The notes beneath the pieces were generated by a model. That model saw only the letters and a list, made by a program, of their open reading frames with translations, did no database searches and was not told where the DNA came from. DNA of 64,000 nt from Octopus vulgaris. Its lineage: Eukaryota. The translations under genes and the position numbers were made by a program. Below, piece by piece: positions 1 to 64,000 of this stretch (positions are counted from its first letter, which is position 1; every line of letters begins with the position of its first letter). The stretch is from the NCBI GenBank assembly GCA_951406725.2, contig OX597814.1, positions 97,712,001-97,776,000 on the forward strand, read 5' to 3'.

Positions 1-2320
1 GGTTTTTGTGATATTGTCTCTAAGGCCCTTCGATTCTAAACCTTGCTTCCACACTTGAAATTTCTTCTCTAGTTCTGGTAGTGATTCTGCTATGAGGGCC
101 AGGTCATCAGCATAGAGGAGCTCCCAGGAGCAACCTGTCTTGAACTCCTCTGTTATTGCCAGGAGGACTATGCTGAATAAGAGGGCGCTGAGGGCTGATC
201 CTTGGTAGACCCCTACTTTTACTCAGAATTCTTCCCTATACTCATTGCCACTCTAACCTTACTAATGGCATCTCTGTACAGCCCTTATTAACTAGTCGTC
301 AATCCCTAGTTTCCGCATCGCCCACCAGACAAGTATAGGAGTTTATCTTTGGCTAGATATTTCTCCTGCAATTGCCGCAACAGGAATATAGCATCAGTGG
401 TGCTTCTACCTGGCACAAAACCGAACTGCATTTCATCTAAGCAGACTCTCTCCGTAATTAATTGGGCTATGATCCTCTCCGTGACTTTCATCACCTGATC
501 CAGCAATTTGATACCCCTGTAGTTATTTCTATCTAAAGCTTCGCCTTTACCCTTGTCGCAGTTGACTATGGTGCTGCTACGCCAGTCATTGGGTATGACT
601 CCATCATGAACTACCTGGTTTACAATACGGGTGACTAGGCCATAACCCACATCACCAGATATTTTAAGCATCTCAGCAGTGATTCTCGATGGCTCGGGCT
701 TTTCCTGGCTTCATACCCTTAATTGCTTTATCTACCAGGGTGCTGTCTATTCGGATAGCTGGTCCCTCTACTGGGTCAACATCTGGCAGGCTCTCCTCCT
801 CCCATTCATTCTCCACGTTCAGCAGTCTTTCAAAATGGCTTCTCCAAGCCTCTTTCTTTTCAGAATCATTAAAAGCAAGTGCACATTTCTCTCTTGTAAC
901 ATCACAATTTTCTCTCACACATTATCTTGCAATCCGAAATACTTCAGTTCTTTGGTCCTCACATCGCTGAACATTGGCAAACTTTTTATCTGCTTCTCCC
1001 CTGGCTATGTATACCTGTCGCCCAGCCTCCCCCTTAGTTATCTTGTACAGTTCATTGCTACCCCAAATCTTCCAGGCTTTCCAGGCCTGTTTCTTTGCTC
1101 TAATGGCTTTGTCTACCGTATTATTCCACCACTACGTTACTCTAGGTCTGGAAAGGACTGCACCATCCGCAGACTTGGTCTGTGGCACTTAGTAAGCTGT
1201 CCCGTAGAAATTGCCAGCTACCCTCTATGTTCGAAGTATGTAGCTCCACCTCCCTCTCATCAAATTTCTTGATAAGGATGTCCCTAAATTTCTGACCATG
1301 TGAAGGGTTCTTTAGCTTCCAAATCCTTCTTTTCTGGATTGGTCTGTTTCTTGGCGTCCTTCTGGCCTCGAGTCTAAAGTCACTAATAACTAGTTTATGC
1401 TGGAGGGTACATTCTTCACCCAAGAGGCTTTTTGTAAATAAAGAGCAACCCTGCGTCCCCACTGTCTGGTGAGGATGAAATTAATCTGGCTAGCAGAGTC
1501 ACCTGATTGATAGGTTATCAAGTGGCTGTCTGGCTTCCTGAAGTTGGTGTTGCAGATTAAAAGGTTACATGCATCACAGAACTCCAGTAGCCTAGTTCCC
1601 TTTTAGTTTCGGGAACCAATATCATGCCCCGCATGTACACCAGTGAAGATACCAGATTGCCATCCAACATGCCCATTAAAATCTCTAGCTGCAAAGCTGA
1701 ACTCATTGTCACTTGTCTTTGAGGTAGCCAGTAGGAGGGTATCATAAAAATGGTCCTTCTGATCATTTGATAGGCCCGCTTGTGGAGCGTAGGCAGAGAT
1801 AATTGTAGCTGTACTGTTCTGCAGGACTAGCCTGAGCTTAAGCACTCTATCGCATACCCTGACAACCTCTATGACCTTATCCACCCATTTCTCCGCAAGG
1901 AGTATGCCTACACCCCCTACTCCATCCGTGTTACCTTTCCAGAAGATTTTATACCCATGTATCTTGCCTGTGAAGACCCTAGATGAAGCTCCTCTCCATC
2001 TTACCTCTTGTATGCAGCATACATCGACACGTCTCCTTTCAAGTATCTCTATAATCTCACTAGACCTACCGTTCAGTGTGCCTACATTGACAGTGCCAAC
2101 TCTGAAAACTGGGAAAGGAATGTGGGGAGAGGCTTGAAGAGGGGAGATGTTAATCAGCGCCTGAAAAGGAGGTTGTTGTTCATTTGTTAGACATGCTTCA
2201 CCTGCTCTCACTTCCGATCTGACATCATTCAAACATTCAAGCGTGTTAAGATTGTTTCCTCTACTGGGGGTAGGAGTAGGTATTAGCAGCATTGTAAGTA
2301 TATGCATTATGAACATCGTA
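1..2320 (-). mobile_element. RTE-clade LINE, degenerate (APE endonuclease + reverse transcriptase), running off the window edge
   Basis: APE motifs GTVNVGTLNGRS, VCCIQEVRW, IISAYAPQ, DFNGHVG. RT motifs NYRGIKLL, QFGFVPGRSTTDAIF and LLYADDL (~100-121). Broken by frameshifts and an internal deletion. Confidence 0.9.
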
Positions 2321-2748
2321 AAAACGTAAATTTAAGCATTACTGGTGTTGCAAATAAGAATATTCTAATGTTAGATTAAGTAGGGTGTCAGCTAAACTAG
2401 TTGCATTTGTCCAGGGAGAGGAGATTGCAGGTATGATGGAGGGTACCACCAGTGAGGGAGGGGGTGTTCGGACAGAGAAAGAGAGGAAACGAGCTCGACC
2501 ATACATACACAAGCACGCGCATGCATGCACACACACACACACACACACAGACAAGAACAAGCACGCACGCACACAGACGCAGACACACACACAGAGGAAA
2601 AGCACGCACAAACAACCCATTAGCTTTCTCTTTCACTTTGATATGTCCATGGAAAATTACCGGGTAGTTGTTGACAAATTTCTAGACAAAACGAAACGAA
2701 AGATAGCCGGTTAAGTAGGTGGGCAGCTAAGCTAGTTGCATTTGTCCC

Positions 2749-2788
<40 letters not shown>

Positions 2789-3441
2789 AGGTAATATAGA
2801 GAACAGCACCAGTGACGAGGGGGGTTGAGAGAAGAGATATCTGGTAATAGTGGTGGGAGGAGAGAGAGATATCTGGTGTAGATGGTGGGAGGAGAAAGAG
2901 ATATAGAGATATCCGGTATTGGTGGTAGGGTGGGAAAGGGCGGGCGCACCATGAATAAGCAAGGTTTAATTTGGAGAGATGGTATGAGGCAGATTTCCAG
3001 CTTAGCAAAATTCCATGAAGAATTTAGAGGAATGAAGAGAGAGATATTAGGAAATTAAATTGGCTTACGAAACTAGCAATTGGTAAATAATATTCATTTA
3101 AAGTGTCCATGGCGGATGAGAAATTAAACATGCAAAGAGATGAGAAATTATCTTAGCAAAATTACATGAAGAATTAAGGAGGAACGAAGGTTGAGAGAGA
3201 TTAAGAAGTTATATACTGAGGGGTCAGTTAAAATGGTTAGCTTACTCTTACTCTTTTTACCTGTTTAAATCATTGCCTGTAGCCATTCTGGGGGTGTCAC
3301 CATTAGTGTTACTTTTAGCTTATTTCATTTCTACAGCCCCCTCTCTGTAGTTGGTTTTGGGTAAAGAGCAAGGTGGATATTGTCACCCACATTTGTATAT
3401 AATCTTAAATGAACACTATGAATAATAATAATAATAATAAT

Positions 3442-3715
3442 AATGATTTTATGATTCAGTGCGACCATGAGATAGAGAATAGGAAGCCAGACATAGTCTT
3501 AATTGAGAAAGAAAGCAAACTATGCTGGATCATAGATATAGCATGCCCAGCTGACAACAAGGTATGTAATAAAGAAGAAAAGTCGATAGGTATGACAGGT
3601 TAGCTTGGGCAGTAAAGCAGCTGTGGTCAATGAAAAAGGTGGTAGTGGTACCAATAATTGTCGGAGCCCTGAGAACAGTGAGTAAAAATCTCAAGAAGTA
3701 CATGGAACAGTTAAG
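3442..3715 (+). mobile_element. 3' fragment of an R4/Dong-like (RLE endonuclease) non-LTR retrotransposon next to an (AAT)n tract
   Basis: DFMIQCDHEIENRKPDIVLIEK..CWIIDIAC and VVPIIVGAL motifs; similar to 57500-57730; preceded by (AAT)n. Confidence 0.75.
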
Positions 3716-3785
3716 CAAACAAATGAAAAATTTCAAGAATTTCAAATGAATAAGTGAAGTCGTTTTTATCTCTTTAATAATGTAA

Positions 3786-3796
3786 TTTATTTTATT
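3786..3796 (-). promoter_or_regulatory. Candidate polyadenylation signals (AATAAA x2) for BRAP
   Basis: tttatt twice on the + strand, about 200 nt downstream of the BRAP stop; AT-rich context lowers specificity. Confidence 0.4.
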
Positions 3797-3993
3797 GATA
3801 TTTTAATCTTTTAATACATTATAATAAACTTAGCTACAAAGCTTTGCAAGATATTTTCCAATAATATTTAAAAATGAAATTATAATGGACAACATTAAAT
3901 TGTTTGTATTGGAATATATAGATAAAATTTTAAATTTTCAATATACAGTGGATTCGTTTTTTTGATAGTGAATGCAAATTGATAATTTTAATA

Positions 3994-4188
3994 TCAATGC
4001 TTTCTTTGTCTGCTGCGACGAGAATTTCCTAAAACAGAATTAGTGGTCCTAGAAGCACCAACAATTACCTGTCCTCCTTGTATTTCTTCTTGAGATATTT
4101 CCTCAAGCCCTTCTTGTCGAGTAAGCTTTTGTTGTGCTTCTAAATGAAACATCATATCACGCAACTGCTCTTGTAACTCCTGAATTTC
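3994..4188 (-). CDS. BRAP: BRAP last coding exon (EIQELQEQLRDMMFHLEAQQK...RRSRQRKH*)
   Basis: tttcag acceptor, phase 0, 65 codons ending in TGA; conserved C-terminal motif. Confidence 0.92.
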   Translation of the reverse strand, partial: EIQELQEQLRDMMFHLEAQQKLTRQEGLEEISQEEIQGGQVIVGASRTTNSVLGNSRRSRQRKH

Positions 4189-7100
4189 CTGAAACGCAAA
4201 CCAAAAAAAGGATTACTTTTTAAATTCGCAATAACAACTTTTCTTTACTTTTTTTGTTTTAAACTATTTTATAGCCATAGGGAGTGTGAAGTTGCCTAGC
4301 AATGAAGTGTGACAATAGAAAATATCATTAGAAAACTAAGGAAGACATGGTGGGGAGGATGTTTAAGGTGTTGGAGTTCACATTCAAAATGATACAATCA
4401 TGATGAAAAATGATATGCAACATGGAGAAACAAACTCAAAAATGAATGAGGCAGTAATAGTAATGGCAATGATGATGAGGAGGAGGAGGAGGAGGAGATA
4501 AGAAGCAAGAAGAGGAAGACAAGGAGCAAGGAGAGGAAGACAAAGAGCAAGAAGAGGAACTGGTGGAAATCTCAATATATATATTTGTTATATGTAAGTT
4601 AAATGTCTTTCTAGTTATTGACCAGTTAACTGGGGGAAATAAAGTGGCACCTAATCCAAACCAATTAAACAAGGTCAAACAAAATAATCCATTTAGCATT
4701 GAGTCACACACACACAGCCCTGTAGCTGTAAGCTCACCTTGAAATAACCATTTAAAGCTAGTCACTCTGCTTTATTTTCTTATGCAACAAAAACATTTTA
4801 TATTTCAAGAAATGATTTCTAAAATTAAAGGATATGATATTTTTCATTTCACCTTTCTACTTCTCACCACCAATAATGGTTAATTGCCTGTATTTCTGAG
4901 ATCACAAGTTTCTGTTTGTCTGACAAAGACATGAAAAATGAGCTTGATAGTCCAAGAGATTTAACTTGTCACCTGTAGCCAACTTACATTTGTCTGTCTT
5001 TACAGTAAGATCACTAGGTTACTCCTTCAGTCAGCTTATTTACTTGACAAATGACAGTCATAAGCAAAGAGAGTGTTGTGACACAGTTACATAACGCTAA
5101 GATATTTTTGGCCAACGAAATCATTTTATCTTGCAAATACAACTTACTTAAGTTTAATGAGTGCTTTCCTAGTTAGATAAATCAGTTGTAACAAGAGTAC
5201 TGGTTTTTAGGAAATATAAGTGTAAACACACACAGAACAGGTTTCAATATAATTTTTATTTGCTACATTTCATTCGGAAGACATTGATCCACCTATAATA
5301 GAAGATACTTGCTCAAGGTGCCATGAAATGAGACCAAAATTAAAACCTGATTGTTGCAAAGTTAACATTTTGACTGTCCAGCCATGATTGCTATATATAT
5401 ATATACATAACCAATATATTGATATATTGCATTTTAAATCTACAATACATTGTGGTGCTATTCTACTTCATTGGAGTAGCTACTGTACTTCATTCACGGG
5501 GTCTGTATGTTCAAGTCCAATCACATGAATTTGGTGTATTTAACTCACAACTTCACAGAGAAATTTCTCCAAGCCAAAATATTACAGATACTGCTGTAAC
5601 ACTTAGCTTAAACATTATAAATATTATACACACTGATATTGCAATCTAAAGCTGTTTTAAGGGAGTTTATTAATTTAACTCTAGCGTGGCTAGCATTCCA
5701 CATATCAGTGAATGTTTACTTTATTGATTTCTATATACGAGAACAAGCATTTCAGCTTAGCTCAGAATGTATTTGTCATTGAGGAGACCAAACCAGGTTG
5801 AAATACTGTCTCTGATGATCCACCAATGCTCTGGACAAAGCCCTGACTTTTTATCACACGAGTCTTTTTGAGAAGCTTCTCTGAAATAAAATATCAAAGC
5901 TAATACCATTCCACATTTGTATACACATTACTAATACTATACACACTAGTAGTTTAAATGTTGCAAAGTTTGACATAGTTTTAAAGTAATTCAGCAGTAG
6001 TGTGCAGAAATAAGTATTTTATATCAGTTCTTTAATGCTGGAAATAGAATATTTGAATGACTATATGTTGGTATATTTCTAGAATGTTTTCTCATCAGAA
6101 GCCTACTGTCACAAAATTACAACAGTACTTAAGAGTATCCTCACCCCCACCTCCACCAGCTAATAGATTAATATGCTTTACTCAAAGATAGAAATGAATG
6201 ACCTTTAAAACACAATCATTTTAAAGTTTTATTAAGAACAGAGACTAATGTCAGAAACAAATACAATGCTATCAACAAAGTCAAGTGCCAAAACAAATCA
6301 AAATTTATATATACACACAAGAGAAACTGATTGACATGTAACTTTGTGCAGTGAGAAAAAAACAAAACAAGCAATTATGCATGAGTTCAAAGTCCTAATC
6401 TAACACATGTGCTGTCTTTGTAATGTAATTTCTTCTCTAAGTTAATAATGATGATGGTGGTGGTAGTGGTGGTGGTGGTGGTGATGATGATGATGATGAG
6501 GATGACATTGATGACCATGGTGACGATGTAAACATAAACAGAACCAGAACTTCTATCCAAATATTATTATCCATTAGATTTGACAAGTGACAAAAGTAAA
6601 TTTGTTTAGAGATGAATGAATGGATGTTTCAAAAAGGAAAGAAGAAAAATGTGACACTACTTATTGAATGAGGAGAAAATAAAGCATTTGCGAACAAAAC
6701 TCAAACTTCAAAAACAATGATGGTTAAAGCACATATGTATTCATATTCAAGAGATGGTGACAGTTGATCTCCCAATGAAACCAGGGAAGCTAGGTTTCCA
6801 TTGATTTTTTTTTTTTTTCCCCAAATTATTGATGCTATCTGTCAACTCACAACTTCTGAAAAGAATGTTACCAATTTTGGTGACTGGACAGAATTTCAAC
6901 TCATCTTGGATTGGTATTTATTTTAATTGGAAGAGGTGCAGGCACGGCTGTGTGTTAAGAAGTGTGCTTCCTGCCTACATGGTTTTGGTTTCAGTTTCAC
7001 TGAATAGTACTTTGGGCAAGTGTCTTCTACTACAGCCTTGGGTTGATAAATAGCTTTGTGAGTGGATTTAGAAGATGGAAACTGAAAGAAGCCTACCTGA

Positions 7101-8670
7101 TATATGTGTGTGTGTATATATAACAGTAATATCAGTGCCAAGCAGTGTTTAGGCATAAGTGAACTTTAGGTTAGCTAAAATATATTTGTGATATATTTCA
7201 ATTGCTAAAGGCAAATTCATTGCAGTTACCATGGAGAAAAGTTCTCTCTTATGGTAAAAAGAAGTGTAAAAACACCATATCTGTCCAGTGCTGCCACCTG
7301 TCAGATTCCAAGACATCGATGTTTCTAGCTTCTTAACCATTATCAATGGGAAATATTGAAGAGAGGCAACTCTGGACAGACCTAACCAACTCAACAAATC
7401 AATACACACACAGACACACACCATGCTTCTGCAGTTTCCTTGAAACAAATTTCACTTGCTTCCCAACCCTATGGTTTTGAATTATAACTCATAGCATACT
7501 ACATCGGGTATCTAGCCCCAGGCTAACCAAAGTCTTGTAAACGGGATTAGTAGAGGTACGTGTGTGTGTGTGTGTATATATGTGTGTGTATATCTTTATC
7601 TTGACATTGCATGACACTTGTAAACAATACTATACAAGCTGTGTCATTCGTTTCCAATCTTCCATGTCCAGTCATGCACAGATATCATCTTGTTATGAAA
7701 CAAGTGAGGACTGGTGACAGGAAGGGCAGCTGGCCATAGGAAATCTGCCTCTGACCCATGTAAGCACGGAAAAGTGGATGTTATAATGATGAAGTTATTC
7801 ATCAACCCAAGTAGAAGGCATTTTTTCAAGGTGCCACACAGTGGGATTAAACCCACCAGAACTATGTAGTTACAAGACAAACTTCTTAATCACATGGCTA
7901 TGACTGAGCTTAATTCACACTGAACAAACTAAGAAAATTTATCACTCTAGCTGCAAATAATAGGTGAACTTGTAAAATTTTTCAAGTATAATACAACTAC
8001 TGGTGGAATAGAGAGGGGAGTGATATATCAGATGCTAATGACTCTGATGCAATTCTTTGTTAAATAGGCCATGCTGAGAAAGAGGAACTAAACGATGATA
8101 ACAGAGAAAGAGTGGTGGTTGATATTGAGAAAGTGTGTGTGGAGACATCTGTATGTGTGAGTGATGGTAATAGAGAGAAGGCCTGTGGGAGTACTGGCCT
8201 ACACTACATGTATAAAAGGAGTATATCAGATTCCATTCAAACTCCACTATATCTTACAAGTATGGTGAAACATATATTAATGGAGACAGTGATAGAAGCT
8301 AAGGTACATAGCTATATCAGGGCCCTTTATTTCATCTTGTATTTGCTAAGTCTCCACCAGCTGCCCTTATTGCCTTTACTCCACATTCAGCAACCTTTCA
8401 TAATAGCACTTCCTTGGCACTTTTCTTTCAGTATCAGTAAATGCAAGAGTACTTTTCCAAATACACTTCCTCAAAGATGATAGAGTTCTCGGTAGCATCA
8501 CACTATCACAACCTGGAACATCTCATGCCTCTGATTCTTACATTGCAGAACGTATGCAAATTTCTTATTCTGGCTTCTCCCCTAACTCTAAAAGATCCAT
8601 TGTAATCCTTTGTTATTCAAGGAATAGCATGGTAGGAAGAAAGGACCAGAGAGTTACAGGTGGTGTGCAG

Positions 8671-9255
8671 CAGTGCTCCACAACCTTTTCTCACTTACAG
8701 TACACTTATATTCTTTTCAAAATTCAGCAGCACACCTGAACTAAAAATATAACTATAGGTGTAGGAGTGGCTGTGTGGTAAGTAGCTTGCTTACCAACCG
8801 CATGGTTCTGGGTTCAGTCTCACTGCATGGCACCTTGAGCAAGTGTCTTCTACTATAGCCTCGGGTCAACCAAAGCCTTGTGAGTGGATATGGTAGACAG
8901 AAACTGAAAGAAGCCCATCATATATATGTGTATGTGTGTGTGTGTGTGTGTGTCTGTGTTTGTCCACCCAACATCACTTGACAACCGATGCTGGTGTGTT
9001 CACATCCCTGTAACTTAGCAGTTCAACAAAAGAGACCGATAGAATAAGTACTAGGCATACAAAGAATAAGTCCCGGGGTCAATTAGCTCGACTAAAGGCG
9101 GTGCTCCAGCATGGCCACAGTCAAATGACTGAAACAAGTAAAAGAGTAAAGAGTAAAAGTATAGGGAAGACATTATATTCAAGTTACACTGGGGCACACC
9201 TAGCATCATTTCATGGCACACCAGTGTGCTGTGGCAAACTGGATGTGGAGCACTG
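8671..9255. mobile_element. hAT/Charlie-like MITE with a nested SINE
   Basis: TIRs cagtgctccacaacc / ggatgtggagcactg and a ggcacac subterminal motif; no clear TSD. Confidence 0.55.
8758..9160 (+). mobile_element. tRNA-derived octopus-type SINE (near full length)
   Basis: tRNA-like head (tggctgtgtggtaag...ggttcagtc), core ggcaagtgtcttctactatagc..gccttgtgagtggat, tail gactgaaacaagtaaaagagtaaa. Related copies near 6935, 19055(-), 30546(-), 37003, 47710(-), 49025, 60820. Confidence 0.85.
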
Positions 9256-9849
9256 ATGTAGCAGATGATTGAATATGGGCAGATCTAGTGCATCACTCAT
9301 TCCATGATTGCATGGATAGTGGATAGAGGAGTATGGGGGATGAGAGGACAATGAATAGAAGATGAGAGCAACAAGCAGAGATTTAGGAGGTACAAGATGA
9401 GTAATGTGCATTCCAGCCTCGAATATTGTCTTCTATTAATGTACATTACACCATGTTTGCAGAGATGGTAGTCTTCAACACTGCATATCACTCATCAGTA
9501 GAAACCACTTTTCTATCACTTTTCACCACTTTGTCCCAAATCTTTCTCAGTTATCCACTTTCATATCAATCCATGTGCATTATATGCTCATACCAGCACA
9601 GACTTGTCTTTTGCATGCTACATCTAATTCCTGTTATACCTAGTTTTTCTCTCAGCACATTTGTACTCTATTGTACATACACAAACACATCCAGTAGAAA
9701 AGGCTCACTTCATTTCTTTTTAGTCTGTTTAAGTCTTCTACATTCAAAGTTCATATTTAACTACTATGCAATGTTGCACTTTATATGCAACCTTTGTAAT
9801 ATATTTCCTTCTTTCTGAGAGAGAAACACTTTGTTGCTAAAAGAGGCAA

Positions 9850-11150
9850 TAGTTCCCTGAACTTTTGTCAACCTGTTTTTAATCTGGCTACTATGCTTTC
9901 AGAAGACCAACCTCAACTGCTAATAAGGTCACTAGTTAACAGAAACCATCAAGCACTTCCAAAGAGCTGCCATGACAGTTGAGAAAGACTATTTTGTATG
10001 GGCTCTTAATGCTTAATGTCCCTGAGCACCAGCTGCATATGAAGTCTACTTTGTCTATTAACTTACCTGTGATCCCACTATATTACTTAGGTGTCAACTG
10101 TTTACATTAAGCACACCAAAAAGAGATTCTACTTACTCCTTTTCTGCATAGTAAAACTTTTGTCATTACTAAGTTTACTTAAATATTTTGCTTCAATGTC
10201 TGGAATTTCTCCAAATTTTCTATGAACAATAGTTCCCATGAACAACTGTTCCTAAACTCCTCTGTTATAATTTGGACTACAATAAACAGGAGGGGCCTGA
10301 GAACTGAGCTCTAAAAGACCTCTACCTGAATACTAAATTAACATTAAATTCAATGCTGACTCTTACCTTGTTGACAACACCTCTGTGCATGACATGTACA
10401 GCTTTCAGAAGACATTTATCAACCCCTAGCTTCCTCAACAACTCCCTATCACAAAGTGATGGCATATATCAAAGCCTTTTTCAATTGTCTCTCTAAGCAC
10501 TGGCCATGTCACTTCTTGGTACAAAGTCTAACTGCATCTTTTCCAGGTTAATGTTGTCCCTAATTAACTTTGCAATAATACTTTCATAACTTGATCCAAC
10601 AATTTGATGCTTCTGTTGTTTCCTCTCTCCAGAACATTTCATTTGCCCTTGTAGCAATTGACAATGATACTTGCCAATTACTGGGTATGAAATCTTCCTG
10701 TACAAGCTGATTAACAATGCATATGACTAGCCTGTGCCTCACTCCAATAGACAGTTTAAGCACATCAGTGGTAATTCCTGATGGACCACATGTCTTCCCT
10801 GTCCTCATATCCATAATTGCTCTACTTACCATACCACCGTCAACTTGGATGGCTGGTCCCTATTAGGTCTGCATAAATTCTCCCATAAATTCTCCATATT
10901 TAGTAACCACATAAAATATCACTTTCATATTTTTCTTTCCAGTAACAGTAAGGATACATGTGCCACTATCACTCTGGAAAAACTTCTCTCCAACAATACC
11001 AGTTTTCTGTAGCACACTGTCTTGCATTTCCAGATACTTCATATTGCTGATTCTCACAGTCCAAAACATGTGAATTTCTTACTCTCTGTCTCTTTCCTTC
11101 TCAAGTATACTTTTTTAAGTACATTTGATACTTAACTTTTCTTTTAGCTA
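9850..11150 (-). mobile_element. Old degenerate RTE-clade LINE fragment
   Basis: Decayed match to the element at 1-1300 (GKTCGPSGITTDVLKL, MQLDFVPRS). Confidence 0.65.
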
Positions 11151-11459
11151 CTTAGGAATGCTTTTTGTTTCCCCCTTCTTTCCAATCTTTTTGAATATTT
11201 TATTATTTCTATAAATGCATTAAAAAACTTTATGTATTAAAAAAAATACATAAAAAATGAGTCAAAAACCTGAAAAAAATGAACACAGAATATTTTTTGG
11301 TTAAATTTGTTCAAGCCAGTTCTCTTACTTCAAGAGTCTTTTTATATATTCTGGTGGAACATAAAGACTGTTTTCACACTACATCCCAAATACAACTGAG
11401 GAACTTGGAAGGAGTAAGTTTGCAAATTTGGATAACTGTGTATGCCCTGGGAAGACAAT

Positions 11460-11739
11460 CATCCTGATGTTCCGAGCAAAACTTTCATCAGAAAGAGAAC
11501 ATTTTTGTAATATTTATAATGGCACCAAGAACATACAATTGAAGAATGTGTGAAGGAGAAAAGAATAAAGGAGGAAGTGGCCAGGTTAAAAGGGTGTTGA
11601 CAGGTGGTCGGTGGCCAGAATGACAAAATGAAGTAGAGGGAAAAGACAAAGAGAGTTAAACAGATGCTAAATTTATGGCAGATGTGAGTTGGGGGAGTAA
11701 AAGCTGTAATGGATATATGTTATAACTATACATTCTATA

Positions 11740-11773
<34 letters not shown>

Positions 11774-13330
11774 TATGTATATATAAACAGACACATATAC
11801 AAACATTATTTACAAATCCACATATTTAAACAAGCATTAACACAAGCAGGAAGAGAAGAAAATATGGTCTTAGTAGGAGAAGGAAGAGTAACATGTAAAT
11901 GTATAGAGAGTGAGAATGAGTGTTAATGTGTGCATGCAAATAAATTTTCTAAGGGTTCTTGAAGAATGTATGAAGAAGGAAAGAGACAGGAGAAAGGATT
12001 AAGGAAGGAGGAGGCAACCAGGCAAAAATGGTGTTAATAGGTCAGTAGAGCTGAAAGAGAAAAATAACAATTTGTAGGAAGGGAGGAAAGCAATGCACTG
12101 ATGTAAGAATGTGTGTCTCTCTGTGCATGCACATATCAATATAGATATTCACAAAATGGGAGGAGAGGAAGAAAAACTCAAACTGTTTCTTCATGCCCGT
12201 TGGAGAACCATGCCAAGTGTAAAAGCAAATTGGTTTTCCATTTGTTTAGAAATGTATGAAGAGGTCTCATGATGTCCACTAACTTTGGTAATCAAGTTAT
12301 TGCACATCAGTGTGTGATTTGGTATGTTGAAATAGGAAGCCATAGGTTTGCAGATGCTCTGAATGATTTTAATGAACAAGATGTTTTGCAGAAGCCACTT
12401 TATAAAATGTATCCTGTTTCATTAATACATAATGTGTTGCAAAGTCTGCATGCAATATAGAAGATGAAGTAATGTATTAGATGGCATATATGACACTTCT
12501 TTTTTTTCTCAAAATATGTCTTTAAAAAAAAAATCACCCTGGGTCCTATATGCCAAGTTGAACCTATATCATTGCGTTATTAAACTAAAATCTTTTCTCT
12601 TCAATATATGCTGGAGAAATTGGGGTGCATTTAATATGCCCATATGTTTTGTATGCTATCAAATATGGTAAATGAAATACAGTTAAAGGCTGGTGATATT
12701 GGAGATGAAAGAATGGAGAAATACATCTGTGATGAGAGCTTTTGAAGACACTTGGTAAAGTGCAGCTATGCACATTCTAACCAAAAAGTCATGACATTTT
12801 ATTGGTTTTTCCCTAGAAAGAAGTGGGATCAGTTACAAGGTCAGAGAGCAGAAAGTGGGAGGTACAAAGGAGTGTTCATTTTAATGGGTAAATGGGTTGA
12901 TGAAAGATATATATTAATTTGATCTTTTTGTATGCATGTGCTTGGTAGGAATGTGTGGTTCAGCTGATAACTGAGGTTTGATGAAATGTATCATCCACTA
13001 CCAAGAACTAAATTTGAAGAAAAGGGACAACATGAAGACAGTTTCAACTGCACAGCCTGTTCATGAAGAGAAAGTGGGAAGAAGAGGCAAGATTCAGTAT
13101 GGGGATGAGAGGAATGCTAGTTGGGATAGATGAGGGAATTTGTAGACTTGTAGTAGACAAAGATGGACTGACAGGTGTTGGCAGTAGCATCAGAGATGGC
13201 TAAAAAGCTAACAGAAGTGTCAGGTACAGCAAATGCTAATTTAAATGCAGAATGGAGTGATCCTTCCTTCTGCAAATTCCTCTTACTTCATTCTTCTAAC
13301 ACACATTCTTGTATGTTCTCAGTACTACTA
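11460..13330 (-). mobile_element. Degenerate Penelope-like element relic (RT fragment and hammerhead-like pLTR remnant)
   Basis: Minus strand 13100-13255 reads HSAFKLAFAVPDTSVSFL...VYYKSTNS..HSSHP, a PLE RT-like signature. ctgatga-aag-ttttg-ctc-ggaac at 11464-11497(-). Boundaries approximate. Confidence 0.55.
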
Positions 13331-13944
13331 TAAAAATTTGTACACCTGTGTATACTGACAAACGTTTCCTACCAACAACAAATCTATGCATTACTATTTT
13401 TCCTCCACCAAAACAATATTTTTTCTATTCCTGCCTGTATGCAGATATGTTTGTTTCCCCATGCTAGCATGGAAGGCAGACATTAAACGATGATGATGAT
13501 ACAACACCTTTTTAGAATCCTTTCCTTCTCAACAACAATTGGCCAATGCTGAACTCATCAGTCTTTCTGAAACATTTCAGTTTATCACACTGGCCATTCC
13601 TATCAACACCATTTTTTTTTCTGCCCAGTTTCCTCCTTTTCCCTCACATTATCTTCTCCATTCATTCTTCAGGCATATATCCTCCTTACTATCATCAACA
13701 TTTAAAATAATTTTCTAGCCAAGCCCAACCAGCTTATGCAAATCTGCAAATTTTATGAAATAATTTTTACCAACACAAAGCATGACAAGCCATACATTTG
13801 AATAAACAAAAATGTGGTACAAGCAATTCCAAAGATCAATGCTTTGATGACACTGTAGTAGTGCTAACAATAAGTAATAATAATCCACTAACATTACCTA
13901 CATCAACTCAACAGGGTAACAAGCGAGACTATGCAGTCATTTAA

Positions 13945-14445
13945 CCAATTGGAAATGTTATCATGTACATTGTTTTGCCTTAGTATAAAAGATGTGCTAC
14001 AGTAAATATTCTGCTCAATACCACAGATTTGCTTGTCAGTTGTTTGACCATAACCAGTTGAGCATGTCCCTCAGTAACTGACAATATGTGCATCTCTGAT
14101 CACAAGCAGAAGTAGTGGGAGAGCATCATAGCCATGTGTTGAGAGGAATTCTTTGGGGTTTGAATAATTCACTTTTGGAAACATGGGTGTTTTGTTCAAC
14201 ATCCTTAAACAAACCTTATTCAGGAACCTTTTGAGCAGGATGGGCTACTCAACCTGAAAAAAATTGTAATTGGGCCCCACCTGCAATGGCCTTGTGCTGT
14301 CTATCTTGATATAAGATCACCATGTTGTGCACATGTAGTTGTAATGCATGTGCCTGGTGTACCTTTATCAGACAGGTAGTCATGATGGTTATATTGGGCT
14401 TTGTACCCCAGTTTCAATGTGATGGCATGCGCTGCTCTCTTGCTC
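13945..14445. repeat. Dispersed ~500-bp repeat of unknown class (second copy at ~59215-59700)
   Basis: Shared sequence tataaaagatg(g/t)gctacagtaaatattctgctcaatac...gagcagaagtagtg...gggcccca; both copies end at (AAT)n. Confidence 0.75.
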
Positions 14446-15493
14446 AATAATAATAATAAAAATAGTAATGATAATATCTTATATGTATGTCTGTATATCA
14501 ACTTATGTGCAGTGGCAATGTATTCGCATGCATAAATTAGACACAACAAACACACTGATATGCATAAATACAAAATATGTGTATGTATATATATATATAT
14601 ACACACACACACACATCAATGCATACACAAGTACAAATACAGAAAATCGTATATAAAGTAAATAAGCAGCGGACAAGTGTAGAAAATTAAGAACTTATTT
14701 GAAATGCTATTAAAAGCTAAAGTGGTCAAAGAGTTAAAGTAGTGTTAGTGCTTTGCTCTGTGTACAGGTGATTCAATGGAGCTAAGTTGTAATTATTTTT
14801 CTTTTTAAAAACTGTTTACAATGTTTGACCAAGTGAAATGAGTACAATTTTAGTATGGCCTTTATATATCCCATTTATTTTCAGCTTTTTTGCATTTTAC
14901 TTTTAATAATATACGCTTAACATAACTCTCTTATTTCCATCATTCAGCAACCTAGTTGTTATCTCATTTTGAAGCAACTAAAATGTAACTATACACACAC
15001 ACAAACACACACACGCACACACAGAATGTTTTCATACATATGCATATGCAGAATGTACATAGACACATACTCATGAAAAGCTAAGTTTAAACTTATCATA
15101 ATTATCACCATCCCCTTATAGAGACAACTGATATACATTTACATTCGCACAATCTGTTCAAAACACACACACAAACTGCAATCAAATTAAAAAGAGAACA
15201 TCTAAGTTGTGTCATGATCTGCTAGAAACAGCAGTCAAATCACCCTGCCATTAAACCCTACCCACTTACAGAAAGAAAATTATGTCATATAATGTAATCT
15301 TAAATGCACTATATCTGACAAAAATATGAGATTGTCATGGCTGGAATGCCTTTGATCAGAAATCTGCTCATCACAGCTGATGTATGGGTAAGCACCAGTA
15401 GCTAATAGGTTGTTGGTTAGAAGACAAGCTATTTGATATGGGATTATAATTACCTGGGTTATTAACTCCCATTTTATATAAATATTTATAAGG

Positions 15494-15700
15494 GTTTCAA
15501 ATTTCGCCACAAGGCCAGCAAATTTGGGGAAGGGGTAACTCAATTACATCAACCCCAGTGCTCAACTGGTACTTATTTTATCAACCCCAAAAGGATGAAA
15601 GACAAAGTCAACCTCAGCTGAACTCAGAATATGAAGACAAATGAAATGTCAATAAGAATTTTGCATGGAATGTTAGCACTTCTACCAGCTCACAGCCTTA
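15494..15700 (-). mobile_element. Nin/Deu-domain-like SINE
   Basis: Minus strand contains ctttcatccttttggggttgataaaataagtaccag; further copies at 49710-50110 and 62917-63920. Confidence 0.7.
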
Positions 15701-16352
15701 TAAATATTTATAATATATATATGTACCTATATAACCTATGTATCTATACAACCTTTGTCAAACTGACTGAAATGTGGTAATATCCTTATTTATGAAACTA
15801 CTGACTGACTGTTACACACCCAGGAATAAGACTTGAGATTACCAGAGAACAAATTGATCAAAACAAAGTGTAATTATATCTATAGCAAATATACACTCTA
15901 AAGATAAGATTAAGAGCACAGAAAGTACTAATATTAAACAAAAATTAAATTCTGATATGACACCAATTTTTAACATGACACAAGGACACAAAAGACAAAA
16001 GTGAACGTGATCTAAACTCAAAGATCACCATATTAGTGTGAATAATTAAAATTTTTTTTTTACTTTTCTTTTAAACTATCCAATTCCTGTGGAAACATTA
16101 ACCATCTAGATATTATTTTTAACATATACATCCTCATACACATGTATCTAAATTTCCCTGTAATGCACAGGCTTAGCTGTATCAACTGGCTCTTTAGTAG
16201 CTTTGGTTGTTTTTCTCTTCCACCCACTTCATAAGCCTGTACTGAAAATTAGAGTGATAGATGGGAAAAGAAGAACACAGAATGCAAGAAAGCGAGAAGA
16301 CCTACCTTTGTAGCTATGTATATTAGGAGTATAACACAGGAAAGTTCATTAA

Positions 16353-16572
16353 CCCTTTAGCATTCAGATATCTTTGTCAAATCTATTGCTTATTTATTCA
16401 CATTGCTTTGAATTAATTACGCATTTTCTTGTAGCTTCAAAATTTCAATGGTATGTTTGTACATTTTAAAAATGACTTTGTAAGGTAGTTGCGAGGGGTT
16501 GGATTTGATCAGTTTTGACATAAAACAGGTAAAATAGTTGGGCTAGATGTGACTGAATTAAATACTAAAGCA
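16353..16572. mobile_element. piggyBac-type MITE
   Basis: TTAA flanks, ccctttagcatt left TIR, decayed right TIR; reverse-oriented relative of 21034-21250. Confidence 0.6.
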
Positions 16573-17431
16573 TTAAATACTAAACCTCTTTTGAATTAAA
16601 TACTAAACCTCTTTTGGGGATGATGTTAATTTTCTAATAGTTTATAATAGTTATAATTAAGCAATACAGACACATCCAACAACATAACCTAAATGATCAG
16701 GAGTGAGTGAACTTGTCACAAAAATTAATATAATCTTTAAAATGCACTTAGGTTGTCATCAGTAAATTGTTATCAGAATTACGCTAACAATTAAGTCTAT
16801 ATAAAAAGGTCAAACTGTTTCATTCATAAAAATAAGTTTTACTCATATTAAAAAAAAAATTAATATAAAAGAGCATAGAGAAACAATTATTAAAAGAATG
16901 ACAGAGTCAGCAGACACTACAGCAATAAAACTTTTATCCACAAAAATGTTAATTGATTCCACAAGTTGTTGACGACCTACTTACAGGAATAATGACATTT
17001 AGTTGTGCACCACTATCATTATACTCTTTGTCTAACATACCCAGTTTGCTGGTTTCATTCATTGTATGAATATCCACTCTAGTATCTCAGAAATTACTGA
17101 GACTTGGAGATCAAATTTTTTAAATAATGATTATAGGTGCAGGAATGGCAGTTTAGTTAAGAAGTTTACTTCACAGCCATGCAGTTTTCAAGTGGTACCT
17201 TTCGCAAGTGCATTATACAATAATCTCAGACTTACTAATGCCTTCTGAGTTAAATTCAGTACGGAGAAACTTTATGGTCGCCCTTGCATGTGTGCACACG
17301 CACGTGCATGCGTGTGTGTGTGTGCGCATTTATGTTTTCACTGCTTAAAAACAGGTATTATTTATGTCCCATAACCTAGCAGTTTTACAAATAGTAGGCA
17401 ATAAGATATGTACCAGACTCAAAAATAAATA

Positions 17432-17943
17432 CCATAAATCCTCGAGTATAATCCGCATTTTCTCCCCAAAATTTAAAGGTCAAAATCCCTAGTGCGTACT
17501 ATAGACAAGGTTAAAAATGAAAATTATTTTCTAAACAATGTCCAAGTCTCTATTTGCTGCCCAGCAGTGTTTATTCAGACCCATTTTGTGATGTCGGGCA
17601 CAAAAATACCTTAAGCTAAGCCAGAAAGCAATGAAGTCGTAAAAGAATCATCCATAATATGCAGTAAGCAACATTTATTAAACGTTATTACTGTTATTTC
17701 TTTATTTTCTGCAAACAAAATGCACAAAAATGCTACACATTTGCATTATGTTATATATACAATAACAATAAAGGACGTTACCGTGTACATTTTTACAAAC
17801 CAAGGATGTTATACAGACCTCCTTGACTGAAGTTAGAGAAGGGGTGCATATTATACACAAGGTTTAGGTTTTTCAGAGGTACAGCCCCCTAAAAATCCCC
17901 TGCGTATTATACTCAAGGGCGGACTATACTCGAGGATTTACGG
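17432..17943. mobile_element. pogo/Tigger-like MITE
   Basis: TA flanks; TIRs ccataaatcctcgagtataatccgc / gcggactatactcgaggatttacgg; internal subterminal repeats of tgcgtattata-c-caagg type. Confidence 0.8.
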
Positions 17944-18437
17944 TACTAGTCATAGATATGAATGCTTAAATCCTTGAAGATGGTCACATGAGTAGATGAA
18001 TTTCTTTTTGTTTTGATATGTTTTTAATAATTTCTTCAGATTATGTAAAAGAATCGGGAATATACATCAAATGTAGCCCTACTTTGGTTCTTATGCCGTA
18101 AGAGAGTTGAAAATATAATATAAAACAGGCAACAGTTAATGTTTTTTATAGGAATTAGGTAATGCATTTCTCTAAATCAGCAGCAATGTAGATAACTATC
18201 ACAAGATAATCATCAAAACTGGGATGCCTACTACATTCTTCATAACACAGATTTCATAATAAATTGCTTTAAAAATATTGAAGAAGCTAATAAACAATAT
18301 AGAACATATATTTTGCTGCAAATAATTTAGAGCAAATTGTAAGAGTTTGCAATCACTTCTATTGAAGGTTATATTCCAAGCAATAAGAATAAGAGATTAA
18401 TATAATTTAAAAGTGAATAAATAGAATATATACTCAC

Positions 18438-18584
18438 TTGAGTTTTAGTCTCATTGATTTCCTTTACTCTGGTTTCAAGTTTAGCAACTTTTTCTTGCCA
18501 AACACTTTGGTTTTCTTGGAGTGATTTATTCATTGCACGTTCTTCTTGCAGCTCCCTCATCACTTTTGATAACTGACTGTGATA
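18438..18584 (-). CDS. BRAP: BRAP coiled-coil exon (YHSQLSKVMRELQEERAMNKSLQENQ...TKTQ)
   Basis: cag acceptor, gtgag donor, 147 nt, phase 0-0. Confidence 0.92.
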
Positions 18585-20350
18585 CTGTTATAACAGATCA
18601 TAAATCATCATTTTTTTTTCTTTTTCATACTTTTGCATTAGTTATTCAAAAACATATACTCTAATATTCCTATATTTATGCATTATGACATTCTACATAC
18701 TACTTAAATGAATAGCCTGCACAGTGGAAACCTGTGCAATTAATCCCTTGCATGTCCAAAGTATTTTCATTAGTTTGTCCTAAATGTCCAGATTTGTTTT
18801 CAGACTGTCAGTTAGCCATTGTCTCATATGCTCTGAGTAATATAAGGTTTTCTTTTCATAAGTCCCAAGTTACTCTATTGGTTGGAAAAATTGGGAAGGT
18901 GTATAATATATGATGCTTGGGCACCAGGGAAATATATCCTGTGTATGACATGTGATACACAGGATAGGCTAAGAGTTAAAAAAGAGACTAATTTCTGATA
19001 CTAATAGTTCAAGAAAATCTTAACTAAACTAGATTAGTTTTATGTGATTAATATCTTTTATCTTTTACCTGTTTTAGGCATTAGACTGTGGCCATGCTGG
19101 GGCACCACCTCAAATTTTTAGTCTAATGAATCAACCCCAGTACTTATTTTTTAAGTCTAGTACTTATTCTATCATTCTCTTTTCTCTTTTGCTGAACTGC
19201 CAAGTTATGGGGGACATAAACACACCCACACTGGTTGTCAAGTGGTAATGGAGAGGACAAACACAGATATACATACATATATATATATACGACGGGCTTC
19301 TTTCAGTTTCCGTCTACCAAATCCACTCACAAGGTTTTGGTTGGCTTGAGGCTATAGTAGAAGATGCCATGTGGTGGGACTGAACCTGAAACCACACAGC
19401 CACTCTGTCTCTGTCTGATTAGTATCAAGAAGTTCAATATTCAAGATATACTAGGAAAAGAAACTAAATGCAGTATGTGGAATTACAATCTGGAGATAGA
19501 TATGAAGGAAATAAAAATGATAAGATTTACTGGGACAATAAAGAAATAACTCGCTGAAATTGTGATAGGAAATATCTGTTAAGTAAATATAAATTACAGA
19601 GGGTCTAGGTCAATCAAACAATATCAGTAATATGATAGAGTTCAAGATAAAAATACAAAATGATTATAGGGATGACTCTCACACTAGCATCTAAACATAT
19701 ATAAAATGTTGAGTAAATTTTAAGAATCTAATCCATGCTACAATGATAAAATGATGCCAGAAACAGCAGCCAGGTTTCAATTTACCAGTACATTGAAACA
19801 CAGCCACAAGTATTATATAATTATGCTTTTAAAATAGAAATATTATTTACTTAGCTGTAAATTAGATACTATTGCCATTCTCAAAAGTATAGTTTAGAAA
19901 ATGCGGCATATAAAAGCATTTGTAACAGTAATTCTTATAAATATATATAAATTTGTGAAATCCAACTTCAGTGCCTCATAGCAATGTAACAGTTGCAATG
20001 GATATTCAGAAGCTATAGTAGTAGGGCATATACCCTTGGAAGTCCAACCAAGCCACAAAAGTACAGAATCTGCTGGCCCTACAAAGAGACATTCTCACAC
20101 AAGCAAGCACATAGTCTATTCACTAGAGGTTGGAAGCTAGCTAATTTGAAGTGGTAATTATGACCTGCCAGCCTAGCCAAGCAGGATGGCTCCATTTGAA
20201 AGCCACAACAATGCAAGGAAATGAGAAGGAAGAATTGGCAGTACATTGTGACTAAGGGAATATAACAACATCCAATAGTCTGGTCAGTACAGTGATAAAG
20301 TACAGTGATGTATATAAGTTTATAGAACTACACCAAAAATAATAAATAAA

Positions 20351-20700
20351 TCATCATCATTTAATGCCTGTTTTCCATGCTGGCATGGGTTAGACAGTTT
20401 GACTGGAGTTGGTAAGCCAGAGAGCTGCACCAGGTTCCAGACTGTTTAGGCTTGGTTTCTACAGTTGGATGCCTTTGCCAACCACTCCACAGAGTGTAGT
20501 GAGTACCTTTTACATGTCACTGGTACTGGCCCCACCAAAGATTTCATTTGGCTTGACATGTCTTCTCAAGTACAACAAATCACCAAAGGTCTCGGTCACT
20601 TGTCATTGCCTCCATGAGACTTAACATCCGAAGACCATACTTCATTGCCTCATCCCATGTCTTCCTGAGTCTACCTCTTTCACAGGTTCCCACCAAATTG
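20351..20700 (-). mobile_element. RTE-tail SINE-like repeat with a (GAT)n tail
   Basis: catcatcatttaa..ttccatgctggcatgggt..ggatgcc..ccaaccactcc; same family at 25770, 33920(+), 48080, 53345, 60990. Confidence 0.7.
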
Positions 20701-20789
20701 AATAAAAAGAATTCTGAAAATTTATGGGGGTTTTTTTCAAATATAATAAGAAATAATAATTAAGAATTTATTTTCCTTCTGTAAGATAC

Positions 20790-20903
20790 CTGAGTACATT
20801 TCTTTTCAGTTTGATTTTTCAGTCGGTTAACACGTTCTAAAGCTTCTTCCATACGATTGTGTTCATCAACCATCTGTTTATGCCTGCTCTCTCCAGCTTT
20901 CAC
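20790..20903 (-). CDS. BRAP: BRAP coiled-coil exon (VKAGESRHKQ...EKKCTQ)
   Basis: ttttag acceptor, GT donor, 114 nt, phase 0-0; KCTQ conserved. Confidence 0.88.
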
Positions 20904-21033
20904 CTAAAACATTAATACACAAACATACAGTTAATGTGGTTAATGAAAGTTTTCTTCAACAACATATGAGATATTTTACCATATCATATGAGACATTTTA
21001 TGTAATATACTTTATTCTACATAATAACATTAA

Positions 21034-21250
21034 CCCTTTAGCATTTAAAACAGCCCTATCTAGCCCAAAATGTTCTACTTGTTTTATATTCAAACTGACC
21101 AGACCAGGCCTCTTACACCTATCCAACAATGTCATTCAAATCATAACCAATCACATCATTGAAATCTCAAAGCTATGAGATAATGCATGATTAATTCAAA
21201 ACAATATGAATAAGTATTACAAGGAATAGAGTAATCTGAATGCTAAAGTG
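21034..21250. mobile_element. piggyBac-type MITE
   Basis: TTAA|ccctttagcatt ... aatgctaaagtg|TTAA. Confidence 0.75.
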
Positions 21251-22227
21251 TTAATAATACTACAATTGATAAATTTTACATCTTCAATGCTTCCACTTTT
21301 TGAAAAGAACAGGCTGCAGATATTACAGAAGCAACAAGTATTGGAAATTAATAATGACACAAAGTTATTAAAATGATGATGTTTCACGGTATTAATGCAA
21401 AGTGAAAGAAATCAAAACTGGAACCAGGAAATAGCAAAACAAAATTCTTAATTGCAAATACAAAATCTATGACAATTGGACATAATTTTCTATCAACATT
21501 TTATTTGACGAAATCCAGTGCAAATGTATCCCAAATTCTTTCTACCTTCCAACAGTTAATCATTTATTCACTAGACGACAGCTGCAATGACAAGTTTGTT
21601 TTCTTTTTGCATAACAAGGTACTTTTTTTTGTAAATGGAAATTTATATTTGACTGAATCAACTTATGTATCATACTACCCTGTGATTGAACACAGCACGA
21701 TGGAGAAGATTATATACAGTAAAGCATCTAGTCCACTACTTTACCACTTATTCTAATGCATCATCATTTTAATGTCCCCCTCTCCATGCTCACATAGATT
21801 GGACAAAATTTGTTGAGATGAGTTTTCTAAGGCCAGATGCCCTTCCTATCATTAATCCTTACTTATTTCCAAGTAATGCTTCCTACATTACCAAACATAC
21901 TTTCACAGAATACTGGAAATGAAGGACATCACATATATGATGATGACACTTATTTACAATTATCATGTCATGTCAAGGTAAGATGACAGTAACAGACACA
22001 GACACACACACACAGACATACAAACATATATACGTGTGTGTGTATATATATATATATACATAGATATATATTTCGTGTTACACTAAGAAGTGTAACTGGG
22101 GAAAGTTTTCATAATAGATGCAATTCCTATTACATATTTTTATATATATTTCTATTAATTCATCAAATAACTTCCAAACTGCAATCTCTCCCTCTAAAAT
22201 AATAATCCCTTCCCTTGTTTCTTAACA

Positions 22228-25771
<3,544 letters not shown>

Positions 25772-25914
25772 TCATCATCGTTTAACGTCCGCTTTCCATG
25801 CTAGCATGGGTTGGACAGTTCAACTGGGGTCTGGGAAGCCGAAGGCTGCACCAGGCCAGTCAGATGTGGCAGTGTTTCTACAGCTGGATGCCCTTCCTAA
25901 CGCCAACCACTCCG

Positions 25915-26590
<676 letters not shown>

Positions 26591-28368
26591 CTTTACTTTG
26601 ATACTTTGATAGGTTTCGGCCATTATTGGCCCAGGCCATGTCCAACTTAATAGCACCACCTGGTGAAGTCTTTCAAGTCAGAATTTGGGCACTATGGCCC
26701 ACTCAAGTAGAGAGTTATTGTTTACAGAGACATATCCGGGTGTAGGGGGTTTATCCGGGATTTCTTGAAGGAATCTGTCCAAAGACTTCTTGAACCCTAT
26801 AGGGTCAGTTTCTGTTTTAATGTGTTTTGGTGTAATGTTAAAGAGAGCGGGGCCAATTGAGGTGAAATAATTGTGCCGTATTGTTGTTATGAGATGAGAG
26901 TGCGATTTTTGTTTTGGGCGGATGGCACGGGGCCCAAGCCTTGGATGTACCTAAAGGTGATGCCAACATCATTTGGGCAATGCTGATGGAATATTTTCCA
27001 CATCATGCAGATGATGTAGCGCTCACGACGACGTTGGAGAGAATAGAGTTTTAGCTTTTCTAGTCGACCCCAATAGTCGAGGCCTGTCATGCCATCTATC
27101 TTTTTTGTGATTGCCCTTTGAGGTGCTTCAACTTTTATGATACCTTGTATTGTGTGGGGAGACCACAGTGGACAACAGTATTCAAGGTGGGGTCGGGCAA
27201 AAGTGGAGAAGAGAAGGATAATGGTGTGGATATCTCTCGACTGGAAAGTTCTGAGAATCCAGGAACACATTCTGCGGGCCATGTCAACTTTGGTGTTTAT
27301 ATGAGTGGCCCAGCTTACGTTGTTGTCCACAATTACTCCCAAGTCTCTGATGTTGTTGGACGCCGCGAGAGTTTCACCTGAAGGAAGGGAGTATGGGAGT
27401 TTCAGGGCATCCTCTTTTCCAAAGTGGATTAGCTCAAATTTATCCTCGTTCAGCAGCATATTGTTTTTTTCTGCCCATTGGATAACAGCCAGTAGATCTG
27501 ACTGAAGGCATGTCCGGTCACTCGCCTCATTTATGACCTTCTGTAGCTTGGAGTCATCTGCAAAGATTTTTATGTTGCTGTGCTTGATGATGTCATTAAT
27601 GTCATTAATGTAAATGATGAAAAGAAGTGGGCCCAGCACAGTGCCTTGCGGAACGCCACTACTGACTTTGGCTGGGCTTGATTTTACCCCTTCAACTACA
27701 ACATGTTGAGATCTGTCTGTCAGGAAACACTTAATCCATTTCAGTAACTTTCCAGAGACACCAATGTTGGATAGTTTTTTCAATAGGATCTTGTGATCGA
27801 CCCTGTCGAAGGCCTTACTGAAATCAAGGTAGATGACATCGGTGTTGGAGCCCTCTCCCAAAGCTCTCAAAATGTCCTCAAAGTGATGCAGGAGCTGCGT
27901 TAGGCAGTCCCTTCCATTACGGAACCCATGTTGGTTGGAGATCAGCCGTCTGTTGCTTTCCAGAAATTGGGTTATTCGAGATCTCACCACCCTCTCAAAT
28001 ACCTTGATGATATGAGAGGTGAGTGAGATCGGACGGTAATTCACTGCAAGGGACTTGTTTCCCTTTTTGAAAACTGGGACAACAGACTGGGACAGAAGGT
28101 TTTTTGGAATATAGCCAGCATCCAGTGAGTTTCTCCACAGATTAGCAAGGGGAGATGCAAGTTGGTGTCGACACACCTTCAGGACACAAGCAGGGAACCT
28201 ATCGGGGCCTACTGCTGAATTGTGTTTTATTTCGTTTATCGCCGCTAAGACATCAGGGGCACTAAACGTTATGTCCGATATAGTGTGTTGGGGGTTGACA
28301 TCACTGATACAGCCCAGATCGGCCATATCAGGATTGCTGAAAACAGAGCAGTATTGAAAACAGAGCAG
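26591..28368 (-). mobile_element. Young 5'-truncated CR1-group LINE with a nearly intact RT ORF
   Basis: 479-aa ORF 26887-28326 with NYRPISLTS, NQHGFR, YLDFSKAFD, GVPQGTVLGPLLF, FADD, RPHLEY. One frameshift near 26950; 3' stem-loop and (tatcaaag)n tail; embedded in (TA)n. Confidence 0.9.
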
Positions 28369-29285
<917 letters not shown>

Positions 29286-29771
29286 ATTTTTTGTACCGTT
29301 CACTAAAATAATTTCTTTCCTGTCTGTGTCTCTTATTTCTTGCTGCAATGGCTACTCTCTGCTACTTACTAGCTTGGGTCAAAGTCTGCCATTTTCAGCC
29401 ATTTCCAACTGTCGCCTCCACACTAATGCTTTTTTCATGACACCTTGGTAAACAATATTTGGGCTGGATATGGCTAGATTAAATGGTAAAAGGGTAATGC
29501 CCAAAATCATTTCAGGTGTTTATCAACCCCTTAGACCTCTATCCACCTACTCACACAGACCTACCCACCCACTGCAGGAGGTTAACATGGACTACTTTGC
29601 CAACCCCTGATGTGGACCATGACCTAGATACCTTCTCACCATCAGAGTTCTGAAAAGCTATTGGTAAATCCTTTATAAAATCAAAGTATCATAAAAGGCA
29701 ACACATAAGTTTCAACAAAATCTTATTCTAATATTTTATTATCAAATTTCAAACCAAAATTAAATAGTTAC

Positions 29772-29861
29772 CTGTAGAAGTGCATCCTGCTCAACTCTTG
29801 CAATTTTTTCTTCAAAATATAATCTCTGTGATTCTAACTGACTTGTTAATAAATATGTGTA
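29772..29861 (-). CDS. BRAP: BRAP exon (YTYLLTSQLESQRLYFEEKIARVEQDALLQ)
   Basis: ttcag/gtaac ends, 90 nt; highly conserved motif. Confidence 0.95.
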
Positions 29862-29914
29862 CTGAAATTTTTAAAATAAAAGTGTAAGTTTTATCTTTGA
29901 TAAAATGCATTTAA

Positions 29915-30092
29915 CACTTTTGTTACCAAATTTCTGTAGAGATACACCTCCTGTATTTCAAATATTTTTGAAAATAATGAAAGATGAATTAACATGAAAT
30001 TTTGATGAAAAGTGTTGATTTAGATCACCTTCAATTAGGGAGTTTATATCAGAAAACCAGAGGTGGTCTCAGGCAGATTGGCATCAAAAGGG
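29915..30092. mobile_element. piggyBac-type MITE (second family)
   Basis: TTAA|cacttttgttacc ... ggcatcaaaaggg|TTAA. Confidence 0.55.
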
Positions 30093-30545
30093 TTAAATCA
30101 TAATCATAATTTCATAACATAACAGGATACACAAACGCATGTAGGTGTATGATCTCTCTATCTCACACACGTGCACACACAAATAGAAATACACACATGG
30201 AAACAATCAGAAAAGCTTATATATATATATCTATATAGCTAGTTCACCTGTTTTGAAAAGTGATAAAGGTAAAAACTATTTGTGGGTAGCTTTTACTTTT
30301 AAGCTCAGACAAGTTCTGCACAAACACAACTGAAAGTGTGTACAAAATTTATGTAGAAATTTCATTTACCGGCAAGCTCAAAATACTTGAGATAAGATTA
30401 TTTTAAGCTATAAATGTAGAATTCAACAATTTTTCTAAAGATATCCTTAGTTTGTTATATTCCACCTTAAAGGTGAAGAAACATGTATATATACAAGTTT
30501 TAACATAATTGACCTCTTTGTAGTAATTAGAAATATTATTCATAT

Positions 30546-30847
30546 ACTCTTTACTCTTTTACTTGTTTCAGTCATTTGACTGTGTCCATGCTGGAGCACT
30601 GTCTTTAGTTGAGCAAATCAACCCCAGGACTTATTCTTTGCAAGCCTAGTACTTATTCTATCGGTCTCTTTTGCCGAACTGCTAAGTTACAGGAATGTAA
30701 ACACACCAGCATCAGTTGTCAAGCGATGTTGGTGGGGAACAAACACAGATGCACAAACATATACACACACACATACATACATATACGACGGGCTTCTTTC
30801 AGTTTCCATCTACCAAATCCTCTCACAAGACTGAAACAAGTAAAAGA

Positions 30848-30850
<3 letters not shown>
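30546..30850 (-). mobile_element. Octopus-type SINE, 3' portion
   Basis: Reverse complement of 8880-9160. Confidence 0.8.
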
Positions 30851-30889
<39 letters not shown>

Positions 30890-30945
30890 TGTAAATTTAG
30901 GGTGAATACTTGATAAGTGTAAGCACCTGTATATGCCAGATAGTA

Positions 30946-30986
<41 letters not shown>

Positions 30987-31097
30987 TTTCTCTTTTATTC
31001 CCACTTAAAACATTGTTTAATTATTTCTTTTACATCATTTTCAGTCATCATAAGATAAAAAGCAATAACATATTTGATGAATGATAGAGAAACTCAC

Positions 31098-31275
31098 TTC
31101 TAAAGTAAGAGCATCTAATTTTTCATATACAGCATTTCCTCTTTCATCTACTTCGACAAGTTTGCCATCAGTTTTGTTCTGTACAAGCCTATGTACGTAA
31201 TTATCACCAGCATAGTCCCATACTTTGTTGTTGCCCAATTGCATGGCATAAGTATGCTGTGTTTCTTGGAAATGT
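31098..31275 (-). CDS. BRAP: BRAP ZnF-UBP exon ([30 protein letters not shown]...ALTLE)
   Basis: tag/gtgag ends, 178 nt, phase 2-0. Confidence 0.96.
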
Positions 31276-32621
31276 CTACAATGAAATAAACAATTGAAAA
31301 ACATTAATTACTACAACTTAATAAATATATAATTGCACATATAAAATTCTTGTATTATTAGATATCCAGTTAAAAATATCATCCCGAAATCATGACAGAT
31401 ATAAGTAAAATGGCAGACAATAATTGCATGCCCTAAAATTAGTATGGTGCATTGCTAACATCTGGCCATGTATCAGAAACCCTTGACAATCATTAAATGA
31501 CTGTACCATGAACACTCTTCTTTTCAGATGTAGTAAACTGAATGTCAAGCAACTAAACCAACCAACCCAACACAGGAAAGTTCTCTCTTCCAGTCAGGTA
31601 CACCACCACTACCACTGCCATCTCCACCACCGCTGTCACTACCGTCATCATTTAACATCCATGTTCCATGTTGGCATAGGGTTGGTACCAACACTGACAC
31701 AATTATACGTAAGTCTGAAGTGATTATGAGATACTAGAGTGGAAGCAAGCAGATGTGTACTGTGTACAAGGAGAGAAGCACATGGCTCAGTGGTTGGAAC
31801 ATTGAGCTCACAATCATGAGGAAATGGGTTCGATTCCTGGACCAGGCTGTGTGCTGTGTTTTTGAGCAAAACACTTAATTTCATGTTGCTCCAGTTTACT
31901 AAGCTGTAGAAATTAGATGTGATGATACTGGTGCCAAGCTGAATCAGTCTTGGATAACATCAGAGGAGAGGCTGATATGCATGCACGAGGTGCAAACATG
32001 ACTGTTGGTTAAGGAGTCTGGTTTCTAGCCATGTGGCTTTTTGGACTGTCAATGCATTGCAAATGTAAGTTGGTTGACAGTAACCTATCGTGTGTGTATG
32101 TGTGAGTACATGTGTATGTATACATATATATGTGTGTAAAAGGTTGAAAGTAGACTTGTCCTTTAATTGGAGCAGAATAGGAACACAGGAATAGGAACAA
32201 ATAGACATGAAACTCATAGGTCCAACTTCTCTGCTCTTTCTTTTAAGTTCTCATCTTTTCTGCACTGATGAGTACTTTGATATTTGCAAATTCTGAAAAT
32301 GAATTTATATCTATGTACAAAACGATCGTATTTATGAATAAACTTCTTACAAATTTTTAACATCTTATCTCTTCCATTTTTGACAAATATGATCAGATTT
32401 GTAGAACTTCATTCTATAACTTAATCATACACTTAATATACATCATCATTATCATCATTGTTTAACGTCTGCTTTCCATGCTAGCATAGGTATATACATA
32501 TATATATATATAAAGGCCTTTCACGATACACTTCAAGCCAGGAACTTTTCAATACCTCCTCATATATATATATACTTACATATATATTTCTTTTATTAAA
32601 TAAGAGAATTTTGTAACATAC

Positions 32622-32689
32622 CTATAAGCATGTCTACCAACATACCGACCACAGCCAACATGACCACAAATCAAGCAGATCCACAGACT
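32622..32689 (-). CDS. BRAP: BRAP ZnF-UBP exon (SLWICLICGHVGCGRYVGRHAY)
   Basis: tag/gtatg ends, 68 nt, phase 0-2. Confidence 0.96.
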
Positions 32690-33478
32690 CTAAGAAAAGA
32701 TAATTGATAAAAAAAACATCAACATTTTATAAATAGCACAGCTTTCAAAACTAAATTAATATCTATTTAATACAGTAATTACTAAAAATAATTACCATTT
32801 GACACACTGAACTCATTTTTTTAAGACTTCTAAAAATATTTTGCTATGATTCTGTCAGTGTCTCAAAGAAGATACACAAAAAGGAGTTTTCTTTGTTGCT
32901 CCCTCTGAATAGATATTGAATTCAACATTTCCAGAAAAGGGACTGAATCACAGCTATAACATCCCTGCTTTTTTAATAACATATTAGCTGAAGAGAAGTA
33001 GCAACAACTGAGAATTGAAACCAAACTCACTCTCACTGAGATCTTACCTACTGTCCTCTAGTCACTCATATTATAAATAAAAAAAGTAAAACATGTACAC
33101 ATGAGAGCCTCAAAGTGGTTGCTCAAATTGTTAGAAATAGCAACAAATTCCTACTCAGATTGCATCCTGCCCTCTGTTTTATTCAGGCATAGTATATCTA
33201 ACACTGCATTGAATCATCTATTGGAAAGTCACCTGTGCTTTCATTCAGGCATAGCGTATCTAGGACTATACTGGATAATGTAGTCCTAGATATACTATGC
33301 CTGAATGAAAGACAAAATAGTTGGGACTAGAATACATTTAATCTTAAGTTTGCTTTATTAGGGTTGACCTGGATTAAACAGTAACAACAGAAAAGCAAAA
33401 TATACAGAAAAAAGTGAGAATAATAATAATAATTCAATTGTAAAATTTTCAAAGCAAAGTAATCAATCGAAATATTAC

Positions 33479-33554
33479 CTCTTGAGAGCCACATTCTAAG
33501 CATCTGTTATCTGGAACTTCTTCAGGTGTTTGGCAATAGCGACAAACTGGGCAA
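33479..33554 (-). CDS. BRAP: BRAP exon (CPVCRYCQTPEEVPDNRCLECGSQE)
   Basis: tag/gtaat ends, 76 nt, phase 2-0; end of the RING and start of the UBP finger. Confidence 0.96.
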
Positions 33555-33919
33555 CTAGAAAACATATTTTAATTAACAACATAAATATATTTTAAATAAT
33601 TTTTCATGCTAACATAGGTGGAATGGCCTTCTGCTATTTTGAATATTTTGCATTTTGTTAGAGCAATTCTATTTACTACCCAGGTAATATTCACAAAACA
33701 TCTTTCAGTAAATGAACTGAAGCATATAGAATTGTATTGTTTATTAACCTCTGGTTATTTTCTCAGCACATTCTTTTCATCTTTACACTTCAAATACAGA
33801 ATAGGTGTTAACAGTTCATTTTAACTTCAGTTGTCAATAATAAAAAAAAGGTTTTAAATTGAGGTAAGCACTGGAATTAAATGAATAGGGAACAAATAAA
33901 TTTATAATATATTGAATGA

Positions 33920-34530
33920 GGTATTGAAGGACGACCTTTGAATGTTAGGCTTCACAGAGGCAATGACAAGCGACTGAGATCTTTGGAGATATTCTGTACT
34001 TGAGAAGACCTGGCAAACCAAGTGAGAACATAGTCATGGCTAATGCCAGTATCGCATAATTGGCCTGTTTAAAAGCACCCTTCAATCGTTGGCCAATATG
34101 CCATGCTTGTGAAGATCTGTTGAACTGAGTGAAATCGTAGTCATGGCCAATGCCAGTGCCACATAACATAAAAAGCACCGTTTGAGCATGGCTGATGCCA
34201 ATGCCACCTGTGCTGGTGGCATGTAAAAAGCACCATTCGGTTGTGGCCTATGCCAGTGCCGCCTGACTGGCACCCGTACCAGTGGCACATAAAAAATACA
34301 CCATCCAAATGTAGCCAATGCCAGTGCCGCCTGACTGGATCCCATGGCAGTGGAACATACAAAGCATTGACTACACTCTCGGAGTGGTTGGCATTAGGAG
34401 GGGCATCCAGCTGTAGAAACCTTGCCAAATCAGATTGAGACTTGGTACAACCTCCTGGCCAACCACTTCTCTGTCAAATCATCCAACCTATGCCAGCATG
34501 GAAAGTAGATGTTAAACAACGATCATGATG
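33920..34530 (+). mobile_element. RTE-tail SINE-like repeat with internal tandem subrepeats
   Basis: Repeated tgccagtgcc/aaaagcacc units, gagtggttggcattaggaggggcatccagctgtagaaac and a catggaaagtagatgttaaac tail. Confidence 0.7.
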
Positions 34531-35705
34531 TAAGAAACGTTTGATTTATAATAAAGGAAATTGCTATAAAAAGTTATGCACAATGGATTTGAAGTTATTA
34601 TGTAAAATACAGGCAAGCAAGTTATGGTCTATTGACCATGATTAGAACAGTAGCGACTCTGAATAAGAGAAGTGACCCAGATTGTGATGATTTATCCCAC
34701 CCATGCTGGCATGAAAAGTGAATGTAAATCAGGTATAATGATTATTATATGTGTGTGTGTATGCATGTACATACGCATACCCTGCATTATGAGCAAAAGT
34801 ATTTGTGTGGCTTTCAGATAGATTCATAAACACAATAAAAAGATTTGTACTTCAATGAAAGTAGAAATGTCCAAGGCTTGGCCAATATCTTCCTTTTTAT
34901 CCTGGTCTCACAGTATCCAGCTTTCAAATGCTTATCAGTCTGAAAGCAAGTCATTCATAATGCTTGCGTTTCCAATTAACAATATTTTTAAGTGCTTCTG
35001 ACTGCTTTGCACTAAAACTTCATACTTTAACAAGAGTTGACCCACTTTTATTTTTTCCAGGTCATTAGCTAACTAAAGGCAATATATAATACTAACTGTA
35101 ACTGTTTTGGCTTACACCATACAGATTTAGATGGTGTCTTCTGAAGTTGCAACATCTTGATCCATGTTCATAGGTTGTTCCATAACTAGCTTTAAAATAA
35201 AATCCCTGTTAGTATCAAGCCACAAATTCTAATAAGTAAGATATTGCCAAACTGGAAAAATCAAACAGATCAGAGGCTTAGGCTACCAGTAGCCACGGAT
35301 TCTGAAACAAATGAATACTGAATTTTGAACAAGTAATTTGTTTGACAAGAACTAGGAGTCCACCACTCCTAGACTGGTCAAACAGTATGCTCATTCATCA
35401 TTTCAAGTATTCCTGAGTTGGCATGTGCTGTTGCTAGATAGTCATCGATCCTGTGCAGTGTTCATTCATCCTCTTTACAGGTCTTATGTTTTGGCCAGCT
35501 GGGTTTCTAACAACCCTCCTCATCAAAACTAACTTGGAGGGAGTGCCAGTTCAGATGCCAACTTTTCAGTCATATCACAGTAACCTGATAATTTAGTAGT
35601 AATGTGTCTTCACTTAATCATTCAAAGGTGTGCAAATGAGCTTTGATTTCATAACAAAAGAACTTGGAATATTTACTTTATTATTATATTAAATTAAAAT
35701 TGTAG

Positions 35706-35741
<36 letters not shown>

Positions 35742-35887
35742 AAAATATTAAAATTACTAAGTCTCTCTAAAAGAGAACAGCGGCAGCGTTCCCGGAAAAT
35801 AATAGTTATCGCCATACTAATATGGCATTCTTATAAAAATAAGAATAAAGAATAAATAAAACCATCGAACAGAGATTGTCGGAAGCG

Positions 35888-35965
35888 ACACCTACTGGCT
35901 GGCTACGCTGCATTGAAAAGGGGCAATACCCCGAAACGTGTCTGTAGCTGCCGGTCAAGTAGTGT
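35888..35965 (+). ncRNA. Type I hammerhead ribozyme, copy 1 (predicted cleavage after GUC at 35942)
   Basis: Stem I GCUGCA/UGUAGC; core UUGAAAA (U3-A8); stem II GGGG-CAAUA-CCCC; GAAA; CGUG; UC; extended stem I with a UAC bulge. Confidence 0.82.
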
Positions 35966-36176
35966 GGAGCGACTGACCTCCCTTGTTCGAAGGTTATATG
36001 GATACAGTTTGTGTATCAAATAGCTAACTTAAGGCGATGGCCTCATGGAGCTAATAAGCGGTCAGCTTTATTCTTATTTTTATAAGAATGCCATATTAGT
36101 ATGGCGATAACTATTATTTTCCGGGAACGCTGCCGCTGTTCTCTTTTAGAGAGACTTAGTAATTTTAATATTTCTA

Positions 36177-36221
36177 TTATTGAAAACAAGTGGATGTATT
36201 CCACCGAAACTAGGTAAATAA
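36177..36221 (+). ncRNA. Atypical hammerhead-like motif at the unit junction (second copy at 36539-36583)
   Basis: UUAUU-GAAAACA-A-GUGGA-UGUAU-UCCAC-C-GAAA-CUAG-GUA-AAUAA; hammerhead topology but a non-canonical core. Confidence 0.45.
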
Positions 36222-36249
36222 AACCATCGAACAGAGATTGTCGGAAGCG

Positions 36250-36327
36250 ACACCTACTGGCTGGCTACGCTGCATTGAAAAGGGGCAATACCCCGAAACG
36301 CGTCTGTAGCTGCCGGTCAAGTAGTGT
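36250..36327 (+). ncRNA. Type I hammerhead ribozyme, copy 2 (predicted cleavage after 36304)
   Basis: As copy 1, with a palindromic ACGCGU stem III. Confidence 0.85.
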
Positions 36328-36611
36328 GGAGCGACTGACCTCCCTTGTTCGAAGGTTATATGGATACAGTTTGTGTATCAAATAGCTAACTTAAGGCGAT
36401 GGCCTCATGGAGCTAATAAGCGGTCAGCTTTATTCTTATTTTTATAAGAATGCCATATTAGTATGGCGATAACTATTATTTTCCGGGAACGCTGCCGCTG
36501 TTCTCTTTTAGAGAGACTTAGTAATTTTAATATTTCTATTATTGAAAACAAGTGGATGTATTCCACCGAAACTAGGTAAATAAAACCATCGAACAGAGAT
36601 TGTCGGAAGCG

Positions 36612-36689
36612 ACACCTACTGGCTGGCTACGCTGCATTGAAAAGGGGCAATACCCCGAAACGCGTCTGTAGCTGCCGGTCAAGTAGTGT
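36612..36689 (+). ncRNA. Type I hammerhead ribozyme, copy 3 (predicted cleavage after 36666)
   Basis: Appears identical to copy 2. Confidence 0.85.
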
Positions 36690-36835
36690 GGAGCGACTGA
36701 CCTCCCTTGTTCGAAGGTTATATGGATACAGTTTGTGTATCAAATAGCTAACTTAAGGCGATGGCCTCATGGAGCTAATAAGCGGTCAGCTTTATTCTTA
36801 TTTTTATAAGAATGCCATATTAGTATGGCGATAAC

Positions 36836-36890
<55 letters not shown>

Positions 36891-37774
36891 AGTATTATTA
36901 CCATTATTTATAGTAACAATAAGGTGGCTAGAAAGTTCACACCTTTACAGGCTCTGATTTTAGCAAGTGGTATTATATACCCTACTTAATCATATATATA
37001 TATAGGTGTGGCTGTGTGATTGAGATGCTTGCTTCCCATCCATGTAGTTTCAGGTTCAGTCCCACTGCACAACACCTTAGACAAGTGTCTTCTATAGCTT
37101 CTGGTTGACCAAAGCCTTGTTAGTGGATTTACAAAACAGAAACTAAAACTAGACTGTTGGATATATGTATGTGTGTGTGTGGAGGGGGGTGCACGTGCTT
37201 GTGTCCTTATCTCGACATTACATGATAGCTGTAAGCAAGTGCCAGTGTTATTACAAGTGGTTGTCCTTCATTTATAATCTTGTGTAAACATGTCTGGCAA
37301 TGGGGAAATATTACTTTGTATTGAGACAGGTGAGGGTTGGCAACAGGAAGTATACTTGATCATAGAAATCTGCCCCGACAAATTTCACCAGCCCCATTGA
37401 AGCATGGAAAAGTGGATGTAAAACAATGATGATAATATAATATATATATATATATATATATACATATATATTGAAGCTGTAAAAATCTTCACAAACTATT
37501 CAGAGTTTCATGTTCTTGTTCATCAGACAGATGTCCTAGCATGTGTGTGTGTGTAGTGAGAGAGAGAAAGTGCGAGGACAGATGTGATTGGAGAAGGTAG
37601 AGAAAATGCTTATCTGTAGATGAATAAGATAGGTTTAAAGTTGATAAAATTCATGAATTCAATACACATCTCTTAAAAGAAATGAAGCACAATAGTGATT
37701 TCAATGTTATTAACAAGCCACATTTTTTTCCCAATAAACTGAGTAAATCTTTATATAAATTTGTACAACATTAC

Positions 37775-37857
37775 CTTGTATAGCCCCATTGGGCAAGGCA
37801 AGTCACATGAAAGGCATGATTGCACAAAATAGTCAGAATTCCCTCAACAGATTCATC
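37775..37857 (-). CDS. BRAP: BRAP RING-H2 exon (DESVEGILTILCNHAFHVTCLAQWGYT)
   Basis: ttcag/gtaat ends, 83 nt, phase 0-2. Confidence 0.96.
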
Positions 37858-39209
37858 CTGAAATATTGAGAGCAATTTTCTATTATTAAATACATCATTG
37901 AATTTTGAAAGGCCAGTATATAACAATTGAATGCTTTAATATTAAAAACAAAATTGTTCTAAATAAATGAAACAGCCTAATATCTCTAAGTAGTGGACTT
38001 GTGCTCTACATAAAAAGGAGTTATTCTTAAATGATCAAAATATTTTCTATAAAAGTTGTCTTAGTTTGTTGAAGTAGTACCTGGTAACATATAAATAGCA
38101 TTTTTATAGCATACGCATAGGTGTATAACGTTGAGTAATTGGTCAGCATTCAGAGATTAGCTTCTGACATTTCTTGTTCCATAGGTTACTTCTACTTGAT
38201 TGCTTGATCCTTTTTCACCTATCCTTCATCCTTCATAAACATCACATTTTTACCAGCACACTCTTCTCTCTAAAACATTATGACTGATTCCTTTCATACT
38301 CATTTTTTCCATCAGCTCACTTTTGATTCATTGATGATGTGTGTAGATATTATAAATCTAATAAAACATGTCCACCTTTCTTTCTTCCCAGCCTTTACAC
38401 TTATCTTCCACAGTCAGAGACCATGCCTCACTATCATACAGTATTACATTTTGTACACAAGAATTGTACAATTTGCCCTTTATTTGGAAGGAAAAACCCT
38501 TTGATACAAATAGAGGTAGTAGTTCCCTGTGACTACTGTGCTTTCACCTCAACACCCCCACTGTAATTAGATCCATACATATTGCAACAGCATTTGAAAG
38601 CATTCTGAATTCTTTTCCATATTTACTTTAAACTCAGCTACAATTTATTAACTTAGCCTACAACACAATCACTTATACAACATGCAAATTAGTTACTAGT
38701 TCAACAATAATATTAGTCATTATGTTGTTAAATATTACATAATAATAATGCTGAAAAGCAGTCTAATTCAAGTGTTTTAATCACACACAAATGAGCTCTC
38801 TCTTTCTCTCTTTGTATAGAGGCATCACAGTGTAATCAAGAAGTTTGAGCAACATTAGTAGGTGATAAGGTTATTTAAGAATAATATTTCCCTTGAGTAT
38901 AATCTCACTTATATTGGATAAGTGTCTTCTCCCAAAGCCTCAGATCAACCAATACCCTGCAAATGAAATTTGATTGGCAGAAAATGTTTGGTAGCCCAAT
39001 GTTCTTGAGTGGTAGACTTAATCCATTGCTTGGTCAATCACAATGACTTCCTCCCTTTCTCCTAACGACTTTGGAGACCCCAAAATAAAAATGTCACCGA
39101 CACTATATTTCCTGAGTCAATGAACACTCAAAATATGTGTAATATGGGATTTCTCTTTCTAAAAAGTTAACTGGAAAATTTATAAAACTGAAATTTCCTG
39201 AAATCTTAC

Positions 39210-39275
39210 CATTCTCTCCAAACAAACTGGGCAGTTAGGTAGTTCTGTTAAACCAGGAATTGGTAATCCAGCACC
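39210..39275 (-). CDS. BRAP: BRAP exon (GAGLPIPGLTELPNCPVCLERM)
   Basis: tag/gtaag ends, 66 nt; start of the RING. Confidence 0.96.
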
Positions 39276-40634
39276 CTAGAATGTATAGAATATAGGATAA
39301 GTGTATTTAATACGGAACATTTTTGATTCCTATATAAAAATAATAAAATCATGAATTATTTATAAACTTTCCAAATACAATGCATATATTACTGAAAGAA
39401 TTTTAAATTTATAGGCTAGATAATTTATAGTTAGCTGGTTAAACTAGTGTAGCATAATTAAGTTTAATTTCACATTGTTTGAACCACACAATAAAAGCTA
39501 TCTTTTAAACGACTACAAGTTTAAAATATTTCTTTACAATTGTTTTCCCATTCTTTACAGTATTTTCCCATTTATAAACAACATTAATAGGAGGTAAGAT
39601 TATTTAAAATTAATATTTTGCCTTAAGTGAATATGAGCTTTAGACACTACATTACAGCTATTAAACTCAATTGCACTAATGAAGACAGTTTATACTAACC
39701 TGCACAAAGTGCCTTCATTTCTTTGATACAAAACTTACCTCCCATTTAAAGGAATTCATTATTAAATTCAAACCTTCCATTACAATTCATCATTTAATAT
39801 CCATGTTCCATGCTGACATGGGTTGAATGGGTTGACAAGACCTGACAGTTCTGAAGACCATATCGTGCTTCAGTGTCTACTTTGGCATGATTTCTACAGC
39901 TATATACCCAACCTAACACCAACTACTTCAAAGCATGTACTGGGTAGGTTTTGAGAGTGTTGGGTAGATGTAATGAATGTGGGAGCGAGACACATGGGGG
40001 AGGAGGAGAAATAATTCGGTGGCTTGAGAGGGTAATCAATGTAAAATGGAGGCGGAGAAGACAGTATTAAGAATGAAAGGTGGATAACAGTGAAATGGTT
40101 CCAGGTAATAAGAGGGAAAACTGGCACCAGGGAAAAACTGAAGCATACATTTAATTACAATAGAATAGAGCAGTTAGGTGATGGGTGGTGGGAATGTCTT
40201 GAGAAAGATATTGGGTGAGGAGTTGTGCACGTATATATATACATATGCATATATGGGTACAGGACGTCACCAACAGTAAACAACATGAAATATGAAAACA
40301 TATGAGTTCAATACACAAACAACAAGAGAAACAAATGGAAAACAGGACAAGTAACACAAAGAACGACCCTTCATCAATTGTCAGCTGTCTATCTACTCCT
40401 CATTTCGAGCATTGAACAACAATATGAGTCTTCGAAGACAGTTGCTCCCATAAATACCAAAATAAAATTTTGGATTTATGGAGGGTCAAAGTTGGGAACA
40501 AAAACAGGACAGTGGAGACATACAAGGAAACCAAACGAAAACAAACATGGAGGGTCATTAGATCAGAACACGGGTAAAATAGCGAACACTGGGGAAATAT
40601 TTTCTTTGAAAAGAGAAAAGATAGAAGAGAGAGA

Positions 40635-41012
40635 TCTCTCTCTATATAAACGGCAGTTTGTGCGTTTTCTGTGTGTCTGTTTGCTTGTACCGTCACCCTG
40701 ACCACGGCTTTCAACCGATTCTGATGAAACTTGACACACACATAGCCCAATGTCATAATTCAAAACTAACGCAGTGAAAATTTTGAAAAGTTCCCCCAGT
40801 TCTGAAAAAAATCAATAAATTCGACATGGGGTCGAGAATCAGAAACACAAACCGCAAACTGTCTAGGGGACGCAACTCCACCTTTTTTAACTAAAAAAAA
40901 ATTTACCATCATTTTTTTCCCATTTTTTTGCTATTTTTTGGCTATAACTCTCTAAAAATGCTTTATAGTTATTTCCCTTACAAACCTGAGCAACGCCGGG
41001 CGATACTGCTAG
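40635..41012 (+). mobile_element. Non-autonomous Helitron
   Basis: 5' TC start, 3' GC-rich hairpin cctgagcaacgccggg followed by CTAG; inserted between A and T with no TSD; the empty site is visible in the adjacent duplicate (41102/41103). Confidence 0.85.
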
Positions 41013-42072
41013 TAGAATATATATACATTGAGCTTCCAGAATCTTAGTTTCTCCAAATGGAGAAATATTTTCTTCGAAAAGAGAAAAGATAGAAGAGAGA
41101 GATAGAATATATATACATTGAGCTTCCAGAATCTTAGTTTCTCCAAATGTAGGTGATCTCAAGAACTGCATATCACCAGTCATCCTGTCCCTTTATCATT
41201 TTCTCTATGAGGTTTGGGGTTTAGGTTATTTTCAAAAAACCAGCTTACTATATTTCTAAAATATGCCCCTCTGTGTTTCAATTAAATGGCAAAATAATTG
41301 TGAATGTTGACTGCTTTCATAAAACAACTATAAATTTTTATATACTAACAATAAATACAATGTAACAAGGTCTTCCATACAGCTATTACAGAATTTGCCA
41401 AAAAACTATATAATTATAGATAGGTACAGGTGCAATCTGAAATATGACATTATTTAAATTTAGTTCAAATATCATAAAATAAAGTGATTTATTAGCCAAA
41501 GCTTGTATCATACAGTTTACTAAAAGCTTGATATTATAGTTATTGTAAAAATGCATTAACTTCATCCAATTTATTTTGCTTGTCCTTTGTTTATATTTTG
41601 TATTTTGACTAGTCTCCACATTTGTTACATGAATGACTTGACATGGAAGAAACAAAATTAAATAAACAACAGATTTGAGTCATGAGAATGATAAAATGAG
41701 TTCAGTTTGAAAGAGAAACATTTAAAAAAGTTTTCCTTCACTCCATCCTCTTCCTGGTTTCAATACCACTGTCCGGAATTGTTTACACACTTGGATATTG
41801 AAGCATCCAGCTTAAAGCGCTTGATTCACTCTTCTATTTGCTACATTCAAAATCCATTTAAAGTCATAACTAAATTGAAGCTAATACACTTTTTATGTAA
41901 TTTATTAAAAGGTAGAACATTAGAGAAATAAAGACAAAAAATAAAGGATTTGTGAAAATATTCAAAATATCCAATAAACAATATTCACATATAAATTGTT
42001 GGACAATCTAGTGAAAACATGTGTTATCATTAATACAGTAATGATATTTACACTGATATTTTGATTAGTGAA

Positions 42073-42405
42073 GGCGCATGGCTCAGTGGTTAGAGCGTCG
42101 AGCTTACGATCGTAAGGTTGTGAGTTCGAATCCTGGACTGGGCTGCGTGTTGTGTTCTTGAGCAAGACACTTTATTTCACGTTGCTCCAGTTCACTCAGC
42201 TGGCAAAAATGAGTTGCGATGTCACAAGTGCCAAGCTGTATCGGCTGTTGCCTTTCCCTTGGATAACACTGGTGGCTTAGAGAGGGGAGGCCGGTATGCA
42301 TGGGCGACTGCTGGTCTTCCATGAACAACCTTGCCCGGACTTGTGCCTGGGAGGATAACTTTCTAGGTGCAATCCCAGGGTCAGTCAGGACTGAAGGGGA
42401 TCTCG
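42073..42405 (+). mobile_element. tRNA-derived SINE (V/Meta-core-like); older copy at ~31775-31950
   Basis: A box tggctcagtggttagagcg, B box gttcgaatcc, then gtgttcttgagcaagacacttta..ttgctccagttcactcagctg. Confidence 0.8.
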
Positions 42406-43272
42406 GATTTTGATTTCAAAATGAATAAGTAAATAAGGGTTATGTCAGGCATTCTGGTATCCTATGACAATGGGCAGTATCAGGTAATTAGATAACACAT
42501 TTGTTAATTATGCTACTAAATTCTTTCAAATTCTTAATTTTTTTTCAAAATTAATTTTTACACATAAGCAGTGTATTTCATTAGAATTAGGAGTGAATGA
42601 GTTTATTTCTTGTGATCTTATCAATACAACTGGAAAAAAAACTAACTAAAATTGATGAGATGTTAGGAAGAAATGATGATTGACTAAATTTAAGCAAGAT
42701 TTTTCATCACAGGATCTTGTGTACATTGCCTGCTTCTAGCAGTGAATCTGGACAGTGAAAAAGATCTACAGAAAGTTACTCCAACTAAGAGGTTGAAAGA
42801 TATGTTGCTCTTTAGATAGAGACATTAATCTTTAATTTTTAAATGCTTTTTACTTACAAGAAAATTTTAACTTAGCATTACAAGATAACACTTTTATTTT
42901 GTAGTACCACAACTGACAAGAGTAGAAAATTCTATTTCCTTGTGGCATCTTATTACAATTAACTGGTTTAATATTTTTAAAATGAAGGGTTGTTATCAGG
43001 GATACAGTATACTGAAAGTGATGGAATGATTATTGTCAAGTCCTCTTCATTTAGTTGGCTGTCATCTCAGCTAATTTGTGGTATTTATCTTTAAAAATGT
43101 AAAGTATCTATTACTTGCCATCAGCAAAGTTACTGATTTAAGTACTCAATTCTGTCAATAATACAACAGAAGTTGACTGACATATTACTTGAAAGATATT
43201 GAAAAGTAATGGTGATAAATTGGAAAGAAGAATGAAAATAATGATGATATAAAATGTAAAAGTAAAACATAC

Positions 43273-43386
43273 CTCAGAAGATTTCATTGTTTCAATTTTA
43301 GCTATATACACCAAATGACAAATATCTGATTCAATTGAATTGAATTGAGTGTTGTTAAATGCTGAATAAAATTCATCAGCCAATTC
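43273..43386 (-). CDS. BRAP: BRAP exon (ELADEFYSAFNNTQFNSIESDICHLVYIAKIETMKSSE)
   Basis: tag/gtatg ends, 114 nt; BRAP2 domain. Confidence 0.95.
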
Positions 43387-43779
43387 CTAGTTGAAACAAT
43401 AAAGAAAGAGACGTTAGAGAAACATATTATTTATGAAGATGAATACTAAATAGGATTTAATTAAAGTTACTTCTCATTTTTTTTTTATATAAAATTCTCT
43501 AAAATCAATAATCATTAGTTAATACTTAGTATTTATCATTGCCATTATTTTGGATATTAATCTAATTAAGATTTTATTTTACAATCAGCCCTATTTGTGT
43601 GTATGAGTGAGAGAGAAATGATGAAAGAGAGAAATTAAGACAGAAAAAGAGATTGAATATTAAAGCAGGTATGTCATGTCACAGTTTAATACAACTTGGC
43701 ACTTAGATACTATTAAAAATAGAGTTCACTCATTTACAAGCCTTCAGAGTAGGAATCTGGTTTGAGGATAAGACAACCC

Positions 43780-45960
43780 TGACACAATGCTTCTCTTATG
43801 TAGTACCACTGGCAACCTGAGGGTTCATATAAAAAAAAATTCCAAACAGAGGCCCACCTCCAGATAATAAAGGTCCCTGAACTCATGGGTAACTACAAAC
43901 CACCTCTCTTACTTACCTCTCTGAATCAGCTGACCACTACAAAGTAACACCCCCAACATTTTTTTTTTGGAAAACAAAAGATGCCTTGTAAATCAAGCAA
44001 CTTACAAGTTCTTCACCTCCCAAATTGCAAAAGGATCTTCTGTTCTCTGTCAAGGTCTCCACTAACTCTACAGAATCCTCCAACACCACTTATCAATCAA
44101 GATGGTTCTGAAGTAACATTCATACTGCAAAAGTAATCACATCTGCTGCAACACCACTGTGCACATGTGCTTCCAACATCAGACTGTACATATACAACAA
44201 AACTACTCCTAAATTCCCCTTTTCCACTCCACTATCTCTTCAACATGTGTTATATATCACCATCTACAAACATTTTCTTAACTGCTTTAAAGTTAAAAGA
44301 GACCAGTCCTGACATTCTTTCTATCAATTTCAAAAACGGTTTTCTAGAACCAGTAAGCTTTTCAATCATTGTTTCACAAGAATCAATCCTAGTCTATAGA
44401 AACATAAAAGTGCATCCCATTACCAATGGTAATGTTTCTTTCTATGACAACTATCACAGTTGCCCTCACTTCAAAAATCTCAAAGGTAATGGAAACAGTT
44501 AAAAACAAACATCTTCACTGTCTCCCTTTTCAAGGACCACCACATTAGTTAGTATAGAGCCAGATCTACATAAAACTTGTTCTATTACATTATATACAAG
44601 TAGTCATTTGCCCTTGATAAATTTGGAGAAAGCAATGCTTTTGCCCTTTGACACATGTAACATACATATACATATGTCAAATGTGGAAACTTTTGCAGTT
44701 AGTGGTGTATATATTTGTATGCCATTTTTATACCAGTTACATTGTAAGTGTTTTTACAGTTGATTCACAATAGGTATTATCTTCATGTCTGTGTTACTTG
44801 TATCAAGATACAAGTGACACAAAGATAAACAACAGAAATAACACTGACAACTCAAAACTACACCAGTTCAATAAGGGTTTTATTCATAATGGGAAGTTAA
44901 AAATGTTTTTACAGTATTCATATTTGATTTTTTTCTGAGTCAATACAATATGAGGAATTTCTGATGTACTGACACGATGGAAATGTTAATTAAACGTAAT
45001 TCGAGCAAGGCTTTTCATAACAGTGATCAGTGTACAACATCAGTTTCTGAGATGCATTCCACAAAGTAGGCAAGATGCCCTGAAGTATATATATAGCAGT
45101 ATCTGTGGAGTTCAGTTAGTGTGCATTGTACAAGAAAATTTGAACTAAAGGCTGTAAGCTAACACTTCTATTATAAAGTGCCCACTTATAACAGCAATAA
45201 GATGATCTCTATGACAGTAATTCACAACAGGACAGGGTGAACCTTTGAGAATTGGATGTCTTTTTCGATGGAATTGACAAACAGTAATCACGACTTTCAT
45301 TACATATATCAAGAGAAAAAATGTTGCAAACCTCCAACCTAAACAGCTATGATCCTCTGAATTACTATGAATGATAGGCCTCAACATTACTGACGATTTC
45401 TACTAGTGACTGAATGTCTTCTACCTACTAAAGGCTACACCTCTAAGACTGATTTTCCTTGAAGGCCCAGAAAATACTCAGTTTTCAACAACTACAAACC
45501 TTATACAAAAGCTTGAGTAGAGTGCTGCACACTCATTTAGGATGGCACTGCAGCTACACATGCAATCCTCCTAAACTACATAAAAAAAAGGCCACCTGAC
45601 TGATTAGAATGAAGAAGCTCACCAACACACACTGGACCACACATGCTGTTTCCTCTATCTTTTCTTCTGATACTATTGTGGCCTTTACTCATCAGAGTTA
45701 GTTAGTATCATGCCACCTCCACCTAGGCACTCTCAATTTGCCTGTTACCTATAGTTAGATCACTAATCACTCCCAACCCCGGGCCCAACAATAACCACTA
45801 TGCCCAGTACTCCTCCACTCATGCATACACAAAATAGTGGCCCTCTAAAATTCTTTCCCTACCCATGGTTTTCCTGCAGCTATTTAGGAAGAAAGTTATA
45901 ATTCCATACATCTCACCAGTCTTAGAATACTTGCAAAAGTTATGGGCACAGCCCCTTCAA
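43780..45960 (+). mobile_element. Highly degenerate LINE relic (CR1/Jockey-like), interrupted
   Basis: Decayed RT-like peptides (YRARST.., ALDKFGESNAFAL) near 44550-44650; boundaries approximate. Confidence 0.4.
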
Positions 45961-46175
45961 CTAGATCAAGTCCATTAAAAAATTATAAAGAAGTAACAAT
46001 TCCTGCAAGCTACAGCATCTTTTCACAATAAGATAAAAACAATTAACAGATTGGTTTAAATTATAGATTACTTTATGTCACACAAAGCTTATTTAATCTT
46101 CATTTAAAAAGTATTTTATTTGGCTCATTAAATTGTAGCAACAAATAATGGAATTAAATATTTCAAAATTCTTAC

Positions 46176-46254
46176 CTGAGTTTTGAACTTAACCAGAACC
46201 ATATACTGATTAGGAGTAGAATCCCTAATGATTCGCATACTTTCTACACCAGCA
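46176..46254 (-). CDS. BRAP: BRAP exon (AGVESMRIIRDSTPNQYMVLVKFKTQ)
   Basis: tag/gtaag ends, 79 nt, phase 2-0. Confidence 0.96.
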
Positions 46255-46778
46255 CTAGAAATAGATAGGAAAAATATTTATCCACACCATTTCCACTGTA
46301 CTGAAACTAAAGATACTCCAATAAACACATTCAAATGTTAGAAACAAGTCCCAACTTATACATCCCTCACCACCCATACTCCTGTGAAGAGTTCTGTTCT
46401 TGACATTGTTAAAGGTACCTAAAGGATGATTCATTAGTTACATAACATTAAAGACCTTTCATGTATTTAGTTAATAAATATCATTATCATCATCGATTTA
46501 AAGTCCACTTTACCATGCTCACATGAATTGGACAGAATTTATTAAGGCAGATTTTCTATGGTAAGATGCCATTCTTGTTGCCCATCTTCATTTGTTTCCA
46601 AATAAGGTGATGTTCCTCATGATCAGACATGTATTCATGGAAGATTGGAAACAAAGGACACTGCCTGCTTGACAGTGACACTCATTTACAACTATCACAC
46701 AAGAGTCAAAGCGAGGGGACAGTAACACACATACACATGTACACACAAACAAACGTACACACTTATACACATAACATA

Positions 46779-47012
46779 CAGGCTTGGCCAAAAGTCACCT
46801 GACAGTAAATCAAAACCATTTAATTCCAAGATTTATTTATGTTCAACAACTGAATGAATTTAATAAAATCATCTAAATATGAAACATCATGAAAATTGTT
46901 CAAACTGAAGTTCTTCTTACGCAACACATTTTTCCATTTGAGTCAATACAGAATTACAGATACTATTTATGGAATTTTGATTTACTGTCGGGTGACATTT
47001 GACCAACATTAT
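46779..47012. mobile_element. Tc1/mariner-type MITE
   Basis: TA|caggcttggccaaaagtcacctgacagtaaatcaaaa ... ttttgatttactgtcgggtgacatttgaccaa. Confidence 0.7.
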
Positions 47013-47176
47013 GTGTGTGTGTGTGTATATATATATATAAATCAAAACAAGCAACAAGGATATCCAGAGATATGTTGCTTATTTTGATCTTAATCACCTT
47101 ATTTTGAAATTGTATAGATAATACTGTACTAAATTCTGGTGCCTCAACTGAAGTACCATATTCATCTGACTGTATG

Positions 47177-47213
<37 letters not shown>

Positions 47214-47379
47214 CATTTTATAAAGGGCTTAGTAAAATAAATTACTTTGCCACATTTATTTTACTAAGCCCTTTATAAAATGTAATATTTTAATTCGCCT
47301 TAAATGGTCCCTTTACATACTGAACACTTGGTGAAATTGATTAATAATAATAATTAATTAATTTTACCCTCAATTGTTG

Positions 47380-47382
<3 letters not shown>

Positions 47383-47431
<49 letters not shown>

Positions 47432-47436
47432 TATAC

Positions 47437-47483
<47 letters not shown>

Positions 47484-47639
47484 CATATATATATATACAT
47501 ATATATATATATACATATATATATATACATATATATACATATATACATATATACATATATACATATATACATATATATACATATATATACATATATACAT
47601 ATATATGTATATATATGTATATATGTATATATGTATATA

Positions 47640-47702
<63 letters not shown>
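47383..47702. repeat. (TA)n/(TACA)n compound microsatellite
   Basis: Seen directly. Confidence 0.9.
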
Positions 47703-47705
<3 letters not shown>

Positions 47706-48079
47706 CACAAAACAAGCTTCTTTCAGTTTCTGTCAACCAAATCAAGTCACAAGGCTTTGGCCAGCCTAGGGCTATTGCAGAAGACACTTGCCTAACATTC
47801 CACATGATGGAACCAAAACCAAAAACCATGGAGGAGGGAAGCAAACCTTTTACCATACACCCACACCTGCACCTAATAATACTTAGTTTATGAATATCTA
47901 TTTCATAATAAAATATTTAAAAACTTCACAAGATACAAACAAATTATATAAAATACCCCAAAAATAAATACATAAAATTTGTAAATATGCAATATATTTT
48001 CATCTGTATTTACATATTGTTTTCTTAAATAGTTTTGCATCTGTTCTTGTATTCTAATAATTTATTACATGTCTCAGGT

Positions 48080-48485
48080 TTCATCATCATCGTTTAACGT
48101 CCGCTTTCCATGCTAGCATGGGTTCGACGATTTGACTAGGGGCTAGCGAACCAGATGGCTGCACCAGGTTCCAATCTTCATCTGGCAGAGTTTCTACAGC
48201 TGGATGCCCTTCCTAACGCCAACCACTCTGCGAGTGAGGTGAGTGCTTTTACGTGCCACCAGCATAGGAGCCAGTCAGGCGGTACTGGCAACGACCTCGC
48301 TCGAATGTTTTTTCATGTGCCAGTAAGGTGACGTTGGTAACGATCACGCTCGAATGGTGCCTTTTACATGCCACTGGCACAGAAGCCAGTTAGCCACTCT
48401 GGCAACAATCACACAAGGATGATGCTCTTAACACCCCCACTAGCACGGGGCACAAGTGCCAGTAAGGCGATGTTGGTAACGATAT
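48080..48485 (-). mobile_element. RTE-tail SINE-like repeat
   Basis: Highly similar to 53345-53840. Confidence 0.75.
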
Positions 48486-50467
48486 GCCAATAAATTTTGA
48501 AAACCTTTCTCATAAAATATGTGCTGCTTTTATTCCATCTACTTAGCGTTTTTTACACTTAGTCATATCATTCCAATTGATATTACACAGCCTCTATAGT
48601 CAATGTAGTCTGTTTCAGTGTCATACAACCCTATGTAGCCTTTCTGATACATACATCAAACAACTTATATATCATACAAGAGGAATGTCTTTTAAAATTG
48701 ACTCATTATATACCCTCTAACAGAGTTGAACAACATGCCAGCACGGAACATGGATGTTAAATGATGATGATGATGGAATAGAGACACTTAGGAAAATTAA
48801 TTAGTGTAATGAATTTGGAAAATGAAATGCAACTATTTTGTATAACTTTTGTAATGGCTTGTAAATAGGTGTATTGTATTAAAAAAAGTTTCAAATATTC
48901 AGACAAAATATAATAGCCATTTGTGTATTGTGATGAAAATACATGAAAAAGCAAATATAATGCAGTATTCATCAGAAGATAGTACCTCTTATCAACTGCA
49001 TTGTTTATAAAACACAAATTATTTTGGTAGCTGGATTATAATAGGCATGGCTGTGTAGTAACAAGCTTGCTTCCCAACCATATGGTTCCAGGTTCAGTCC
49101 CAATGCATAGCACCTTGGGCAAGTGTCTTCTACTATAGCTTCAAGACAATCAAAGCCTTGTGAGTGGATTTGTTATACAGAAGACTTAATAGATTTGTTG
49201 CTGTTTAGTTACGTATTCAGGAGTAGTTTAATGAATTAATTTACAGATACGGTTGTAAATAGGGTAAATGTGTTTGAAAGTTGTGGTTTCTTTGGGTTGT
49301 TTGTTCCCAAACAACACTTATTTTAGTATTGTTGACACTGCTGGACTGAATGGTACTATCCAGGTGTCAAAACCATAATGATATCTGTGGGGAAGCTGAT
49401 AATAGAGGTATGATGGATTGTTGGTATGGCTGTAGAATAATATTATAACACATCCTTTTGATATATATATTTATGTATGTGTCTGTGTGTTAGTGTCTAT
49501 TCCCCACCACTGCTTGACAACCACTGATGGTGTGTTTACATCTCCATAACTTAATGGTTCAGCAAAGGAAACCAACAGAATAAGTATTAGGCTTAAAAAT
49601 AAAAGTGCTAGGGTTGATTCATTTGACAAAAAACTTTTGATGGTGGTGCCCCAGCATGGCCAGTCTACTGAATGAAACAAATAAAAAGTAAACCAAAATA
49701 ATAAAATAGTTTCAAATTTTTTGGCAGAGGGCCAGCAGTTTCTGAGGGAAAGGGAAAGTCAATTACATCAACCTCAGTATTTAACTGGTGCTATTTCACT
49801 GACCATAAAAGGATGAAAGTAAAGTCAACCTAGGCGACATCTGAACTCAGAACATAAACAACAACAACAACAACAACAGCAACAGCAACAACAACAACAA
49901 CCACCACCACCACCACCACCCACTACCACCACCACAAGGGCAACAATTTTGGGAGAGGGGATGAGTTGATTACATCAACCACAGTGTTAAACTGGTACTT
50001 ATTTTATCGACCCTGAAAAGATGAAAGGCTAAGTTGACCTCATCAGAATTTGAACTCAGAAAGTAACAACAAACGAAATACCAATAAGCATTTTGCCCGA
50101 CATGCTAATAATAATAATGATGATGATGATGATGATAATAAAAGATCAGGAAGTCGAGGTAACTCAAATGTGAACTCTAAATACAGAAACAATTCCTGTT
50201 ATAGTAGACACATTAGGTATGATAAAAAAATATTCAGACAAATACATAACAAAAACACCAGGACTAACAAGTATATATAACATACAGAAAATAGCACTAC
50301 TAGACACTGCACACATCCTATGTAAAACACTTTCAATACAGTAAAAATAAGAGCATCACAACAAACCACAGCACATACCCAAGGCACACAGAGCTGCACT
50401 CAGTAGCGCAATGAAAGCACATAATAAAAATAAGACTACTGAACAATAATAATAATATGCATATATA

Positions 50468-51724
50468 CAGGGGTTGGACAAAATAATGGAAACATCTAGC
50501 ATCATAATTTTGAAATATCTATAAAACTGTCAAAAGTTTGTTTATTTTTATGTTTTTTTTTTAATTTATTATTAGTGTTGCTTAATATGATTTGCTAAAA
50601 TTGCTGTTTCTTTTCAGATATCATCAGAAAAAGGTAATTAAAATTCATGAAAATGACAGATCAATCAGACTTTCAAAGAGATCAAATTGTTGGTGCTCAT
50701 ATGGTTGGCGCTAGCATAACGAAAACAGGAGAAATGTTTGGTGTATCAAGAAGTACTGTCTTGAAAGTAATGACAGCCTCTGAGAAAGAGGTAAAAATCT
50801 CCTCATCGAAACAAAACTTTGGATTGGGACCATCGGACTCTTACACAAATTATTAGAAAGGATCACAAAAGTACAGCTCCCAAAATTACTGCAGAGCTTA
50901 ATGCCCACCTCAAGAACACAGTTTCCACAAAAACTGTTCACCGGGAACTGCACAAAGCTGGATTTCATGGGAGGGCTGCAATCAGAAAACCACTACTTTC
51001 AAAAGCAAACGTTGCAAATCGTTTAGTGTGGAGTAAAAACCCACAGAATTGGTCCCTAGAGCAGTGGAAGAATGTTATTTTCTTGCACGAGTCATCCTTT
51101 ACTTTATTTCCAACCACAAGCTGTGTATACATGTAGAAACAGCCAAAAGAAGCATTTGACCCAGGCTGCCTTCTTTCAACTGTTAAACATGGAGGAGGAT
51201 CTGTGATGATCGGGGGGGGGGGGGCTATATCTTGGAAATCTGCTGGCCCAATGATTTCTCTTCATGGCAGAATTAATAGTCAAGACTATTTAAGCATTTT
51301 ATCTGATCAAATTCATCCTATGGTTGCGGAACTGTTTACTGAGGGAAACGCAATCTTTCAGGATGATAATGCACCAATTCACACAGCTAAAGTTGTTACT
51401 GAATGGCACAAGGAACATTCTAGTGAAGTTGAACATCTTATCTGGCCACCACAGTCCCCAGATTTCAATATTATTGAACATTTATGGTGCATTTTAGAAA
51501 AACAAGTAAGGAGTCGATATCCCCCACGATCATCACTACAAGAACTAGAGACTACTTTAGCAGAAGAATGGACAAAAATTCCTTTGGAAACAATTCAAAC
51601 TTTGTATGAGTCCATACCTCATAGAATTCGAGCAGTAATTACTGCCAAAGGCAGTCCTACCCTATATTAAAATAAATTTGTTTGAAATTTTAAGGTGTTT
51701 CCATTATTTTGTCCAACTCCTCTG
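50468..51724 (+). mobile_element. Tc1-family transposon with DD36E spacing (pseudogenised transposase 50647-51670)
   Basis: TA|caggggttggacaaaataatggaaaca TIR with an inverted copy at the right end; HTH region, VKHGGGSVM, FQDDNAPIH, WPPQSPDFNIIE; frameshift and stop present. Confidence 0.92.
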
Positions 51725-51763
51725 TGTGTGTGTGTGTGTGCGCGTATAGATAGATAGATAGAT

Positions 51764-52026
51764 ACAATTGCAGTGTGGAAGGTGTTTATAAGCCATTTAA
51801 AAAACACACAAAAACCATTAGATTCACTTCGACATTTAAATTCAGTTTGTGTCAAAATATTTTCGTCACTTTGAAACCGCAACCTGTTCACTGACAAAAT
51901 TTCATGCTACATCACAAAAGCGACAAAACTATTTTGACACAAATTAAATTTAAATGTTGAAGTGTATCTAATGGTTTTTGTGTGTTTTTTTTAATGGCTT
52001 ATAAACACCTTCCACGCTGCAATTGT
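51764..52026. repeat. Inverted repeat (~105-bp arms), Penelope-pLTR-like, containing a minimal hammerhead-like motif at 51850-51896(-)
   Basis: caattgcagtgtggaaggtgtttataagccatt... vs ...aatggcttataaacaccttccacgctgcaattg. Confidence 0.75.
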
Positions 52027-52105
52027 CTGTTTCAGCACACAATATCAGATCAAGTCACTTGCGATGTAAGTACATCTCCGTAACATATATATATATATAT
52101 ATATA

Positions 52106-53336
52106 CGAGGGGCGTTCAATAAGTAATGCCCCTGACCCACTTCCCATAGCAGTAGAGCAACGAAACTTGGCACAGTTATTAGTCTTTTTCTACATAGGAA
52201 CCACCCAGAGTTACGCATTTCTCCCATTGTTTGATGCAGCTCTGGAGACCGTTTTTGTAGAAGACCCCAGCTTGGTCCTCCAAACACAACGTGACTTCAT
52301 AAAACAAGGCTGCATCATCTTTCAAAAACAACTTCATGGCTGGGAAGAGGTGAAAATCAGAGGGTGCAAGGTCAAGAGAGTAGGGGGGTGAAGGAGGAGT
52401 TCATAGCCGCACCTGGGAGCAAGCGAGTTGTGAACCGGAGCGTTGTCCTGCAGGAGGAGGATGCCTTTGCTGATCTTGCCCCACCTCTTGATTTTGATAG
52501 CTTCTCTTAATTTCCTCAAAAGTGAAGCATAATAGGCTCCTGTAATTGTGGTACCCTTTGCCAGGAAATCTGTCATCACTACTCTGTCCTGGTCCCAGAA
52601 GACTGTGAGCATGACCTTGCCAGCGGAGGGCTGCACCCATGCCTTCTTTGGAGGAGGTGAGTCATGGTGCTTCCACTGCATTGACTGGGCTTTGGTCTCT
52701 GGGTCATAGTGATGGACCCAGGTTTCATCCCGTGTAATCAGTCTTTTGAAAAATTTTGACTCATCTTCTTGGCACATCTCCAAATTCATCCTCGAGCACT
52801 CGACGCGTTCTTGCTTCTGGAAAGGTGTGAGCAACCTGGGAATCCATCTGGCAGGCACCTTTTGCATATGCAAATGGTCATGAATGATAGTTTCCACAGA
52901 CCTGGTACTAATCTTGACCTCATGGGTTATTTGGCGAATAGTTATGCGTCGATCTTCCAAAATGGCAGCCTCAACTTGACATCAATGGCAGAAGTGGGGC
53001 GACCAGATCTGGAAGCTGTTTCCACAGAGTTACGACCATGTTTGAATTCACGATGCCAGCGTTTTACAAGGTCATATGATGGGGCATCATCACCATAAGT
53101 TACTTTCATTTCATCAAAAGCCTCCCATGGTGTGCGTCCTTTCAAATACAAAAACCGGATCACTGCTCGACACTCAACAGGCTCCATTTCACACTTGACT
53201 CAGTTCAAACACCTGTAAATCAGAGCTGAAATTTACTACTTAATCTATAGAGATATAAATAATTGCACATGCAAAATTTCAGCTAGATCAAACAACGGCA
53301 AGTGGGTCAGGAACATTACTTATTGAACGTCCCTTG
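52106..53336 (-). mobile_element. mariner transposon, full-length but frameshifted
   Basis: TA-flanked ~37-bp TIRs cgaggggcgttcaataagtaatg..ctgacccactt; motifs WIPRLL, ITRDETWVHHYDPE, LLQDNAPVH. Confidence 0.92.
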
Positions 53337-53344
53337 TATATATA

Positions 53345-53840
53345 TCATCATCATCGTTTAACGTCCGCTTTCCATGCTAGCATGGGTTGGACGATTTGAC
53401 TGAGGGCTGGCAAACCAGATGGCTGCACCAGGCTCCAATCTTGATCTGGCAGTTTCTACAGCTGGATGCCCTTCCTAACGCCAACCACTCCGAGAGTGTA
53501 GTGGGTATTTTTACATGCCACTGGCACGGAGGCCAGTCAGGCAGTACTGGCAACGACCTCGCTCAAATGTTTTTACACGTGCCATCTGTACAAGTGCCAG
53601 TAAGGTGACGCTGGTAACAATCATTCTCAAATGGTGCCTTTTACGTGCCACTGGCACGGAAGCCAGTTAGCTGCTCTGGCAACAATCACGCTCGGATGGT
53701 GCTCTTAGCACAAGTGCCAGTAAGGCAACGCTGGTAACAACCACACTCGAATGGTGCCTTTTATGTGCCACTGGCACAGAAGCTGGTTAGCTGCTCTGTC
53801 AACAATCATGCTCGTATAGTGCTCTTTGCACCCTGCTAGC
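53345..53840 (-). mobile_element. RTE-tail SINE-like repeat with an internal duplication
   Basis: catcatcatcgtttaacgtccgctttccatgctagcatggg...; ~120-bp subunit duplicated. Confidence 0.75.
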
Positions 53841-54499
53841 ACATATATATATATATATATAATGTTATGCCTAAAAAAACTGTTGTCCTGTGTCATAGAT
53901 TCAGATTTGAATTTAAATTAATTTCTCAACATAAACTTTTCCCCCTCCTCCCACATCTGGACACTAGCCTCCACCCTCCTGCCCCCATCTGCCACCAGCA
54001 GCTTCTTTTTGACCAACCAGACAGCTTTTGAAAATGAACCAAACTATTTGAATGGCCATGAGAATAACACTCCAGTACACATAAATGGTTAGACAACCAA
54101 TCTAACCCCCTACACCCTTGACATAGCAGACCAAACATGAAACCCATCCAACAGCCCTTTCACCACACAGAATATCTCAGCTAAATAGGTAAAAATAGTA
54201 TGTTGAGGAGGATGAATATCAGCACTCCATTTTCGAAGGTCATAGAAAGTGCTACTAAACAAAGGCCATCCCACCAACACAATCAACTAGAAAAATGGAA
54301 ACAAACAAAAGCAACAGAAACGATCAGGGACAGAAGAGCAACAATGGCAACAAAGCCACCACACTTACAGGAAATAGCCAGAGAACAATAGCATACAACA
54401 ATGCTACTACCATCACTGGCAGTAACAACACAAGCAAAGGATAATAATACTAATAATAACATGCCCTGGCGATGGCATGAAACTACATCTGGTTGTGGC

Positions 54500-57400
54500 A
54501 TCATAACATGGGAAGAACAAGGTTACCCTTAACCACAACTACTTTTAGGTCACTGTTGGGCAAAATGTAGTACCTGAAAGCAAGCCTCCCCCACCCCACT
54601 GGACCTAGAAATACCATATTGGCATCTGGTGGAGTTAAGCCTGCCTCATGGAAGAAGGGGGTCCCTTTAGACTTGGTCAGCAACCCCTCTAAAGAAAGTG
54701 TCTCAAAAACAAAAATAAACACCAATGGTTGTGTCTCCTCAACACCAAAATTCTCAGGAGTGAAAATGTCAAATACAAAGGCATAAAACAATGGAGTGAA
54801 TGAGACTGGCACAAAAAACAGTGTACATGAGGGTAGGTGTGGACTCTCAGAGCACTGGCTAGCAACCGACCTAGTGATGGTGTCACGATAAAAACACTGG
54901 TGATTGCACAACCTAACAAATGCTACCTCTAAATGTGCAATGTCAAAATTAAATAATAACCACAATTGCACTAATGGGACAGGAAGTGTTAACAGTGAAG
55001 GTGTCGTACACGGCAGGCAAGGAGTATCTGATCAAGCTCTGGTAAGTCATCATCAAGCTATTGATCAGGATCAAAACCGTAGACAAAAGTCCAAAAGGAA
55101 AAGAATGAAATGGGAAAAAGACGTAAACAAAATAGTAATAGAATGCTGGCTGAGAGGTGAGCCAAATAAAAGAGGCTTCGTGAATTGAATGAAGAGAATA
55201 TGGGATGAAAAAGGAGGTTCTGAAGCATCTGCCCAGCAACTGATAGACCAAGCAAGAGCAATCTGTAGGAACGACTGGATTACAGGTGTAGACATTGAAG
55301 AAATTCAGATAAACATAAAAAAAAAAGAGCAGAAGGAGAGTGAAACAGCAGTAGCAGAAAGTGGTAATAAAGGGATGAAGAAAAAGAAAGAAGGAAATAG
55401 CAGAGAACCAGAGAATATTGATAAAGTAACTAATGAAGATAATCTATTTGGACAGGTGATAGTAAGTACTGTACAAGACTTGAACGATGAAGGGAAAGAG
55501 ATTTTAGAAACGTTGCAAAGTAAAATATCAGATGGGAACAATGAAGTATCGCCAAATGTAAGATATATGGACAGAGAAAAAGTGAGGAGAGCCACAGGCA
55601 AAGTAAACAATGTTTTAAGCTTGATTAAAACAGAAAGCATCAGAGAAACAAACCAGCTAATCATAGCTGCTGCTAATGTTGTAGCTAACATAGTGGACTA
55701 TAAGTGAAAAACTGAAGATATAAAAGGAAATGAAAAGAAGGAATCAAACTGGAGGAAGAAAAAATGAATAAAGCTGGAAAAGAGACAGAAAGAACTGGGG
55801 CAATTGAATAGGATAATGAGGAGAGCTCAAGAATAAGGTAGTAATCAGAAAATTGAATGGACAGTACAGGTTAAAAGAAAGAGGAAAACAAACAATACAT
55901 GAGGAATTGACACAAGAAGTATCAGCATTAAAGAGCAAATTGAAAAGATATGATGCTAGATGCAAAGATTTTGAACAGAATAGACTGTTCCAATCAAATA
56001 GACGTCTTCTTGAGGAAATAGAGGAAGGCCAACACCAAGAACTGATTCCAGATGCAAAAGAAAGTAAAGAATTTTGGGGAGGGCTGTGAAACAGGATATC
56101 GAGATATAAAGAAAGTGCTGAGTGGCTAACAAAGGTGGAAAGATGACTTGAAATTGTACCAAGACAAATGGACATCAGAATTAATCTATATACAGTGTGA
56201 CAGAAGTTTAAAAAATAGCAATTGGAAAGGTCCAGGTCTGGATGGAGTACATGGCTATTGGCTGAAGAACTTTACACAGTTGTATGGAAGGATTGCCGCA
56301 CAACTGGATGACTACCTGCAGCAAGGTCACATTTCTGTCTAGATGACAAGTGGACGAATGCGGCTATGCATCAAGGGTCCCTATAATCTATTTACCACAA
56401 ATGTGGAAGATTATGACTGATGATATAAAGGTTTATGTGGAAAATGAGAAACAGCTTGAAAGTCTTAAACATACTATCCGTATTTTCTTAAATGATGTAG
56501 GTAAGAAATTTAGGAGAGAAAAGTGCACTATTTTGAAAATGTAACAAGGAAGATTTGAAAGAAGCCAGGTAATTGAAATTCCAAATGGGCAAACAATGAG
56601 AGCAGTTGAGAAAGGACAGTGGTATAAGTACTTGGGAACACTGGAAGCAGACAAAATAAAAAATTAAGAAATAAAACAATTTACTGGTAGGGAGTACAGA
56701 AAGAGAGTGAGAAAATTATTGCAGTTAAAGCTAGATTCAAAAAATCTTATTGGAGCAATTAATTCATGAGCAGTACCCTTAATCAGATATGGAGTTGGAA
56801 TTATGGACTGGACCAGAAACAATATAAAGAAACTTGACAGAAAACCTAGAAAGTTGATGACAATGTATGGAGCTCACAATCTCAAAGCTGATATCAAACA
56901 GCTGTACTTGAGGAAAGACCAGGGTGGAAAAGGTTTAATAGTAGTAGAAGAATGTGTACAGATGGAAAGAAAAACCTAGGAGAGTATTTACAGAGCAGCA
57001 CAGAAAAACTACTGAAGACAGTTAATAAAGAACAGATGATCAAGTGCGTAACAGGAAAAAAACCAAGAACGATATACAAAGAGAGTACATTAGACAGATT
57101 GAAGACAAGCCCCTACATGGCCAATTTTGGAGAGCCACTGAAGATGTATGTGGAACAAAATCCTGGGCTTCGTTAAAAATGGGGCAATTTAAAAAAGAAA
57201 CAGGGAGCCTAATTGTAGCAGCTCAAGATGAAGTAATAAAAACAAACAACTTGAGAAAAAATATATATGGAAAGAATGTGTCAGAAACATATAGAGCTTG
57301 CAGAAACAGAACGAGATAGTGGCATGCAGTGTGACAGAATGCCCTAATTTGGCACAGGAAGAATATAAGAAATGGAGACATGACCAGGTTGTAAAAGTTT

Positions 57401-57970
57401 TACACTGGAAACTTTGCCAGAAATGGGGATTTGAAGCTGGAAACACAGTACAATCATTGGGTCAAAAGAGTACTGGAACCGGACAAATCTAAGATTCTGT
57501 GGGACTTCCTTATTCAAACAGACAAGTTAGAAAATAATAGACCGGACATAACAATTATAGATAAAGAAAAGCAAAGTTGTTTACTAATCAACCCATCAGG
57601 CCCATTTGATTCCAGCATCGAAAAGAAAGAGGATGAGAAAAAAAAAAGAATCCCATTAAAATTTGAAATAGGAAGAATTTGGAGTATGAGAACTATCAAG
57701 GTCATGCCCTTAATAATTGGTGCATTGGGAACAGTAAGCAACAATATAAACAAATGACTGAAGGGGATTGGAATAGAATGCCTGGTAGAGTTTCTACAAA
57801 AAGTTTGTCTCTTAAGAACAACAAGGATTACCAGGAAGGGTCTAAGCACTTGAAAGACTACTGAAAACTTGTGGATACCTTAGGTTACAGACAGTAAACC
57901 ACTACCTACATAAATCCTCCCAGGAAAAAGACCAGTCCTGAGTCAAACCAAATTTAACAGTTTCAAATAA
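54500..57970 (+). mobile_element. R4/Dong-like RLE non-LTR retrotransposon, degenerate, RT internally deleted
   Basis: WKGPGLDGVHGYWLK, YKYLG, AAQD, ECPNLAQEEYKKWRHD, WDFLIQTD, NRPDITII, PLIIGALG; many stops; 5' limit uncertain. Confidence 0.85.
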
Positions 57971-57972
57971 TA

Positions 57973-58788
57973 CAAGATGTCCCAAAAGTCACTGATGGGT
58001 TTCAATTTTTGATAACTTCCTTAACTTTACAAATAAATGCATGAAATTTTAATACAATATAAAGAACATTATAGAAATTAATTATTTAACCTTTTCCCTC
58101 TCTTTTCAGATTTTATGTGCTCATGGATCTGAGAAATTCATTATGGAAAAATACTGCACTCAACAACGCAACCAAGTGGTAGAATTCTTCTATCAAATTC
58201 AGTGAGAGATGCACCAAGTGAGAATGCAATTAAAAACTTAGTCCTTCTTTCTTTGAGGACGATGACAGAAATGCTGTTACAGTGACTAGAGAACAGTACA
58301 GAACCATGATTGAGACCTCACACATGGTTCCAGCAAGATGAGGCAACTGCAAATGCTACGGTAGTGCTTTGAAAAGAGAATAATCTCCCCTTACAACAAA
58401 GTCAACTGGCCTTTATGTTCCCCAGACTTGACTAGTCCGGATTTTTTCTTGTGGGGATACCTGAAAGAGAAGGTTTACATCAACAAACCAGAGACTCTGG
58501 TGTAACTGAAGAAGAACATCAATAGAGAAATCAGAAAAGTGGGGTCTGAAACTCTTGATGTTGTTATGGTGCAAGTTTTGGAAAGAGCATGGGCATGCAA
58601 AGCCAAAAATGTCTGCCATTTAAGCGATGCCATTTTTTATATGTGATGTAGAGAGGTTGCAAAATTTGACTTGTGCATATTAATTTCCATTATGTCCTTA
58701 ATATTGTATCAAAATTTCATGCATTTATTTGTAAAGTTAAGGAAGTTATTAAAAACTGAAACCCATTAGTGATTTTTGGGACACCCTG
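57973..58788 (+). mobile_element. Internally deleted Tc1/mariner element (maT/rosa-like) with long TIRs
   Basis: TA flanks; ~110-bp TIRs; remnants WFQQD and SPDLTSPDFFLWGYLKEKVY. Confidence 0.8.
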
Positions 58789-59736
58789 TACAGGACAACC
58801 CAAAACAATCCACAAACACTCTATACAGTAAATATTCAATAAAATAAACAACCCCCTACAACAGGTACTCTACAGCAGTTCTATATTTAAGAGATGAGGA
58901 ATTATGTACAATATTTACATTCGACGGACAAACAAGATGAGGATAAATATCCATCAAATGTAAATAATGTAAATAAGGTGCTCTACAGGTTGGATATCCA
59001 ACAGAACGCAACTCACATTATGCAAACACAAACACTAATACAACAAAAAATTCAAGATAAACCCCATAACAAAACAAACCGATGCAATACGTGAAGTTTG
59101 TACTCCTCCAGCACCAACAAAAAGAAGAACATACAATGCTGCACACACCTCAGCAACACAGAGGTGTAGCAAGAGATGTAGCAGAAATTTGCCTGAAACC
59201 ATCAGTGGCTCTCATGGCTTCTGATCTTAACTGATTGAAAGTGTTAATATGCACATACTTTGTCTTGGTGTAAAAGATGGGCTACAGTAAATATTCTGCT
59301 CAATACTATAGATTTACTTGCCAGTTGCTTGACCTTAACCAGTTGAACAGATCCCTTAGTGGCTGACAACATGTGCATCTCTGATCATGAGCAGAAGTAG
59401 TGAGAGAGCATCATAATCATGTGTTGAGAGGTATTCTTTGACGTTTGAATAATTCCCCTCTGGAAACCCGTTTCGTTCATCATTTGTAAAGAACCCTTAT
59501 TCATGGACCTTTTGAGTGGGATGGGCTACTTGACCTCAAGAACATTCTAACTGGGCCCCACCTATAATGTCATGCACTGTTTATCTTGATATGAGGTCAC
59601 CATGTTGCACATATATAGTTGTGATGAATATGCCTTATGTTCTCTTATCAATTGAATAGGCATGATGGATATATTGAACTTTATATATTAGTACCCGATG
59701 AATAATAATAATTAATCAGAAGTAAAATATACATAC

Positions 59737-59847
59737 CTGACTGAAGCAGTGAATCGTAAAAGATCATGTATTGTATAACTTGCTGACACACCAAGCATAC
59801 AGATCATTTCACTGCGTGGAAGATCTTCCTTCAATAATACCATTTGA
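59737..59847 (-). CDS. BRAP: BRAP exon (QMVLLKEDLPRSEMICMLGVSASYTIHDLLRFTASV)
   Basis: tag/gtatg ends, 111 nt, phase 2-2. Confidence 0.94.
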
Positions 59848-61733
59848 CTACAAATAAAAAATCATATTTAAATTGTAAAGAAACAAAAACAATTTAAAAT
59901 TACAGAGTCCTTATAATCATTCATAACAATACTTAATTTCAATTCAGAAAATTGAAAAACAAGAATCCTCAGACTTTGTAATCATCATAAAAACAACCTC
60001 TCAAGCTGTGTGACTGAGAAGCTAGCTTTGCAAACCATGAGGTTTCAGGTTCAATCCTACTGCACAGCAACCCAAGCAAGAGTATTCTACTATAGCCTGT
60101 TATGAGTTAATTTGGTAGGCAGAAACTGTGTGGAAGCCTGTCATACATGTTATGTCTTTGTACCTGTGTTTGTCTCTCTACCTTCTTCTTGACAAGTGGT
60201 GTTGGTTTATTTACATCCCTGCAACTTAGTAGTTTGGGAAAAGACACAGACAGAATGAGTAGCAGTGTTGTTGGATGCGACAGCAAGTGGGTCATTGCTG
60301 AATAAGAGGAAGAGTGAGATTCAAAACGAAATCCTCGGGAATATTAGAGATGATTGAGAGCAGGGTAGAAAGAGCTCAGTCAACATATGCACTGATGTTG
60401 CAAACAGATAAGAAGCTACCATTCCAAGAGATGAGAGAAGGTGGAGACTGTAGATGGAAAGTGTTGACAGGAGACCTGCACACCAGGCACAACTGACGGT
60501 TTTTCTGATATCCAGGGCAACAACACAGCTTTTACTGAACTTCTCTAGAGTGAGTGCTTACTGGTGGGTGACGTAACAGAATAGGTTACTATTAGATTTA
60601 GTGGTACTGGCAGTAATTGAAAAGGAAACAAAACTTAAATTATTTTAACAGATTTGCTGTACAGAATATTAAAACAAAAAAAAAACAATAAATAAATGAA
60701 GTGACTTATAGAATGACAAAAATGTTATTAAATTGTAGTACAACAGACTTTTTTGTTGCTAACTAGATACTTCCATGAGGATAAAAGAAATTCACATATA
60801 CACATGCATATGTGTATATGACTGTGTGGTTTGAAGTTCACTTTGCAACCATGTGGTTTCATGTTCAGTCCCACTGCATGGTATCTTAGGCAAATATTTT
60901 CTACTATAGTCTGGGTCAACCAGTACCTTACAAGTGAATTTGATAGACAGAATCTTCATGGAAGTTTATCGTGTATATAAACATAAATCATCATTATCAT
61001 CATTTAATGACCATTGTCCATGCTGGCATGGGTTGGACAGTTTGACCAGGGCTGGTAAGCTACAGGCTGCACCAGACTCCAGTCTGATTTGGCATGGTCT
61101 CTACAGCTGGATGCCCTTACTAACACCAACCACTTCAAGAGTGTAATGAGTGCTTTTGCATGCCACCGGCATGGGGTACCAGTTGCATGATATCAGCATC
61201 TGCCAGGACTACAATTTCACTTGGCTTGATGGGTCTTCTATCTCAAGCACAGCATGTTGCCAAAGGTCTCAACCATTTATCATTGCCTCTGAGAGGCCCA
61301 ATGCTTGAATAGTGCTTTTTACGTGCCACCGGTATGGTTATGTGAGATTGACAACAGCTACAACTATGGTTTCACTTGGGTGCATTTTATGTGCCACTGG
61401 CATGAGTGCACTTACACAGTACTGGCACAAGTGCATTTTATGTGGCGCCAGCACCTGTAAAAGATAAGCCTGTATGTATGGGTGAGTGGAGTGTGTGTGT
61501 GTGTGTGTGCGCACCCGCGCATATGTGTCTTTGTCCTACACCATTGCTTGACAACTGGTGTTGGTTTGCTTATGTTCTTGTAATCTAGCAGTTTGGTAAA
61601 AGAGAGCAGAAGAATAAATACCAAACTCAAAAAAAAAAAAAGCACTGGGGTTGATTCTTTCAGATAACACCTTCAAGGCTATGCTCCAACTGACTGAAAC
61701 AAATGAAAGATAAAAAATACTTTTTCAACTTAC

Positions 61734-62079
61734 TTATCTTTATATATATGTAAAATTCCTTTGGTCACTTCAACCATTGGGTTTCCAGAGAAAAAATGAA
61801 TAGAAGAACTGTTAGGATTCTTATGTCTAGTGGTGAAATTATTTGAATTATAATGCATAGTTTCTCCACTACTACATGAAGGATCCCGACAATTAGAAGC
61901 TACTTTGCTACTCTCTTGGGAGCTGCTTTTTTCAGAATGTTCATCATCATCATCATCATCACCACCAGGAAGTTTTTTCCCATAACTTATCACATTAGCT
62001 TCATGGGTCTTTTTGGAGTTTTTAAAATGTGAGGTATCTGAGGTTTTCTTTGATGTATCACGTTCGGTTTTAGAATTCT
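61734..62079 (-). CDS. BRAP: BRAP N-terminal-region exon (...IHFFSGNPMVEVTKGILHIYKD)
   Basis: Clear gtaag donor; cag acceptor at 62080-62082 (could be 2 nt further in); conserved FFSGNP motif. Confidence 0.85.
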
Positions 62080-62916
62080 CTGTGAATTATTGAAAAATAA
62101 AAGAAATGTAATGCATGATAATCTTATATTTTACAGGAAAATCAAATAATAAAAAAAATCATTATCATTTAAAGTCCACTTTTCTCTACTTGCAAGAGTC
62201 AGACTGAATTTGTTGAGGCAAGCTTTCTACAGCCTGATGCCTTTTCTGTTGCTAACACTCACCTGTTTCCAAATGAGGTAACATTTTTCCATGGCCAGAG
62301 AGGGCTAGGAGGAAACAGAAGAGGAAGGAGAGGAGTAAGGAGAGATTAGGCAGCAGCATTGTTTGTTGATGCAGATTTCTAAGTCTAGACATATTCCCAT
62401 GAAAGATCGAGACTAATGACACTGTTTGAATGACACTTATTTACATCCCTTGCAAAATGTCAAAACAATCATGTACACACACACACACACACAAAACTAC
62501 ATGCGTGTGTGTGTTTAAGCGTGTAGGAGCTTAGTCAATTTAATTTTAATAGCTGCAGAAGGTTGAATGCACAACTCCAACAGGATCCGAACACAGGATG
62601 TAAAGAGATATGCCTAAGTTCTCATATTTCAGAAAGACCACCATCTTAATAATGAAATTGGAGCATAGCCACCCACAGACGATCAAATCATGACACTTCA
62701 AAATTTCAACATCTCTCTTTCTCTCTTTCAGACAAATATCCTCTTCAAATATTCCACCACAGGGAATAAATAAATAAAATGGATGATCAGATGCTCACTT
62801 TTGCCAAATTACAACACACTCACCTTTCATAAAAACTGTTTGAGGACAGAATACCCCCCTCCTAAAATCCTTTTTACTTCCAGAAATGAGGATTGAGATT
62901 TTAATAACAATAATTG

Positions 62917-63920
62917 TTTCTAGTAAAGGCACAAAAACAAGAAATGTAATGGCAGGGAGCCAATGAATTATGTTAACCCCAGTACTTGACTAGAACATTA
63001 TTTTATTGATATTCTAAGGATGAAAAGCAAAGTTAACTTTCATAGGATTGGAACTCAGAATGTAAACAACCAGAGTACTACAAGGCATTTTCATTCCACT
63101 CATGCGCTAGTAATTTTGCTAATCCTAAATAATAATAGAAATAATTGTTTCTAACATAGGTACAGGGCCTGAACTTTTGGATGAGAAGTTACTTGATAAT
63201 ATTAGTTTTAAATTTTGGCACATGGCCAGCTATTTTAGGAGAGGAGTAAATTTTATTAAATTGACCCCAGTGTTCAACTGGTACTTATTTTATTGACTCC
63301 CAAAAACTGAAAGGCAAAGTAAATCTTGGTGAAATCTGAACTCAGAACTTAAAGATGGACGAAATGCCACTAAGCATTTAGTTTGGTGTGCTAACAATTC
63401 TGCCAGCTAAGGGCCTTTCAAATATGGGTTTCAAATTCTGTCACAAAGTCAGTAGTTTGGGAGGAGGAGCTAAGTCAATTAAATTAACCCCAGTGCTCGA
63501 CTGGTATTTTCCTCAAAAAGATGAAAGGCGAAGTCAACTCCAGCAGAATTTGAACTCAAAATGTAAAGATGAACAAAATGCCAGTAAGCATGCCGACATA
63601 GAAAATCTGCCAAAATGAATTCTGTTTGACCTACATATGGCAAAGTGCACATTAAAATGACAACAATGTTGGTGGTGATAATGACAACAATTATCAACAA
63701 AATTATTAGGGTGTGAGAAAAAAATGTCCAGCATGCTAATGATTTTGCCAACTCACTGCCTTACGGTTACTTGATAATATTGATCCTAATACGTGATTTG
63801 GTATTTTATTTTATCAATCTTGGAAGGAAGAAAGGCAAAACTAATGTTGGTGAGATTTGAACTTACAATGTAAGAAGTTAGAACAAATACTGCAAGGCAT
63901 TTTTTTCTGACACTGTAACA
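62917..63920 (-). mobile_element. Cluster of ~4 Nin/Deu-like SINE copies
   Basis: Repeated ttttggcaca..ggccagc..accccagt..ggtacttatttt..aaaggcaaagt..tgaactcagaa. Confidence 0.7.
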
Positions 63921-64000
63921 GCTTTGTTGATAATTGTTGTTGTCATCATCACCACCAACATAGGTCAAATGGAATTCATTGTGGCACATTTTCTATGTCA

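What the first reader, a model, noticed from the sequence alone, without database searches (positions are those of the whole stretch)
35907..35948. Rare U3-A8 compensatory core and palindromic stem III imply dimer-dependent cleavage
Seen: the core is UUGAAAA instead of CUGANGA, i.e. simultaneous C3U and G8A changes. Known: positions 3 and 8 form a tertiary Watson-Crick pair, so the double change preserves it. That argues for selection on function and means CUGANGA motif searches would miss it. Stem III has only 2 bp inside the palindrome ACGCGU, which two tandem copies can complete as a dimeric hammerhead. Inference: cleavage is conditional on read-through of two or more units; copy 1 (ACGUGU) may be weaker.
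Basis: partly seen in the sequence, partly recalled or inferred. Interest (0 to 1): 0.75.

Follow-up and report, generated by a model that had tools for sequence, protein, structure and literature searches.

The report
Paired self-cutting RNA in jumping repeat
This is one of more than a thousand copies of a short repeat that carries a hammerhead self-cutting RNA motif with an already published core variant; it is predicted to cut well only when two copies pair, and it is likely pasted into TA repeats by Penelope-type retrotransposon enzymes.

Summary
Observation confirmed. Three type I hammerheads (UUGAAAA core, U3-A8; palindromic helix III; Schistosoma-type loop contact) sit in a 2.7 x 362-bp array. 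A 115-bp inverted piece lies at its 5' end, and both outer ends fall in (TA)n. It is a young non-LTR retrozyme family.

Dimer cleavage is well supported in silico. The two-unit RNA folds into the double hammerhead (P 0.98). Across sister families helix III changes sequence but stays self-complementary. Copy 1's ACGUGU is a private CpG-type change that leaves one G.U pair.

'Rare, simultaneous double change' is not supported. U3-A8 is published, is the commonest core in this genome, and looks inherited. Sister families with U3.G8 and even C3.A8 have also amplified, and C3-G8 appears nested at least twice. Insertion ends show a Penelope-like tail (17 of 19 inverted loci), and an intact Penelope-like element with its own U3-A8 hammerhead is present. 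Cleavage and expression were not shown. The scan noted a similar 364-base family before in this genome (e1-8669336). Known kind, with a useful natural series at the 3-8 pair.

The parts
35907..35948 (+). Type I hammerhead, copy 1 (U3 35913, A8 35918; helix III ACGUGU 35936-35941; predicted cut between 35942 and 35943)
   Evidence: sequence; fold; descriptor vs shuffles
36269..36310 (+). Hammerhead copy 2 (helix III ACGCGU)
36631..36672 (+). Hammerhead copy 3 (helix III ACGCGU)
35889..35966 (+). Extended stem I with internal loop UAC (35904-35906) / U (35949); predicted partner of loop II CAAUA (Schistosoma-type tertiary contact)
   Evidence: fold z -3.35; triad described in PMC2632901; contact itself inferred
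35853..36841 (+). Tandem array of 2.7 x 362-bp retrozyme units, ending at unit position about 265
   Evidence: TRF 99% matches
35736..35850 (-). Inverted, 5'-truncated piece (unit positions 214-328) whose outer end is the 'tail' end at 328
   Evidence: 115 nt, 99% complementary to 36066-36180
35708..35738 (.). (AT)n tract at the left insertion junction
36839..36886 (.). (TA)n tract at the right insertion junction
36305..36666 (+). Predicted unit-length RNA released by cleavage at copies 2 and 3 (candidate circRNA precursor)
   Evidence: fold z -6.96; release and circularisation inferred from PMC7229834

Best explanation
This is a unit of a young, genome-wide family of 362-bp tandem non-LTR retrozymes whose type I hammerhead (inherited U3-A8 core) is predicted to cleave efficiently only as a double hammerhead of two units, likely releasing unit-length RNA that would be circularised and likely reinserted into (TA)n by Penelope-like element (PLE) enzymes. 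Shown: motif, array, copy number, conserved self-complementary helix III, covarying stems, insertion architecture, and presence of an intact PLE ORF. Predicted: in a read-through transcript stem I swaps partners (5' arm of copy X with 3' arm of copy Y) and the two ACGCGU palindromes form a 6-bp shared helix III; a lone unit or monomeric circle cannot do this and would be largely protected from cutting. Inferred: circularisation by a host ligase; PLE nicking of both strands in (TA)n and priming at two fixed sites (unit about 265 and about 328), giving the inverted 5' piece and the roughly 62-nt tail. U3-A8 is an isosteric substitute carried by the whole lineage, not a special regulatory device.
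For: Double hammerhead is the minimum-energy fold of copies 2+3 (P 0.98; 0.7 kcal/mol above the free ensemble, against 16.9 for two single folds); a lone unit pays 7.0 kcal/mol. In 11 of 11 adjacent pairs from this and sister families the constrained double fold beats two single folds by 5.7-18.2 kcal/mol. Helix III is a perfect palindrome in 68 of 76 tree rows, in 7 different sequences; 6 more rows are self-complementary with G.U. Within the window's lineage the only amplified alternative to CGCG is CATG (51 of 70 matches), which changes both central bases; single changes are scattered (15 CACG; 20 CGTG of 25; none at unit spacing). In 14 family representatives 97.1% of cells pair and 7 of 13 pairs change on both sides (0/500 shuffles). 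Of 25 window-type loci, 19 have an inversion and 37 of 44 outer 3' ends abut (TA)n; 17 of the 19 have one end at 258-270 and the other at 320-332, like the PLE tail in PMC8557442. An intact 781-aa RT + GIY-YIG ORF ends in (TA)n and carries its own U3-A8 minimal hammerhead. Same build as axolotl HHR_Amex1, which needs dimers (PMC7229834).
Against: No cleavage assay. Expression is not shown: only contigs of guessed kind were available. Unconstrained, the inter-unit helix was predicted for only 2 of 10 sister pairs (P 0.96 and 0.47; the rest <=0.02), and the constrained double fold costs 2-18 kcal/mol in most sisters and 75.6 in one, so the clean fold is particular to this family and the model has no tertiary terms. 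A 6-bp duplex beating a 1-bp hairpin is partly built into the energy model. No blastn homology was found between the unit and 42 GIY-YIG loci apart from separate neighbouring retrozyme insertions, so the PLE partner is not identified. Within-locus units differ about as much as between-locus units (2.56 vs 2.77 differences), which gives no support for rolling-circle copying of one circle. A C3.A8 family has amplified, and PLE reverse transcription in vitro did not need hammerhead cleavage (PMC11167929), so cleavage may be dispensable for spread.
Confidence: 0.75

Rival explanations
1. The tertiary-stabilised hammerhead cleaves adequately as a single unit; the palindrome only speeds it up.
For: The loop I/loop II triad is intact. 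Invertebrate retrozyme hammerheads cleave as monomers at about 0.8 and 0.1 per min (PMC7229834). Nearest-neighbour folding ignores tertiary energy.
Against: Those invertebrate motifs are described as having a more stable helix III; the 1-bp + palindromic-tetraloop type gave 6% in 1 h as a monomer. Central palindrome bases, unpaired in a monomer, covary across families.
Confidence: 0.13
2. The ribozyme is weak or vestigial in vivo; arrays spread by PLE reverse transcription of uncut multimeric RNA, and the core drifts among U3-A8, U3.G8, C3.A8 and C3-G8.
For: A C3.A8 family has 25 of 25 copies with A8 at about 18 loci, 98.3% identical. A family with 319 matches has 79 U3.G8 in the first 100 listed. 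PLE insertion in vitro did not need cleavage. Within- and between-locus differences are similar.
Against: Units 45-60% identical keep the other core bases, stems and palindromy. Window-type and sister A2 units differ at 67 positions, with no change at a conserved core base and 3 in the 42-nt motif (one of the three is private to the copy compared). Paired states far outnumber C3.A8.
Confidence: 0.1
3. Plain satellite DNA with a chance hammerhead-like motif.
For: Rfam gives no hit.
Against: 0 hits in 200 shuffles; covariation across families; dispersed insertions with fixed ends.
Confidence: 0.02

Closest known systems
Metazoan non-LTR retrozymes (Cervera & de la Pena 2020, PMC7229834; passages and Discussion read), especially axolotl HHR_Amex1
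   Same: Tandem 170-400-nt non-coding units, one type I hammerhead each, helix I 6 bp, helix II 4 bp, 1-bp helix III with palindromic tetraloop, loop 1-2 contact, dimer requirement.
   Different: U3-A8 core; sister families with all four 3/8 combinations; PLE-type inverted ends and a tail documented here. Expression and circRNA not shown here.
Schistosoma mansoni PLE minimal hammerheads with U3-A8 (Cervera & de la Pena 2014, PMC4209133; parts 1-2 of 4 read)
   Same: U3-A8 covariation (about 1,300 hits there), palindromic helix III, PLE link.
   Different: Those are minimal motifs, mostly single; this is a full canonical motif with tertiary-contact residues in tandem units.
Penelope-like elements (Craig et al. 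2021, PMC8557442; Frangieh et al. 2024, PMC11167929; passages read)
   Same: Partial tandems, inverted 5'-truncated copy, tail at one end, microsatellite / AT-rich targets, internal initiation, hammerhead.
   Different: No ORF; tail about 62 nt rather than 30-40; no sequence homology to the PLE loci examined.
Li, Clavereau & Pollet 2026 preprint (10.64898/2026.07.22.740005; part 1 of 5 and passages read)
   Same: Proposes that animal retrozymes are non-autonomous PLE derivatives.
   Different: In the parts read its evidence is co-occurrence and pLTR phylogeny; here the evidence is insertion-end architecture, and pLTR homology was not found.

Membership tests
Type I hammerhead ribozyme | Three helices around the conserved core with a Watson-Crick 3-8 pair, A15.1-U16.1 and NUH site | tested here: met
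   U3-A8 accepted as active variant per PMC3088659 section 8
Type I hammerhead ribozyme | Loop I / loop II tertiary-contact residues | tested here: met
   UAC/U internal loop 6 bp from the core and loop II ending in A match the triad in PMC2632901; sequence level only
Type I hammerhead ribozyme | Match to Rfam hammerhead models | tested here: not met
   no hit at gathering score or E<=10; expected for a variant core and very short helix III (inference)
Type I hammerhead ribozyme | Site-specific self-cleavage | not testable with these tools
   needs in vitro assay or raw reads with ends; only contigs were available
Double (dimeric) hammerhead | Self-complementary helix III too short for a monomer, with a second copy in cis | tested here: met
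   22 of 25 sampled loci hold two or more same-strand motifs (sample biased to best full-length hits)
Non-LTR retrozyme | Non-coding tandem unit of 170-400 bp, GC <45%, one type I hammerhead per unit, dispersed copies | tested here: met
   362 bp; GC about 0.43 in an overlapping 233-nt stretch; 183 matches in 40 of 1112 candidates scored; 1375 motif matches
Non-LTR retrozyme | Expressed as linear and circular monomer RNA | not testable with these tools
   no holder on record as RNA; contigs cannot show ends or circles
Non-autonomous Penelope-like element | Partial tandem + inverted 5'-truncated copy + tail at one end + microsatellite target | tested here: met
   features as in PMC8557442
Non-autonomous Penelope-like element | Sequence homology to the pLTR of an autonomous PLE | tested here: inconclusive
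   none in 42 GIY-YIG loci (30 + 12 stretches, from 150 scored of 6136 candidates); only a shared short AT-rich end motif

The most novel reading that the evidence does not exclude
This genome preserves a natural series of the hammerhead 3-8 pair. U3-A8 is the ancestral core of a retrozyme superfamily (and of a resident PLE). The textbook C3-G8 was regained at least twice, once through an amplified C3.A8 mismatch family, and U3.G8 arose about four times. Either double hammerheads tolerate a broken 3-8 pair, or retrozymes retrotranspose through PLE enzymes without needing to cut. In both cases the fixed 265/328 ends mark the PLE priming sites on a minimal non-coding template.
Probability: 0.4. 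Interest if true: 0.62.

Novelty: new variant of a known kind. Interest (0 to 1): 0.42.

Why it matters
The added value is comparative. (1) Thousands of motifs in this genome escape Rfam and CUGANGA searches, so retrozyme counts are underestimated. (2) Amplified families carrying all four 3/8 combinations give ready-made natural constructs to test how strict the 3-8 pair is and whether cleavage is needed for spread. (3) The tail/inversion signature and a co-resident intact PLE make the still-hypothetical 'PLEs mobilise retrozymes' step directly testable in vitro.

Tried and rejected
Rfam: no hammerhead hit. Sequencing runs: no RNA holder on record; 8 runs laid were all contigs, so nothing on expression, ends or circles; the 'goes back 362' joint is expected from tandem DNA. 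An A>G cluster in one contig of run X5 did not recur in three other RNA-guessed runs and has no matched DNA; not used as evidence. Six loci with other C3-G8 motifs (L081-L086) held no PLE ORF. A PLE-linked Pfam accession recalled from memory was not in the library. The retrozyme piece 1.3 kb behind the PLE ORF in L176 looked like a pLTR but is a separate insertion beyond (TA)n. Within- vs between-locus identity did not separate rolling-circle from multimer templates. First tree contained inversion junctions and the trait columns; it was redone (76 of 77 loci, L106 dropped for short coverage; L069 and most overlapping loci left out beforehand). One search had a one-column slip in the structure string, corrected. 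Lunse 2017, Przybilski & Hammann 2007, Martick & Scott 2006 and Nelson & Uhlenbeck 2008 could not be read; they were seen only as reference entries and may already describe U3.G8 or C3.A8 natural variants and their rates. No supplementary files were read; figures S1-S6 of PMC4209133 and PMC7229834 may list similar motifs.

Full report
OBSERVATION. The 42 nt at 35907-35948 read as a type I hammerhead: stem I GCUGCA/UGUAGC, core U3-U4-G5-A6-A7-A8-A9, stem II GGGG-CAAUA-CCCC, GAAA, helix III A-CGUG-U, C17. It recurs at +362 and +724 inside a 2.7-copy array, 35853-36841; units 1 and 2 differ only at 35939. A descriptor with pairing checks gives 3 hits in the window and 0 in 200 shuffles. Rfam finds nothing relevant. 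Stem I continues past an internal loop UAC/U (fold z -3.35 and -3.90). With the loop-II 3' A this matches the U/C/A triad of the Schistosoma hammerhead (PMC2632901, passages).

THE ELEMENT. A 115-nt inverted piece (unit 214-328) precedes the array, and both outer ends run into (TA)n. In the 2.8-Gb own genome a search with the unit scored 40 of 1112 candidates and gave 183 matches, full-length ones 96-100% identical. A tight motif pattern gave 1375 matches, control 0. Of 25 de-duplicated loci, 19 carry an inversion, 22 have two or more same-strand motifs, and 37 of 44 outer 3' ends abut (TA)n; ends cluster at unit 264-269 and 327-328. In 17 of the 19 inverted loci one end is the short one and the other the long one, as in 9 of 12 such loci of a second sample, mostly sister subfamilies. 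Partial tandems, an inverted 5'-truncated copy, a tail at one end and microsatellite targets are described for Penelope-like elements (PMC8557442, passages). A PLE protein cleaved and extended both strands of AT-rich DNA and initiated internally (PMC11167929, passages). The genome holds repeated intact 781-aa ORFs with RT (below the Pfam cut-off, E 1e-6) and C-terminal GIY-YIG. These end in (TA)n, have a tail of about 33 nt, and carry their own U3-A8 minimal hammerhead with an ACAUGU palindrome. No homology between this PLE and the unit was found, so the partner is inferred, not identified. The organism was not established by any search.

DIMER QUESTION. For copies 2+3 the unconstrained minimum-energy fold is the double hammerhead (P 0.98). 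Two single active folds cost 16.9 kcal/mol, and a lone unit's active fold costs 7.0. For copies 1+2, P is 0.88; the helix III duplex is -5.6 against -7.5 kcal/mol, with one G.U. Against: unconstrained, only 2 of 10 sister pairs show the inter-unit helix. Constrained, the double fold beats two singles in 11 of 11 pairs, but often lies far above the free ensemble. The comparative test is stronger. Helix III takes 7 different perfectly palindromic sequences in 68 of 76 rows; 6 more pair with G.U and 2 do not (rows are related, so these are not independent events). In the window's lineage the only amplified alternative is CATG (51 of 70), a double change at two bases that would be unpaired in a monomer. 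Single changes (15 CACG; 20 CGTG, 3 CGGG, 2 CGAG) are scattered. Copy 1 is one of these, likely a post-insertion CpG transition. In print: most metazoan type I hammerheads have a 1-2-bp palindromic helix III and fold as dimers (PMC4209133, parts 1-2 of 4; PMC6765202, passages). Axolotl HHR_Amex1, of the same build, cleaved 6% in 1 h as a monomer and much better as a dimer (PMC7229834, passages and Discussion).

THE 3-8 PAIR. The C3-G8 pair is established (PMC3884650, passages). Natural U3-A8 was reported in 2011 (PMC3088659, section 8) and as about 1,300 motifs in S. mansoni. Whole-genome pattern counts (control in brackets): C3-G8 1651 (111); U3-A8 1450 (177) with stem II starting G-H, plus 1375 (0) under a tighter pattern with slight overlap; U3.G8 641 (184); C3.A8 297 (112). 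The patterns are not identical, and they include PLE motifs and chance matches. Fetched loci show many 353-364-bp families, 45-97% identical to each other, with covarying stems (97.1% paired; 7 of 13 pairs changed on both sides). On a tree of 76 loci with positions 3 and 8 masked, U3-A8 lies on both sides of the midpoint root. C3-G8 needs 2 changes and U3.G8 needs 4; position 3 changes twice and position 8 six times. One C3-G8 clade (97/97) sits with the C3.A8 family (94/92) among U3-A8 relatives. That family is A8 in 25 of 25 matches at about 18 loci. A second family has 319 matches, with 79 U3.G8 and 21 U3-A8 in the first 100 listed. So U3-A8 is inherited and common here, paired states dominate, but single-step intermediates do spread. 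The root is a midpoint, loci come mostly from contig C1, and recombination between families was not tested. A search for hammerhead with 'U3-G8', 'C3-A8' or 'position 3 and 8' returned no paper. The listings of the other searches showed no description of this family, but four key papers could not be read.

MECHANISM. Shown: anatomy, copy number, covariation, end structure. Predicted: read-through RNA forms a double hammerhead and is cut after C17 in both units, releasing a 362-nt monomer (fold z -6.96). Inferred from PMC7229834: circularisation by a host ligase and protection of the monomeric circle. Inferred: PLE-driven insertion. Not shown: cleavage, expression (searches gave contigs only), and rolling-circle copying (inconclusive).

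VERDICT. A real, young non-LTR retrozyme with a known core variant and a known dimer logic. A preprint already argues a PLE origin for retrozymes (10.64898/2026.07.22.740005, part 1 of 5 and passages), and this scan noted a 364-base family with the same core in the same genome (nothing by sequence). New here: the natural four-state series at 3/8 and the tail statistics. Interest 0.42.

Noticed in passing
L107-L114 (e.g. G000:C4:80857193-80857944): A 360-bp retrozyme family with a C3.A8 mismatch core, 25 of 25 matches A8, about 18 loci, 98.3% identical.
   Followed up: partly
L115-L120: A family with mostly U3.G8 core and a U17 cleavage site; 319 matches.
   Followed up: partly
L169-L175: Young PLE family with repeated intact 781-aa RT + GIY-YIG ORF, a second upstream ORF of 400-479 aa in two copies, a U3-A8 minimal hammerhead, a tail of about 33 nt and (TA)n target.
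   Followed up: partly
L127-L138 (CATG subfamily): Sister of the window family with a G10.1.U11.1 wobble at the base of stem II, missed by CGAAA patterns.
   Followed up: no
window 36224-36357, run X5: One contig with a cluster of A>G differences on the ribozyme strand, resembling A-to-I editing; not seen in other runs and no matched DNA.
   Followed up: partly
window 22234-26590 and 28369-29284: A 4.3-kb (AT)n tract, and a (TA)n + 373-nt A-rich tract; may be real or an assembly artefact.
   Followed up: no
window 51137-51667 (+) and 52337-52981 (-): Open frames that resemble Tc1/mariner transposase fragments (resemblance recalled, not tested).
   Followed up: no
window 53590-53831: 65/120-bp GC-richer tandem repeat.
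   Followed up: no
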